Assembly (NCBI GenBank): GCA_963733035.1
Contig: CAVTBU010000006.1
Location: 544,001 to 608,000, forward strand
Source of the DNA: Pirellulales bacterium
GTDB taxonomy: Bacteria; Planctomycetota; Planctomycetia; Pirellulales; PALSA-1355
Direction: 5' to 3'
Length of the DNA: 64,000 nucleotides
The position numbers were made by a program, and so were the translations under genes. The notes below the pieces were generated by a model that was not told where the DNA came from, did no database searches, and saw nothing but the letters and a program-made list of their open reading frames with translations. Every line of letters starts with the position of its first letter. Within the stretch, counting starts at the first letter, position 1. Positions 1 through 64,000 of the stretch are shown in pieces.

Positions 1-129
1 CTTGCACCATACTATCGGCCGGTCCGCGAATTTGACGATCCACAAACGTATCGCCATCCCAAGAAGGTGGTTGTTTATCGGGCCAAGGACGCGACGATTC
101 GAAACGCCGCACGGCCGGCCAGGCCGTAG
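1..129 (+). CDS. 3' end of a gene starting before the window (product unknown)
   Basis: Frame 1 is open from base 1 (LAPYYRPVREFDDPQTYRHPKKVVVYRAKD...) to TAG at 127-129; protein-like composition. Confidence 0.5.
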   Translation, partial: LAPYYRPVREFDDPQTYRHPKKVVVYRAKDATIRNAARPARP

Positions 130-256
130 AAGCGGTCGAGCGGCAACGTTCGTTCCCCGTTATCCGCCGGTTGGACAACGCGAAAGTTGTGTGTTGTAAT
201 GGGGATCAAGCACGCGTCTTCGCCTCAACGGTCCCGCCGGATTCCTCGCCGATCCT

Positions 257-3200
257 ATGCGACGCTATCTTTTCTTGCTGCTCGTGTGTGGCGCGTGTCT
301 GATTGTTTCGGACAGGACGCCGGCTAGCGACTTGCCGCCGGTAGACTACGACCGTCAGGTCCGGCATATTCTCTCAAACCATTGCTATGCCTGTCACGGA
401 CCGGATCAGGCACAATTGCAAGCCGGCCTGCGGTTGGACAAGCGTGAGCGTGCGCAGGCGGAGCTTGAGACCGGCGGACATGCCGTCATACCGGGCAATA
501 GCGCGGCCAGTAAGCTCATTGCGAGAATTACTAGCGACGATCTGGATGAGGTAATGCCGCCGGCCGATGCTGGCAAGCCGCTCTCGCCAGAGCAGATCGA
601 GATCCTTCGTCGCTGGATCGATGAGGGAGCCGAGTGGGAAGAACATTGGTCGTATCGCCCGATTAGCCGCGCGGTGCCGCCAGAGGTGTCAAACACGGCG
701 TGGCCGCGCACGCCGATCGACAATTTTGTGCTGCGTCGACTGGAAGCGGAAGGGCTCGTTCCGGAGCCCGTGGCGGATCGCTCGACGTTAGTTCGCCGCC
801 TAAGTCTTGATTTGACCGGCCTGCCGCCAAGCATCGAGGAAGTAGATGCATTCGTCGCGGACAACGATCCGGACGCCTACGAGCGGCTGGTCGATCGTCT
901 GCTCTCCTCACCGCGATACGGCGAGCGGATGGCGCAAAAGTGGCTCGATCTGGCCCGCTACGCAGACACCAACGGTTACCACATCGACAACCATCGCGAC
1001 ATCTGGCTGTATCGCGATTGGGTGATTGAGGCATTCAATCGCAATTTGCCCTTTGATCAGTTCACGATTGAACAGTTGGCCGGCGACTTACTACCAAACC
1101 CAACCACGCAGCAGCGGATCGCAACGGGTTTCCATCGCAACACGATGGTGAACTTCGAAGGAGGGGCCGATCCGGCCGAGTATCTGTCGAAGTACATCGT
1201 CGACCGCGTCACGACCACTGCCACGGTATTTCTCGGCACGACGCTGGCCTGCACCGAGTGCCACGACCATAAGTACGATCCGTTCACACAGCGCGAGTTT
1301 TATCAGCTTTATGCCTACTTCAACAACGTGCCGGAGAAGGGACTCGACGGCAATAAGTCGAACCCCGTACCGAGCATTCGCGTCCCGCTGGAGTCGCAGA
1401 CCGAGCGACTGGGGGAATTGGACGCCAAGCGAGCCGAGGTCGAGCGGCGTGTCAGCGCCGAGTTGGCTAAGTATCGTGATATCGAGGTGCCGCAGAAACC
1501 CGTCGCTCCAGCTGCCGAGGCCCACGAGTTCGTGTGGGTCGACGACGATCTTCCCGCCGGAGGCACTCCTTCCGGCAAGGGCAAAGACGGATGGCAGTTC
1601 GTGGAGTCGCCGCATCCGGTGCTGAACGGAAGTCGCGCCAGCCATCGCCAGGCCGACGGCTTAAGTCAACATTTCTTCACGGGTGCCGCCGAGCCGTTGT
1701 TGATCGGCGAGGGAGACAAGCTGATCGCGCATGTCTGGATCGACCCAGCGAATCTGCCACAGGAGATCATGCTACAGTTCAACGACGGTGGCGGCTGGGA
1801 ACACCGCGCGTACTGGGGCAATAACACCATCGATTGGGGAAAGGCCGATTCATCCAGCCGGCGGTCAATGGGCGTCCTTCCCACGGCCGGACGCTGGATA
1901 CGGTTGGAAGTGGATGCCGCCAAGGTCGGCTTGCCGGCCGGCAGCACGATTGATGGCTGGGCCTGCACGCAGTTCGGTGGAAATGTCTATTGGGACAAAC
2001 TGGGAATTCTTACGTGTATGCCTCAGGGCGCGAGCGTCAACGAAACCCAGGGTACATGGGAACTCGCTGAGCGTGGGCGAGCCAAATCGGCAGCGCCGGC
2101 CGCCGTGCAAACGGCATTAAAAGTAGCCGTCAAGGATCGCGACGACGAACAGCGCAACGCGGTCCGCGACTACTTCGTCCGGCATTTCTATAGCAAGGCA
2201 CGTGAGACGTTTGCACCTCTTGAGCGAGAGTTGGCCGAAATCGCCAAACAGCAGGCCGAAGTTCGCGACCAGTTTCCCGCCACGATGGTGATGGACGAGA
2301 TGTCCGAACCGCGCGAGACGTTCGTGCTGGTGCGGGGCGATTTCCGCACCTTTGGCGACAAAGTCGAACCAAGCGTGCCGACGGCGCTCTCGCCTCTTCC
2401 AACAGGCGCGCCGGCCAACCGGCTTGGCCTGGCACAGTGGTTGGTGGATCCCAATCATCCGCTCGTGGCGCGAGTCACCGTGAATCGCTACTGGCAACAG
2501 TACTTCGGCGGCGGGCTGGTGAAAACCAGTGAGGACTTCGGCTCGCAGGGGGAACTCCCCAGCCACCCCGAATTGCTCGATTGGCTTGCGGCCCGCTTCA
2601 TTGACAGCGGCTGGAATATCAAGCAGCTACAGAAAGTGATTGTGATGTCGGCGACGTACCGACAGTCTTCACGAATTTCACAGGAAAAACTTTCCCGCGA
2701 CCCGAACAACCTCTTGCTTGCTCGCGGCCCACGTTTTCGGATCGACGCGGAGATGATTCGTGACAGCGCATTGGCCGTCAGCGGGTTGCTTGACGATCGC
2801 ATTGGTGGCCCGAGCGTGGCGCCCTATCAGCCACCGGGGCTATGGGAACAGGTCGGTTTCGGCGGTGACTTTACGTCTCAGAGCTACACTCAGAGCCATG
2901 GTCGTGATTTGTATCGCCGCGGTATTTATGTCTATCTGAAGCGGGCTATGCCGTATCCGCCGCTGGTGACCTTCGATGCACCAAATCGCGAAGTTTGCAC
3001 CGACCAGCGCGCTCGGACGAACACGCCGCTGCAGGCGCTTGTGCTGCTCAACGATCCCGGCTTCGTGGAAGCGGCACGTGCCCTGGCACAACGCGTGATC
3101 ATCTCCGGTGGAAGTTCACCGACGGAGCGGCTCGACTTTGCATTTAAGCTTTGCACGGCTCGGAAGCCCGAGATTGCCGAAGCACAAGTACTGTTGGCGA

Positions 3201-3370
3201 TCTACGAAGCACAGCTAGCGCGCTTCAAGCAGGACCCGGAAGCGGCCAAGAAACTGACGCATGTTGGCGAGTCTGCCGTGCCCGCGGGGCTTGATCCGGC
3301 CGAATTGGCGGCCTGGACGGCCGTGGGCAATGTGCTGTTGAATCTCGATGAGACAATTACCAAGGGTTAG
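257..3370 (+). CDS. Planctomycete cytochrome c / DUF1549 / DUF1553 (PSCyt1-PSCyt2-PSD1) protein
   Basis: Signal peptide; CYACHG and CTECHDH heme motifs; WLDLARYADTNG, HPELLDWLA and RTNTPLQAL family motifs; adjacent DUF1501 gene. Confidence 0.92.
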   Translation: MRRYLFLLLVCGACLIVSDRTPASDLPPVDYDRQVRHILSNHCYACHGPDQAQLQAGLRLDKRERAQAELETGGHAVIPGNSAASKLIARITSDDLDEVMPPADAGKPLSPEQIEILRRWIDEGAEWEEHWSYRPISRAVPPEVSNTAWPRTPIDNFVLRRLEAEGLVPEPVADRSTLVRRLSLDLTGLPPSIEEVDAFVADNDPDAYERLVDRLLSSPRYGERMAQKWLDLARYADTNGYHIDNHRDIWLYRDWVIEAFNRNLPFDQFTIEQLAGDLLPNPTTQQRIATGFHRNTMVNFEGGADPAEYLSKYIVDRVTTTATVFLGTTLACTECHDHKYDPFTQREFYQLYAYFNNVPEKGLDGNKSNPVPSIRVPLESQTERLGELDAKRAEVERRVSAELAKYRDIEVPQKPVAPAAEAHEFVWVDDDLPAGGTPSGKGKDGWQFVESPHPVLNGSRASHRQADGLSQHFFTGAAEPLLIGEGDKLIAHVWIDPANLPQEIMLQFNDGGGWEHRAYWGNNTIDWGKADSSSRRSMGVLPTAGRWIRLEVDAAKVGLPAGSTIDGWACTQFGGNVYWDKLGILTCMPQGASVNETQGTWELAERGRAKSAAPAAVQTALKVAVKDRDDEQRNAVRDYFVRHFYSKARETFAPLERELAEIAKQQAEVRDQFPATMVMDEMSEPRETFVLVRGDFRTFGDKVEPSVPTALSPLPTGAPANRLGLAQWLVDPNHPLVARVTVNRYWQQYFGGGLVKTSEDFGSQGELPSHPELLDWLAARFIDSGWNIKQLQKVIVMSATYRQSSRISQEKLSRDPNNLLLARGPRFRIDAEMIRDSALAVSGLLDDRIGGPSVAPYQPPGLWEQVGFGGDFTSQSYTQSHGRDLYRRGIYVYLKRAMPYPPLVTFDAPNREVCTDQRARTNTPLQALVLLNDPGFVEAARALAQRVIISGGSSPTERLDFAFKLCTARKPEIAEAQVLLAIYEAQLARFKQDPEAAKKLTHVGESAVPAGLDPAELAAWTAVGNVLLNLDETITKG

Positions 3371-3373
3371 CCG

Positions 3374-4820
3374 ATGAACTCGCTAGACGACCTCAGTCGC
3401 GAAATCACACGTCGGACATTGCTCGGCAATTCGGCGCGAGGTTTCGGTGCGCTGGCCCTGGCTTCGCTGCTCAACGGCGGCCTGCGTGCGGACACGTCGG
3501 ATCCGAGCCTTACCTCGTACGGCGCGCTCGGCACACTGCACTTTGCACCTAAAGCCAAGCGAGTCATTTATTTGTTCATGTCCGGCGGACCATCGCACAT
3601 CGACCTGTTCGACGCCAAGCCCAAACTCAAAGAGCTGACCGGCGAGGAACTGCCCGACTCGGTACGAATGGGTCAGCGGATTACCGGCATGACCAGCGGC
3701 CAGGCAAAGCTGCTGATGGTAGGGCCGGCCTATCCCTTCAAGAAGTATGGTCAGTGCGGCACTGAGATCACGGAAGCCATGCCGCACATCGGCAGCATCG
3801 CCGATGACATCTGCCTCGTTCGATCGTTGCATACAGATCCGATTAACCACGATCCGGCGGTCACCTACCTGCTCACCGGAAATCAACAGCCCGGCCGGCC
3901 GACGATCGGTTCCTGGGCTGCTTATGGCTTGGGGAGTGTAAACAAAAACCTGCCCGAATACGTCGTGCTACTTTCCGGCGGCGGGGGGCAGCCACTACTG
4001 GCGCTATTGGGGAAATGGCTTCTTGCCGAGCCAATATCAGGGCGTGCAATTTCGTTCGACCGGTGATCCCGTGCTGTACGTTTCCAATCCGGAGGGAATC
4101 GATCCCGCGACCCGGCGCCAGTTGCTCGACGGCGTGGAAAAACTCAACCGCATGCAACTCGAGGCGGTCGGCGATCCAGAAATTGCCACGCGAATCGACG
4201 CCTATGAAATGGCGTACCGCATGCAGACCAGCGTGCCCGAACTGATGGACATTTCCCAAGAGCCGCAGCAAGTCCTCGACATGTACGGCGCCGAGCCCGG
4301 CAAAGCGTCGTTTGCCAACAACTGCTTGCTGGCCCGACGACTCGCGGAGCGCGACGTGCGGTTCGTTCAGCTCTATCATCGTGACTGGGACCATCACGGC
4401 AGCCTGCCGAGTGAACTGAAGCGTCAATGCGGCCTGTGCGATCAGGCATCGGCCGCATTGGTGAAGGACCTCAAGCAGCGCGGCTTGTTGGACGAAACGC
4501 TAGTGATTTGGGGGGGTGAGTTCGGCCGCACGGCCTACAGCCAGGGAGCGATTAGCGAAAAGAGCTTTGGCCGCGATCATCATCCGCGTTGCTTCAGCAT
4601 TTGGATGGCCGGTGGGGGCATCAAGCCGGGGACGACGTTCGGCAAGACCGACGACTTTGGCTACAACGTCATCGAAAACGGCGTCCACGCCCACGACCTT
4701 CAAGCTACGGTCCTGCATCTGCTGGGCGTCGACCATAGGCGACTGACCTACCGGTACCAAGGCCGCGACTTCCGATTGACCGACGTTGCCGGAAAGGTAG
4801 TGCAGCCGATCCTGGCGTAG
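3374..4820 (+). CDS. DUF1501 family protein, split by an apparent frameshift near 4002
   Basis: Tat-like [46 protein letters not shown]. ORFs 3374..4066 and 4023..4820 join if one GC is added at GCGC 4001-4004 ([19 protein letters not shown]). Confidence 0.85.
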
Positions 4821-4906
4821 CACGATACGCGGCATACCTGTTTTCTCGTGCCTGTGGGATATTCTTCTCGTCCCAAATCCCGGCAAAGCCCCGGGACGGA
4901 ATGGGT

Positions 4907-4915
4907 TGTTATACT
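4907..4915 (+). promoter_or_regulatory. Putative extended -10 promoter (TGnTATACT) of the ECF sigma gene, likely near-leaderless
   Basis: TGTTATACT ends 8 nt before ATG 4924; no Shine-Dalgarno. Confidence 0.45.
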
Positions 4916-4923
4916 GCTCGTAT

Positions 4924-5559
4924 ATGTGGCCCGACTCTTCTGAAACACAGGTCTTACTCAGCGCTGCGCGCGACGGCGACGCAGACGCGCGCAATCAATT
5001 GCTTGAGCGTCATCGCGAGGCGCTACGGCGGATGGTGGGGTTGCGCATGGATCGGGCGCTGTTGCGGCGGGTCGATGCCAGCGACATCGTGCAGGACGTG
5101 CTTGTTGAGGCAAATCGACGGCTAGCCGAATACCTCGAGTCGGCCGGAATGCCGTTTCAGCTGTGGTTGCGGCATCTGGCCCGTGATCGCATGATCAACG
5201 CGCATCGGCGGCACCATGCGGCCCGGCGGAGCGTCGACCGCGAGCAACCGTTGGAAGCGGCGCCGCATAACGATCAATCGGCATTTGATCTGGCGGCGCT
5301 CGTGCGCGATCGCGAGTTGACGCCGGCGGCTGCGGCTACGCATCACGAACTGGAGCGGCGGTTTCAAGCGGCCATCGAAACGCTCGATGACGCCGATCGC
5401 GAGGTGGTGCTGATGCGGCACTTCGAGCAGCTCTCCAACAAGGACGTTGCGCAGACCTTGGAAATCAGTGAATCGGCCGCCGGCATGCGCTATCTACGGG
5501 CGATGCGGCGCTTGCGGGCCATGTTGCAAGAGCCTCCTTCGCAAGCGAGCGAGTCGTGA
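4924..5559 (+). CDS. ECF (sigma-70 family) RNA polymerase sigma factor, planctomycete kinase-associated type
   Basis: Region 2 RRVDASDIVQD...FQLWLR; region 4 DREVVLMRHFEQLSNKDVAQTLEIS; overlaps the kinase start (GTGA). Confidence 0.9.
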   Translation: MWPDSSETQVLLSAARDGDADARNQLLERHREALRRMVGLRMDRALLRRVDASDIVQDVLVEANRRLAEYLESAGMPFQLWLRHLARDRMINAHRRHHAARRSVDREQPLEAAPHNDQSAFDLAALVRDRELTPAAAATHHELERRFQAAIETLDDADREVVLMRHFEQLSNKDVAQTLEISESAAGMRYLRAMRRLRAMLQEPPSQASES

Positions 5560-7262
5560 ACCCTGATCCAGTCCAGCACGCCGACGAACAGTTGTTGGCC
5601 GAACTGGCAGCTCGGCTGGCCGATGAGATGCAGCGGGGCCAGTTGCCCAATGTGGATGCAGTAATATCGGAGCATCCGCAATTGGCCGAGGAGCTGCGGG
5701 GACTATGGGCCACGATGCTCGTGGCGGATTGCGTCGCCGCTGGTGCAAACAGTTCGTCGCAGCGCGGGAGCAAGAATGGCTCCGGTGCGCCAACTCACGG
5801 GCATCCATTGCCATTCTACGACGCGACGTCGTCACCGAGCACTGGCGACGCATTGGGTGACTATGAGCTGATCGACGAGCTCGGACGTGGCGGCATGGGC
5901 GTGGTCTACCGGGCGCGCCAAAGGAGCCTGGGACGTACCGTGGCATTGAAAATGATCTTGCGCGGGGCGATGCCGTCGCCGGCCGACTTGGCACGCTTTC
6001 GTACTGAAGCGGAAAGCGCCGCGCGGCTGGACCATCCGGCAATCGTGCCGATCTACGAAATCGGTCAGCACGACGGTCAGCCGTTCTTCACGATGAAATA
6101 CGTGGCCGGCACGACACTCGCCAAGCGGCTGGCCGAAGGACCGATGCATCCACGTGAAGCAGCCGAACTGCTCGCGCCCATTTGTCGCGCGATTCATTTT
6201 GCTCACGAACGTGGCGTGCTGCATCGCGACCTCAAGCCTTCGAACATTTTGATCGACGAAGAAGGTCGGCCGCATGTGTCGGACTTCGGACTGGCCAAGC
6301 GCGTGGAAACCGATGCCGAGCTCACTCTCTCGGGCGCCGTGCTGGGAACGCCGTCGTACATGGCCCCGGAGCAGGCGGCCGGCAAACGCGGCAAAATCGG
6401 TCGCGAGAGCGACGTCTACAGCCTGGGCACGATCCTCTACCAGATGCTTACCGGCCGTCCGCCGTTTCAAGCCGCCACGCCAGTCGAAACCGTGATGATG
6501 GTCGTCGAACAGGAACCGTTGCCGCCACGGTTGCTCAATCCGCGGGCCGATCGCGAACTGGAGATGATCGCGCTGAAGTGTTTGCAAAAGCCGCCCGAGT
6601 TGCGCTACGGCACGGCCGCGGAATTGGCCGACGATCTCGACGCCTATCTGGCCGACGAACCAACAGTCGCCCGCAGTGGACAATTCATGCAAGTTGTGGC
6701 CCGAGCGTTCCGCGAAACGCATCATGCCACGGTGCTGGAGAACTGGGGGCTGCTGTGGATGTGGCACAGCCTGGCGCTGTTTATCACGGCATTCCTAACG
6801 AACGTCTTGCAGTGGGTCGGCGCGACCTCACCGCTACCGTACCTGGCTCTGTGGACCGTCGGACTGGGGACTTGGGCGGCCATCTTTTGGAGCCTGCGAC
6901 GTCGTAGCGGGCCGGTGACATTTGTTGAACGACAGATCGCGCACCTGTGGGCTGCGAGCATGGTGTCGATTGCATTGTTATTTGTCGTGGAATTGATTCT
7001 CGGCTTGCCGGTGCTGACGCTCTCGCCTGTGTTGGCGTTGACCAGTGGAATGATTTTTCTGGTCAAAGCCGGTATGCTCACCGGGCAGTTCTATTTGCAA
7101 GCGGTGGCGTTGTTTGCCACGGCGATCGTCATGGCCGCACTGCAGCGAGCGAACATCCCGATTGCCATTACACTCTTCGGCGTCGTCTCCGCGGGATGTT
7201 TCTTCTTTCCAGGCCTGAAGTACTACCGGCAACAGCGGGCCGCCGAGAGCACGGACTCCTAA
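5556..7262 (+). CDS. Hanks-type Ser/Thr protein kinase with C-terminal multi-pass membrane domain
   Basis: LGRGGMGVVY, VALK, HRDLKPSNIL, DFGLAK, GTPSYMAPEQ; about 5-6 hydrophobic helices at the C-terminus. Confidence 0.93.
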   Translation: MNPDPVQHADEQLLAELAARLADEMQRGQLPNVDAVISEHPQLAEELRGLWATMLVADCVAAGANSSSQRGSKNGSGAPTHGHPLPFYDATSSPSTGDALGDYELIDELGRGGMGVVYRARQRSLGRTVALKMILRGAMPSPADLARFRTEAESAARLDHPAIVPIYEIGQHDGQPFFTMKYVAGTTLAKRLAEGPMHPREAAELLAPICRAIHFAHERGVLHRDLKPSNILIDEEGRPHVSDFGLAKRVETDAELTLSGAVLGTPSYMAPEQAAGKRGKIGRESDVYSLGTILYQMLTGRPPFQAATPVETVMMVVEQEPLPPRLLNPRADRELEMIALKCLQKPPELRYGTAAELADDLDAYLADEPTVARSGQFMQVVARAFRETHHATVLENWGLLWMWHSLALFITAFLTNVLQWVGATSPLPYLALWTVGLGTWAAIFWSLRRRSGPVTFVERQIAHLWAASMVSIALLFVVELILGLPVLTLSPVLALTSGMIFLVKAGMLTGQFYLQAVALFATAIVMAALQRANIPIAITLFGVVSAGCFFFPGLKYYRQQRAAESTDS

Positions 7263-7449
7263 CCGATCGACGAAGAAGACCCTGACGATTGTGCGGATCT
7301 TGCCCGACGTTTTGCGGCAAAAGCAATTCGACTTGAACATGGCGTGTCGTTGCCGAACTGGCACAAATCGGCGAACTGTGATATGATCAGGCAGTTCGCC
7401 CCGCCCCGATTTTCCCCGCCGTTTCAACTGCCGTTGGAGCCTCTCGCCT

Positions 7450-8784
7450 ATGTTGTCCATCCTCGGCAAACCCACTCAAGGAAGATTTTGCGATCGCGTT
7501 TCCCGTCGCGGGTTTCTCAAAATTGGCGGTTTGGCAGTCGGCGGGCTGTCGCTGGTGGACGTACTGCGGGCTGAAGCCGCCACGGGCAATCGCACAAACA
7601 AATCGGTGATCATGATCTTCCTGCCCGGCGGACCGCCCCACCAGGACATGTACGATCTGAAGCCGGACGCGCCGACCGAGATTCGGGGCGAATTCAAACC
7701 GATCGATACCAATGTGCCTGGCATTCAGGTTTGTGAACTGCTACCGAAAATGGCCGGCATGATGGACAAGCTAGTTCCAATTCGCACGATCGTCGGTTGC
7801 ACAGGGAGCCATTATTCGTTTCAGTGCATGACCGGTCGCCGCCATCAACAGCAGCCTCCCGGCGGTTGGCCCGAGTTCGGTTCGGTGGTCGCGAAGGTGA
7901 AGGGGCCGACGTCGCCGGCCGTGCCGCCATACGTTGGTCTTTCACCGCGGATGCAGCACCGTCCGTACAATTCGGGTTATCCGGGTTTTTTGGGAGCGGC
8001 TTATACGCCGTTTCAACCCAACGGCGATGGCAAGGACGACATGCTATTGCAAGGTATTTCGCTCGACCGGCTCGACGACCGCAAGGGGCTGGTCCAGGCG
8101 CTTGACAACTTCAACCGGCGCACTGATGCCAGCGGCATGATGTCCGGTATGGATGCGTTCCAGCAGCAGGCATTCGGCGTACTCACCTCCAGCAAGCTCG
8201 CTGAAGCGTTGGATCTGCAGCGAGAGCCCAAGCCGCTCCGCGATCGCTATGGCTATGGCACCGAAAAACATCAAGGCGACGGTGCCCCGCGGTTGATGCA
8301 GCAGTTCCTGGCGGCCCGACGGCTGGTGGAAGCTGGCGTGCGTGTCGTGACGCTGAGTTACAGCTTTTGGGACTATCACGGCTCGAACTTCAGGCTGGCT
8401 CGTGAGAACCTGCCGCAGCTTGATCAAGGCGTGTCGGCTCTGGTTGAAGATTTGCACCAGCGGGGATTGGATAAGGACGTGACCGTGGTAGTGTGGGGCG
8501 AATTCGGCCGCACGCCGAAGATCAACGCCCAGGCCGGTCGTGACCACTGGCCCAACGTGTCATGTGCCTTGCTGGCCTGTGGCGGATTGCGTACTGGTCA
8601 GGTCATCGGCACAACCGACCGCCATGCCGGCGAAGCTGTTGATCGCCCCGTGCGGTTCGAGGAAGTACACGCCACGCTCTACAACCGCTTGGGGATTGAC
8701 CCATTGGCCACGACCGTTGTCGACCTTTCCGGCCGACCTCAGTATCTGTCCGACCACCACCAACCGCTTAGTGAACTCATCTGA
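7450..8784 (+). CDS. DUF1501 family protein
   Basis: Tat motif [41 protein letters not shown]. Confidence 0.9.
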
Positions 8785-8815
8785 GGGAAAGCGGATCTGA
8801 ACGAAAGGCCTTGAT

Positions 8816-10081
8816 TCAGAGGTCTTCGGAGATTCGTAGCAGCCGGTTGTATTTAGCTAGCCGCTCGCCGCGAACGATCGAGCCAATCTTGATTAGTTCG
8901 GCTGCAGTGGCCACGGCCAGATCGGCGATTGTGGTGTCTTCCGTTTCACCGCTACGCGCCGATACGATGTAGCTGTAGCCCGCCTGCCGGGCGACATGGA
9001 TGGCCTCGAGCGTTTCAGAGAGCGTGCCGATCTGATTCAGCTTGATCAAAATGCCATTGGCCGCACCTTTTTGGATTCCCACCTTGAGTCGCTCAATATT
9101 CGTGGCGAACAGGTCGTCGCCAACCAGCCGGGCTCGCTTGCCCAGTTGCTGCGTGAGCCGCTGCCAGCCGGCCCAATCATCCTCGGCGAGCGGATCTTCG
9201 ATGCTTTTGACGGGATACTGCTCGACGAGCCGAGCCATCACGGCGATCATCTCGTCGCTGGTGAGCTTTTCTTCGCCGGTGGCGATCATACGGTAGCAGC
9301 GGCCGTCGTAGAAGTGCGTGCTGGCCACATCCAGGGCAATCGTGACGTCGCGACCGGGGCGTAGGCCGGCGGCTTCAATGGCCCGAATCAAGAACTCGAC
9401 TGCCTCGACATTGCTTTTCAGCCGCGGACCATAGCCTCCTTCATCCCCCACCAAACGTCCCTCGTAGCCGGAGACAGACAACAGTGTGCCGAGACGACGG
9501 TAAACGCGGACGATCCATTCGAGAGACTCAGCCAGGCTCTCCGAACCGACTGGTTTGATCAAAAAGTCCTGGAAGTCAAGATTGTCTCCGGCGTGCAAGC
9601 CGCCGGAAATCATGTTGACCATGGGCACGGGCATCCGCGGTGGCGGGGCAGCCGAGTCGAACTGCTTGAACAAATCGTGCAAGTGGCGGTAGAGCGGCAT
9701 CCGCCGGGCGGCCGCCGCGGCATGGGCAGTTGCCAACGAGACCGCCAGTATCGCATTGCCGCCCAGGCTGCGCTTGTCGCTCGATCCATCGAGGTCGATA
9801 AGCCGCGAGTCAACGCCGCGCTGATCGAGAGTCTCGTAGCCACTCACCGCGGGAGCAATCTTTTCGACGACGTTAACCACCGCTTGGCGCACTCCACGAC
9901 CATCGTAGCGCGACGCGGCGGTGTCACGTAGTTCGAAGGCTTCGGCCGAGCCAGTACTTGCTCCGGAGGGAGCAATGGCTCGGCCCCACGCACCACTCGA
10001 GGTATGAATTTCCGCTTCAACCGTCGGGTTGCCCCGGCTGTCAAGTACTTCGCGTGCCAGGACATTGGTAATCGTCGACAA
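8816..10081 (-). CDS. eno: Enolase-family protein, divergent active site
   Basis: DSRGNPTVE, PSGASTG, GDEGG, SIEDP, LVGDD, IKLNQIGT and ERLAKYN present; SARSGETED and FQDF replace SHRSGETED and xQEF; TTG start with GGAG SD. Confidence 0.88.
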   Translation of the reverse strand: MSTITNVLAREVLDSRGNPTVEAEIHTSSGAWGRAIAPSGASTGSAEAFELRDTAASRYDGRGVRQAVVNVVEKIAPAVSGYETLDQRGVDSRLIDLDGSSDKRSLGGNAILAVSLATAHAAAAARRMPLYRHLHDLFKQFDSAAPPPRMPVPMVNMISGGLHAGDNLDFQDFLIKPVGSESLAESLEWIVRVYRRLGTLLSVSGYEGRLVGDEGGYGPRLKSNVEAVEFLIRAIEAAGLRPGRDVTIALDVASTHFYDGRCYRMIATGEEKLTSDEMIAVMARLVEQYPVKSIEDPLAEDDWAGWQRLTQQLGKRARLVGDDLFATNIERLKVGIQKGAANGILIKLNQIGTLSETLEAIHVARQAGYSYIVSARSGETEDTTIADLAVATAAELIKIGSIVRGERLAKYNRLLRISEDL

Positions 10082-10141
10082 CTGAAATCACTCCGCTGGT
10101 CTTAGGGGTGGCGAAGTACAAAGGTCACTTTGTGCGGTGCT

Positions 10142-11209
10142 CTAGGGGTAGTCTTGGCCGAAGCCGACTTGCGCCATCCGCAAAAGCTCATTCAAGTCGC
10201 ACGGCCGTTGTTCAAACACCTCGCGACATAGTCGCCGGATGCGCTGCTGCTTTCCAAGATCAGTTAGATACTCCACCGGGCTCTTGCCGTCCAGGCGTGC
10301 CCAGGCGCAACCGGCTAAGTTTTGCACGCCACGGGTCCACAAGTTGGAAAGCTCATCCGCTGGTATTTTGGCGGCAAGAATTGTGTCGTATTGCGCGCGA
10401 AAAGTTTCTGCAAGTGCAAAGTACCGCGCGTGGTCCGGCGTCTTTTGACAGGCCTTGAGCAACAGGTGGCTGAGAAAAAACCCCAAGTCAAACGCCGGAT
10501 CGCCATAGTGTCCCGTTTCGAAGTCGACGAGGAATAGCCCAGCCGAAGAAATCAGCAGATTCTTCGGACTGAAATCCGCATGAACCAGCGAACGAGGCGA
10601 TTCTTCGAGTGATACAAGCAGGTGTTTGACCCCCTCCTTCGCGTCCGCCCGGTTAGCTGCCAGCGTGCGATAGTACGGATCGATTCGTAACTGTTCAAAA
10701 AGTGTCCGATCTCCGAAACGCAAGGCCATTTCGGTGTCTTGCCAACTGGCGGCGTGCAGACTTCCCAGCAAGGCGCCCGCAGCCGCAGCCACTTGGAGAT
10801 CGACGGTTCCGGCCAGAAGCTCTGCCTTCCAGACAATGTTTGGTCGAGGTGCGGCCGTCATCGCCAGTATGTACTCATCACGATCTTCGAAGAGTATTTG
10901 CGGCGTGCCGAAGGGAAGCGATGCGTCTGTGGTCACGGGCGCACGCGACAAGATTTCACTGCACGTGCGCAACACGTCGGCCTCGCGCCAGACGCGTTCG
11001 ATGTCGGAATACCATCGACTTTGCGTGCGCAGTTGAGCCCGGGCTTGTTTGAGCACGAAATCGCTGCCGAAAGTTTCGGATCTTTCGATCAACAGCACCA
11101 TGTTCGAAACGCCGCCGGTCAGTTCGCGGACAGTAACTTTCTCGCGGGGATCAATTCGTCCGGACCGGCGCAGGTAGTTTTCGGCGGACTCTTGATCGAT
11201 CAGTTGCAT
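10142..11209 (-). CDS. APH / methylthioribose-kinase-like phosphotransferase
   Basis: LTGGVSN glycine loop, FVLKQA, HADFSPKN catalytic loop, DFE, GDPAFD; start placed at MQLID (upstream ATG 11278 possible). Confidence 0.8.
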   Translation of the reverse strand: MQLIDQESAENYLRRSGRIDPREKVTVRELTGGVSNMVLLIERSETFGSDFVLKQARAQLRTQSRWYSDIERVWREADVLRTCSEILSRAPVTTDASLPFGTPQILFEDRDEYILAMTAAPRPNIVWKAELLAGTVDLQVAAAAGALLGSLHAASWQDTEMALRFGDRTLFEQLRIDPYYRTLAANRADAKEGVKHLLVSLEESPRSLVHADFSPKNLLISSAGLFLVDFETGHYGDPAFDLGFFLSHLLLKACQKTPDHARYFALAETFRAQYDTILAAKIPADELSNLWTRGVQNLAGCAWARLDGKSPVEYLTDLGKQQRIRRLCREVFEQRPCDLNELLRMAQVGFGQDYP

Positions 11210-11336
11210 TTGGCCAATATCTCCCTTGCCGCCGCGGTCGGTCAAGCGAGGCGCCGGCAGCTGGTCATGCGACTTCATTGACCGACGCCCGATGCTAACC
11301 TAAAACGCTAGTGACGCTGTCCAACGAACAAGTCCA

Positions 11337-12389
11337 ATGGACGGCGCAATATTGGCCCATTCGGAGTGCGTCGTGGATTCGCCGCTGCCGCCCTTTCGGC
11401 CGCATGTGCTGCTCAGGGGCGCTCACGCCCAAACGTTGGCCGGTGTCTACCTGCCGGGCCACCGCTACCCATACCGGGCACGTCAGCACCATGTCACCCT
11501 TTTGGACGGCGACCGACTTGTCCTCCACGACGATTGTCCGGATCAATGGCGGCCCGGGGATCGCGCCGCACTGCTGATTCACGGATTGGCGGGCTGTCAC
11601 GAAAGTGGCTATATGCAGCGCATTGCGCACAAACTTTCGGCGCACGGTGTGCGCGTTTTTCGCATGGATTTGCGCGGATGTGGGGCAGGCCAGCAGCTTG
11701 CCAGACTCCCCTATCACAGCGGCCGATCGGAGGACGCCGCGGCCGCATTGGCGGAAATCGCCCACATCGCGCCGCATACGCCGGTAACACTCGTCGGGTT
11801 TTCACTAGGGGGAAACATTGCGCTCAAGCTCGCAGGGGAATTGGAAGGCCGCCCGTGTGGGTACTTGGATAGCGCGATGGCAGTTTGTCCGCCGGCTGAC
11901 CTGGCGGCCTGTTCGCGGCAAATTCAAAAGCGGCCCAACACGCTCTACGATCAGTATTTCGTCAATCGGCTGCTCGAACAACTGGAAGCCCGGCGACATG
12001 CGTTGCCCCGTGAGCATGTCAGGCCGTTTGCAAGGGCGCCGCGAACCCTGTGGGAATTTGACAACCTATTCACGGCCGTGGTCTGCGGATTTGGTACGGC
12101 GGACAACTACTACGCGACGGCCAGTTCCCTGCCAGTTCTTTCGCGAATTCAACTACCGACTATGGTGCTGGCTTCGCGCGATGACCCAATGATTCCGCCG
12201 AGCGCGCTCGAGTCCGCGAAATTGCCGCCGGCCGTACGATTGCACATGACCGATCATGGCGGCCATTTGGGGTTTGTCGGTCGTGGCGGTGTCGATCCCG
12301 ACCGTCGGTGGATGGATTGGCGTGTGGTCGATTGGGTGCTGGCCGTCGATCGTGTGGTAACATCACAATCCGTGGCGGCACCCGGCTGA
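11337..12389 (+). CDS. Alpha/beta hydrolase, YheT-like
   Basis: HAQT, IHGLAG, DLRGCG, GFSLGG nucleophile elbow, DDPMIP, GGHLGF. Confidence 0.88.
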   Translation: MDGAILAHSECVVDSPLPPFRPHVLLRGAHAQTLAGVYLPGHRYPYRARQHHVTLLDGDRLVLHDDCPDQWRPGDRAALLIHGLAGCHESGYMQRIAHKLSAHGVRVFRMDLRGCGAGQQLARLPYHSGRSEDAAAALAEIAHIAPHTPVTLVGFSLGGNIALKLAGELEGRPCGYLDSAMAVCPPADLAACSRQIQKRPNTLYDQYFVNRLLEQLEARRHALPREHVRPFARAPRTLWEFDNLFTAVVCGFGTADNYYATASSLPVLSRIQLPTMVLASRDDPMIPPSALESAKLPPAVRLHMTDHGGHLGFVGRGGVDPDRRWMDWRVVDWVLAVDRVVTSQSVAAPG

Positions 12390-12432
12390 ACGTGCCGTTG
12401 CCGTTTCCTGGTCATCCCGGAGCCTGGTTTCA

Positions 12433-13158
12433 ATGCATTGGTCGAGCTTTCACTATCTGCCGCCATTTTTCTTGCTATTGGCCGCGCTGTTGGCGGTGGT
12501 GGTATTCGTCCTGCAAATCGGCATTCTGGGGTACGCGTACGAGAAAATTGGAATCCGTCGCCGCACCGCCTACTTAATCCTGTTGCTTTCGCTGCTGGGG
12601 TCGTACGTCAACATTCCCGTGGCCGAATTGCGGGGCCCGCAGACGGTGCAGTACAACGTCTATCACGACCGATGGGGGACGCCGTACATTGCACCCCAGT
12701 TCGAGCAGATTGGCACGGTGCTGGCACTAAATGTTGGAGGGGCCATCGTGCCCACTGTTCTCTCGATTTACCTTCTGTCCAAGAACCAGCTCTATATCCC
12801 GGCGATCGCGGGCATCGCGTTTGTCGCAGCTGTGGTGCACTCGCTCGCGGAGGTCGTGCCGGGCATGGGGGTAACCGTGCCCATCTTTGCACCGCCCATC
12901 GTATCTGCGGTTGTAGCCATGTTGTTGTCTCGACACTACGCAGCGCCATTGGCCTATATCTCCGGGTGCCTCGGTACGCTGATCGGGGCGGACCTGCTAA
13001 ACCTTACTGCGCTGACCGAATCGGGCGCGTCAATTGCCTCGATCGGTGGCGCGGGCACTTTTGACGGCGTGTTTTTGACGGGTATGTTGGCTGTGCTCTT
13101 GGCCGTGAGTCCACGGCCGCAGACCGACCAGGATGATACGCCACCGCCGAACTATTAA
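12433..13158 (+). CDS. DUF1614 membrane protein
   Basis: GSYVNIP, ALNVGGAIVP, GTLIGADLLNL, ASIGGAGTFDGVFLTG; multiple TM helices. Confidence 0.85.
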   Translation: MHWSSFHYLPPFFLLLAALLAVVVFVLQIGILGYAYEKIGIRRRTAYLILLLSLLGSYVNIPVAELRGPQTVQYNVYHDRWGTPYIAPQFEQIGTVLALNVGGAIVPTVLSIYLLSKNQLYIPAIAGIAFVAAVVHSLAEVVPGMGVTVPIFAPPIVSAVVAMLLSRHYAAPLAYISGCLGTLIGADLLNLTALTESGASIASIGGAGTFDGVFLTGMLAVLLAVSPRPQTDQDDTPPPNY

Positions 13159-13184
13159 ATGCATGCCTGCGCGACCTTGTCGCT

Positions 13185-13562
13185 TCAACTCGCCAATAGG
13201 CCGTACAGTAGTCCGGCCAAAACCAGACTCGAGATGACGACGTACGTCAAGTCGCGGCGATAAGCGAAGGCCAGCAGTGCGCCGATCACACGGGCGATCG
13301 GCGTGGCGACCAGCAAGAGCAGGCCGAGTTGGATCCAACCCTGCGGGTCGCGGTGGGCGGCATCCGCGACGATACCTCGAACGCTTTTCAGGTCGTCCGG
13401 CTCGCCGCGGAACAAGCCGTAGTGCGGGAGCTCACCGCCGTGCTGCGTCAGGAATGCGATTCCACCCAGACCGATGACCAGGGCGGCAATGATGGTGCCC
13501 CAGCGCAGCACCGCCCCTAGGGCAACTTCCGTGGTTTCCTCCACGTTTGCATCTGTGTTCAT
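13185..13562 (-). CDS. DUF1634 membrane protein
   Basis: Three TM helices; IQLGLLLLVATPIARV motif; directly downstream of a TSUP transporter (a usual pairing). Confidence 0.85.
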   Translation of the reverse strand: MNTDANVEETTEVALGAVLRWGTIIAALVIGLGGIAFLTQHGGELPHYGLFRGEPDDLKSVRGIVADAAHRDPQGWIQLGLLLLVATPIARVIGALLAFAYRRDLTYVVISSLVLAGLLYGLLAS

Positions 13563-13563
13563 G

Positions 13564-14416
13564 CTAGAAGTTGCCCCGCAGGCCGTTGATGATCATCTGT
13601 GCCGCAAGTGCCGAGACCAACACTGCAAATACCGCGCAGCACGCCGACCCGTCCGCGTGCAAGTAGCTTAGCGCCAATCGTGGCGCCACACAGCACCCCC
13701 AGGACGATTGGCATCGAAAGGCCCGGGTCGAGATAGCCGCGGTGCAAGTAAACACTGGCACTCGCAGCGGCGGTGACTCCAATCATGAAATTGCTGGTCG
13801 TCGTGGAAACCTTGAACGGAACCCGCATGGCCCGGTCCATCGCCAGCACTTTGACGGCACCGGATCCGATGCCAAGTAGTCCCGATAGTACGCCAGCCAC
13901 GTACATCAGGCCAAAGCCCAGGGGAACTGCGTGCACGCCGTACGCTTGCAAACCGGTCGGAGTGGGGTAAGTGGAGTTGAGCCTGAGCCGCGTCGAAAGG
14001 CGAGTGACCTGTGCGTCGGGCTTGACCGGTGGCACGCCTTTGAGCGATAAGTATGCCGAGAAAAGTAGCACGATGCCGAAGATGACGGCGATCAGATCCG
14101 CGCTAGCACCAATGGCCAGGGCCGCGCCCGTGAGCGCGCCGGCCGTGGTAGCGATTTCCAGCAATAGTCCGAGGCGGATGTTGGTATAGCCCTCACGCAC
14201 GTACGCAGCCGCTGCTCCGGAGGAAGTTGCGATGACCGCCAGCAGCGAAGTGCCGATTGCGTAGCGAATATCAACGCCGAACAGGAGCGTCAGCATGGGC
14301 ACGATAACCACGCCGCCGCCCAGTCCTGTAAGTGAGCCGAGAAGTCCGGCGAGGAACGCACCGGCGCCGACCAACAAGGAGAATTGCCAAATCGTCAGCC
14401 CAACGTCATCCAGCAT
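13564..14416 (-). CDS. TauE/SafE (TSUP) family transporter, apparent frameshift near 13635
   Basis: GSLTGLGGGVVIVP, SGLLGIGSG, KVSTTTSNFMIGVT; the last helix (AVFAVLVSALAAQMIINGLRGNF) lies in another frame and is restored by +GC. Confidence 0.85.
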
Positions 14417-14442
14417 CGGTTTCCGACCCTTGCTGCGCAACA

Positions 14443-14478
14443 AAAGAGAAGGTCGCGCGCAAGCGCGACCTTCTCTTT
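14443..14478 (-). terminator. Intrinsic terminator downstream of the RRM gene
   Basis: Perfect 16-bp inverted repeat AAAGAGAAGGTCGCGC-GCAA-GCGCGACCTTCTCTTT; U-rich 3' side on both strands. Confidence 0.85.
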
Positions 14479-14540
14479 GTATCCTGACTTGGCTAACGCA
14501 CCAAGACGATCCCTAGCGCATCTCACCGAGCCTGAGACGA

Positions 14541-14873
14541 CTAATAGCGGCCGCGGCCACCGCCGCCGCCACCATAACCGCCACGACCACCGCGGCCACC
14601 ACCGCCGCCGCCGCCGCCACGGTCTTCGCGGGGACGAGCTTCGTTGACGGCCAACGGGCGACCGTTATGTTCTTGTTCGTTGAGACCGTTGATTGCGGCC
14701 TGGGCTTCGGCGTCACTGCCCATCTCAACAAAACCAAAACCCTTGCTACGGCCGGTCTCACGATCCTGAATCACCTGGGCACTGGTGACGGTGCCGAACT
14801 CGGAGAACATCTGCTCGAGTTCCGAGCTGTTCACGCCATAGCTCAGGTTTCCCACGTACAACTTCTTACCCAC
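14541..14873 (-). CDS. RRM (RNP-1) RNA-binding protein with Gly/Arg-rich tail
   Basis: KLYVGNL (RNP2), KGFGFVEM (RNP1), GGGGRGGRGGY tail; GTG start with GGAG SD. Confidence 0.93.
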   Translation of the reverse strand: MGKKLYVGNLSYGVNSSELEQMFSEFGTVTSAQVIQDRETGRSKGFGFVEMGSDAEAQAAINGLNEQEHNGRPLAVNEARPREDRGGGGGGGGRGGRGGYGGGGGGRGRY

Positions 14874-15035
14874 TGCAAAACTCCTGTACGATGCGCACAA
14901 CACGACCCAACTTGACTTTCCGGGTCGCAGAAGAAAGGGGCCAAACTGGCGGCCCAACCGGTGGCAGGGCGATAGAGGCTACCGAGAGCAGCATGAACTA
15001 GCGTCGTGGACTCGCTCGACGAACCAACCGCGCAA

Positions 15036-15044
15036 AGTATATCA
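15036..15044 (-). promoter_or_regulatory. Putative extended -10 promoter of the RRM gene
   Basis: TGATATACT on the minus strand about 160 nt upstream of the GTG start. Confidence 0.4.
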
Positions 15045-15183
15045 TGTTTTGCGATTGCGTATATAGCGGCCACGCGTTATGGGCGGTGCCGCATCGCACC
15101 ACCGCCGAATGTTTGTGAAATAAATCACAGCCCGGTCTGGCCCAACTTCGAATCGGGCGAGCCTATTTGGAAGCGAGACTCGA

Positions 15184-15678
15184 ATGGCGACAACAGCCAA
15201 GCCCTTGGTCGGCGTCATAATGGGCAGTAAATCCGACTGGGACACCTTGCGGCACGCGGACGAACTGCTGACCAGCTTTGGGGTTGAGCACGAGTGTCGC
15301 GTGGTTTCCGCCCACCGCACGCCCGATTGGATGCGAGAATACGCCACTACGGCCACGCAGCGCGGATTGAAAGTGATCGTCGCCGGGGCAGGCGGGGCAG
15401 CGCACTTGCCCGGCATGGTGGCGGCTCACACGACGCTTCCGGTACTGGGGGTGCCGGTGGAAAGCCGTGCCCTCAAGGGGTTGGACTCGATGCTTTCGAT
15501 CGTTCAAATGCCCGGCGGCGTGCCGGTTGCAACGCTGGCGATCGGCAAGGCAGGGGCCATCAATGCGGCTTTGCTGGCCATCAGTATCCTGGCCTTGAAC
15601 TCGCCAGAACTGGCGACCAAGCTGGCCAAGTTTCGCCAAGAACAAACCGACGAAGTGCTGAGGGTGGAATTGCCGTGA
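15184..15678 (+). CDS. purE: N5-CAIR mutase
   Basis: [38 protein letters not shown]. Confidence 0.96.
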
Positions 15679-16826
15679 TGCACACAGTTTTGCCGGGCGC
15701 GACAATCGGCGTGTTGGGTAGCGGCCAGTTAGGACGCATGTTTGCCATCGCGGCACGACGGATGGGTTATCGTGTGCACACGTTTTCACCTGACGATGAC
15801 ACCCCGACCGGTCAGGTGGCCGACTGGGAGACAACCGCTCCCTACGAGGATCTCGATGCCGTCCGCCGGTTTGCCGAACACGTGGATGTAGTGACCTTCG
15901 AGTTTGAAAATATTCCTTCCAGTACGGTGGAGCGGGCGTCCCAGTACGTGCCCGTGCGTCCCGGAGGCGCCGTGCTTCACACCACGCAGCACCGGCTACG
16001 TGAAAAGACGTTCCTTTGCGGTGGGGGGTTTCCCGTGGTTCCGTTTCGTGCCGTGCGGTCGCTTAGCGACCTGACCTCGGCGCTAATGGAACTTGGCAGC
16101 CCCGCGGTATTAAAGACTGCCGGCTGGGGATATGACGGCAAGGGGCAAGCAAAGATTACCGCCCCTGACGAGGCACCCCAGGCGTGGGCCGCGGTCGACA
16201 CGCGCGAAGCCGTGCTGGAAGCATTCGTGGACTTCGAATGCGAGGTATCGGTCGTTGCGGCTCGCTCGATTGATGGAGAGCTGGCCGACTATGGTGTGAT
16301 CGGCAACAGCCATCGCGATCATATTCTTGACGTTTCGGTGGCGCCGGCGGACCTGCCGCGCGACGTGGCGCAAGAAGCCGTGCGAATTGCCCGAGCCGTG
16401 CTCGAGGCACTCGATGTCGTCGGAGTGCTGTGCGTAGAGTTCTTTGTCACCCACGAGCGAAACTTGCTAATCAACGAGTTGGCGCCGCGACCGCATAACT
16501 CGGGGCATTTGACGTTCGATGCGTCGGTGACCAGCCAATTTGAGCAGCAACTTCGCGCCATCTGCGGACTACCGCTGGGCTCGACCGAACTATTGCGGCC
16601 CGCGGCGATGGCAAACTTGTTGGGCGATCTATGGACCGATGGTGAACCCGACTGGTCCGCAGCCTGCGGAATGCCGGAAGTCAAGCTGCATTTGTACGGC
16701 AAGGAGCAGGCTCGTCTCGGCCGCAAGATGGGACACTTAACCGCGCTGGCGGCCGACCCACATGCGGCCGCCGAGGTGGTGCTTGCGGCTCGCCGCTCGC
16801 TGACAGTCGGGCGATTCAAAGGTTAG
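15678..16826 (+). CDS. purK: N5-CAIR synthetase
   Basis: IGVLGSGQLGRM, TFEFEN, GYDGKGQ, NELAPRPHNSGH, RKMGH; overlaps the purE stop. Confidence 0.95.
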   Translation: MHTVLPGATIGVLGSGQLGRMFAIAARRMGYRVHTFSPDDDTPTGQVADWETTAPYEDLDAVRRFAEHVDVVTFEFENIPSSTVERASQYVPVRPGGAVLHTTQHRLREKTFLCGGGFPVVPFRAVRSLSDLTSALMELGSPAVLKTAGWGYDGKGQAKITAPDEAPQAWAAVDTREAVLEAFVDFECEVSVVAARSIDGELADYGVIGNSHRDHILDVSVAPADLPRDVAQEAVRIARAVLEALDVVGVLCVEFFVTHERNLLINELAPRPHNSGHLTFDASVTSQFEQQLRAICGLPLGSTELLRPAAMANLLGDLWTDGEPDWSAACGMPEVKLHLYGKEQARLGRKMGHLTALAADPHAAAEVVLAARRSLTVGRFKG

Positions 16827-16852
16827 AGCGACTTCTGTAAGAAAGGCCTGCG

Positions 16853-17299
16853 ATGATTCTCGATGACCTGACAAACGCCAATCGGTATGCTGAATTCCAC
16901 GACGGATTTCGGGCCGGATTCGAGTTTCTCAAGCGGCCCGATCTCCTTACGCTGGAGGGCGGCCGGCACGAAATCGACGGGGATCGGGTGTTTGCCCTCA
17001 TCAATCGCGATTCGGGGAGAGGGCGCGCGGGAGCGCGGCTCGAGGCTCATCGCAAGTACATCGACATCCAGTTTCTCGTCGATGGCGACGAGGAAATCGG
17101 CTGGCGGCCAATCGGCGAGTGCCGGTCGTTGAGCGAACCGTATACCGACTCCAGAGACGTCATGTTTTACGCCGACCCGCCAGCCTCCTGGGTTGTACTT
17201 CCAGTGGGGAAGTTCATGATCTTCTACCCCGAGGATGCCCACGCTCCGCTGGCCGCACATGGTGACAACGTGAAGGCGGTCATCAAAGTAGCGGTCTGA
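16853..17299 (+). CDS. YhcH/YjgK/YiaL family protein
   Basis: LEAHRKYIDIQ, FYPEDAHAP, KAVIKV. Confidence 0.9.
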   Translation: MILDDLTNANRYAEFHDGFRAGFEFLKRPDLLTLEGGRHEIDGDRVFALINRDSGRGRAGARLEAHRKYIDIQFLVDGDEEIGWRPIGECRSLSEPYTDSRDVMFYADPPASWVVLPVGKFMIFYPEDAHAPLAAHGDNVKAVIKVAV

Positions 17300-17387
17300 G
17301 GGGGTTGTTTCTGGCCGATTTCCCCGCCTGCGTATAATAGGGCTGAAGCGAAATCGACCGGCTTGCCGCCAGCCCAGTGAGCATGCA

Positions 17388-17978
17388 TTGAACGAGCAGC
17401 CGTCACTCCCGCCAGACGAACACGACGCGACGCTCAAGACGCCGCAATTTTCGCTGCGTACCTTGTTGGTTGTCACCACCGTTGCGGCGGGATTACTGGC
17501 GCTAATGATGTCCGTAGGCGCCGTGTGGGCGATGGCGATCCTGTTCTTCTTGGCGCTAGTCGGTGCCCACGTGATTGGGAACTCGTTGGGAACGCGACTG
17601 CGCGATGGAGCGGTGGCGCGTTCGGACGTACGATCCGTAGTAGCCGGACCGGTGCGCGCGTCGAAGCAAACAACAGTTCCGGATCCAACGCGGCTGCAAG
17701 AACGCAACCGGCTGCACTGGATCAATGGGGTGTTCACAATCGCCGGTGCGATTGCAGGCGGCTATTATGGCGGGACTGCGCTCGCCGAAACCTATCCGGA
17801 AGCGACAATGGCGGCTTGCGTGTTGGCCTATATTTCGAGTGGCGTGCTTGGCGGGTTCGCGGTTTTCGCCGGCAGCAGTTTTTTGTCGGTCGTGCGGCAG
17901 GCATTGAGCGAGGCCCATGCTGGCAGCGATCGTCGAGGTCCTCAGATGCCACGCACCAATTCAATCGAGCGGAACTAG
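17388..17978 (+). CDS. Hypothetical membrane protein
   Basis: QFSLRTLLVVTT N-terminal motif typical of planctomycete membrane proteins; about 4 TM helices; TATAAT at 17333-17338 upstream. Confidence 0.7.
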   Translation: MNEQPSLPPDEHDATLKTPQFSLRTLLVVTTVAAGLLALMMSVGAVWAMAILFFLALVGAHVIGNSLGTRLRDGAVARSDVRSVVAGPVRASKQTTVPDPTRLQERNRLHWINGVFTIAGAIAGGYYGGTALAETYPEATMAACVLAYISSGVLGGFAVFAGSSFLSVVRQALSEAHAGSDRRGPQMPRTNSIERN

Positions 17979-18533
17979 CGTCTTTGAAAAGACAATCTCC
18001 ACGGCTGCGTCTTGATTGTAGGGCAAGTTCGGAAGACGCGTGAGCCGATCGGCAAAGCCAATCAACGCCGCGGTTTCCAGCCCCAAGAATCGCTCTTCAC
18101 GGACCTCCTTACGCACGCGGCGGAAAAGGGCACCGGCGCGGGCACCGAGTCGAGCGACTCCCGTCGGGCGACCTTCGCGGACTTTGACGCCGGCGGCGGC
18201 CAGCTTGATCAGGCCCTTGAGAAAGTCGGCCACGTCACCGCGGCGACCACAGGCTTGCCAAACCGCCTCCCAGGCTTCATGCGCTTCCCAGTAGTAGCCA
18301 TGATTGAATAGCTCGCAACCGAGCAAGTACTGGCGCGAGTGGCGCCAATTTTGCGAGTCGATCGCGTTCGCGCGCAGCTCATGGCCATGGCTGTGGCCCC
18401 CCGGATCTCTTGTGGGATGGGGATATCGTCCCGTGACGTACGAATACGTTGGCAGCTCTGCGTCGGGAACAAGTCGCGGTGGTTGCCGACACTTCTTGCC
18501 CAATGACTGGGGTTCGCACATCCGGTCGTTCAT
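17961..18533 (-). CDS. DUF309 family protein
   Basis: GCELFNHGYYWEAHEAWEAVW, FLKGLIKLAAA; start uncertain. Confidence 0.85.
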   Translation of the reverse strand: MNDRMCEPQSLGKKCRQPPRLVPDAELPTYSYVTGRYPHPTRDPGGHSHGHELRANAIDSQNWRHSRQYLLGCELFNHGYYWEAHEAWEAVWQACGRRGDVADFLKGLIKLAAAGVKVREGRPTGVARLGARAGALFRRVRKEVREERFLGLETAALIGFADRLTRLPNLPYNQDAAVEIVFSKTLVPLD

Positions 18534-18543
18534 GTAGTTCGGT

Positions 18544-18873
18544 TCAACGGTCGCCATCATCTTGCTCCACAATTACCGCCGTACCATAGGCCAAAACCTC
18601 AGTTGCACCTTGCATGATTTCTGTGGCGTCGTAGCGTACGCTGATGATCGCGTTGGCATCCATTGCCGCGGCATGTTGGATCATCAAGTCAAAAGCTTCG
18701 GCCCGCGCGTGCTCACAGAGGTTGGTGAGAATTGAAATATTGCCGCCGAAGAGTGACTGCAAGCTCGCGCCGAGGTTGCCCACGACACTTCGCGAGCGCA
18801 CCGTGACACCTCGGACCACGCCCAAGTTCCGCGTAATGCGATATCCGGGCAACTCCCAGGAGGTGGTTACCAT
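18544..18873 (-). CDS. YbjQ / UPF0145 family protein
   Basis: LGVVRG, GGNI, ANAIISVRYD, EVLAYGTAV; start may be further upstream. Confidence 0.88.
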   Translation of the reverse strand: MVTTSWELPGYRITRNLGVVRGVTVRSRSVVGNLGASLQSLFGGNISILTNLCEHARAEAFDLMIQHAAAMDANAIISVRYDATEIMQGATEVLAYGTAVIVEQDDGDR

Positions 18874-19093
18874 GGGATTCGTAACCAATGTCGCTTGCGG
18901 ATGAGGATGGACCGCTGCACTCCAACTTGCGTTACTCACTGGGTTACTCCTTTCGCTAACGCGAAGGTCCACATCGCCGGCCCTGAAATGCGGACCCGCG
19001 CGCGTTTTGTGCTTGCGAAATGCGGGCCCGGAAGGTCAAACTTGAAACCCCGGACAGCCGAACGGCGGCCGGGTTTCGACGTCTCTCTCGCTC

Positions 19094-20428
19094 TTGGAGT
19101 ATACGTTGCAAATCTCGGAACCTGACGAAACGGACGAAAACGGCATGTTGGGCGAGCTCGGGGAGTCGAACCCGGCCCGGCTGGGAATCTGGCAGCGCTG
19201 GCACCGTTGGCCACTTTATTTGCGGATCGTAGGGGCCGTGGCGCTGGGAGTGCTCGTGGGCATTGTATTCGGCGGTCAGGCGGAAGTACTGCAGGTGCCG
19301 AGCAAACTTGTGTTGCGCGTGTTGGGTGCGCTGGCCCCGCCGTTGGTGCTGCTGGCCATCGTGCAGGCCCTGATGCGGGCGGAGATCGGCGGGCGGCAGG
19401 CCTCGCGCTTGGCGGGCTTGCTGATTCTCAATACGTTCGTTGCGATCTCCGTCGGACTGTTGGTGGCAAACGTGATTCAGCCTGGGCATTGGGTGAAGGC
19501 CCAGCCACTAATACAAACGGAAGAGGTCGCTCACACGGTCGATCCGCTATCGCAGTTTCTGGACAACGTGCCCAGAAGCATCTTGGGTCCACTTTCCGAC
19601 GGTGGCAGTGTCTTGTCGGTCATCTTCCTGGCGGTGAGCTTTGGAATTGCCCTGCGTCAACTGCGCCATCACCAGCTCAACACGGTCGAAGACCTGGTGA
19701 CCATAGCGCTTTCGAGTTTGGTGATCATTTTGGGTTGGATCATCGACGTGATTCCGCTTGCGGTCTTTGGCATTGTGGCCAGCATTGTCGGCGTGAAGGG
19801 TTTTGGTGATTTCGTCGCGCTGGGGGCGTTTGTGCTGGCAGTACTCGTGGCGCTGTCACTGCAGGCCACCTACTACTTGCTGCGAGTTCGGCTAGGTTCG
19901 TGGGTGCGTCCCTGGGACTTGCTACGCGGAACGCGCGACGCGCTGGTCATGGCCTTTTCTACCAGTAGTTCGACCGCCACGATGCCGGTTACCTACGCCT
20001 GTCTGCGGGAGAAGGTCGGCTTGCGCGAAGAATCTGCCAGCATGGGCGCGCTTGTTGGCGCGAACTTCAACAATGATGGCACCGCGCTGTACGAAGCCAT
20101 GTCGGCGTTGTTTATTGCTCAGCTGATTGGTCAGCAGCTTTCGCTGGGCGAACAATTCATGGTTGTGATCACTTCCGTTGTTGCCTCGGTGGGGGCCGCC
20201 GGCATTCCCGAGGCGGGGCTCGTCACGATGACGCTGGTTTTTCGGGCCGTGGGCCTGCCAGTCGAATACATCGCCATGCTTCTGACGGTCGATTGGTTTC
20301 TCGACCGGTCGCGCACGGCGATTAATGTGATGGGCGACCTGAACGTGAGCTGCCTTTTGGACGGAAAGATTCCACCGGAGGCACTTTCACTGGCGGCGGC
20401 CGTGCCCGCGGAAGGCTCCGCGTCGTAG
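19094..20428 (+). CDS. Dicarboxylate/amino acid:cation symporter (DAACS family)
   Basis: AFSTSSSTATMP, GANFNNDGTALYE, ASVGAAGIP, VDWFLDRSRT. Confidence 0.92.
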   Translation: MEYTLQISEPDETDENGMLGELGESNPARLGIWQRWHRWPLYLRIVGAVALGVLVGIVFGGQAEVLQVPSKLVLRVLGALAPPLVLLAIVQALMRAEIGGRQASRLAGLLILNTFVAISVGLLVANVIQPGHWVKAQPLIQTEEVAHTVDPLSQFLDNVPRSILGPLSDGGSVLSVIFLAVSFGIALRQLRHHQLNTVEDLVTIALSSLVIILGWIIDVIPLAVFGIVASIVGVKGFGDFVALGAFVLAVLVALSLQATYYLLRVRLGSWVRPWDLLRGTRDALVMAFSTSSSTATMPVTYACLREKVGLREESASMGALVGANFNNDGTALYEAMSALFIAQLIGQQLSLGEQFMVVITSVVASVGAAGIPEAGLVTMTLVFRAVGLPVEYIAMLLTVDWFLDRSRTAINVMGDLNVSCLLDGKIPPEALSLAAAVPAEGSAS

Positions 20429-20465
20429 TTAGGCCGTGGACAAGTCTGACGGGCCGATATTCCGA

Positions 20466-21236
20466 CTAGCCGGCCCGCCGGCGTGTCCAAGGATCGGGTA
20501 GGCGTCGCAAGTCCGGACTTCCGTCGTCTTGCGCCGAATCGATCGCGGTGTCGCCATCGCGCATTGTCGAGAGGAATGAACTGCCGATCAGACTCAGGAA
20601 CGTGCCCAACACGCCGATGCCAACCAGCATCGTGATTACGGCCACCAAGCGCCCCGCAGCCGTCACCGGGTACAGATCACCGTAGCCGACGGTGGTCAGC
20701 GTGACGAACGACCACCAGACGGCGTCCCCCAGGCGACCGAACTTGTCGGGCTGTGCTTCGCGTTCGAATTCATGCATTGCCACGGAACTGGCCAGCAGCA
20801 CAATCACCGCCATGAAGCTTACAACCGCAAGTTCGTGTTGAACCCGACGAAATCCGTGCATGACCCGCTGCAGTGCATCATTGTACCGGTATAGCTTGAA
20901 CATCCACAGCAGTGGCAACACGCGAATCAACTTCAGCGATCGCAGATTCACCGTCAGGCCCAGTAGTGAGGGGACGATGGCAAGCAAGTCGATCGCTGCC
21001 AGCAGTGTAAAGGGATATCGTGCGCGGTTGTTGGCGTGGGCCCAGCGAAACAAGTACTCCGAACTGAAGAGCAGCAGCAGAGCCCGCTCGTTCCACAGCC
21101 AAAAGCCGCTGGCGGTCCGCGGCGTGCCAGGTTGCGTGAGCTCCGACTCCATGTAAAAAACCACGATGCTATAGAGCACGAGCAGTTGGCCGCTCAGCTC
21201 GAACCACCGCCGACCGGTGGATGTCTCGGGAAGCAT
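20466..21236 (-). CDS. Potassium channel, 6TM ion-transport family
   Basis: WWSFVTLTTVGYGD selectivity filter; IDLLAIVP; S4-like LRSLKLIRV. Confidence 0.9.
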   Translation of the reverse strand: MLPETSTGRRWFELSGQLLVLYSIVVFYMESELTQPGTPRTASGFWLWNERALLLLFSSEYLFRWAHANNRARYPFTLLAAIDLLAIVPSLLGLTVNLRSLKLIRVLPLLWMFKLYRYNDALQRVMHGFRRVQHELAVVSFMAVIVLLASSVAMHEFEREAQPDKFGRLGDAVWWSFVTLTTVGYGDLYPVTAAGRLVAVITMLVGIGVLGTFLSLIGSSFLSTMRDGDTAIDSAQDDGSPDLRRLPDPWTRRRAG

Positions 21237-21507
21237 CGACAGTCTCTCCAGGTCACGAGGCCGATGACCGCTGGGTGCGCGGCCGTCCTTTACGGGGGCG
21301 GCTAGGATATCGGTGAAGCCGATTTCGCAAAAGGCGAGCTACGGCGTCGTCGGCGAGTCGCATTGCTAGCAATGCTAGCAACCAGATACTGGCGCAGGCA
21401 GTGATTTCGGACCAACGTTCGCGGAGGTGGATACCCGATAACGAGAAATGACCGCTATTGGACAGCGGCAAACTGCAGCATAACCTTCGGACCGGAGGTT
21501 CCCACCG

Positions 21508-21702
21508 ATGCACGCCTCGCACCCACCTCGCTTTAAGGTCTCAACCGTGACCAAATTGGCCACCAGCCCTGCCGCTCAGGAAGCAGCGGCACTGCGCCGG
21601 TTTCTTTCGCAAGTCGGCGGAATCGAAAACGGGCGAATCGCGCTGGAGCTATTGGCGATCTTAACCGGCGGTGCGCCGAAGGACTTGCGCAAGGCCGCAT
21701 AG
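21508..21702 (+). CDS. Small hypothetical protein (64 aa)
   Basis: Strong SD GGAGGT 8 nt upstream; helical composition; fills the intergenic space. Confidence 0.65.
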   Translation: MHASHPPRFKVSTVTKLATSPAAQEAAALRRFLSQVGGIENGRIALELLAILTGGAPKDLRKAA

Positions 21703-21728
21703 CCGATTGTGGAGGATTTGGCGGGTCG

Positions 21729-22439
21729 TCAATCAAACAGCCTGCCCTGCGTTTTGGCCGGTGCGGCCGGTGCGAGGCACTGTGGCCCGTCGTAGCGCGG
21801 ACTGTTGACTTCCGCGCTCACCGCGTAGAGTGTCATCCGTTCAGCGGAGTAGGGGGCCAAGAGCGCCTCGAGCCGCGTCGTTTCTTGGCTGACCGGATCC
21901 AGCCAGGCTCCATAGTCCTTCGGATCGAGAATGACGGGCATCCGCTCATGAAGTGGTCGCAACAGCTGATTGGCTGCCGTGGTTACGATGGTACACGATT
22001 CAATGGCAAGTTCTCCGCGCTGCCAGTGGTCCCACACACCGGCGAACGCGAACGGTTGATCGTCCTCGAGCCGAATGTAGTACGGCTGCTTCGGTTTAGC
22101 TCCCTGTTTCCACTCATAGAATCCGTCGGCCACGATCAGGCAGCGGCGACGTTGAAACGCTTCGCGAAAGGCCGCCTTCGTGGCCAGCGTTTCGCTGCGT
22201 GCGTTGATCATGCGATTGCCGATTGACGGATCATCCGCCCACGAGGGGATCAGTCCCCAGTGAAACCAGGATAGAACGCGACCGTTGCCCTCAACTTGCC
22301 TGATGGCGGCCACGTTTTGCGTCGGCGCAATGTTGTAGCGTACCGGCCAGTCGGCACCATCAGGGAGCAATGTAGGCTCCAGATCAAACGCGTCGGCGAC
22401 CACACGCAGCGGCGTGCGAAGAGTGAAGCGACCACACAT
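21729..22439 (-). CDS. SOS response-associated peptidase (SRAP/YedK family)
   Basis: N-terminal MCGRF (catalytic Cys2), RYNIAPTQ, INARSET, DGFYEW, HERMPVIL. Confidence 0.93.
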   Translation of the reverse strand: MCGRFTLRTPLRVVADAFDLEPTLLPDGADWPVRYNIAPTQNVAAIRQVEGNGRVLSWFHWGLIPSWADDPSIGNRMINARSETLATKAAFREAFQRRRCLIVADGFYEWKQGAKPKQPYYIRLEDDQPFAFAGVWDHWQRGELAIESCTIVTTAANQLLRPLHERMPVILDPKDYGAWLDPVSQETTRLEALLAPYSAERMTLYAVSAEVNSPRYDGPQCLAPAAPAKTQGRLFD

Positions 22440-22563
22440 GATGTCTTGAGTTGACTGCGGAGACAAACAACGTTTGATTGTAGTCGCCCAGGCACGCGAC
22501 CGATAGAATCGCACCAACCCGAGTACTCGTTGCAGATTTCTCGTAGCGTGGAGAAAGCAAAGC

Positions 22564-23349
22564 ATGGCTGAACTTGCAGGCATCTATCTCTACCCCTTCA
22601 AATCTCTCGACGTTCAGCAGGTCAGTTCGGCGTCGGTGCTGCCAAGTGGAGCGCTCGAATTTGATCGGCGGTGGGCCATCGTCGATCAGCAGGGCGATCC
22701 AATCAACGGGAAGCGGTTTCCAGTCGTGCACCAACTGCGCTCGACGTTCGACCTTTCGTCGCTGCGGATCAGCCTTCGCGATGTCGCGAATGCCCGCGAG
22801 GCGACATTCCATATCGATGACGAGCGATCGCCGCTCGAGGCTTGGCTGTCGGAGTTCTTTGGCCAATCGGCCACGGTGATTGAGAACGCCGCCGGCGGAT
22901 TTCCCGATGATACGGAATTCCCAGGACCGACAGTCATCAGCACCGCCTCGCTCGAAGCAGTGGCCCGCTGGTATCCGGGGCTCTCGCTTGATTCGTCACG
23001 TAAGCGGTTTCGGGCTAACCTCGAAATCGGCGGGGTCGAACCTTTTTGGGAAGATCGCCTGCTCGCTCCGGGGTTGGGTGTAGTGCGCTTTCGCATCGGC
23101 GACGCGGAGTTACAGGGTATGAATCCTTGTGCTCGCTGCGTGGTTCCTTCGCGCGACCCGCAAACTGGCGAGGTAACTCCGCTCTTCGCCAAGACCTTCG
23201 CAGGCGCGCGCCTGGCAAACCTACCGCAGTGGGCTGCCGCCCAGCGATTTGATCACTACTACCGATTGAGCGTCAACACGCAGACTGCCGCCGGCACAAC
23301 GCAACAAGTCCACGTGGGGGACGCCGTCGAGGTCCTTGGAGTCGAGTGA
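22564..23349 (+). CDS. MOSC domain protein
   Basis: IYLYPFKS, DRRWAI, RFRANLEI, PCARCVVP. Confidence 0.9.
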   Translation: MAELAGIYLYPFKSLDVQQVSSASVLPSGALEFDRRWAIVDQQGDPINGKRFPVVHQLRSTFDLSSLRISLRDVANAREATFHIDDERSPLEAWLSEFFGQSATVIENAAGGFPDDTEFPGPTVISTASLEAVARWYPGLSLDSSRKRFRANLEIGGVEPFWEDRLLAPGLGVVRFRIGDAELQGMNPCARCVVPSRDPQTGEVTPLFAKTFAGARLANLPQWAAAQRFDHYYRLSVNTQTAAGTTQQVHVGDAVEVLGVE

Positions 23350-23359
23350 ACGGATCCGG

Positions 23360-25744
23360 CTACCGGGATGGGGCACTCCATTGGTTTCCCCAGCCGGCGT
23401 AAAGGTCGGCCAGAAACGCTTCCCACTCTTGGCGGGTACGCGTTTCGGGGAATGGAATCGGCCGTTCCGCTTTGACTTCACTCCAGACCACTTCGAATTG
23501 GCCGTCAGAGCTAATCTTGCCAATCCGCGGTGTCTTGAAGGTATGCCGGTTGGTGGCGTCGATCGTCAACTCGCCTTCCGGTGCCAGGAGCTTTTGATTC
23601 CCAAATGCCTGGCGAATCTTGGCGCACCGGTCGCTACCAGCCTCGCGCACGGCATTGCCCCACATCCTAACGCCGACGTAGGCGACCTCCATCGGATCGG
23701 TGACGACGCGCCGTTGATCGTACTTCGCGCGAAAACGTTCGACGAACCTTTGATTCTCGAGTGAGTTGAGCGATTGGAAGTAATTCCAGGCAGCGAAGTC
23801 GCCCGCCATGGTGGCAGGATCAAATTGCTGAAGTTCGTTTTCGGCGATGGAAAACGAGATAGTGGGGGTCTTTTCAGGTGTGATGCCGGCGGCACGCAAG
23901 CGGCGGAAAAACGGCACGTTCGTGTCGCCGTTGATCGTATTGAGAATCATGTCAGGTTTGGATTCCACGATCTGGTCGATGATGCCCTGCACCTCGAACG
24001 CACCTAGCGGCAGGTATTCCTCGCCCACAATCTCGGCGCCCAGGTCGTTCAACTCGTCGCGAATGATTGCACCGGCCGTACGCGGGAACACATAGTCCGA
24101 ACCGACCAGGAAGAAGCGTCGCTTGCGCTGGAAGGCGAACGCCCAGCCGAGCGCGGGAATGATCTGCTGATTTGGCACGGCTCCCAAATAGATCACGTTG
24201 GGCGAGTCTTCCAATCCCTCGTACTGCACCGGGTAGACAAGCAGATTGTCGTGCCGTTCGAATATGGGGACGACTGTCTTGCGGCTGGCCGACGTCCAAC
24301 AGCCAAACACCGTGCAAACTTTTTCGTCGGCGATCAGGTTGCGGGCTTCCGTTGCAAAGACCTCGGGATTCGAGCGCCCGTCTCGAACGATGGCCTCGAC
24401 GGGCCGTCCCAGCACACCGCCCGCATCGTTCAGCTCTTCGATCGCCAGCAGAGTCGCATCGACAACCGGCGCTTCACTGGCCTGCATACTGCCGGTGAGC
24501 GAATGCAGCACGCCAACACGAATCGGTGTGCCCGCCGGGGGCGGTATGATGTTCGGAGCATCGGCTGATTCTGGTTGCGGCTTATCATCGCGCAACAGAA
24601 CGAAACCGCCAACACCAGCTGCCGCGCCGAGAGCGCCGAGACCGGCCACCGCCATCCAGGCACGACGCGATGTCCTGTCTTTGGTTCCCTGCGGCGCGAG
24701 CGGGCGTGCCACGGGGTTAATCCCACTACGGCTAGGCAACGCGATGTCCGTGGCACCAGAAAGCGTAGCGATTACGGCATTCAGGTCAGCCAACATTTCC
24801 TCGGCGTTTTGGTAGCGATCTTCAGGTCGCTTAGCCGTGGCGCGCTGCACAATGTGGGCGCAAGCCGCTGGGATCGTAGGCACGACCTTGCGCGGGTCGA
24901 GAGGTTCGCCGCTGACGTGGGCGAACATGATTTGCACGATGCTGCCGGCATCCTGATAGGGGTAGGCGCCTGTTAGCAGGCTGTAGTAGGTGGCGCCCAG
25001 CGAATAAATGTCGCTACGGGCATCGACGGCACGCGATTCACACTGCTCGGGACTCATGAAGTAGGGTGTGCCGGCCACCGACCCTTCTCGCGTCAACGAC
25101 ATGGTGGTGTCGAGCGTATGTTTGGCCAGACCAAAATCGGCGATCTTTACCGCGCCCTCACCCGAGCGCAGGAGGTTGGCTGGCTTAATATCTCGGTGCA
25201 CCAAGCCCACGCGATGCGCCGCGGCCAAACCGCGACAAGCGTCGGCGGTGATTTGCGTCGCGGCCAGCACCGACAGTGCTCCACCGCGTTCAAGTTCTTC
25301 GCCGATCGTTCCGCCGCCGACGTACTCCATTACCAGATAAAAGGTATCACCTTCTTGATCGACTTCGTAAACGCCAACTGTATTCGGGTGCGAAAGCTTG
25401 CCGGCTGCCTTCGCCTCGGACAAAAAACGGGCGAGCGCCGTTTCATTGGTTGAGAGTTCTTGTGGCAGCATTTTGATCGCCACGTCGCGCTCGATCGTGG
25501 TGTCATGGGCGAGGAAGACTATGCCCATTCCGCCGGTGCCCAACAGGCTGCGCAGTTCGTAGCGGTCGAGCCGCCGTCCAATCCATTGCTCGGCTGTGCT
25601 GGCGCCAGGGGCCTTGACGCCGGGGAACCGCGAAGACGTCTCTTCACCGTGGGCCATGGTTTCGCCGAACGAAGAGTCCTGCCGCGGGCCGTCCTCCGGA
25701 CGCGATCGCCGACCGGTCTGGCTGGTGCCGTCGTCGTTGGTCAT
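23360..25744 (-). CDS. Ser/Thr kinase fused to a urea/amide ABC substrate-binding (UrtA/AmiC-like) domain
   Basis: LGTGGMG, HRDIKPANLL, DFGLAK; one TM helix; then IRVGVLHSLTG, FGCWTSASRK, YPVQYEG, VGSDYVFPR. Confidence 0.9.
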   Translation of the reverse strand: MTNDDGTSQTGRRSRPEDGPRQDSSFGETMAHGEETSSRFPGVKAPGASTAEQWIGRRLDRYELRSLLGTGGMGIVFLAHDTTIERDVAIKMLPQELSTNETALARFLSEAKAAGKLSHPNTVGVYEVDQEGDTFYLVMEYVGGGTIGEELERGGALSVLAATQITADACRGLAAAHRVGLVHRDIKPANLLRSGEGAVKIADFGLAKHTLDTTMSLTREGSVAGTPYFMSPEQCESRAVDARSDIYSLGATYYSLLTGAYPYQDAGSIVQIMFAHVSGEPLDPRKVVPTIPAACAHIVQRATAKRPEDRYQNAEEMLADLNAVIATLSGATDIALPSRSGINPVARPLAPQGTKDRTSRRAWMAVAGLGALGAAAGVGGFVLLRDDKPQPESADAPNIIPPPAGTPIRVGVLHSLTGSMQASEAPVVDATLLAIEELNDAGGVLGRPVEAIVRDGRSNPEVFATEARNLIADEKVCTVFGCWTSASRKTVVPIFERHDNLLVYPVQYEGLEDSPNVIYLGAVPNQQIIPALGWAFAFQRKRRFFLVGSDYVFPRTAGAIIRDELNDLGAEIVGEEYLPLGAFEVQGIIDQIVESKPDMILNTINGDTNVPFFRRLRAAGITPEKTPTISFSIAENELQQFDPATMAGDFAAWNYFQSLNSLENQRFVERFRAKYDQRRVVTDPMEVAYVGVRMWGNAVREAGSDRCAKIRQAFGNQKLLAPEGELTIDATNRHTFKTPRIGKISSDGQFEVVWSEVKAERPIPFPETRTRQEWEAFLADLYAGWGNQWSAPSR

Positions 25745-25917
25745 TGCCGTGGTATCCCCGGTCGATCAGATCGTCTTAATCAAGCTATACGCAGGGCGAG
25801 CGCGTCTGGGTCAATCCTACCTCACTGGAGCGGGACAGCAATGCCACAGAGTCGACATAACCGGTCGATCGGCGAACGGTTTGTGTCGAATTCGCGCCCC
25901 TGGGCGCTACCCAGCGA

Positions 25918-26721
25918 TTACCATGCGTATCGCAGGCCCGTCGAGCCGATGTGGATCATCTGTTGACTGTTGACCTGGGTGTCGAAACCCGCAAACGTAC
26001 TCAGGCCGCCCGCGAAGTCCCAATGAAACCGTTTGCCAAAGATCGCCCAATTGTTACCGTAGTGGAGCCCTTGAGTCACGAAGATGGCGGTGTCGCCAGG
26101 CGCGAAAAAAGCAGTGTTTTGGGCACCAGGGGACTGCAGGTATTCACAGAGCCATAGCAGCCGCACCTCAGCTTCGAAACGGCTCTCCTGTTCCGGTGGC
26201 GCGTGCAGCAGCAATCGCCCGCCGACCACGCTGCGCTGGTCGTTGGCATCCAGGCTTGAAGTGGTGAGCTTGGGGCGAAATTCGTCGAGTTCTTCGAAAT
26301 CCTCCGGTGGAAGTTTGATGTTTATCAACTCATTTGCCTGATACAGCTTCATCACGTTCGAGAAGTCGGGAAATGGCATCGTGGGCCTTAGATCGGACAG
26401 GCTCGGTTCGGCAAACTGTGAGTCGTAGTGATCGATTGATTGACCGTGCTCGTGAAAAAGTGGTTTCGCGTCGGCCAGCAGTAGTGGACAATTGTCACTG
26501 TTTCGGGTGGAGTTGCTCGCCGCGCAACGTGTCGGCAGAGCGTTGCATTCCGCAGCGTCAGCCTGATGGCCCAGAGCCGTCGTGTAAGTCCAAGCGGCCG
26601 TCGCCAAGACCGCCGACAGGCACGCGCGGCGCAACGCGAACGCAGTCGTTTCCGGACGGTTCGGGAGCGACGTGTTGCCGTGCGTGCCCAAGGTTGCCAA
26701 GAGAAGCATCGATCTTGCCAA
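25918..26721 (-). CDS. Hypothetical protein ending in a partial autotransporter-like beta-barrel segment
   Basis: C-terminal amphipathic strands ending ...IGSTGLRYAW (terminal aromatic); start uncertain. Confidence 0.55.
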   Translation of the reverse strand: MARSMLLLATLGTHGNTSLPNRPETTAFALRRACLSAVLATAAWTYTTALGHQADAAECNALPTRCAASNSTRNSDNCPLLLADAKPLFHEHGQSIDHYDSQFAEPSLSDLRPTMPFPDFSNVMKLYQANELINIKLPPEDFEELDEFRPKLTTSSLDANDQRSVVGGRLLLHAPPEQESRFEAEVRLLWLCEYLQSPGAQNTAFFAPGDTAIFVTQGLHYGNNWAIFGKRFHWDFAGGLSTFAGFDTQVNSQQMIHIGSTGLRYAW

Positions 26722-26964
26722 AAGGGACCATGTCCGCGGTACTCTTGATTGATTCGACGCGCTGCTTGCCAGGCATTCACACTTATTGCCATTGATTTGG
26801 CGACGTTGCTAGCAAACTTCCCCGCCAGCAGCCGCAAAGTTCACCTCCCTCTGCAAATCGCTACATTTTCGCAGCGACTTCCGAGGCCAAACACGGTACG
26901 CCACGGGGACGCCGTTCGTGTATAATCGCCAGCGAAAAATGGACTCCCTACGAATCCGCCTTGC

Positions 26965-28191
26965 ATGGACGCCGCTTCTCGCCTTAACGTCGACGTAGTC
27001 ATTTTTGGCGGCGGCTGCGCGGGCTTGTGGCTGCTTGACGATTTGCGCCGCCGCGGCGCTTGTGCATTGCTGCTAGAAGCCGGCTGTCTCGGTTCGGGAC
27101 AAACGGGCAGCGCTCAAGGGATCCTGCACGGCGGGCTCAAGTATTCCTTGGCCGGCCTGCTTTCCTCTTCCGCTCGCATGGTGCGCGAAATGCCTCGCAT
27201 CTGGGAAGATTCGATCCACGGTCGCAGTGAGCCGGATCTATCGGCCGTAAGGTCGCGTGCCGATTCATGTTATTTGTGGCGAAGCCGTTCGCTAAAGGCA
27301 TGGACTTCCATGTTTGGCGCCGTGAATGCGCTACAGGTAAAGCCCGAATTGTTGGAGGAAAAACTTGTGCCTCCACTGCTCGCCCGGTGCCCACGGCCAA
27401 TCTATCGGTTGCCAGAACGCGTTATCGATCCCCTCAGTTTCCTGGGCGTGCTGGCCCAACGGAATCGCGGCTTGGTTTGGCAAGTCGACGCTCGCGCGGG
27501 ACTGCACTTCGAACGTCGCACTTCAACGAACGCGGCGCCAGTGATTTCGCTTCGCGACGCTCGCGACGATTCCGTTATGGAGTTGCACGCCAAATCTATG
27601 ATCTTGGCGGCCGGTGAAGGCAACGCCGGACTGCGCGACCAACTCGGGCTGCCAGCAGACGCCATGCAGCGTCGCCCCCTGCGAGTGGCCTTTGCGCGCG
27701 GAGATTTACCGAAGATTAATGGCCATTGCGTTGATGGCGTCAAGACACGAGTAACGCTTACCTCCGACGTCGACACCGCGGGGCGCACCGTGTGGCAACT
27801 CGGTGGACAACTGAGCGAAGATGGCATTACGCTCGCGCCGCAAGACTTTTTGTCGCAAGCGAAACGTGAACTAGCGGCGGTTTTGCCCGGCTGCGACATT
27901 GAGAAAATTCAATGGGCGCAAATTACTGTCGACCGCGCTGAGCGGAGCACGCGCGACGGTCTCATGCCGGGTGATGTGCAGATCCTGCGGGATGGCGATA
28001 TACTTACTGTCTGGCCGACGAAACTGGTGATGGCTCCGTTGCTGAGTCGTCGTGTCATGGAGATGCTGGAGTTTGAACGGTGTCCTGGCAACGAGAGTTG
28101 GCAGCGGTCGATCGGTGAAATCAATTGGCCAGCGCCTGCGGTCGCACGCCCACCATGGGACCGGGAGTTGTCATGGTTCAACGTCGGCTAG
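26965..28191 (+). CDS. FAD-dependent oxidoreductase (DAO-like)
   Basis: VVIFGGGCAGLW Rossmann motif; QGILHGGLKY; WPTKL; TATAAT at 26921-26926 upstream. Confidence 0.85.
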   Translation: MDAASRLNVDVVIFGGGCAGLWLLDDLRRRGACALLLEAGCLGSGQTGSAQGILHGGLKYSLAGLLSSSARMVREMPRIWEDSIHGRSEPDLSAVRSRADSCYLWRSRSLKAWTSMFGAVNALQVKPELLEEKLVPPLLARCPRPIYRLPERVIDPLSFLGVLAQRNRGLVWQVDARAGLHFERRTSTNAAPVISLRDARDDSVMELHAKSMILAAGEGNAGLRDQLGLPADAMQRRPLRVAFARGDLPKINGHCVDGVKTRVTLTSDVDTAGRTVWQLGGQLSEDGITLAPQDFLSQAKRELAAVLPGCDIEKIQWAQITVDRAERSTRDGLMPGDVQILRDGDILTVWPTKLVMAPLLSRRVMEMLEFERCPGNESWQRSIGEINWPAPAVARPPWDRELSWFNVG

Positions 28192-28940
28192 GCCTCGGTG
28201 GTCCTCTGGTTAGTCCAGTCGGCTTTGGTGCGTTCAAGATCGGACGCAACCAGAAGATCAAGTACGATCAAGCCTACGAGCTTCCCGATGAGGCCGAAGT
28301 GACACGCCTGCTGAATGGCCTGTTGGACGTTGGCATCAATTATTTCGACACGGCTCCTGCATACGGCTTGAGCGAGGAACGCCTCGGATCGGCCATTGGA
28401 CACCGACGATCGGAGTTCCGGTTGTCGACGAAAGTCGGGGAGACGTTCGAACGCGGTGAGTCCAGGTATGACTTTTCGCGTGTCGCTATCGAGTCGAGTG
28501 TTGTTCGTAGCTTGAAGCGTTTGCGTACTGACGTACTCGACGTCGTGTTTCTGCACTCGCCAGGAGACGACCTTGCCATCCTCAATCGTACAGACGCTGT
28601 TGCGACGCTCACGCGACTGCGCGAGTCGGGAGCCGTCAAAGCCATCGGACTTTCCGCAAAGTCTCCGGAGGGCGCTCACGCCGCTATCGATTGGGCAAAC
28701 GTCGTGATGGTGGAGTATCACCAGGGAGACCGCTCTCAAGAGGCTGCCATTGCCGCGGCGACAGCCGCCGGTGTCGGAGTCGTTGTGAAGAAGGGCCTCG
28801 CTGCTGGCAGCCTCCCCGCGAGCGACGCAATTCGCTTCGTGCTAGCCAATCCGGGCGTATCGAGCATGGTCATCGGCTCGCTTAGTCGAGCGCACATGGA
28901 AGACAACCTTCGCACCGCGTTCGACGTCCCCACTGGCTAG
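28173..28940 (+). CDS. Aldo/keto reductase
   Basis: VSPVGFG, FDTAPAYGLSEERLG, STKVG, SLKRLRTDVLDVVFLH. Confidence 0.9.
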   Translation: MVQRRLGLGGPLVSPVGFGAFKIGRNQKIKYDQAYELPDEAEVTRLLNGLLDVGINYFDTAPAYGLSEERLGSAIGHRRSEFRLSTKVGETFERGESRYDFSRVAIESSVVRSLKRLRTDVLDVVFLHSPGDDLAILNRTDAVATLTRLRESGAVKAIGLSAKSPEGAHAAIDWANVVMVEYHQGDRSQEAAIAAATAAGVGVVVKKGLAAGSLPASDAIRFVLANPGVSSMVIGSLSRAHMEDNLRTAFDVPTG

Positions 28941-29594
28941 TCAGAATGGCGAGTCGGACGTCCACGCCATGCGTTGACCGCTCACGGGATGATCGATCGA
29001 CAATCGTACTGCATGCAACAACAGTCGCGACGACATCTTCAATGCTTCGGCATGCCCGTAAAGCGGATCGCCAAGAATCGGGTGGCCGACAGTCGCCAGA
29101 TGCAGCCGAATCTGATGGGAGCGGCCGGTGACCGGCCGGACTTCCAATCGGCTACGATCGTCCCCATGCTCACACAAACTCCAGCGGGTTTCGGCTGGGC
29201 GACCATCAATCAGATCGATCCTTTGCCTTGGTGGGCGATCGAAATCTTTGCGCATTGGTAGGTCAATCACGCCTTCGGCGCCGATCGGCATGCCATAGAC
29301 GATGGCGATATATTGTTTCTCGACCGTGCGCCGGGCGAACTGTCGACTCAGCTCACGCTGCACGTCGGGTGAAAGAGCCATAACCATCAGGCCCGATGTG
29401 TCACGATCGAGCCGATGCACTATGAGTGCCTGCGACAGCGCGGCTTGCACGCGGGCACTCAGGCAGTCCTGCAAATCGGGGCCGCGACCCGGTACGGCTA
29501 GCAGCCCGCTCGGCTTGTCGAGCACGATCAAATGTTCATCCTGGTAGATCGTTTGAAACGTCGACCGAGGCGGAACTTTGTGATGTTCATTCAC
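28941..29594 (-). CDS. rluA: RluA-family pseudouridine synthase
   Basis: DKPSGLLAVPG, VHRLDRDTSG, TGRSHQIRLH, GHPILGD; no S4 domain. Confidence 0.9.
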   Translation of the reverse strand: MNEHHKVPPRSTFQTIYQDEHLIVLDKPSGLLAVPGRGPDLQDCLSARVQAALSQALIVHRLDRDTSGLMVMALSPDVQRELSRQFARRTVEKQYIAIVYGMPIGAEGVIDLPMRKDFDRPPRQRIDLIDGRPAETRWSLCEHGDDRSRLEVRPVTGRSHQIRLHLATVGHPILGDPLYGHAEALKMSSRLLLHAVRLSIDHPVSGQRMAWTSDSPF

Positions 29595-29602
29595 TCAAGT
29601 CG

Positions 29603-32548
29603 TCACTCCGTCGGCAACGGCACCTGTTTTGAGCTGCGTAAATATGCCACCAGATCGCGGACGTCTTCCAACGGCAGCTTCGCCAGCAAGCCTTCGGGCA
29701 TCATGCTATTGGGAGTAGTGCGGCGTAGGTCGATTTCGTCCTTGGGTATCACGACCGCTTCAATGGCCGTCTGAAGTGTGACCCCAGTGTCGTCTTCGGC
29801 CTTGACGATGCCGCTGAGCACCCGGCCATCGGCGGTTTGGATGAGTTGCATGCGATATTCATTGGCCATCACAGCGCTGGGATCGAGTACGTTCGACAAC
29901 ACGTAGTCGAGGTTGTCTCGTTGTGCGCCCGTTAACTCGGGGCCAATGCGACCGCCGGCGTCAAATAAAGTATGGCAGGTCCCGCAGGTCTTTGCGAAAA
30001 CCGCTCGGCCGCGAGATCGATTGGCCGAAGCGAGCACGTCGTCGGTGAGCCGCCGTTTGTAGTCGGCAATCATCGCCAACCGGTCGGTTGCCGTAGGTCG
30101 CGCTGAGCCCCACTCGCTGACCAGCCACTCAGACACTCGGGCGTCATTCAGGCTCTGAAGTTGCTGAATGTGGAACGCGGATAGGTCCCGCTTGGAGATC
30201 GCGCCTTTCTCAACTGCATCGAGGAGTGTGTTGGCCCAGGCAGCACGCGACGCTAACACACTTACGGCCTCCTGCTTGGCCGGCGAGTCGAAGCTGGCGT
30301 AGGCAGTTAAAATCACCTCTGGCGTCGTGGCGTCGCTATAGCCGGCCAACCCACGCAAAGCGGCAACCCGAACCGATGGATCAACCACGAGTGGATGGAG
30401 GACCTCGGGCAGGGCAACGACCTTCGCCCGGGCCAGCGCGGCAATCGCCCGCGAGCGGTCGGCGTCGCTTTGTGTCGTATCGGTCGCGATCGAGCGCAGG
30501 TCGGCCACGGCATGCGGGTCGCCAAAGATCAGCGCCAGCAGCATTCCCTGTTCGCGGACCTGGGAATTCTTGTTGTTGACAAGTCGCGCGTACAGCGCCG
30601 ACCACCCTGCGGGTGCCGTCACGCGCCGCCGCGAACCGAGGGCTTCCCGGATGCCGGTCAAAATCGACTCCCGCAATCGGTCGTCGCCCGCTTGCATCGC
30701 AGCGACCAGTTCGGCCAGTTGTTCAGGTTCGGCATCGGCAGCAATCCGCCGGGCAATGTATTGCCGCAGGAGTGGCAACGGAGTGTCCGCCGCAAGTTGC
30801 AAGGCTCGCTTTGCGTCGCTTCCGGCCAGTGGCTCGACGCCGTACCAGAGCATCAGCGTCAGATTTGTGTCGTCGGCATCCTCGCCGTGTGTCGCCAGGG
30901 CCGTGGCGATTGGCCAGCGTTCGGACGGATTCAACCGCTGCAAGCCAGAGGCGAGCGCCATCCGCACCCAGGCCGAGGGATCGCTGGCGGCCAACTGCGA
31001 TAGTTTGTCGAGCACGCACGGCGCGGCCTTTCGGTCTTCGAGCTCCAGCTGTATTGCCCAACCGCGCACCACGTCGTAAGGACTCTCCATGACTCCGAGC
31101 AGCAGGCCCTCGTCGGTCGCTCCGATGGCGTGTAGGGTCCAGAGCGCTGCCAGCACGTCGACGTCGGCTTTCTCCTCGGCGAGCATAGTCAGCAAAGGCG
31201 CCGAGTCGATCTTCTTCCCAGCGGCGCGACGTTCTTGCAGAACCCGCCGGGCGTGCCTTACGAGCCATTGATTCTTGTGCGTTGTCAGATCGATCAACTC
31301 CGCGTCTGGCAACTTCGAAAGGTCGCCTCGCCATGGCTTCGTGTCACCGTAGGTGACCTTGTAGATGCGCCCGTTCGTGCGATCAACGACTTCGTAGTTG
31401 TGACACTCGCCGGTGTCGTTCCAATCGCTGACGTACACGCCGCCGTCGGGGCCATATTTCACCGCCAGGCCACGAAACCACGGGTCGCCGGCGTGCAACA
31501 CGTCATCGGCGTGGCGTGCCACGTAACCTGACGCATGCCGCTCCAGCACGTCACGGTTTAGTCGATTGCCATGCACGTTACACATGAAAATGTTGTTGCG
31601 GTATTCGTTAGGCCAGTTGTCACCAAGGTAGACCATGGCACCGACGTGGGCGTGTCCGCCACCGCTTGCATCATGCCGCTCTCCGCCACGGGCATCGGTC
31701 CAGTGGCCTCCGGCCCAATGGATGTGATCGGCCGCCGTACTCATCAGAGCGTAGGTATGCGGATTGAAATCCTGGCCAAACATCCGTTGAAAACGAGCCC
31801 CGGGAACGACGTGCCACAGGTGTTCGATCACGCAGTTGGTGATGAACGTCTGGCCGTAGGCGTCGAAATCGAGGCCCCACGGGTTGGTCGTGCCGGTGGC
31901 CACGACTTCGAACGTGCCCCGCGTGGGGTGTACCCGCCAGACGCCGCAGTTCATCGGCACGCGGTCGGTGTCCGGCGTGCCTGGCCGGCCAAGCTTGGAA
32001 TTCGAAAGGATGCCATTGCAGCCGTACAGCCAGCCGTCGACTCCCCAGGCCAGCGAACTGCTCACGTTATGCCGCGCTGTTGGGTCAAAGCCGTCGAGCT
32101 TCACTACGGCAGGACCGTCGGGCATGTCGTCTGCATTCATATCGGGGACGTAAATGAGGTTCGGTGTCGAGCAAAGCCAGATGCCCCCAAAGCCCCACTC
32201 AATGCTCGAAAGATTGCTGCCATTCTCCAAGAAGACCTTGCGGTCATCGAAAACGCCATCATTGTCGCGGTCTTCAAAGATCAGCACCTTGTCGTGTGCT
32301 TCACCCTTCCAGCCAGGATAGGAATGGTTTTCGACGACCCACAGCCGTCCGCGGTCGTCGAACGTGAACGCAATCGGTTGCACAACATCGGGCTCGCCGG
32401 CAAATAGCGTGGCCCGGAAGCCCGGCGGAAGCTTGAACCTCGCCGCGGCTTCAGCCGTACTCACCGGTCGATCCTGAGCTGTAACGATTTCAACGGTAGC
32501 AAAACAGCTCGTGATGAGATATGCGACAAGCAATTGCGAGCGGAGCAT
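29603..32548 (-). CDS. PVC-type membrane-bound dehydrogenase with HEAT repeats and C-terminal cytochrome c
   Basis: LFAGEPDVVQP, FDDRGRLWV, NPWGLDFD, GPDGGVYVSDW; CGTCH heme motif; IGPELTG; SMMPEGL. Confidence 0.9.
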   Translation of the reverse strand: MLRSQLLVAYLITSCFATVEIVTAQDRPVSTAEAAARFKLPPGFRATLFAGEPDVVQPIAFTFDDRGRLWVVENHSYPGWKGEAHDKVLIFEDRDNDGVFDDRKVFLENGSNLSSIEWGFGGIWLCSTPNLIYVPDMNADDMPDGPAVVKLDGFDPTARHNVSSSLAWGVDGWLYGCNGILSNSKLGRPGTPDTDRVPMNCGVWRVHPTRGTFEVVATGTTNPWGLDFDAYGQTFITNCVIEHLWHVVPGARFQRMFGQDFNPHTYALMSTAADHIHWAGGHWTDARGGERHDASGGGHAHVGAMVYLGDNWPNEYRNNIFMCNVHGNRLNRDVLERHASGYVARHADDVLHAGDPWFRGLAVKYGPDGGVYVSDWNDTGECHNYEVVDRTNGRIYKVTYGDTKPWRGDLSKLPDAELIDLTTHKNQWLVRHARRVLQERRAAGKKIDSAPLLTMLAEEKADVDVLAALWTLHAIGATDEGLLLGVMESPYDVVRGWAIQLELEDRKAAPCVLDKLSQLAASDPSAWVRMALASGLQRLNPSERWPIATALATHGEDADDTNLTLMLWYGVEPLAGSDAKRALQLAADTPLPLLRQYIARRIAADAEPEQLAELVAAMQAGDDRLRESILTGIREALGSRRRVTAPAGWSALYARLVNNKNSQVREQGMLLALIFGDPHAVADLRSIATDTTQSDADRSRAIAALARAKVVALPEVLHPLVVDPSVRVAALRGLAGYSDATTPEVILTAYASFDSPAKQEAVSVLASRAAWANTLLDAVEKGAISKRDLSAFHIQQLQSLNDARVSEWLVSEWGSARPTATDRLAMIADYKRRLTDDVLASANRSRGRAVFAKTCGTCHTLFDAGGRIGPELTGAQRDNLDYVLSNVLDPSAVMANEYRMQLIQTADGRVLSGIVKAEDDTGVTLQTAIEAVVIPKDEIDLRRTTPNSMMPEGLLAKLPLEDVRDLVAYLRSSKQVPLPTE

Positions 32549-32688
32549 TGCGAAAGTCTCGGGCGTAAGAGTTGATCTGGCTAGCCGCCGGTCGGCACCT
32601 GACGCACCAACTGGGATCCCCTGAGGATAAGTAGCCACGGTGCGACGTACCAGTCCCTTGTGTCCGAATCAATCGGAGGCGGTTGTGA

Positions 32689-33897
32689 TCAATCAGACGC
32701 CTTTGGACCGACGAGCAATGCCAGGATCGTCTGCGCATAAACGCGGTGGCCAAAGTCGCTTGGATGGTTCACACCATTGCCGGTTAGGTCGACCTCCCGC
32801 TTGTGTTTGAGCATTTCGGTCCAAACGTCCGTCAGATCGGCCAAAGCAATCCCCGGACCGACAAACGATCGCAAAACGTCGCGATATGGGGCGAACATTT
32901 CGCGCGGCGTGTGCGCCCAATTGGCGTTGCCAAGCATCGTGGAGACGAGGATCACTTCCGTTTCGGCATTGTGCTTGTGAATTCGCTCCAGCATGTCGGC
33001 AATCGAAGCGCGATACGACTCCGGATCCTTGCGCCCGACGTCATTCATGCCATACGCGATGACTATCAAATCGGGCAAATCGGGCTCCGCGGCCAGCAAG
33101 GCGTCGAGATCGCTCTGTCCTCGCCCGACATTCCAACCTCCAACAGCCCGATTCCGCAATCTGACGTCCGCTCCATAGGTCGCGCGAAGTTGCGCAACAA
33201 CCAAGTCCGGGTAGGGTGGCATCCAAGGCGGGGCCCCGCTAAAGCCCGAGGCGTTGTATCCCTCGGAAATGCTGTCACCGCTGACGGCCACAGTGAGTCG
33301 TTGCTTTTTCTGGAGCTTGGCCAACGTTTTGGGAAGCTGGTCCTTTGCGAACTGCGGAGTCTTGCCAGGCCAATTGACCGGAGCATGTGCATATGTGACC
33401 TCGACCTGTTGATCGTGAAACCAGTGGGCATTGTCAAACAGTACGCTCCGCGATGGGTCACCAGTTTTTTGCGGAATGCTTCGTGGAGCACCAGCGGGCG
33501 GGAAGAGTTCGGCGGCCGTCAGTCGTGGGATCCGTGAATTGGGGGTGAGGACGAGCGTGCGACCGTCGGACTGTACTTCGAAATCGCGTCCCGCGTCGAA
33601 CGACTGCGTACCGTCGGCTCGATGTACCGCTAGAATTTTCTCGGCCGGTAACAGCAGGTTTCCCGTCGCCGGTTCATCTTCCGAGTCGCGCACGAATAGC
33701 GTGCTTTCGCGATGGACCATGTTGCCTTGCCAAATTGGTTCGAGTAGGTGCAACTCCGGCAACATTTCCTCGACCGCGGGTCGTTTCGTTGACGGCTCCT
33801 CGCCACGCGCCGAGCCAAACGCGCATACGACAAATAGTCCCAAACAAATTGGCAGTCTAGGCACGAATTTACCTCCAAATAGCGTCGAAGTATGCAC
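32689..33897 (-). CDS. SGNH/GDSL hydrolase family protein, secreted
   Basis: GDSIS, AYGMND, NGVNHP; N-terminal signal peptide. Confidence 0.85.
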   Translation of the reverse strand: MHTSTLFGGKFVPRLPICLGLFVVCAFGSARGEEPSTKRPAVEEMLPELHLLEPIWQGNMVHRESTLFVRDSEDEPATGNLLLPAEKILAVHRADGTQSFDAGRDFEVQSDGRTLVLTPNSRIPRLTAAELFPPAGAPRSIPQKTGDPSRSVLFDNAHWFHDQQVEVTYAHAPVNWPGKTPQFAKDQLPKTLAKLQKKQRLTVAVSGDSISEGYNASGFSGAPPWMPPYPDLVVAQLRATYGADVRLRNRAVGGWNVGRGQSDLDALLAAEPDLPDLIVIAYGMNDVGRKDPESYRASIADMLERIHKHNAETEVILVSTMLGNANWAHTPREMFAPYRDVLRSFVGPGIALADLTDVWTEMLKHKREVDLTGNGVNHPSDFGHRVYAQTILALLVGPKASD

Positions 33898-34206
33898 GAC
33901 GGAATCACTTCCGACAGTCCTATGCTACTACAAGGGGCCGGAGGAGTAACATCCTCTGGGAAAGCAAGTATGATCCCTGCCGCAAGGCACCACTACCGCC
34001 ACGGTTGGCGAGTGGCTAGGATCGAACGGCATGAGCTGGGGAGTTTTCCGCGTGCGAGCAAACTGCGATGCCAATTCGATGACGCGTCATGCTGGCAAAT
34101 GTCCCTTTCCGATCAATCACACGTTGAAACGAGAGACCGCTGAAAGATCCGCCCGCGATGTCGTTTGTAGCCAGGAGGAAATCGAATGAGGCCCCGGGGT
34201 GGCGCC

Positions 34207-35602
34207 ATGCGATTTGCGTGGAAAATGTTGATTTTGATGATACTTGCAACGCGCATGAGTTCCGTTGCCGAAGCGCAGGCGACTTGGAAGGCCGGAATAG
34301 CGCGGCGCAGTGGTTACTCCCGATACGCCGGTCTGGTTGGCTGGCTACGGTACGAAGCGCCCGCCCGATGGGAAGTTGCATGACCTGTGGATGAAGGCCC
34401 TGGCGCTCGAGGACGAACGCGGCTTCCGCGCTGTTTTGATCACCAGTGATTTCCAGGGCGTGCCAAAGACAATGAGTGATCGCGTGTTCATAGAACTGCG
34501 CAAGTGCTTTGGCCTGGAACGACGGCAGGTGATGTTCACCTTCTCGCACAACCATTGCGGCCCACGACTAGGAGATGACCTAGTCGACTACTATCCGGTC
34601 GATAAGGTACAAGTCGAACTCGTTCGCAATTACACAGATCAGATGGTGAAAAGATCCGTGGCCCTTGTGGGCCAGGCGCTGGCGGGCCTGCAACCGGCGC
34701 GGTTGGAAATGGGCGAAGGAAAGACAACTTTCGCCGTCAATCGCCGTAACAATCGCGAGGCGGACGTACCGGCGATGTTAGCCAGCAGCACACCGCTGGC
34801 CGGGCCCGTCGATCATGCCGTACCGGTGCTCGCGGTCAGGCGACCTGACGGCCGACTAATGGCGGTACTTTTCGGCTATGCCTGCCATCCGACAACGCTG
34901 AGTTTCAATACTTGGTGTGGCGACTACCCAGGCTTCGCCCAATTGGAGTTGGAAAAGGCACATCCGGGCGTCTTGGCAATGTTCGTCAATACGTGTGGCG
35001 GTGACCAGAATCCATTGCCGCGCCGAAGTGTCGAGCTGTGCCAGAAGTACGGCCAGATGCTTGCCAACGCGGTGGAGGACACGTTGCAGCAACCGCTCAA
35101 ACGGGTGTTGCCGCACCTGCGAGCGGCGTTTGCCTACGTCGAGTTGCCGTACTTGCAGGTCGCCTCGCGCGACGAGTTGCACGCGGCGGCACGGAGCGAC
35201 AATGCCATTCGCGCCCGTTGGGCCGCGCGGATGCTCGAAAAACTAGCTATGGGGGAAAAGTTTGCCGACTCGTATCCGTACCCGGTGCACGCCTGGCGAC
35301 TGGGCCAGCAGATGCTCGTCATCGGAATGGGTGCCGAAACGGTGGTCGACTACGCGTTGCGTTTCAAGCAGGAATTCGGCCCCGGCACCTGGGTGTGCGG
35401 CTATGCCGATGACATGATCGCCTACATTCCGTCGCGTCGCGTGTGGGAGGAGGGGGGCTATGAGGGCGGTTCGAACCTCTACGAATACGGCCGGCCGGCC
35501 TTGCGTTGGTCGGGGGACGTGGAGGAACGGATCGCTTCGACCGTGGATCAACTGGTCGCTCAGATCAGCGATGAATTGCAAACAACCGGAGATAGGCGTT
35601 GA
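34207..35602 (+). CDS. Neutral/alkaline ceramidase-like hydrolase, apparent frameshift near 34305
   Basis: Signal peptide and WKAGIAR in ORF 34186..34383 continue into VTPDTPVWLAGY; SHNHCGP, YACHPT, DYPG, GGDQNP, EGGYEG. Confidence 0.82.
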
Positions 35603-35638
35603 CGGGCGAAGGCAGTTGATGACGCTTGGGTCGGCGGG

Positions 35639-37255
35639 TTACAAGGTGTTGTACGCCCGCAACCTGCCGGCGGCCAATTCGCGCGTGAATTTGTAGAAGT
35701 GCCAATGCGTTACGCAGCGATTCATGAACTGCGCGAAGCCGATGATGTCGCGACGATGCCGGAGGTTTTGCGTGAAGAAGTATTTCACATAGATGCGTCC
35801 GACCGAGAGTAAGGAACCGTCCCACAACAGCGCCCAGAACAATGACCACAGCAATGCCAGGCCGTATCCCAGTGTCGGCAAGCATTTTCCCTCGCCGGCC
35901 TTGCGGCAAATCTCGGCACGCCGCTCCAGATATTCCGGGGATTCGTAAACCTTGAAATACCGCTCGAGATAGGCCTCGGGCGCATAGAGTCGTTTGACCA
36001 AGTCCCAATAGCCTTGGCGAAGTTCATCCCGGCTCATTTGTTGGGGAACGAAATTGCAGCTCGGGTCTTCCTCGACCAGCCGGCCTTCGCGCTTCAGGCG
36101 GTTGTAGAGAGGGGTTTTGGGTATGGCCTGCAGCATGCCTACCATTGCCAAGGTAATGCCGTTTTCCTGGATGAATCGAAACTGGTCGTCGAAGATTCCC
36201 TTGTCATCGCTATCGAATCCAACAATGAATCCCGCGTTAACGTCAATGCCGGCGCGCTGAATTCGTGCCAGCTTCGAACCCAGGGAATCGCCACGAACAT
36301 TCTGATACTTCTTGGTTTCATTGAGCGAATCGACGCGTGGCGTTTCAATTCCGATGAATACGCTACGGAAATTCGCGCGATACATCATGTCCAGTAGTTC
36401 AGCATCCTCCGCCAAATCGATGCTCGCCTCGGTCGTCAGTCTCAGCGGATAGTTGTGCTGTTCCATCCAGGGAATGAGCTTCTCCAGCAGGGCCTTCGCC
36501 TTCTTCTTGTTGCCGATGAAGTTGTCATCGACAATGAAGGCCGAGTGGAATCCGGCGCAACGCATATCGTCCAGCTCGGCGACGAGTTGATCGGGATCCT
36601 TGACCCGCGGCCGCCGGCCATAAATCACGATGATGTCGCAAAACTCACATTGAAACGGACAGCCCCGAGAATACTGCAGTGCCCCGGATGCATAGCGGTC
36701 GACCTTCAGAAGATCGAACCGCGGGCGCGGCACGGTCAACATGTCCGTGGGCTGCAATTGTTCGTAGCGTTTCTCGGTGGCATTGCCTCTGGCAAAATCA
36801 TCCAAAAATTGGGGCCAGGTTGTTTCCGCTTCGCCCACGAAGGTGACATCACATAGACCCTCGAAAAACTCCTCCTGAACGGAAACAAAAGGACCGCCAA
36901 CCACCGTAAAGATCTTGAGGTCGCGCAGCTTCAGCAGGATCTGTCGAGTCCGCACCTTTTGCACGTTCATTCCCGTCACGCCGATGAGGTCGTAATTCTG
37001 CAGCGATTCCCAGTCAATCTCCTCCACGTTCTCGTCAACCAGTCGCACGTCGTGGTGACCACAAAGACCGGCCAGAGCCGTTAGCGAACCGGAGATCATG
37101 GTGCTACGCTTGTCGCCCGGGTAAAGCGGGAGGGCGAAGTCGAATCCCCAGTAAGATGGCTCAAAGCGGGGATTGATCAGACAGATGGAGAGCCGCCTGG
37201 CGGGCGGACCGGTCGGGGTTGCCACCACTGGCAATGACAGCAGATCGATATTCAT
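35639..37255 (-). CDS. B12-binding radical SAM protein (DUF4070, HpnP-like family)
   Basis: N-terminal B12 domain (LVDENVE, GVTGM, VVGGP); RGCPFQCEFC CxxxCxxC; VDDNFIGN; FIGIET; GFIVGFD. Confidence 0.9.
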   Translation of the reverse strand: MNIDLLSLPVVATPTGPPARRLSICLINPRFEPSYWGFDFALPLYPGDKRSTMISGSLTALAGLCGHHDVRLVDENVEEIDWESLQNYDLIGVTGMNVQKVRTRQILLKLRDLKIFTVVGGPFVSVQEEFFEGLCDVTFVGEAETTWPQFLDDFARGNATEKRYEQLQPTDMLTVPRPRFDLLKVDRYASGALQYSRGCPFQCEFCDIIVIYGRRPRVKDPDQLVAELDDMRCAGFHSAFIVDDNFIGNKKKAKALLEKLIPWMEQHNYPLRLTTEASIDLAEDAELLDMMYRANFRSVFIGIETPRVDSLNETKKYQNVRGDSLGSKLARIQRAGIDVNAGFIVGFDSDDKGIFDDQFRFIQENGITLAMVGMLQAIPKTPLYNRLKREGRLVEEDPSCNFVPQQMSRDELRQGYWDLVKRLYAPEAYLERYFKVYESPEYLERRAEICRKAGEGKCLPTLGYGLALLWSLFWALLWDGSLLSVGRIYVKYFFTQNLRHRRDIIGFAQFMNRCVTHWHFYKFTRELAAGRLRAYNTL

Positions 37256-37565
37256 TCCGCCGCGTTCATGCGGTTTCTCCAACGTGGCTGCAAGTAAGGA
37301 AGGAATCGGGTCGACGCTTTGCTGATGGCGGGCCAAGAGTACGCTAAGCGGCGTATTTGTCGAATAGCAACCTTGCTCGCGGTTGCCCGTTTTCCTTGTC
37401 TTCTCTTGGCCTTGAGACGTCCCTTAATCTGCTTCTGCGACGATCGAGGTACATGCCGCACTTTCGTATGGATTCGTAAGCTTTGAGTTTGCAATGTGTT
37501 GCTTTATGAGATACAATATTTGTAGGTTCAGTTTTGGGATATCTAATTTGGATGAGGTTGCTGCA

Positions 37566-38087
37566 ATGGCAGACGTGCTGATTACACGACAAATGTTTCT
37601 TGCCGACCGTCAGGGACGAAAGTTCGCCGACGTTCTGAACGATCCGGAGCAGCCCCTCGATCAGGTGCTCGCCTTTTTCAACGACGGCGATCGGCAACGG
37701 CGGATGGAAGAAGCGGAACTCCATCACAATCGGCCACCCTTGGCGGGCGTCGTGCGCGAGCTTGAGTTTCATAGCGACGTGGATCGGTTTCTGGCAACAC
37801 AGGATCCCCGCCGTACGAAGCGCCTGCGGCAGGCTGTCGGCGTTGTGGTGCGCATGATCATGGAGCGTCGCGGTTGGCGAAAAACCGGCAAAAAAGGTTC
37901 GCTGGGAGTACGTCTCGCCGGGCCGCGGTCCGACAAACCGGGTGCCAACCATAACACGGGTGGGTTGGCCCTTTGGTTTCTACGAGCAGAGCGATACGAG
38001 CGACCCGACGGAATGCCCTTTCAGACGGTGCGAGCCCGACGCGACGAATTTGAATCGGTTGCGGCCCAAGATTCTTCGATGGATTAG
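37566..38087 (+). CDS. Hypothetical protein
   Basis: ATG with GAGGT SD; 173 aa, protein-like composition; first gene of a co-oriented run. Confidence 0.75.
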   Translation: MADVLITRQMFLADRQGRKFADVLNDPEQPLDQVLAFFNDGDRQRRMEEAELHHNRPPLAGVVRELEFHSDVDRFLATQDPRRTKRLRQAVGVVVRMIMERRGWRKTGKKGSLGVRLAGPRSDKPGANHNTGGLALWFLRAERYERPDGMPFQTVRARRDEFESVAAQDSSMD

Positions 38088-38120
38088 CGCGATTCACCAT
38101 TTGCGCACGGGATCGAGCGA

Positions 38121-38522
38121 GTGGCATTTTTAGGAAGCCGTGAAGTCATACGCGAGAGCTTGCACGCGGATAGAGAGATCAAAATGTTGCTTGATGCCAT
38201 TCGTGCGGAACTTGGTCGGCTGCAAGTGCACGCGGTGAATCTCGGGGTCGAGACGAACGACGATGGCCGCGTCTCACTGCAAGGGAGTCTTCTCAAATAC
38301 TGGGATCTACCGACTTTCCTCGATGGCCAATGGTTGCTGGTAGAACTTCAGAGGCTACCTGATGCGGCCGGCCCAGAAGCCGTGATGCACGGTCTCGTTG
38401 CAGCCCACGGCGAAAACGAGAAGTCCATCCAATCCCGCATTAGTCGGACTCAACTGCGACTCTTTGATCCGCAAAGCAGGATCTCTGCCGCAGAAATAGC
38501 GATCGCCCGGAAGGACAGCTAG
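38121..38522 (+). CDS. Hypothetical protein
   Basis: 133-aa ORF ending 1 nt before the next ATG. Confidence 0.65.
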   Translation: MAFLGSREVIRESLHADREIKMLLDAIRAELGRLQVHAVNLGVETNDDGRVSLQGSLLKYWDLPTFLDGQWLLVELQRLPDAAGPEAVMHGLVAAHGENEKSIQSRISRTQLRLFDPQSRISAAEIAIARKDS

Positions 38523-38523
38523 C

Positions 38524-39282
38524 ATGGAAAGTTCACCTAGTGAACTCACACCGGGTTCGGAGATCAATCTGCTGTTACCATATGTCACTGATTTGGAGTT
38601 TGAGGTAGACCGACTTCGAAGACAGAGCCGATTTGTCGAGCGAAAGGCGTGGGATGCTCTCCAGAAGCTGCGATCGTTGTGCAAGGAAGCGACGAAGTCG
38701 GAAGGCAATGGCAATGCGATCGTGCAAGTCGAACGTACGATACTTGAGCTTTCGGAAGTCCTCGAAGACTTACACGAGCAACCCGGATATCATCCCGCGC
38801 ACGACCAAGTTGTCGCGATTGCGATTCGGCCCATGATTGAGCAGGTTTTTCGCTGGCAGCAGCGCTTGGAGGATGCCCCTTGTGCGGTGCTGCGCATGGA
38901 GTTGGAAGTCGATTACCTCGATTGGTTTCCGGCCCGATTTCGCCATATCGTCGATAATCTTATCGCCAATGCCCTGAGATATGCCGAGGCCGATAACGGC
39001 GAGTCGCGAGTCACGCTTGGACTTCGGCGCTCTGTGGACGGCTATGAATTACGCATCGCCGATAACGGCGTGGGCATTGCTTCCCAGGCGCAGATCGAAA
39101 TGCTCGAGTTGTTCCATCGCGCGGCGCCGGCTCGGGCGGCAGGCTTGGGGGTCGGTCTGGCAGTCGTCAAATTGCTCATCGAGCAAAGCGGCGGCACGCT
39201 GACGGTCGAATCCATTGAAGGCCAGGGGAGCTCCTTCCTGGCCATTTTGCCGCGCTATGACATCAATGACTTTCTCGAATGA
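38524..39282 (+). CDS. Histidine-kinase-like ATPase (HATPase_c) without recognisable H-box or sensor domain
   Basis: N box DNLIANALRY, G1 IADNGVG, G2 GLGVGLAVV, GQGSSF; N-terminal coiled coil without a SHxxR motif. Confidence 0.85.
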   Translation: MESSPSELTPGSEINLLLPYVTDLEFEVDRLRRQSRFVERKAWDALQKLRSLCKEATKSEGNGNAIVQVERTILELSEVLEDLHEQPGYHPAHDQVVAIAIRPMIEQVFRWQQRLEDAPCAVLRMELEVDYLDWFPARFRHIVDNLIANALRYAEADNGESRVTLGLRRSVDGYELRIADNGVGIASQAQIEMLELFHRAAPARAAGLGVGLAVVKLLIEQSGGTLTVESIEGQGSSFLAILPRYDINDFLE

Positions 39283-39545
39283 TCGCAAATCACATGTCTG
39301 AAGAAATTCAACAGGATCACTTGCAGGCCGATTTGTCGAGGGTCGAGAAACTCAAGGAACTCTCTCGCTCGGGAGTAATTGACCGGCCGTTGAGTTATTT
39401 CAATCATTTGATTGACCTCTACGGCGATCCTGGCCGAATGGGCCCTCACCGTACTTTTACTGACAGGGAACGAGAGAGAGTCGATCTCTTCTTGGCATCC
39501 TTCACCACACCCATTTCTCATGACGATGATCGGAAAGTCCGATGA
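39279..39545 (+). CDS. Hypothetical protein
   Basis: ATGA overlaps with both neighbours. Confidence 0.65.
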   Translation: MIANHMSEEIQQDHLQADLSRVEKLKELSRSGVIDRPLSYFNHLIDLYGDPGRMGPHRTFTDRERERVDLFLASFTTPISHDDDRKVR

Positions 39546-39724
39546 GGCTCGTACACTGCCGTAGATGCTTTCAGGCAACGCCGCTACTGACCCGATGCTG
39601 CACGCATTGCGGGGAAATCGACCGGTTTCGCGTCGTGAGAGGCTTCGGCGAAATGTTGATTTATTTCGCCGGTGGCGTATTGGCAATTGGTTTGGTGGTT
39701 TGGATCGCCCGCGTCTTGTCCTGA
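39542..39724 (+). CDS. Small zinc-ribbon membrane protein
   Basis: CRRC...CTHC followed by one C-terminal TM helix; ATGA-coupled. Confidence 0.65.
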   Translation: MRLVHCRRCFQATPLLTRCCTHCGEIDRFRVVRGFGEMLIYFAGGVLAIGLVVWIARVLS

Positions 39725-39754
39725 GGTCATCCCGAGCGTCTCGGTGTCAAAACA

Positions 39755-40111
39755 ATGAAATTTGCAGGTTGGATCAAGGGGCAGTTATTTCATCGCAATA
39801 AGGCGATGTTTCGCTACAAGCGGGGGATGGCGCGGGCGAAGTTGCATGAACTCGAGGCGGCTTTGACCGACTACACCGCCGTTATCGAAATGCCGGAAGC
39901 TTCTGCCGAAATTCGAGCAATGGCACTTTACAACCGCTCCATCGTGTATACTGCGAATCACAACGACTCCCAGGCAATCGGCGATCTTGAAGCGCTTCTA
40001 GAGATGGCTGGCGCCGCCGCGAACGTCAAATTGGAAGCCAGGCGAAAGCTGGTTCGCATGCAACGTATGACCGAGCGAGCCGAAGAGCGTTCATCGCCCC
40101 GTGAGTTCTAG
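39755..40111 (+). CDS. Small TPR-like protein
   Basis: YKRGMA...AALTDYTAVI and ALYNRS...AIGDLEALL TPR-like repeats. Confidence 0.75.
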   Translation: MKFAGWIKGQLFHRNKAMFRYKRGMARAKLHELEAALTDYTAVIEMPEASAEIRAMALYNRSIVYTANHNDSQAIGDLEALLEMAGAAANVKLEARRKLVRMQRMTERAEERSSPREF

Positions 40112-40165
40112 TCGCACGTTTTTGCGACGAGGACTTCGGATTTCCTCACTGAAGACCCGAATCAG

Positions 40166-40399
40166 ATGAATTCCATGGCTCGTGATATCGATTACGCGGC
40201 AATTGCAGTCAAAAACGCAATTCTTGAGAAGTTTGGTCGCAAATGCGACCTGCAAGACCTGGACGTATCGGCAGGGGATCGCACCATTGTCGTGCGTCAC
40301 GCCGACAAAACCGCCGACGGAACCCGGGACTATCTGCTCGCTGCAGTTCGCGCGGCGGGCACCTACGAAGAAATGTGGGAATCTCTGAACCCGCAGTGA
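40166..40399 (+). CDS. Small hypothetical protein
   Basis: 77-aa ORF with protein-like composition, same strand as the cluster. Confidence 0.6.
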   Translation: MNSMARDIDYAAIAVKNAILEKFGRKCDLQDLDVSAGDRTIVVRHADKTADGTRDYLLAAVRAAGTYEEMWESLNPQ

Positions 40400-40657
40400 T
40401 GAAGTCGAGTAGTGGCTGCGGGCCGAAAAGACAGGTTGTCGCCGGCCGCCTCGATAGGGACAATCGCGATACGCGTGGCTTGGATTGCCGTCGATTCGCG
40501 TTTCGCAGCCCGCTGCGCCTGCGGCACCACCCATCCGTCCACTTCACGAGGAAATGCGCATCCCTATAGTTGGATTCGAGATGTGGCGTGGCCTTCCAGC
40601 ACGGATGTCGCCTTACACTACACTAGTTCAAGGATTTTGAGCACCCAGGTAGCGCCC

Positions 40658-41386
40658 ATGGAACATGTTATTGAAGCCTACAACCTGACGAAGGTCTACG
40701 ATGGCGAAGTGCCCGTGCCTGCCCTTCGTGGCATCGATCTGCAAGTGGCGCCAGCAACTTTTGTGGCCATTATGGGGCCATCTGGTTCTGGCAAGAGCAC
40801 GCTGTTGCAGATTCTCGGTGCGCTCGAACCTCCCACGGAGGGGCGATTACTGCTGGAAGGCACCGAAATTGAAAGGCTCTCCGATTCCGAGCGCACGCTG
40901 CTGCGACGGAGACGTATTGGGTTCATCTTTCAACAATTCAATTTGTTGCCGATCTTTACCGCCGTCGAAAACGTAGCCCTGCCACTTCGGTTGGAGGGCG
41001 TCAAGGAAGCCGAGGCCAAACGGCGAGCTTCCGAAGCACTGGCCATGGTAGGGCTCGAACATCGGCAGCACCACCTTCCAAGCCAGATTTCCGGCGGAGA
41101 GCAACAACGCGTGGCCGTGGCTCGCGCGCTAATCACGCAGCCCGCAATTATTCTGGCCGACGAACCAACCGGCAATCTCGACAGCGCCGCTGGCGAGCGA
41201 CTGGTGACAATGTTGCGAAAGCTGGTGGACGAGCATCGACAGACGCTCGTATTGGTCACACACGACACAACTGTGGCATCGCAGGCAGATCGGGTTATTC
41301 ACGTGCTTGACGGGCGGATCAGCGACGACACGGACCATCCGGCCGAGGAGCTTTCGGAAACAGCTGCGGCGAGGTCACCCAAATGA
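40658..41386 (+). CDS. ABC transporter ATP-binding protein (LolD/MacB-like)
   Basis: [31 protein letters not shown]. Confidence 0.93.
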
Positions 41387-43894
41387 TTCATTGGCGGTAC
41401 GCCCTCCGTGAGTTACAGCGGCGACCTGGTCGCTGGATTGTCAGCCTGCTCAGCGTCGTGATTGCCGTTGCCGCCATAGTGGCGGTAAGCTCCGCTACCA
41501 TCACCACGCGGATGGCCTATCAGCAGGTCTTCGAAGCCTTGTCGGGTCGCGCGGATTTAGAGGTCGTCGCCCACGGTGGCGGACACTTTAGCGAGAGCAT
41601 CGCCGCGAAGATTGAATCCGTGCCCGGTACCCGCTCCGTCGTGCCGGTCTTCCACCGCGGCACAATTATCTATGCTCATGGCGGCAACAAGGCCAAGGCG
41701 CTGACTGTCGGCTTTGTGCCCGATAACCCCGAAACGTTGACCGGGTTGGAGGTGCTGCAGGGCAAATTGCCGAGTCGTCCCAACGAGATCGCCGTTCAAT
41801 CGAGCCTTTCAACGGCACTTAATGTCTCAGTGGGGAGCAACGTTCGACTATTGACTTCCGCCGGCCTCCGCAATTTTACGATAACGGGAATCGTTGAGCC
41901 GGAAACGGCCGCGCGTTTGCGACAGGGTGGAATGGTGCTTGCTCGGTTGGATGCTTTGCAGCGGCTTTTCCGCGCGCGGCCAAGTAGACGCTTTACAGAT
42001 TCTCTTGTCGGCGACGTCCGATGTGAACAAGGCAATTTCCGCATACTCCCGAGTCTTGCCCGCCGAACTAAAGGTGCAAATTCCTTCGGCCCGCAGCGGG
42101 TTGGCCGAGGAAACTTTGTTGCTAACGCAGGTCAGCTTGAACATGGCCAGCGCGCTGTCGTTTACCACGGCCGTCTTCATTGTGCTCAGTGTGTTTCTGA
42201 TGAGCGTTGGTGAACGGAGACGGCAGCTCGCCATCCTGCATGCCATCGGTGCGACGCGCCGACAGATTGTGGGAATGATATCGACTGAAGCACTGCTGCT
42301 TGGAATCGGCGGTACGGTTCTGGGGATCCCGCTGGGCGTTTACGGCGGAAGTTTTCTTATCAGGTCGATGGGGACTTTGTTGCAAACCGATTTACCCGCG
42401 GCGCCCGACCTGAGATGGGCGATCGGGGTGGGTGCCGTCGTGGGTCCGGTGATTTGTCTGTTGGCCGCTTGGTATCCCGCACGAAAGGCATCGAAAGTAT
42501 CACCGGTCGAAGGGATGCGACCGGCAGTGGATTTAAACCAAAAAACGAGCCGACGCTGGACCTCGATTGTGGGATTTGCCGGATTGTTGATCTCCTTGCT
42601 CTTGGCAATAGCCACGGTGCGTGGCGATGTTCCGGTTTGGGCCGCCGTCGTGGGGCTGATCATTTCGCTGGTATCGTTCATTTTGCTGATTCCACTCGTG
42701 CTGACGCCTATTGTCAGGTTTCTGGGTTACCCCTTGCTCAAGCTGTTTGGCTTGGAAGGCGAGATGTCGCAGCGGATCATCCTTCGACGAGTCACGCGCA
42801 GTTCGCTGACGATCGGGGTGCTGTTCATTGCCGTTTCCGCTGCCGTTGGAACCGGCAACGCCGTGTTCAGTATCACTGACGACGTTCGCACTTGGTACGA
42901 GCGCACGATCACGGCCGATTTCCTGCTGCGACCTATGATGCCGGAGATGTCAGGCGAACGGGCAGCAAGCATGAGTGAGTCGCTGCGGAGCAAGATTTCA
43001 GGTCTCAAGGGCGTGGAAATGGTCGATGCGATCAGCCTGGCCCGCGTCGATGCGAACGGGCAGGACGCAATGCTTGTCGCGCGGGACTTCAGCCTGTACG
43101 ATCAGGTTCCGCTGGATCTTATCAGCGGCGATCCCGAATCGGTCGATCGGGAGCTACGAAGCGGTGCCGTGGTAGTTGGTTCCGTGCTGGCTGAGAAAGC
43201 CGGTGTGCAACCTGGCGATTCCATGAAGGTGACCTTCGGTACCGAGAGTCACGAATTCCCGGTGGCCGCAATTGCGACCGAATACACTTTTGGCGGTGCG
43301 ATCCTGTCGCTCGACCGCAAGGTTGCCCAGCGCATATTACATGTGGATGGAGTCGACACGTACCTGATAAAGGCCCAGGCCGGAAGCGTTCGCCAGCTAG
43401 CGCCAAAGCTGGAAGCCATGGCGGAAAAGAACGGTCTGCTGTTGCAATCGTTCGTCGAGTTGTGGGGGCTGATCGATTCAATGGTGACCGGCGTCACCGG
43501 CGGGCTGTGGGTGCTATTGGCCCTCGGTCTCCTGGTGGGTGGATTGGGCGTCGTGAACACGCTGACCATGAACGTACTGGAACAAACCCGAGAACTCGGC
43601 ATGTTGCGGGCGATCGGCATGCGTCGTCGACAAATCGTGAAGACCGTGCTTGGTCAGGCGGCATATTTGGGTATCATTGGTGTCGTTGCCGGCGCAATTT
43701 CCGGCTTGTCGCTGGCGCACTCGATCAACCTGACTTTGGGTTCGATGTTTGGTCGCTACGTTCCCTTCGCCATGCGTGGATACTTTCTGTTGGTGCTCGT
43801 GTTGGCGGGACTGACGGTTGTAATGCTCTCTGCGATTTTGCCTGCCAGGCGAGCCGCCCGGTTGAGCCCGATTCAGGCCATGCGGCAGGAGTAG
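41383..43894 (+). CDS. ABC permease with duplicated MacB/FtsX domains, apparent frameshift near 41975
   Basis: ORFs 41383..42213 and 41894..43894 join with +CG in a (CG)4 run; ERRRQLAILHAIGATRRQI and EQTRELGMLRAIG FtsX motifs. Confidence 0.88.
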
Positions 43895-43941
43895 GACTCA
43901 AGGGGTTTTCGGCTTTTGCGCCTTGATAACCGGAGGATAGC

Positions 43942-44559
43942 ATGATCGCCAGACTCCAGTTTCTGGCTTTGACGCTGGTGTTCTCCGCGCTGGCGTCCGC
44001 CGCGGAGCCTCTCCAGCTATTTCAAGACGACGAACAGGCCGTTACGTTCAAGCTCCAGAATGGCGAGGGCAAGATCCCCCAGCTGCTGTTGTTTAGCGCG
44101 TCAAACCAGGCCGAGACGGCCGACAGTATCAACTACTGGCGCGGCACGCCCAACCTGAACGAGAATGGCGTCGTGGTAGAATTTAAGGCCATTCGATTTC
44201 TTCGCTGCGAGGGCTCGCCCGATGAGTTGGTTGTCCGCCTGGTGGGGATCAAGAACGAGTTGGAACTCGGCGAGAGAATCTCTGTGCAGGAATTGCAAAG
44301 CGGGACGCGTCAGAAGTTTCATTTCGGTCCCGTGGTGATGGGTGCCCCCGGCTTGATCACCGGAACCACCGATGCCGTGATGCTCTTGAGCTATGATCCG
44401 TCGAATCGCACGCTCAAGATCCCTGAAGTCTCCGGCAAGTTCCAGTGGAAGCGGCTGTTCTACGATCCTCAGGAGGATTCCGGAGAGCTCACCAACGTCA
44501 CCGGCGAAGTGGGCGAAGTAGCGCCCGGAGACACCGTCCTCAGGCCGCCGCAAGATTGA
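43942..44559 (+). CDS. Secreted hypothetical protein
   Basis: GGAGGA SD; Sec signal peptide (…SALASA-AE); beta-rich mature part. Confidence 0.75.
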   Translation: MIARLQFLALTLVFSALASAAEPLQLFQDDEQAVTFKLQNGEGKIPQLLLFSASNQAETADSINYWRGTPNLNENGVVVEFKAIRFLRCEGSPDELVVRLVGIKNELELGERISVQELQSGTRQKFHFGPVVMGAPGLITGTTDAVMLLSYDPSNRTLKIPEVSGKFQWKRLFYDPQEDSGELTNVTGEVGEVAPGDTVLRPPQD

Positions 44560-44842
44560 TGCGTTCCTAGATGCGCTGGTCGATTGCGACGTCGCCGAAC
44601 GGTAGAACCTTCGCGCCGTTGGATCTGGAATTTTGCTGCTGACGACGGTTTGACAAAGGCGTACAACGTTGCGCTTTCAGCCGAGCTGACCAGCGGCTTG
44701 GGACCATCGACCTTTCCGAATGGATGTCGCTCATGCCCTCCGCGCCGATTCAATCCGTTTCGAATCGACGTGACGCACGATCACGGCTCTCGAGATCCAA
44801 GCTCTTGAATCCTGGCGTTTTTGTCGGTCTCCGCTGCGATTT

Positions 44843-44858
44843 TGGCATCGCAAATGCA
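44843..44858 (+). promoter_or_regulatory. Putative sigma54 (-24/-12) promoter of the hyf-like operon
   Basis: TGGCATCGCAAATGCA: GG at 44844-45 and GC at 44856-57, canonical spacing; about 185 nt before hyfB. Confidence 0.4.
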
Positions 44859-45042
44859 ATTCGAAAGTGGTCGCGTTTACGGTTCCTTTTTCTCGCGGTT
44901 TGACGGTAATCCACATCGGGTGATGTTTTACGTCAGTCCATAGCACGGACTCGTCACATGACATTTGAGTTGATTTTTGCTTGCTCAAGCGCCATGATAT
45001 CGCGGTCACTAGTCTTCTTGCGCGATGCCAGATGGTGCGAAT

Positions 45043-47027
45043 ATGGACGGGTTCGCTTCGCAATTGCTAATCGGCGTCGCCGTTACGGCAGCAAGCGGCA
45101 TTCCTGGATTTTTCTCGGGTCGTCGTTCTCTTGTCGGCCAGTGGGTAACGACGGCGTTGGCCGTCGGAGGCAGCGGTTTTGGCTTGTGGGGTACTTGCGC
45201 GCGATCCAGGCGCCGCCGACTACGATTATGCAGTTTCCGTCGCCGATTGCAGGCGCGGATTTCGCGCTGGCAACCGACGCCATCTCTTCGTTTTTCCTGG
45301 TACCGATCTTTCTGATAACGTTGCTGGGTTCGGTCTATGGACTGAGCTACTGGAAACAAGATGAGCATCCGGACAACGGCCGACGGTTGCGGGCGTTCTA
45401 CGGATTGCTGAGCGCCAGTTTGGCGGTACTGGTGCTGGCGCACAACTCGGTGACCTTCTTGTTCGGCTGGGAAGGGATGGCAATATCCGCGTTCCTCCTC
45501 GTTGCCACGGAGGACCGTGATCCCGAGGCTCGATCCGCCGGCTGGCTATACCTCGCCGCAAGCCACTTTGCGACGCTGTGCCTGTTCGCGATGTTTGCGC
45601 TGCTGTACGGATTGACCGGTAGTTTTGACCTCGTGCCGCTGACGGCCGAATCCCTCAGTCCCGCCGCAGTGAATCTCGTATTTCTGCTCGCGCTCGCGGG
45701 TTTTGGTTTAAAGGCTGGCGTGATGCCGCTGCACTTCTGGTTGCCAAATGCGCATGCGATGGCACCCAGTCATGTATCAGCCATCATGTCAGGCGTGATG
45801 ATCAAGGCTGGGATCTACGGCATGGTGCGGATGACCTCGATCCTGCCGCCGGTTCCGCTGTGGTGCGGCGTGCTGCTCATGTCGCTGGGTGTTGTTTCGG
45901 CCGTTTTGGGTGTTGCCTTTGCACTGGGACAACATGATTTAAAGCGGCTGCTGGCATACCACAGTATTGAAAACATTGGCATTATTGTCATCGGCCTGGC
46001 ACTTGCGGTTCTTGGCCGAACCTTGGGACAGGAGACTTGGATCGTACTCGGTCTGTCTGGAAGTCTGTTGCATGTCTGGAATCATTCGCTGTTCAAGTCA
46101 CTCCTGTTCTTTTGCGCCGGGTCAGTGATTCACACTTGTCACACGCGAGAAATCGATTTGTTGGGTGGCCTGGCGCGCACGATGCCGTGGACCGCGGGAT
46201 GTTTTTTACTCGGGGCAGTGGCGATTTGCGGATTGCCCCCCCTGAACGGATTCGTCAGCGAGTTTTTGATTTATATTGGTCTGTTTCGCACGCTGGGGAT
46301 CGGAGCCGAACAAGGACTACCGGCAACCGCGTTCGCCGTGCCCGCATTGGCGATGATGGGCGCATTGGCGGTGGCCTGCTTTGTCAAAGTGTTCGGGGTC
46401 GTATTCCTGGGCGTAAATCGGTCGCCCGAGCCGCGAGACACGCACGAAGCACCTTGGCCAATGATCGTGCCGCCATGCTTGTTGGCTATTTGCTGCGTGA
46501 TGATCGGATTGGCGCCAACGCTGCTGGTGTCGCCGCTGGATCGAGCGGTCGCAGCCTGGACTATCCAACCGCTGGCTGCAGGGTCTACGTTGATCAACCT
46601 GGCGCCGCTTGCAAAACTCAGTCTGGCGTCAGTTGTTTTGTTGGTCATGCTGATCATTGGCACCGCTTTATTGTCACGGCGGCTACGCGCCTTCCCGTTC
46701 GCGCGGGCTGAAACTTGGGGGTGCGGTTACACTGCGCCGACGCCGAGGATGCAATACACGGCCTCGTCGTTCGCGCAGATGCTGGTTTCGCTGTTCAGTT
46801 GGGCATTGCGGCCAACCGTTCATCGACCGCATTTGGAATCGCTTTTCCCCGCTGACGCAACCTACGAGAGTCACGTACCGGAGGTTGTGTTGGAACGAGT
46901 CGTCTCGCCGTTTTTTGATTTCTTCGCTCGCGTCTTTCAGTGGTGTCGTCTGGTACAGCAGGGAAACGTCCAGATTTATCTCCTTTACATATTGAGCGCG
47001 TTGGTTCTGTTATTGTTATTGCTCTAG
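45043..47027 (+). CDS. hyfB: HyfB-like antiporter-type membrane subunit (NuoL/MrpA family), apparent frameshift near 45200
   Basis: FLFGWEGM, GFGLKAGVMPLHFWLPNAH, DLKRLLAYHSIENIG, LPPLNGFVSE, TWGCGY, RMQYT; N-terminal helices in ORF 45025..45315. Confidence 0.85.
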
Positions 47028-47123
47028 CGATTTTTTGCGAATACAGCGGTGAGCCGATAGCGCCGTCCACACTGGGCTCGTTGAGTCGGTCTCGATTCGT
47101 CGCATAGCACTCTGCACATCATC

Positions 47124-48035
47124 ATGATCAACTTTTTTCTTCACCTGCTCTTGATAGTTGTGTTGCCGCCGTTCTTACTGGGTATCATCAATCGCACGAA
47201 GGCCTTTTTCGGTGGACGTCAGGGACCACCGCTACTCCAACCGTATTTCGACCTCTGGCGTCTGTTCCGCAAGGGAACGGTAGTGAGCGCGACGACAACC
47301 TGGTTATTCTCTTTTGGCGCAGTCGTCGGAATCGTGACAGTCGTTCTGGCCGCAATGCTCGTACCGTTGGGTACCGCGGGCGCTCCGTTCTCGTTCGATG
47401 GCGATTTCTTACTCTTTGCTTATTTGCTCGCGCTCGGCCGTTTCATGCTGGTCTTATCGGCGCTCGATACGGGGTCGTCGTTTGAAGGGATGGGGGCGGC
47501 GCGGGACGTGAGCTTTGCGTGTTTTGCGGAGCCAACGATGTTCCTGTGTTTACTCGCTCAGGCTCAAGCAGCCGGATCGCTACGGATGGTCGACCTGTTT
47601 GCTGGTCCCCTGGCAGCCAAAGCCAGCGTGGGAGCGCCATTGTTTTTAGTGGCGACCGCCTGGTTCCTGTTGATGCTTGCGGAGAATTGCCGCATTCCGT
47701 TTGACGATCCCAATACGCACCTCGAATTGACGATGCTTCACGAAGTGATCGTGCTGGATCACAGCGGCATTTTGTTGGCCCTTGTTCAACTGGCTGCCTC
47801 GCTTAAGCTGTTCTTGTATGCATCGCTTGTCGTGCGACTAGTCGTGCCAATCGTTTCAGGTCATGCGTTGCTCAATTTGTTTGTGTTTGTCGCGTGCGTA
47901 ATTGTCGTGGCCGGAGTGGTGGGTATCGTGGAATCGGTCATGGCTCGGTTGCGTTTGAAGCTCGTGCCCCATGTGCTGGCGGCAGCAGGCGTTGTGGCGG
48001 CGTTTGGACTCGTTTTGTTGCTGACGATACCATGA
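47124..48035 (+). CDS. hyfC: HyfC/NuoH-like membrane subunit
   Basis: GRQGPPLLQPYFDL, DTGSSFEGMG, ENCRIPFDDP, ESVMARLRL. Confidence 0.88.
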   Translation: MINFFLHLLLIVVLPPFLLGIINRTKAFFGGRQGPPLLQPYFDLWRLFRKGTVVSATTTWLFSFGAVVGIVTVVLAAMLVPLGTAGAPFSFDGDFLLFAYLLALGRFMLVLSALDTGSSFEGMGAARDVSFACFAEPTMFLCLLAQAQAAGSLRMVDLFAGPLAAKASVGAPLFLVATAWFLLMLAENCRIPFDDPNTHLELTMLHEVIVLDHSGILLALVQLAASLKLFLYASLVVRLVVPIVSGHALLNLFVFVACVIVVAGVVGIVESVMARLRLKLVPHVLAAAGVVAAFGLVLLLTIP

Positions 48036-48700
48036 ATCTCACAGTAACTGATTCCTTCCTCGTGGTTGTGGTGTTGATCAACTTCTTTCTGTTAGCCACG
48101 GGAAGTTTGCGCACGATCATCTATGCCGCCGCCCTGCAAGGCGCGATCCTCGGTATCGTCTACCCCCTGGCTCACCAGGGACTGCACGAGAGCGGCGCAG
48201 CCGTCGTCAGCATGCGGCTATTGGCACTGGCGGCGGCCATGATTGCCATTAAAGGAATCGTCATGCCCAGGATGCTTAATTTCGCCATGCGCGAGGCGCA
48301 CGTTTCCTGGCAGATCGATCCCTATCTGGGGCTCACTGCTTCACTGCTGCTGGGCGCAGTGGGGACTGGACTGATTATGGCCCTGTCATCCAGACTGCCG
48401 CTCCGACAAGAACATCTAAGCCATTTACTGGTGCCGGCATCGTTGGCAACCGTGTTGGCTGGGTTCTTAATCCTGACAACCCGTCGCGAGGCTCTAACGC
48501 AGGTGGTGGGCTACCTCGTTCTCGAGAATGGCATCTTCATCTTTGGGCTGCTATTGGTCGAGGCGATGCCGTTAATTGTTGAAGTGGGCGTCTTGCTGGA
48601 CCTGTTCGTAGGTGTGTTTGTAATGGGGATTATCATCTACCATGTCAACCGGCAGTTTTCGGCCGCGACGACTGATCACCTCTCTGCATTGAAGGATTGA
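48032..48700 (+). CDS. hyfE: HyfE-like membrane subunit
   Basis: QVVGYLVLENGI, EVGVLLDLF; ATGA-coupled to hyfC. Confidence 0.85.
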   Translation: MNLTVTDSFLVVVVLINFFLLATGSLRTIIYAAALQGAILGIVYPLAHQGLHESGAAVVSMRLLALAAAMIAIKGIVMPRMLNFAMREAHVSWQIDPYLGLTASLLLGAVGTGLIMALSSRLPLRQEHLSHLLVPASLATVLAGFLILTTRREALTQVVGYLVLENGIFIFGLLLVEAMPLIVEVGVLLDLFVGVFVMGIIIYHVNRQFSAATTDHLSALKD

Positions 48701-48703
48701 TCT

Positions 48704-50135
48704 ATGGCCGAGCTGTTGGTATTGCTTCCAATGGCCTGGGCCGCCCTGGCCTTCGTCGTCCCCTCCAACCGCTCGCGCCCTTGGTTGTTGCCTCTATGCG
48801 GCCTAACGCATTTGGCGCTGACTCTGCGCGCTTGACGAGTCACGGCTCACTGGTTTCGGCAATTGGCTCAACCTAGATCCCCTCGGCAAGCTATTCCTGG
48901 GCTTAATCAGCGTCCTATTCATGCTGTGTGCCTGCTACGTGCCCGGCTATCTGGCGCATCGCGAACAGCGAAACAATCGCGTCTTCTGTTCCTGCCTGAT
49001 GTTATCGCTGGCGATGATGACCCTAATTACTCTTTCGCATCACCTGGGGCTGATGTGGGTGGCCATGGAAGCGACAACGTTGGTCACGGCGCCGGGTTTG
49101 TACTTCAATCACAATCCGCGTTCTTTGGAGGCTACCTGGAAGTACCTCTTGGTCTGCTCGGTTGGAATCGCACTGGCCCTGCTGGGGTCACTGTTCCTGG
49201 CCTATGCTGCACTTCATGCGGGGCTGGAATCGACATTGCTGTTCGATGACTTGGTGCACGTTGCTCCCCACTTGTCGCTCCCCTGGCTCAATGCGGCCTT
49301 TGTGTTTCTATTCGTCGGTTACGGTACGAAGATGGGCCTCGCGCCGATGCACACTTGGAAGCCCGATGCTTATGGCGAGGCGCCGGGGGTGATTGGCGCG
49401 CTACTGGCTGGTGGCCTAACGAATTGTGCGTTCCTGGCCATTTTGAGATTTGTGCATATCGCCCGCGCCGCTCACGACGCTGACTTCGTGCAGCGAATCA
49501 TGGTCTTCGCCGGCCTGTTTTCCATGGCTCTGGCGGCGGTTTTCATGGCCCGACAGCGCGACTTTAAACGCATGTTGGCTTATTCCAGCGTGGAACACAT
49601 GGGCATCCTGGTCCTTGGAGTGGGCATTGGAGGTGCGGCCACGTTTGCCGCGCTGTTACATGCCATTAACAACGGGTTAACCAAAGGAGTCTTATTCCTT
49701 TCCGCAGGCAATATTCACAGGGCCTACGGCACAAAGATGACCGCAGACGTGCAAGGTGTACTCCATCGCTTGCCGCTGACAGGGTGGTTGTTTATTCTTG
49801 GATTTCTCGCAATTACCGGCTCGCCTCCCTTTGGCCCTTTTATCAGCGAATTCTCCTTGCTCTCGGCCGCCTTCCGCGAAGGACATTTTGTGGCGGGAGG
49901 GATGTTCTCGCTATTTCTGCTGGTCATCTTCATCGGGTTCGGTGCAACGGTCACGACGATGACCTTCGGTACCCCCAGTCGCGCCGCCGAGAACACAAAC
50001 TTTCGCGATACTTTCGCGACGTGTTGGCCGATCGTGGTCTTGTTATTGCTGGTCCTCTTGTTGGGTATCTACCTGCCGCCGCGCGTGACGTTGATCTTGC
50101 ATGAGGCTAATTCATTTCTGGAGTCGACTCCCTAG
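48704..50135 (+). CDS. hyfF: HyfF-like antiporter-type membrane subunit, apparent frameshift near 48828
   Basis: WVAMEATT, LEATWKY, GYGTKMGLAPMHTWKPDAY, FKRMLAYSSVEHMG; the N-terminus from ATG 48704 joins with +GC. Confidence 0.86.
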
Positions 50136-50174
50136 TACGTCCAAGTCCCTTGGCCAACATCGAGAAACCTGACG

Positions 50175-51703
50175 ATGACCGCCATTCGTAAAACGCCTGT
50201 CCTCCGCAATGGTGAAGCGGTCTCGTTGGCTAAGGTGCCAGTCTTGGATTTTAATGAGTTCCGCGAAACCGTGGTTGTGCCGGCAGCATGGGGATCGATG
50301 CGGCTCGCGGCGCTGTTCGGTCAGCCGTGCGACGACGGCGTCCGGCTGTATGCCGTGCTCACGGACCCAACGGAAGGGCTAATTAGTGCCTGCGCGACGG
50401 ACCTCCACGAGGACAGCTACCCCTCGCTTACGCCGGATTGCCCCAGGGCCCACAACTTTGAGCGAGAAATCGCTGAGCAATGGGGCGTGGTTCCCCTTGG
50501 ACACCCGTGGTTCAAGCCACTACGTTACCACCACTCCTATCGCCCCGGCCACGACGCCTGGGGGCGCTCTGTGGGTGAGTCGATCTTACCCGCGGTGACG
50601 GACTACTTTCAGGTCAAGGGAAGCGAGATACACGAGGTCGCTGTCGGACCCGTGCATGCCGGCGTGATCGAACCTGGCAGTTTTCGCTTTCAATGTCACG
50701 GCGAGCACGTGTTCCATCTTGAAGTACAACTGGGCTATCAACACCGAGGTGTCGAACAGGCGCTCGTCGGCGGTCCCAATAAGCGTACGATTCACTATCT
50801 GGAGACGTTGGCTGGCGACACAACGATCGGCCATGCCACGGCTTATTGCCAGGCAGTCGAAGGTCTGGCCCGTTGTCAGCCATCGCTGCGCGCTCAGGCG
50901 ATTCGTGGAATAGCGCTCGAGTTGGAGCGCCTCGCGTGCCACACCGGTGACCTTGGCGCTTTGGCCGATGACGTAGGATACCTGCCGACTGCCAACTATT
51001 GTGGCCGCCTCCGCGGTGACTTCCTCAACTCGACTGCCGAAATCTGTGGCAGCCGCTTCGGACGCGGTCTGGTAAGGCCAAGTGGAGTCAGCTTCGACAT
51101 CGAGCCCAAAGTGGTCGAGTCCTTGATCGCCCGCCTTAAGGCGGCACTGCGTGACGTTGGCGGGGCAACGCAACTGCTTTGGGACAGTCTTTCGGTGCAG
51201 GCCCGATTTGTGAATACGGGCGTACTCAAGACCGAGATCGCCGACATATTGGGAATCGTCGGCGTCGCCCAACGAAGTTCGGGCATCGAGCGGGACGTGC
51301 GACAGGATTTTCCGGCCGGCATCTTTCGTTCGGCTCAGATCGCGGCGGCTACCCAGCCGGCCGGCGATGTCTTTGCCCGCGCCTATGTGCGCGGACTTGA
51401 AATTGAGCGTTCCGGAGCGTTTGTGCTCGATCAACTACATACCTTGCATCCTGGCGCCTGCACGAGGAATTGCGTCCATTGGCACCCGATGCATTTGTCG
51501 TCTCGCTGGTAGAAGGCTGGCGCGGCAAGATCTGCCACGTAGCCATCACCGACGCGCACGGGAAGTTCGCTCGGTACAAAATCGTCGACCCTTCGTTCCA
51601 CAATTGGATCGGGCTAATGATGGCCTTGCGCGATCAACAGATTTCGGACTTTCCTCTCTGCAACAAGAGTTTCAATTTATCGTATTGCGGACACGATTTG
51701 TAA
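50175..51703 (+). CDS. hyfG: HyfG/NuoCD-like large subunit lacking Ni-binding cysteines (Ehr-type), apparent frameshift near 51456
   Basis: VGPVHAGVIEPG, LGYQHRGVE, LELER, VEGWRG, DPSFHNW; ETLAGDTT and DFPLCNKSFNLSYCGHDL in place of RxCxxC and DPCxxC. Confidence 0.85.
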
Positions 51704-51748
51704 GCGTGACAGCGATAGCGAGTAGAACCAACTCAGGAATGCAAAAAC

Positions 51749-52546
51749 ATGTTCGGTGTCCTGCGTGAGCGTCTTCAACAAGGTTTTCGCACCGCATCCT
51801 ATCCAGACGAGCCCGCGCCGGCGCGTCCCGCGCGATTTCGTGGCTTGCCGGTGCTCGATGGGAGCAAATGTCCTAATGGGTGCCAGGCCTGCGCAGAAGC
51901 ATGCCCGACAGATGCGATTCAAGACGCCGATGGCCAATTGCGCCTTGACATGGGACGCTGTTTGTTCTGCATCGACTGCCTGCAAGCTTGCCCGGAAGGC
52001 GCCATTGAATTTACCAATGACTACCGTCTTGCGGCGCGAACACGAGATGATTTGTTCATCGGTGGCGAACGATTTGAAGCGGCTCAAGCACTGGAAGAAC
52101 GGATCCGGCGGATCTTCGGCCGATCGCTCCGGCTACGACAGGTTAGCGCCGGGGGTTGCAACGCATGCGAGGCCGATGTCAATGTGCTCAACACGGTTGT
52201 ATTTGATCTTAGTCGTTTCGGTATTCAGATTGTCGCTTCGCCGCGGCACGCTGACGGACTACTGATCACCGGGCCTGTCACGGAGAACATGAGGATTGCG
52301 CTGCAGAAAACCTATGATGCAATTCCAGAACCCAAGCTGGTGATCGCTGTGGGTGCATGCGCCATTTCCGGTGGACCATACATTGGACATAGTCAGGTCC
52401 ACAACGGCGCCGATAGCGTCTTACCGGTCGATCTATATATCCCCGGCTGTCCGCCCAATCCCTGGACGATTCTTGACGGCTTGTTGCGCCTACTGGGTCG
52501 TCTTGACGTCAGCCATCCAGACTTCGCAGGCGCGCCAAAAAAGTAG
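51749..52546 (+). CDS. hyfI: HyfI/NuoB-like small subunit with N-terminal 2x[4Fe-4S] ferredoxin
   Basis: CPNGCQACAEACP and CLFCIDCLQACP; GGCNACE, SPRHAD, VGAC, PGCPP. Confidence 0.88.
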   Translation: MFGVLRERLQQGFRTASYPDEPAPARPARFRGLPVLDGSKCPNGCQACAEACPTDAIQDADGQLRLDMGRCLFCIDCLQACPEGAIEFTNDYRLAARTRDDLFIGGERFEAAQALEERIRRIFGRSLRLRQVSAGGCNACEADVNVLNTVVFDLSRFGIQIVASPRHADGLLITGPVTENMRIALQKTYDAIPEPKLVIAVGACAISGGPYIGHSQVHNGADSVLPVDLYIPGCPPNPWTILDGLLRLLGRLDVSHPDFAGAPKK

Positions 52547-52661
52547 GACGCGATCCGCGCTCGACTGACCACGCCGGAGGGGGGATTGCACCGGGATGAA
52601 TTGCGATTCGATGAGGCCTGCATCCAGCAGCCAGTCGCGACCGTCACACGATGAAAGAGAG

Positions 52662-52717
52662 GTACCGAAGGTGGGACTTGACCCCACACGCCCTTGCGGG
52701 CACTGGATTTTGAGTCC
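52662..52717 (-). repeat. Duplicated 3' part of tRNA-Leu(CAA) (att-like direct repeat)
   Basis: 56 bp matching 57308..57363 with one mismatch in the T loop; ends just past the anticodon loop. Confidence 0.93.
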
Positions 52718-52851
52718 GTAAATAGTTTATAGCCGACTGCGCCGGCCGACAATTCCCCGCATAAAACTGCCGACCACGTCTTCGCATCGCGCGTTGTTAT
52801 CCCGTCTGCCGGCGCGGGCGTCGGCGAATGCGAGCCCATCTTGAAGCACAC

Positions 52852-54810
52852 CTATTGTGCTGGTTGTTGATTGCCATAGGTGGCAATCGCCTCTTCTAAT
52901 TGCTGGGCCAGCGCTGTTTGCCCGTCGGCCTTGGCCAGCACGAGCGCTTCGCGCCATTGCCACGGCGTCCGAGATGCGCCCGGCCTCGGCATAGGCGACA
53001 GCCAAGTTTGTCGATGCGGCAAGGTCCGGCCTGAGCCGATGCGCCACCTCGAAATGCCTGATAGCTTTTTGCGTGAAGCCCTGGTTGACCAGCAAGATTC
53101 CCAGGTTGGTGTGGGCCTCGGGCAGATTTGGGTCGATGGCAACCGCGGCAAAGTAATGGTCAATCGCCTGCTCTGGCCGCCCTAACTTCACCAAGAGTAG
53201 GCCGAGATTGTTGTGCGAAGCAGCATGGTCCGGACACAACTGAAGCGTCGTGCGGTAGTGATCCATGGCATCGGCCGGGCGGTGGGCCGATTCTAGCGCC
53301 CGCGCGAGGTTGTAGTGCGCCTGGAAGGACTTAGGATCGAGATCGACGGCTTTCTCCAGGTGTCGTAGTGACTCGGCCGCTCGCCCCGCTCGTTCGAGCT
53401 GGATACCGAGGTTAACTTGCACCAGCGGGTCGTGCCCCTGGTGCCGCTCGGCATCCTGCCATAGCCAAAGCTCGTCGCCATAGACCAGGACTCGTTCATA
53501 CGCAACGACGCCAAACAGGATTACCACCCCGAGTGTGGCGATTGCCGTCAGGGCAATCGGGCCACATCGGCCAAGTAGTTCGCCCGTGCGCACGGCGACC
53601 CGGGCAAATAGCCACTGGCACAGGGCGTACGATCCCACCACCGCCAGCGGCGCCAATGCCGCCAACGGCACGTACATTCTACGCTCAGCCGCGGTTTGGT
53701 TTACTAGTGGAATCAACAGCGTGGGGGATAGCACAGCCAGCACCCACACCGCCACGTATCCGACGGCAAAGCGCCGCCAGGCAAGCACGGCCGCCGCGGC
53801 GATCAACAACCCGGCCGACATCAACCAAGGCCACGCCTCGCGCAGCGTTGTCAAGTACGGGATCTCATAATGAAGCACTAGCGGCCACGGCCAGAGAGCC
53901 AGTTTCAGATATAAGAACAAGACCTTGGTCTGTGTCAGCCACCAAACGTAGACCGGTACGCCTAATCCGAAGCCGGCCTGCGGCGTCCTCGGCCCGTGAT
54001 AGTTCAACAAAATCGCTGGCAGCCAACAGAGCACAGGCCTAGATACAGCGGCCACGATCGCCGCAGGGCTCGCCGAAACGTCTGCTCCAGGAAAGTCCGC
54101 TCGTACAACAGCACCATTGCAGGTGCCGAAGCCATCGTCTCTTTGCACAAAATGCCCAAGATGCAACACAAACTGGCCACCAGCAGCCAAAGCCCGCGAC
54201 TGGGTTGCCGCGTGGCAGCCCAATAGCGCAGACTGCTATAGACGGTCGCCAGGTAAAACATTCCCATCAGCAGCTCGGTTCGCTGTGTGATATAGACAAC
54301 GCTTTCCGTGTCCAAGGGATGCAGCGCCCAAAGCAGGGCCGCGGCAAACGCCAGCAGTTCGGCCGCGCCGTCGAACCGACCCTGGAAATAGTCGAGTCGC
54401 AATGTGCGGGCCACGATCGACCACAATAACATCGCCGAGATAATATGCGCGACGATATGCAGGATCCGATATCCTTGCGGGTCAAGCTGACCGAGGTGAT
54501 AGTTGACTGCCAGCGAGAGGTTCACAAGAGGGCGGCCATGAAGGGGATTCAGGTCGGGAGGGTTGAGCGGACTTTGGCCCTTATCACTGCCCCAGAGGGG
54601 CCATAGCTGGCGGATGGACGGATTGTCTGCCACGGTGGCCGAATCGTCGAAGACCAGCGGACCGTCGATGCCCGGACAGTAAACCGCCATTACCGAACCG
54701 ATAAGGACGCACACGCCAAGTATGCGACCAACGCCGCCGATACTTGGGCGAGATTGCTTCTCGGGGAGTCGCGCCGTTGGCTCAACAGGTGCGGCGTGCA
54801 TGTGGTTCAT
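52852..54810 (-). CDS. Multi-pass membrane TPR protein (TMTC/GT-C-like), two apparent frameshifts (~54035 and ~52952)
   Basis: FDD lumenal motif, GRPLVNLS, ALHPLDTESVVYITQRTE, CKET, YLKLALWPWPL, AERRMY; C-terminal TPRs (AHYNLA, SHNNLG, AHTNLG). Confidence 0.8.
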
Positions 54811-55040
54811 GAATGATCTTCAGCGGTGGTCGATTCGGCGGAGCAATGGCACCCGACATGTGCCGTGCCAGGGTTTGATGGATCACGTCAATCGCATCGG
54901 AGCCGCCCCATTATTTGGTTATAGACACCGCACGCCGCCCGTTCGACTATTCGCCGAGTGAATCCATGGGTCTAAGCGGAATGATTTTGGATGAGTCACA
55001 CCTAGTCGGCACGACCCCCAAAATCGGAGCCACAACCTGG

Positions 55041-55083
55041 CGGGCGCCTCGGCGACCGTGAAGTGCAATTCGGTCAGTCTAAA
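55041..55083 (+). repeat. 43-bp direct repeat, copy 1
   Basis: CGGGCGCCTCGGCGACCGTGAAGTGCAATTCGGTCAGTCTAAA, identical to 56900..56942. Confidence 0.92.
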
Positions 55084-55110
55084 ATCCTTAGTGCTGTAGT
55101 ATACTGAACC

Positions 55111-56676
55111 ATGAAACAACAGTTGGCAATCATCATTGGCGCCGGCCCCGCAGGGCTGACGGCAGCCTATGAATTTTTGAGGCGATCCAACGTCCGGCCG
55201 GTGGTATTCGAAGCTACAGGCTTTCTCGGCGGAATCTCAAGGACGGAGGTCTATAAGGGCAACCGCATCGATATCGGTGGCCATCGATTCTTCTCGAAGT
55301 CGGACCGCGTCATGCGATGGTGGTTGGACTTGCTGCCGCTGGCCCAACCGGTTCTGGAAGAGACGGAGATTCGCTATCAGGGGCAACGACGTTACTTGCA
55401 GGCCAGCGACGGCCAAGTGCAGCCAGCGGACTCAGATGGAGTCATGCTTCTCCGTCGACGGAAAAGCCGAATTTACTTCTTGCGGAAATTCTTTGATTAT
55501 CCTCTTACGGGCAGCTTGCGGACGATCGCGAATTTAGGCTACCGCCAAACAGCACTAGTCGTAGCAAGTTACGTCCGCTCGCGCGTATTCCCGAGACGTC
55601 CCGAGTCGACGCTCGAAGACTATTTGGTTAACCACTTCGGTCGCCGCTTGTATTCGATGTTTTTCGAGTCCTACACCGAGAAGGTGTGGGGAGTGCCATG
55701 CAATCAGATTAGTGCGGAATGGGGAGCTCAACGAATCAAAGGATTATCGATGGCGAAAGTACTGAAGCACGCATTTCGCCGAAAAAACCAGTCTGACGGC
55801 GTTGGACAAAAGACGGTTGAAACCTCATTAATCGAACAGTTTCTATACCCGAAGTTCGGGCCCGGGCAAATGTGGGAACGTTGTGCTGAAAAGGTGACTG
55901 AAATGGGTGGTGAGATTCGCCTGCAACACACCGTAGAACGAATCGACTGGGAGGGCAAGCGAGTTGTGTCGGTCACAACGCGAGACGATCGAGGACAGCT
56001 TGAGACGCATCGAGGGGATTACTTCCTGTCGACCATGCCTGTCCGCGACCTGATTTCGCGCATGCGGCCCGAGCCGCCGCCGACCGTACGAGAAGTTGCG
56101 ATGTCGCTGGTCTATCGCGATTTCATTACGGTGGGACTACTCGTGCGACGCGCGTCTACCCACTCCGCGAGTGTGGCTGCAGGGCTCGATGACAACTGGA
56201 TCTACATTCAAGACTCGGACGTGAAGCTCGGACGGCTACAGATATTCAACAACTGGAGTTCCTCGATGGTGGCCGCGTCCGATGCGGTATGGTTGGGACT
56301 CGAGTATTTCTGCGACGTGGGAGATCCCTTATGGTCGCTCTCGGACGCTGAACTTGTGCAGCTTGGAGTTGACGAGCTCGCCAAGATTGGATTGATCAAC
56401 GAGTCGGACGTCCTCGATGGCACGGTCGTTCGCACGAATGACGCCTATCCTGCTTACATTGGCGCGTACAATCGGTTCGCGACAATTCGCTCCTTCGTCG
56501 ACGAAATCGAGAATCTCTTCCTGATTGGTCGCAATGGAATGCACCGCTACAACAATCAGGATCACTCCATGCTCACGGCGATGACGGCCGTGGACAATAT
56601 CTGCGCCGGGCTGACTAGCAAGGACAATATCTGGGAAGTGAACACAGAGCAGGACTATCATGAAGAACGGAAGTGA
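55111..56676 (+). CDS. NAD(P)/FAD-dependent oxidoreductase (protoporphyrinogen oxidase / UDP-galactopyranose mutase-like fold)
   Basis: [68 protein letters not shown] 5 nt before the ATG. Confidence 0.88.
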
Positions 56677-56899
56677 ATTTCGCCGCACAGAGTACAGAGT
56701 CACGGCCGATTTCGCTCGTGGCTCTCGCGTCAGCTCGCACGCGACGCTCGTCGAGCCAACTGCGTACCATTTCTGTAGTCGTAAATTCTGCACACTACGC
56801 CGCCTGCGGCCGCGAGTAGTACTGGGCTGACCTGCAGTGCAAATTGGTCACGCGACACGGCTGGTCCGTTGACTTCTCGAAGCACCGGTATCAGAGCGA

Positions 56900-56942
56900 C
56901 GGGCGCCTCGGCGACCGTGAAGTGCAATTCGGTCAGTCTAAA
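56900..56942 (+). repeat. 43-bp direct repeat, copy 2
   Basis: Identical to 55041..55083; similarity continues about 12 nt further with mismatches. Confidence 0.92.
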
Positions 56943-57020
56943 GTCCCTACTGCTCCAATTACACGTGAGCCGCGTATGGTCGAGGCCGAGCAGAAAGAAG
57001 ATCGTGGCGTGCAAATCGAT
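56900..57020 (-). pseudogene. Degenerate C-terminal fragment of a DUF1501 gene
   Basis: IDLHATIFFLLGLDHTRLTCNWSSRDFRLTE aligns with [31 protein letters not shown] at the end of the DUF1501 gene at 3374..4820. Confidence 0.72.
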
Positions 57021-57308
57021 TCTGATGCTTGTGGAACCGCAAGAGGATGGGCTGTAGTCGAAGGACGCTCCCCGTGTGTATGGCGGCAAGCCTCCAAGTT
57101 GCATGAAGCCATTTAGATCGAGGGGGCAGCGTTTCTTCAGAGAAGCGCAATTCTCCGAGAAGCGAATTCCAATGGCCACGAACGCTTCGCCCGAGCTGAC
57201 ACTTACGAAAGGTAGGCGGAAAAATGTAGAACTCGTGTAGAACTGGGCGTGCTGGGATCTGCGAGAAACGCGTTACGATCGAGCACCAAGTTGAAGCGAG
57301 GAAAGAAG

Positions 57309-57391
57309 TACCGAAGGTGGGACTTGAACCCACACGCCCTTGCGGGCACTGGATTTTGAGTCCAGCGCGTCTGCCATTCCGCCACTTCGGC
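57309..57391 (-). tRNA. tRNA-Leu (anticodon CAA)
   Basis: GCCGAAG acceptor stem pairing with CTTCGGT+A; D loop GGAATGGCAGA; CTGGA-CTCAAAA-TCCAG anticodon arm; long variable arm GCCC-GCAA-GGGC; GGTTCAAGTCC; CCA not encoded. Confidence 0.97.
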
Positions 57392-57409
57392 AAGTGGTTA
57401 CGCTATTGC

Positions 57410-57438
57410 AGTTTGCGGTCGGTTTGGCGATTCGTCAA
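57410..57438 (-). promoter_or_regulatory. Putative sigma70 promoter of tRNA-Leu
   Basis: TTGACG-17 nt-CAAACT on the minus strand, 18 nt upstream of the tRNA 5' end. Confidence 0.6.
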
Positions 57439-57799
57439 CCCCTCTATTTTGACCTTGCGCTGCGCCGGCGCGGCGCAAATAGTGCAGTCGGACCGACTCT
57501 GGGATCGCGCGATTTTTTTGCGTTTCTCCGGGCAAATGCCATCCCGTCGAGTCGTTCATGGTGTCGACGCACGACCTCAGATGTGCAGCCCACCTGAATG
57601 TGCGCCTCCTTTTCGGAAGCACCGGCCATTTGCATCCCGGTAATAGCCACTCGTCGGAAGTCGTGGAGAGTAGCCCCACGATCGTCTCGGTCTTACGGCC
57701 AGAGCGTGAAATGACGCGACGCGTCGGTCAGCGCTTCTTGCGAATCCAGCCGGCGATACCGCGTGGCAAGCCCATGGTTCGGGGCATCGATCGCGCCCA

Positions 57800-58840
57800 C
57801 TAATGCCAGAATTCCGGCTGCGAGCCTTCAAGGTTGTTGCCCACGTTCAAGGAGACTGTGGGCATCGCGATCGGCCTGCCCACCAGTTCGCTAATCTGCC
57901 GGGCGCTTTCCGGCTCGTTCATTGCTTCGGTTCGTATCAGAACAAACCGCCCCGGCTCCGCCTCGGCCAGTCGAGCGAGCCGCCGATTGTAGTTGTCGAC
58001 GTATGTGGCGATCATGGCTTTCTTTGCTGCCAGCGCCGACTCGTCGTTTGCCAGTGCGCTTTCGGGCACCGAAAACGAAGGATACGTCGGCGCCCAAAGT
58101 CCAGGCGTCCAGAAATCGATGTCGGGCGCAGCCCAGTAGTTGTACGAACCACGGCCGCGTCCCTGAAACTTCAAGTACGAGAAGGCACAAGTCTCCGTGT
58201 CGCGTGCCAAGCCGATCATCCTGCCGGTTGGGAACTCTGCGAAGAATCGCTCTTGCAGGTTCAGCCACCAGTGGGCCGCGTCAAACACCAGCGGAAAATA
58301 CTCCGTCAACAAGTGCAGGCGTCGAAAGTGGAACTCCACCTGTTCGGGCAGCGGCTGCCAATAAACGTGCGGCGGATTCTCGTGCGTGGCACACGCGTCG
58401 GGCAATGCGGCAAAACCCGCCGATAGCGTCGACGATCCGCAGCGCCCCGACCCAACGCCCAACACGACCGTCCCCGGCTGCGAAAGCTTTGGCCGTTCCG
58501 CCAGGATCCGTTCCAGATCCTCGAAGTACGCGGCGGCGAGCCTCTGCGTTGGAAAGCCAAACGCCATGACGTTCAGCAGGTAGCGTAACCGTTCCAACGA
58601 CCTCGGTGGAAAGCTGGCGATGCGGCCCTCGAACATGACCTGGCTATAGTGCTCGCGCAACGGGCGACTATAGGCGACCCGATCGCTGACTACGCGCCAC
58701 ATTGCGTCGGCGTGCTGCCAGCGCTTGTCGCGCTCGAAATACTCACCGATCTTGATGGCCGTCAATGGATCGACTACCAAGTGAACGTTCAACGCCTTCT
58801 CGCCGGGCGAGGGCGCGGTCGAGTTTGGCGGGTTGGTCAT
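57800..58840 (-). CDS. Sulfotransferase-like (P-loop) hypothetical protein
   Basis: VLGVGSGRCGSSTL resembles the 5'-PSB PAPS-binding loop; ATHE; IGLARD...S resembles the 3'-PB motif. Confidence 0.6.
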   Translation of the reverse strand: MTNPPNSTAPSPGEKALNVHLVVDPLTAIKIGEYFERDKRWQHADAMWRVVSDRVAYSRPLREHYSQVMFEGRIASFPPRSLERLRYLLNVMAFGFPTQRLAAAYFEDLERILAERPKLSQPGTVVLGVGSGRCGSSTLSAGFAALPDACATHENPPHVYWQPLPEQVEFHFRRLHLLTEYFPLVFDAAHWWLNLQERFFAEFPTGRMIGLARDTETCAFSYLKFQGRGRGSYNYWAAPDIDFWTPGLWAPTYPSFSVPESALANDESALAAKKAMIATYVDNYNRRLARLAEAEPGRFVLIRTEAMNEPESARQISELVGRPIAMPTVSLNVGNNLEGSQPEFWH

Positions 58841-59159
58841 GGTTCTTTGTTTTATGCCGCGGCCGCTACGGCGTGGCCTCGGCTGCACGCATTAAGGCGT
58901 CTCAGTTGCAGCTCTAATCGGGGTTGATCTTTTCCCGTGCCCCACTCCATCATACCGAAAACAGCCGCCCGACGACTGGATTTTCGGCGATGTGTCCCCA
59001 TTGAACGAGTCCGCATGGGAGTGAGAATCTTGACGTTTTTGACGCGGCCCCTTGAATCGTTCCGGAACTGAGCAACAGACTCGGGTTGCGCGGAACAATG
59101 GGAGCTTGATTCCCGCCCTGATCGATTGCCACATCCCTGACATCGCGCCGGCGGGATGC

Positions 59160-60398
59160 TCAGTGAAACTCCTCGGGCCGCTGTTTCAGACGGTAGGCCG
59201 TTTCGAAGCCATTGAACAGATCGATGTATTGTTCCAACAGGCGAATCATCAGAAAACGGTCGACGACTGTCTTGTGGGCAGCTTCGCCGAGACGACGCCG
59301 CAGCGCCGGATCGTTTATAACCTCGACGATCCGCTGAGCGGCCTCAAACACGGAGTCGACGAGGTAGCCGTTCACACCGTTTTCGATTTGATAGCGAATG
59401 CCTCCCACATTCCCGCCAATGACGGGGGTGCCTTTGAGCATTGCTTCGGCGACGGTCAATCCGAACCCTTCCCGTAGCGACTTTTGCAGAACAACGGCCG
59501 CCCGCCGCTGCAGCGCGTTGACCAAAGCCGAATCCTGCACACTGAGTACGCGAATCCGTTCGTCGCGACAGTCGAGCAGTGACTCGTAAACATCGCCGCC
59601 TTCGGGATCATCGGTGGCCACATTTCCCAGCAAGACCAGCGTGGCATCGACCTCGCGGCGGGCAAGCTGAAATGCTTCGATAACGCCTTGTGGGTCCTTC
59701 CAGTGGTCGAATCGTGAAACTTGCACCACCAGGGGCAGATCCGTTGGAATGCCGTGGTGCTCGAGCCGTTCATCGACTTCGGCTTCGCTCAGCGAGCGAT
59801 TCTTGTGCGTGAAAGGATCGATCGCCGGCATGAAAAACACTTGTGGCGTGTTCAATCGCTGGGCGTATTCCTCAAGGGTGACGATCACCGCATCGTACTG
59901 CTCGACAAACTTGGACAAATAGTTCCACAGTTCGGCATTGGGGTGTTCAATGTCGACGTGACAACGCCAAATCCAAGGGCCACGCTTGCGGTAGTGTTCG
60001 ATCAGGGGGAGCGGTTGCGGATCGTGGACGACTACGAAGTCGTGATCCAAATGGTTGCGCACGGCGTTTTCGCAATTGACGTCTTCGTAGATCTCAAGCT
60101 TAAGCTCCGTCAGGTTGATCGGTCCGCCCTGCAGGGCATTGTGCATTTTCTTTGTGATACTGAAGAAGTCTGGCGGCCCATGGATCGCCCGCCAGCCGGC
60201 GCGAATGCCGACACTACTCATCAGTAGCGTGAGCGAAGACAGCAGTTCGGCGACGCCGCCACCATAAAACGTCGAATTGACGTGGGCCACATGAATTCCA
60301 GCCAAAGGGCGAGCTTTCTCGCGAATCCGCTCGATCGTATCGCTGCCCACGTACTGCTCATAGTCGTCGATATGCGTGAGATGGTGGGGTCGGACCAT
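59160..60398 (-). CDS. treT: GT4 glycosyltransferase, trehalose synthase TreT-like
   Basis: HVNSTFYGGGVAE, HDPQP, WRCHVD, QVSRFDHWKD, EGFGLTVAEA; GAGGAGG SD. Confidence 0.8.
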   Translation of the reverse strand: MVRPHHLTHIDDYEQYVGSDTIERIREKARPLAGIHVAHVNSTFYGGGVAELLSSLTLLMSSVGIRAGWRAIHGPPDFFSITKKMHNALQGGPINLTELKLEIYEDVNCENAVRNHLDHDFVVVHDPQPLPLIEHYRKRGPWIWRCHVDIEHPNAELWNYLSKFVEQYDAVIVTLEEYAQRLNTPQVFFMPAIDPFTHKNRSLSEAEVDERLEHHGIPTDLPLVVQVSRFDHWKDPQGVIEAFQLARREVDATLVLLGNVATDDPEGGDVYESLLDCRDERIRVLSVQDSALVNALQRRAAVVLQKSLREGFGLTVAEAMLKGTPVIGGNVGGIRYQIENGVNGYLVDSVFEAAQRIVEVINDPALRRRLGEAAHKTVVDRFLMIRLLEQYIDLFNGFETAYRLKQRPEEFH

Positions 60399-60605
60399 GA
60401 ATCCTCCTCACGTCGAGCCGACGAATGAGTGGGAAGTCTGGATCGGGACGCGTTGGCGGCCCGAATTTGCCTTGGCTTTTGCCGTCGAGGGGGACTAGTT
60501 TGATTCCATGTTCATCATATACTTCGAAAATCGGCTCGGGCACCCCCGCGCCGCATCGCTCCATCATTCCGTTCACTGTTCCAGAAATTGCAGGCAAGTT
60601 GAACC

Positions 60606-61710
60606 ATGGTCGGGAATCAGAAGGTTCGAGTGGCAATCATCGGGTTGGGCTTTGGCGCGGAGTTTATCCCGATTTATCAAAACCATCCGTATGCCGAGAT
60701 GTACGCCATTTGCCAACGCAGCGAAGGCAAGCTCAGAGAATTGGGCGATGCCTTCGGTGTCAAGGTGCGCTACTCGAAGTTCGCAGACGTGCTGGCCGAT
60801 CCGAACGTCGATGCCATTCACATCAACACGCCGATTCCCGATCACGCCGCGCAGAGTCTGGCCGGACTAAAAGCTGGCAAACACGTGGCTTGCACAGTGC
60901 CAATGGCCACCACGATTGACGAATGCCGCGACCTGGTTGCGGCGCAGCGGTCCAGCGGCAAGAAGTACATGATGATGGAGACGGTGGTCTATAGCCGCGA
61001 GTTCTTGTTCGTCAAGCAGCTTCATCAGCGCGGAGAGCTGGGACGTCTGCAATTCTTGCGTGGATCGCACTTGCAGGAAATGGCCGGCTGGCCAGGATAC
61101 TGGGAAGGCCTGCCGCCGATGCACTACGCAACACACTGTGTCAGCCCATGCTTAGCCCTGCCGGGCAAATTGGCCAAGAGCGTGGTCTGTCACGGATCAG
61201 GACGCATCAGCGAGGAGCTCACGTCGAAGTACGGGTCGCCATTCGCAGTGGAGACGGCCACCTTTGACATGGTCGATTCACCTTTGTGCGCCGAGGTGAC
61301 GCGAAGTCTGTTTGAGACGGCGCGGCAATACATCGAAAGCTTCGATGTCTACGCCGACAACGTCTCCTACGAGTGGCCGCGGATCGAACACGAACCCGCA
61401 GTGCTCCATCGCGGTGAGAAGCCTGAACGGGTGAACGTGCCAGACTTCGCTGACCTACTGCCCGAAGGAATTCGCCGCTTTACTACCAAGGGCGTGTATG
61501 ACGCCGACGAAACGCAGCATTTGTCGTTCATTCAAGGCAGCGGCCACGGCGGTTCGCATCCTCACCTGGCACACGAGTTCCTCAGCGCGATCGTCGAAGA
61601 TCGCGATCCGCTGCCCAATGCCGTCACCAGCGCCAACTGGACAATGACCGGTATCTGCGCACATGTCGGCAATGAAAGGTGGCGCGCGGGTGGAGATCCC
61701 GCGGTTCTAA
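60606..61710 (+). CDS. Gfo/Idh/MocA family oxidoreductase, apparent frameshift near 61658
   Basis: VAIIGLGFG, AGKHVAC, PPMHYATH, GHGGSH; +GC restores ICAHMSAMKGGARVEIPRF-stop at 61710. Confidence 0.87.
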
Positions 61711-61849
61711 TCAGCTCGCACGCAAGACCTCGGTAGATCAAAGGGCCGGAAGACAACCGACCGCCGTCCCTTTTTGCGTGCGTGGCCCTATCCGATATTA
61801 AGCTAGAATTAAATCTGCCTTCTCCGCGCGCCAATTGCAGGAATGCGAC

Positions 61850-63094
61850 ATGTCGATCGTACTTTTCGAGGACGACCGCGTCTGCCAGCTCGACCCCGTA
61901 GCGGTCGGTAAGCCCGCCTTTGCGATCAGTTGCGGTGCATATAGGCTCATCGACGTCGTGAGTTCCTGGAACGTCCCGTTACATGCCCGAGTGCGGCCAC
62001 ATCTGGAGCCGATTCTGGCAGCGGATTTTCCCAAGCTTGCGACGGGGCGGACCGCGGCAGACGAGGCTTCGCTGTGGTTGAATGCCCGAGCCGTTCCATC
62101 GGTTGCGACTCTCGAACCGTTGCTACGGCTCGTTCGCACGGGACAACCGGGAGTGATCCGCAACGGCCAGACCGTGGCAGCTGCGGTTCTACCGGCGGGA
62201 ACTTGTTTTGACGAGGACAATCGCGAGCCGCTCAACGTACTGGCCGAGCTTGAGCTGCCGGCGCTCGAATTGGAATTACCGGTTTTTGAGTATGCCCATG
62301 ACGTGATTCGGCATCATTTGAAAACGCTGGCGGGCAATTTGGAACATCGCCTCGCATTTGGAAGTTACCAGGAGTTGGCCGATGGCGTTTTCGCGGCGCC
62401 CGGAGCCGTACTGGGGCAGTACGTCGTCACCGATACCCGTCATGGGCCGATTGTCCTGGAGAGTGGAGCTTCGATTGGTCCTCACAGTTTACTCACCGGT
62501 CCGGTGCACGTGGGTCGCGCCGCGAGAGTACTTGAGCATGCCGCGCTTAAAGACTGCGTGGCGATCGGCCACACGGCGAAAATCGGTGGCGAGGTTGAGG
62601 CTTCGATTGTCGAGCCCTACACAAACAAGCAGCATCACGGTTTTTTGGGTCACAGTTACCTGGGAAGCTGGATCAACCTGGGCGCTGGCACATGCAACAG
62701 CAACCTGAAGAACACCTATGGCCAGGTAAACATGGAGTATCGAGGTCAGAAGGTGCCCACGGGCATGCAATTCGTCGGTGCCATTGTGGGCGACTACGCC
62801 AAGACGGCAATTAACACCGGGATTTTCACGGGCAAGACGATCGGCGTCTGCAGTATGGTCTATGGTTTTGTGACGACGAATGTGCCCGGTTTCGTGAACT
62901 ACGCCCGACTGTTCGGCCAGGTGACGGAGGCACCGGTCGATGTAATGGTCGCCACGCAGCGGCGGATGTTCGAGCGACGCGGCGTGCAACAGCGAGATTG
63001 CGACATTCAACTCCTACACGCGATGTACGAGCTCACGGGGCACGAGCGCAAACAATCGGGCGAGGCGTTGTCGCTCGAGCCGCTTTCGCTGTAA
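61850..63094 (+). CDS. Putative sugar-nucleotidyltransferase / GlmU-related hexapeptide-repeat protein
   Basis: IVLFED N-terminus; hexapeptide repeats; KIGGEVEAS, NKQHHGFLGHSY, NLGAGTCNSNLKNTY. Confidence 0.82.
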   Translation: MSIVLFEDDRVCQLDPVAVGKPAFAISCGAYRLIDVVSSWNVPLHARVRPHLEPILAADFPKLATGRTAADEASLWLNARAVPSVATLEPLLRLVRTGQPGVIRNGQTVAAAVLPAGTCFDEDNREPLNVLAELELPALELELPVFEYAHDVIRHHLKTLAGNLEHRLAFGSYQELADGVFAAPGAVLGQYVVTDTRHGPIVLESGASIGPHSLLTGPVHVGRAARVLEHAALKDCVAIGHTAKIGGEVEASIVEPYTNKQHHGFLGHSYLGSWINLGAGTCNSNLKNTYGQVNMEYRGQKVPTGMQFVGAIVGDYAKTAINTGIFTGKTIGVCSMVYGFVTTNVPGFVNYARLFGQVTEAPVDVMVATQRRMFERRGVQQRDCDIQLLHAMYELTGHERKQSGEALSLEPLSL

Positions 63095-63120
63095 CACAGC
63101 AGTCGATCGAGCGCCACGGA

Positions 63121-64000
63121 CTAGCGGTTCGACATGGCGGCGCCGACTAGCCCAATCACCGCCAGCGCGAGCAGCAGAAAATTGAACAGGCCGAACAGGC
63201 TGCCGCAGATGATTCCCGTCCAGGCATGAGCACCGCCGCGAACGGTCGGATCCTGTCGCACGCGGCGCAGTCCTTTGATTCCAAAGTAGATCGCCGTGAC
63301 GCCGAGTGGAAAACCCAGGAGCGGGAACAGCGCGAAAATGCCAAGGTAGTACGCGGCCAGCGCCGAGCCATTCTTGCTGGGGACGAATGTCTCGATGATT
63401 GAGTCGCCAGGGCCCGATTGATCTGGCCAAGTCGCGGTTAGTTCCGCTGTTGGTGAATGGTACGGGTTCGAATGATCGTTTCTTGTGGGTGCCATCGCGG
63501 GGTCCTGGTTGTCGACTTGAAGCGCCACTTCCGAGCCGAACGCAGCCACCACGCGCGGGCGGGTCATGAAGAACCACAAGAGCACTGGATGAATCAATCC
63601 AACGCAGCCGCCAATGCCCCCGCCGATTGCCCCTGCTAGCATTGCCATCTCTTCCGCCCCATTTTTTCCCGCAAGTTCGTCGAGCATGGGTGTCAAGACA
63701 AACATCCATTGCAAGATGAAGCTCACGACCGTCATGACCACGGCATACATCGCGTAGCCGATTGCCAAAACGCGTCCCCATGGCCGCATTCTCAGAAGCC
63801 CGATTCCCGACAGACCCAGTAACACGCTGCTGATAAGACCAGCAAACACGGCAAAACGAGTCCAGATTTCGTAGACAGGGCTTACAACAAAAGGTTGCGG
63901 CCGAGCAAAGACTCCTGAGAAAATGATGACAGCGGTGAACGCTACACCGAGCACTCCCAGGCCACCGAACACGAGGTTCAAGACTCCAAACACAGTAACC
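63121..64000 (-). CDS. Membrane protein with C-terminal DUF4190-like domain (5' end outside the window)
   Basis: Multiple TM helices; NPYHSP linker; ALAAYYLGIF...AIYFGIKGL...GGAHAWTGIICG; frame open to the window edge. Confidence 0.75.
   Translation of the reverse strand, partial: VTVFGVLNLVFGGLGVLGVAFTAVIIFSGVFARPQPFVVSPVYEIWTRFAVFAGLISSVLLGLSGIGLLRMRPWGRVLAIGYAMYAVVMTVVSFILQWMFVLTPMLDELAGKNGAEEMAMLAGAIGGGIGGCVGLIHPVLLWFFMTRPRVVAAFGSEVALQVDNQDPAMAPTRNDHSNPYHSPTAELTATWPDQSGPGDSIIETFVPSKNGSALAAYYLGIFALFPLLGFPLGVTAIYFGIKGLRRVRQDPTVRGGAHAWTGIICGSLFGLFNFLLLALAVIGLVGAAMSNR

Follow-up and report, generated by a model that had tools for sequence, protein, structure and literature searches.

A variant enolase clade coupled to an MtnK-fold kinase marks a candidate two-step pathway in Bacteria and Archaea

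We analysed a 64-kb stretch of planctomycete DNA (hereafter the window), in which two adjacent genes on the minus strand encode a small-molecule kinase and a paralogue of the enolase subgroup. The kinase gene occupies positions 10142..11209. Its longest open reading frame is 10142-11278 (minus strand), but homologues begin at M24 (position 11209), which is the probable start. A spacer of 60 nt (10082..10141, minus strand) runs from the kinase stop to the enolase start, and the enolase gene follows at 8816..10081, encoding 421 amino acids from a TTG start codon with a GGAG sequence 9 nt upstream. These coordinates agree with the first-pass annotation of this DNA, which had placed the enolase 60 nt downstream of a co-oriented MtnK/APH-like kinase, and its description of the context as non-glycolytic also held. 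A scan for promoters and terminators around the operon gave matches no better than chance and no terminator-like site in the spacer. No second enolase was found within the window. In L001, the nearest genomic relative, the kinase and enolase genes are arranged in the same way.

The kinase is a member of the APH/ELK superfamily with an MtnK fold. It scores 63 bits against PF01636 (APH; gathering threshold 23.2); APH and Choline_kinase are its only Pfam matches, and no Gly_kinase or MOFRL homology was found in it. Both the catalytic loop HADFSPKN (H233-x-D235-x4-N240) and the metal motif DFE (D252-F-E254) are invariant or nearly so in an alignment of 33 sequences. The top PDB matches to the AlphaFold model (mean pLDDT 90.1) are 2pyw, 9a5i and 2pun (TM-scores 0.74-0.79, identity 15-17%). 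MtnK carries an HxDxxxxN catalytic loop and a D-x-E metal motif, and the window kinase resembles it (TIGR01767; PDB 2pyw, 2pun, 2olc) in these features and in fold. Unlike MtnK, the window kinase lacks a methionine-salvage context, and its family has conserved motifs of its own, LR(V/I)DPYYR and ARxDGKSPxEYL, that are rich in Arg, Lys and Tyr. Look-ups of the kinase and the enolase in a protein atlas returned generic APH and enolase clusters only.

The enolase consists of an Enolase_N domain (PF03952, 175.6 bits) and an Enolase_C domain (PF00113, 322 bits) and scores 448 bits against a Synechococcus enolase. Its score of 549.2 bits against the NCBIfam equivalog TIGR01060 far exceeds the cut-off of 300, and annotation pipelines would therefore label it a plain enolase. 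As the first-pass annotation had stated, the Mg ligands (D251 in ALDVAS, E295 in SIED and D322 in GDD), the catalytic Lys (K347 in ILIKLNQ), the acid Glu (E214 in GDEGG) and the loop His (H163 in GGLHAG) are all present. These residues, like K398, R376, S377 and S42, are conserved among the variant as well as the canonical enolases described below. The replacement of INGG by ISGG, FQEF by FQDF and SHRS by SARS, also noted at first pass, was seen in the translation and column by column in a pairwise alignment with 4rop, a solved canonical enolase taken as the reference. Reading of the codons upheld the call of Ala at the canonical His of SHRS: GCG at 8957..8959 (minus strand) encodes A375. The codons at 9560..9568 (minus strand) run from GAC for D172, at the canonical Glu, to TTG for L174, at the canonical Met, and TCC at 9605..9607 (minus strand) encodes S159 at the canonical Asn of INGG. 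We take the columns of A375 and D172 to be those of yeast H373 and E168. The Glu and His of the pocket for the C3 hydroxyl and water are absent from the window enolase, which has D172 and A375 instead.

These substitutions are shared by a large group of proteins. All of the 120 nearest enolase homologues listed (64-100% identity) have xSGG, and every one in which the motif is readable has SARS and QD. Between 30 variant and 105 canonical representatives, systematic differences were confined to columns 159, 172, 174 and 375, all of them clade-wide substitutions at the C3/water pocket (Asn to Ser or Gly, Glu to Asp, Met to Leu and His to Ala). The equivalents of E168 and H373 were present in 105/105 canonical and 0/30 variant representatives, and 59 columns were at least 90% shared in both groups, including D251, E295, D322, K347, E214, K398, H163, S42 and R376. 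FastTree placed 30/31 variant rows in a single clade. With the four trait columns removed, 33/34 variant rows still formed one group (SH-aLRT 99), which takes in archaeal and proteobacterial plasmid copies as well as the enolase domains of fusion proteins. One exception, P0255, has the variant motifs yet groups with canonical enolases; three members of the clade, P0301, P0282 and P0353, lack the general-acid Glu as well. Judged by sequence, the variant residues mark a distinct, conserved and monophyletic enolase clade in Bacteria and Archaea. The window enolase has the S/G-D-L-A pocket signature, falls within this clade and adjoins an MtnK-fold kinase. Canonical enolase (EC 4.2.1.11, TIGR01060, e.g. 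PDB 4rop) is like the variant in its two domains, metal ligands, catalytic Lys, acid Glu, second Lys, loop His and Arg-Ser phosphate site. It differs in having Asn, Glu, Met and His in the C3/water pocket, where the variant clade has Ser/Gly, Asp, Leu and Ala; moreover, the partner of the variant, whether as a neighbouring gene or in a fusion, is a kinase and not a glycolytic gene.

The link to the kinase was examined in 80 genome loci from three bacterial phyla, retrieved with a kinase profile. An enolase lies immediately downstream on the same strand in 50/80 kinase loci, with gaps of 12-1080 nt; 49 of these 50 enolases carry the variant markers and none is canonical. No enolase was found within the retrieved DNA of 24/74 testable kinase loci. 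Of 119 close enolase homologues, 40 come from a contig of exactly equal size to that of a kinase homologue, 6 of them on contigs of at most 6 kb. Moreover, an APH domain is present in 44/120 long enolase forms, all 44 of which are variant, with the kinase first in 41. The kinase part of two fusions is 34-35% identical to the window kinase (E-values 2e-53 and 4e-52). The fusion partners of long canonical enolases are instead PGK, pyruvate kinase, iPGM or TIM domains, whilst dehydrogenase domains are attached to two of the variant enolases. A further long protein, P0242 (888 aa), consists of canonical enolase-like copies in tandem and is not relevant here. Both adjacency and fusion show a tight and specific coupling of the variant clade to the kinase family. 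Whether SARS/QD enolases form a clade that co-occurs with this kinase was a check proposed at first pass; the trees, the 50/80 adjacency and the 44 fusions indicate that they do.

Two relatives hold both types of enolase. In Azospirillum brasilense Sp7, plasmid p1 encodes the variant with its kinase, and p3 a canonical enolase, and the chromid pMTS1 of Cupriavidus sp. P-10 encodes both canonical and variant enolases. Therefore, the variant is an accessory paralogue in these two organisms.

A conserved third gene was sought in the 80 genomic loci, and the next-best cluster was found in only 10, comprising convergent genes just 3′ of the enolase in close relatives. As a rule, no conserved third gene accompanies the pair in Planctomycetota, Acidobacteriota and Actinomycetota, and the acidobacterial and actinobacterial neighbours are heterogeneous. 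Therefore, the evidence from context comes mainly from relatives whose kinases are only 30-35% identical to that of the window. Among these contexts a D-2-hydroxyacid dehydrogenase occurs in 5 and an FAH-family protein in 6. In 6 loci (5 Terriglobia and 1 Acidobacteria bacterium), 3 of which are near relatives, a molybdopterin oxidoreductase is encoded upstream of the pair. A link to sulfite through the TauE/SafE gene at 13559-14443 of the window was considered and rejected; the gene has no homologue in 94 loci, and its proximity is thus taken as coincidence.

On balance, we think it somewhat probable that the pair forms one functional cassette, in which a glycerate-type acid is first phosphorylated and then dehydrated to phosphoenolpyruvate (PEP) or an analogue. 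The MtnK-fold kinase would transfer phosphate from ATP to the 2-hydroxyl group of a 2,3-dihydroxy acid of glycerate type, or of an otherwise 3-substituted 2-hydroxy acid. In the enolase paralogue, the retained Lys would then take the C2 proton and the retained Glu acid would expel the C3 group, and the product, PEP or a 3-substituted analogue, would be used by PEP-consuming enzymes. The D-2-hydroxyacid dehydrogenase of many relatives would convert a 2-oxo acid to the hydroxy acid; since it would thereby supply the kinase, the full module may run from oxo acid to hydroxy acid to 2-phospho acid to enol phosphate. In this scheme we infer which position is phosphorylated, how the steps are ordered and what the substrate is. 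Because Asn to Ser/Gly, Glu to Asp, Met to Leu and His to Ala all fall at the pocket for C3 and the leaving group, the actual intermediate is most likely different from 2-phosphoglycerate (2-PG) at C3. It may be a bulkier 2-phospho acid, for which the pocket-shrinking substitutions are the sole argument. We further propose, more tentatively, that the clade is the first widespread enolase-subgroup family to act on something other than 2-PG and that, with its kinase and often a dehydrogenase, it carries out an ATP-driven 'phospho-dehydration' of a C3-modified glycerate or lactate to PEP or an analogue. Candidate substrates are a 2,3-dihydroxy acid of C4 or larger, L-glycerate, tartrate and 3-sulfolactate.

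The main rival to a C3-modified substrate is plain D-glycerate. The kinase would then be a fourth class of D-glycerate 2-kinase, of APH/MtnK fold, the three described classes having folds unrelated to it, and the paralogue a dedicated, working 2-PG enolase. Hydroxypyruvate or tartronate semialdehyde would pass through D-glycerate and 2-PG to PEP, the pocket changes tuning the kinetics or the response to inhibitors and not the choice of substrate. The gene neighbourhoods in relatives, with their D-2-hydroxyacid dehydrogenase, PEP carboxylase, GarL-like aldolase and FAH hydrolases, suggest this conversion of hydroxypyruvate or D-glycerate via 2-PG to PEP no less readily than a bulkier substrate. 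Two Rhizobium plasmids combine ppc (PEP carboxylase), the D-2-hydroxyacid dehydrogenase and the kinase in one operon, and ppc also lies near the Cupriavidus cluster. On haloarchaeal plasmids a GarL-like aldolase and acid-sugar dehydratases lie near the pair; that of Haladaptatus is flanked by a GarL-like aldolase, L-talarate/galactarate-dehydratase-like enzymes and a KARI-like reductase. In Paracoccus the enolase is followed by a gene for a hydrolase like 2,4-didehydro-3-deoxy-acid hydrolase. Also in favour of this route, no gene annotated as a glycerate kinase was found in the annotated regions of relatives examined, and every residue for hydroxide elimination is retained. Glycerate 2-kinase followed by enolase, as in the non-phosphorylative Entner-Doudoroff, glucarate/galactarate, tartrate and serine-cycle routes, has the same logic of phosphorylation at O2 and dehydration to PEP. 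The neighbours in such glycerate-forming pathways (hydroxypyruvate-reductase-like dehydrogenase, GarL-like aldolase, acid-sugar dehydratases and ppc) match those of the pair. The E. coli gar/gud and Agrobacterium ttu pathways terminate in glycerate 2-kinase, and ttu has its own pyruvate kinase; we know of no dedicated active-site-variant enolase in the known glycerate-forming pathways. Against plain D-glycerate stands the invariance of the E168 and H373 equivalents in 105/105 canonical representatives, changes at either of which cripple the yeast enzyme, and the pocket change would require some other explanation. A second 2-PG enolase would also bring little gain where a canonical one is present, yet adjacency and fusion persist across Bacteria and Archaea. 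We regard the plain D-glycerate route as rather unlikely, though it is the strongest competitor.

It is very improbable that the variant is simply the sole glycolytic enolase of this planctomycete, adjoined by a functionally unrelated kinase. The score far above the NCBIfam enolase cut-off, the lack of another enolase in the 64-kb window and the lack of further metabolic neighbours around the planctomycetotal pair would all fit such a housekeeping role. They have to be set against adjacency in 50/80 loci over three phyla and 44 fusions that are all variant, the separation of the clade from canonical enolases, the relatives that hold both types, and the loss of the general-acid Glu in P0301, P0282 and P0353. 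We give still less credence to a role in regulation or methionine salvage, in which the kinase would phosphorylate the enolase or another protein, or would be a true methylthioribose kinase. MtnK is indeed the closest fold (TM-scores 0.74-0.79), the peptide kinase LxmK is among the next, lower-ranked structural matches, and many kinase homologues bear the JGI label '5-methylthioribose kinase'. The window kinase nevertheless reaches only 44.7 bits against the MtnK equivalog TIGR01767, below its cut-off of 275, and is only 15-17% identical to MtnK structures. No methionine-salvage genes were found near the pair in the window, in 20 GTDB loci or in the plasmid loci, and its consistent partners are acid-metabolising enzymes.

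To our knowledge, members of the enolase subgroup within the enolase superfamily are generally regarded as sharing a single function. PhpH, an enolase homologue of phosphinothricin biosynthesis, takes part in carboxyphosphonoenolpyruvate synthesis and is an enolase-subgroup paralogue acting on a 2-PG analogue. Like the window enolase it is a paralogue of the subgroup, here in a specialised pathway; the variation in PhpH is on the phosphoryl side, and it belongs to a narrow biosynthetic cluster without an APH-fold kinase partner. No description of a kinase-linked enolase clade, or of one with the Glu to Asp and His to Ala changes, was found in the full-text literature searched, which extends to papers outside subscription-only access. 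Three glycerate kinase classes are described in PMC2063504, and the archaeal enolase paralogues treated in the arCOG paper (PMC4390880) are different ones.

Annotation pipelines call every member of the enolase subgroup 'phosphopyruvate hydratase'. The pair points either to enolase chemistry on a new substrate or to a further class of glycerate kinase, the fourth, that is served by a dedicated enolase. On both readings, metabolic reconstructions that count the variant as the glycolytic enolase risk error in Planctomycetota, Acidobacteriota, Actinomycetota, rhizobia, Azospirillum, Vibrio, Polaribacter and haloarchaea. If the substrate is indeed something other than 2-PG, a family spanning Bacteria and Archaea would be mislabelled as enolase in many genomes. 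Taken together, the pair appears to mark a widespread and unstudied two-step pathway that is labelled in databases as ordinary enolase.

The enolase under study is encoded on the minus strand (8816-10081) and its ORF translation is 421 aa long, with Enolase_N and Enolase_C domains, a TTG start and a GGAG 9 nt 5′ of that start. It scores 549 bits on the NCBIfam enolase equivalog model (cut-off 300). All of the enolase motifs named in the first-pass annotation were found in the translated ORF. Moreover, the departures it reported, ISGG (codon TCC), FQDF (GAC) and SARS (GCG), are real, the same columns differing in an alignment with a solved cyanobacterial enolase. No second enolase was found within the 64-kb window.

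These residues recur in relatives. All 120 of the listed nearest enolase homologues (64-100% identity) carry xSGG, and SARS and QD are present in the same 120 wherever the motif is readable. We aligned the query with six near homologues and 146 representatives of 50%-identity clusters; 99 rows have the canonical N-H-E-E-K-H-K and about 30 have S/G-H-D-E-K-A-K. When 30 variant rows were compared with 105 canonical rows, systematic differences were limited to four columns: 159 (N to S/G), 172 (E to D), 174 (M to L) and 375 (H to A). In the same comparison both groups share 59 columns with at least 90% conservation, including every metal ligand, the catalytic and second Lys residues, the general-acid Glu, the loop His and the Arg-Ser phosphate site. 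By offset from conserved catalytic residues, we take yeast N155, E168 and H373 to be positions 159, 172 and 375. The acid Glu is additionally lost in a few clade members (P0301, P0282 and P0353).

FastTree placed 30 of 31 variant rows in one clade with a support of 91, within an enclosing clade supported at 98. It had been asked whether SARS/QD enolases form a clade that co-occurs with the kinase; with one exception they do form one clade: an IQ-TREE analysis of 69 rows from which the four trait columns were deleted united 33 of 34 variant rows (SH-aLRT 99). This group includes plasmid copies from a haloarchaeon, Azospirillum, Rhizobium, Rhodococcus and Paracoccus, as well as the enolase portions of fusions found in Vibrio, Polaribacter and a Gaiellaceae MAG. 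The sole exception, P0255, sits with the canonical P0316 in both trees despite its complete variant signature (S-D-A); convergence, recombination or chimeric assembly may account for it. Separately, a 1944-aa 'eukprot' protein (P0408) joins PSD1, PSCyt2, protein-kinase and variant-enolase domains, all gene families of the window neighbourhood, and probably reflects planctomycete sequence contaminating a eukaryotic data set, with its gene models merged. In several proteins 780-980 aa long (among P0393-P0401 and P0409) two canonical enolase motif sets occur in tandem, reading NN/EE/HH in 9 rows; some bear eukaryote names, and they are unrelated to the kinase-linked clade.

The kinase ORF (10142-11278, minus strand) ends 60 nt upstream of the enolase. 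Its homologues start at M24, corresponding to position 11209, where the originally reported feature ended. The protein scores 63 bits against PF01636 (APH) and 44.7 bits against the MtnK equivalog, under the cut-off of 275, and a PDB sequence search returned marginal matches only. A 33-sequence alignment yielded an AlphaFold model (mean pLDDT 90.1) whose top PDB matches are methylthioribose kinases (TM 0.74-0.79, 15-17% identity), with PsiK and the lanthipeptide kinase LxmK next. Across the 33 sequences the catalytic motifs HxDxSPKN and D-F-E are invariant or nearly so, and two Arg/Lys/Tyr-rich motifs of the family's own, LR(V/I)DPYYR and ARxDGKSPxEYL, are both conserved.

A kinase-profile scan of one genome per GTDB species gave at least 573 relatives, the best 80 loci of which, from Planctomycetota, Acidobacteriota and Actinomycetota, were analysed. 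A same-strand enolase lies directly 3′ of the kinase in 50 of these 80; in 6 the sequence ends within 1.4 kb, and 24 have no enolase in the flanking DNA examined. At least one variant marker was found in 49 of the 50 adjacent enolases and a canonical marker in none, the other being too incomplete to read. The kinase tree tracks phyla, and adjacency was lost repeatedly, chiefly in Planctomycetota. As separate evidence, 40 of 119 close enolase homologues have exactly the same longest-contig size as a listed kinase homologue, six such contigs being 6 kb or shorter. Fusions are stronger evidence of linkage than adjacency. Among the 120 best enolase matches longer than 737 aa, 44 contain an APH domain; all 44 are of the variant type, with the kinase N-terminal in 41. 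In two fusions the kinase portion shares 34-35% identity with the window kinase across about 310 residues. The first-pass annotation had given the lack of a conserved link between SARS-type enolases and the kinase as one ground against its proposal, and such a link is evident in both the adjacent pairs and the fusions. The remaining 76 long forms are canonical at every readable position in 72 cases, and fusions to PGK, pyruvate kinase, iPGM or TIM domains also occur among long forms. D-2-hydroxyacid dehydrogenase domains are attached to another two variant enolases, but as partial matches, so that merged gene calls may be responsible.

Gene neighbourhoods were compared in annotated relatives whose kinases are 30-35% identical to that of the window. 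Plasmids of Haladaptatus and Halomarina have the order kinase, enolase, cupin, with a 4-nt kinase/enolase overlap, surrounded by a GarL-like aldolase, L-talarate/galactarate- and galactonate-dehydratase-like enzymes, SDRs and a KARI-like reductase; the Halomarina plasmid additionally has a D-2-hydroxyacid dehydrogenase. Thermosome-type chaperonin (TCP-1/cpn60) paralogues adjoin the operon on both haloarchaeal plasmids (L081, 5222-6916; L088, 5516-7084 and 7172-8863). The order in Paracoccus seriniphilus is LacI, kinase, enolase, FAH hydrolase, SDR, SDR, sugar ABC transporter and XylB-like SDR, the FAH protein resembling 2,4-didehydro-3-deoxy-L-rhamnonate hydrolase at 352 bits, under the cut-off of 500. 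Rhodococcus pseudokoreensis and R. opacus show FAH, dehydrogenase, enolase/kinase, then FAH or an acyl-CoA dehydrogenase-like gene. Two Rhizobium plasmids carry LysR beside ppc, dehydrogenase and kinase, in that order, and 4 kb off are genes for the variant enolase, a cupin, an extradiol-dioxygenase-like VOC protein and an ABC transporter; Cupriavidus has the same gene set, ppc included. In Planctomycetota, Acidobacteriota and Actinomycetota genomes the pair is mostly alone. At six loci (L019, L028, L040, L043, L046 and L051; five titled Terriglobia and one Acidobacteria bacterium) a molybdopterin oxidoreductase (PF00174, sulfite-oxidase/MsrP family) lies about 1 kb 5′ of the kinase on the opposite strand. 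Because L028, L043 and L046 sit close together in the kinase tree, this may partly be shared synteny.

The variant is a second enolase in two relatives. Azospirillum brasilense Sp7 carries the kinase and variant enolase (FGGG/QDL/SARS) on plasmid p1 and a canonical enolase (INGG/QEF/SHRS) between pflB and pta/ackA on p3; chromid pMTS1 of Cupriavidus sp. P-10 bears both types about 34 kb apart. Plasmids bearing the pair occur in Rhizobium, Sinorhizobium, Rhodococcus, Burkholderia, Methylobacterium nodulans, Paracoccus, Embleya and two haloarchaea.

Elsewhere in the window are PSCyt, PSD1 and DUF1501 genes, which together with the names given to homologues indicate a planctomycete. A PSCyt/PSD1 gene (257-3370) is immediately followed by two overlapping plus-strand ORFs (3374-4066 and 4023-4820) that split one DUF1501 domain (profile positions 1-120 and 132-390) and look like a frameshifted or split gene. 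An ECF sigma factor ORF (4906-5559, plus strand) overlaps a Ser/Thr protein kinase ORF (5556-7262) by 4 nt, and the two could be a sigma-kinase signalling pair. Some 2 kb away from the enolase-linked kinase, genes for a TauE/SafE anion exporter and a DUF1634 protein form a minus-strand pair (13185-14443); none of the 94 related loci has a TauE homologue, so this proximity is not conserved. Between about 42000 and 50000, AT skew is strongly negative (-0.16 to -0.30) and G+C lower; the plus-strand genes here encode an FtsX permease, Mrp/complex-I-like antiporter subunits, and NADH dehydrogenase subunit 1-like and 49-kDa-subunit-like proteins, and the hydrophobic codon usage of membrane-protein genes probably explains the skew.

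In public annotation the clade proteins appear as 'phosphopyruvate hydratase' or 'enolase', and the kinases are named 'phosphotransferase' or '5-methylthioribose kinase'. Full-text searches of openly accessible literature gave no description of the variant clade or its kinase link. Given the retained catalytic apparatus, enolase-type chemistry would be kept unchanged: a 2-phospho carboxylate would give up its alpha-proton, and a C3 group would then leave with help from the acid. The ATP-dependent partner kinase would produce this 2-phospho acid on site, and the hydroxy acid may often derive from a 2-oxo acid via a dehydrogenase, as a dehydrogenase is a frequent neighbour. Because the acid Glu is kept, the leaving group is more likely to be of the hydroxyl type than sulfite or phosphate, and thus sulfolactate-type ideas are less likely, though possible.

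The simplest substrate would be D-glycerate, formed from hydroxypyruvate or tartronate semialdehyde, and the kinase would therefore represent a fourth glycerate kinase class, in addition to the three described in PMC2063504. We consider this the less likely reading, because all four family-specific substitutions reduce side-chain size around C3, and because the pairing is maintained even in hosts with a canonical enolase of their own. For these reasons we lean slightly towards a C3-modified analogue as the substrate. That a PEP carboxylase gene shares the operon points to PEP, or a compound close to it, as the product.
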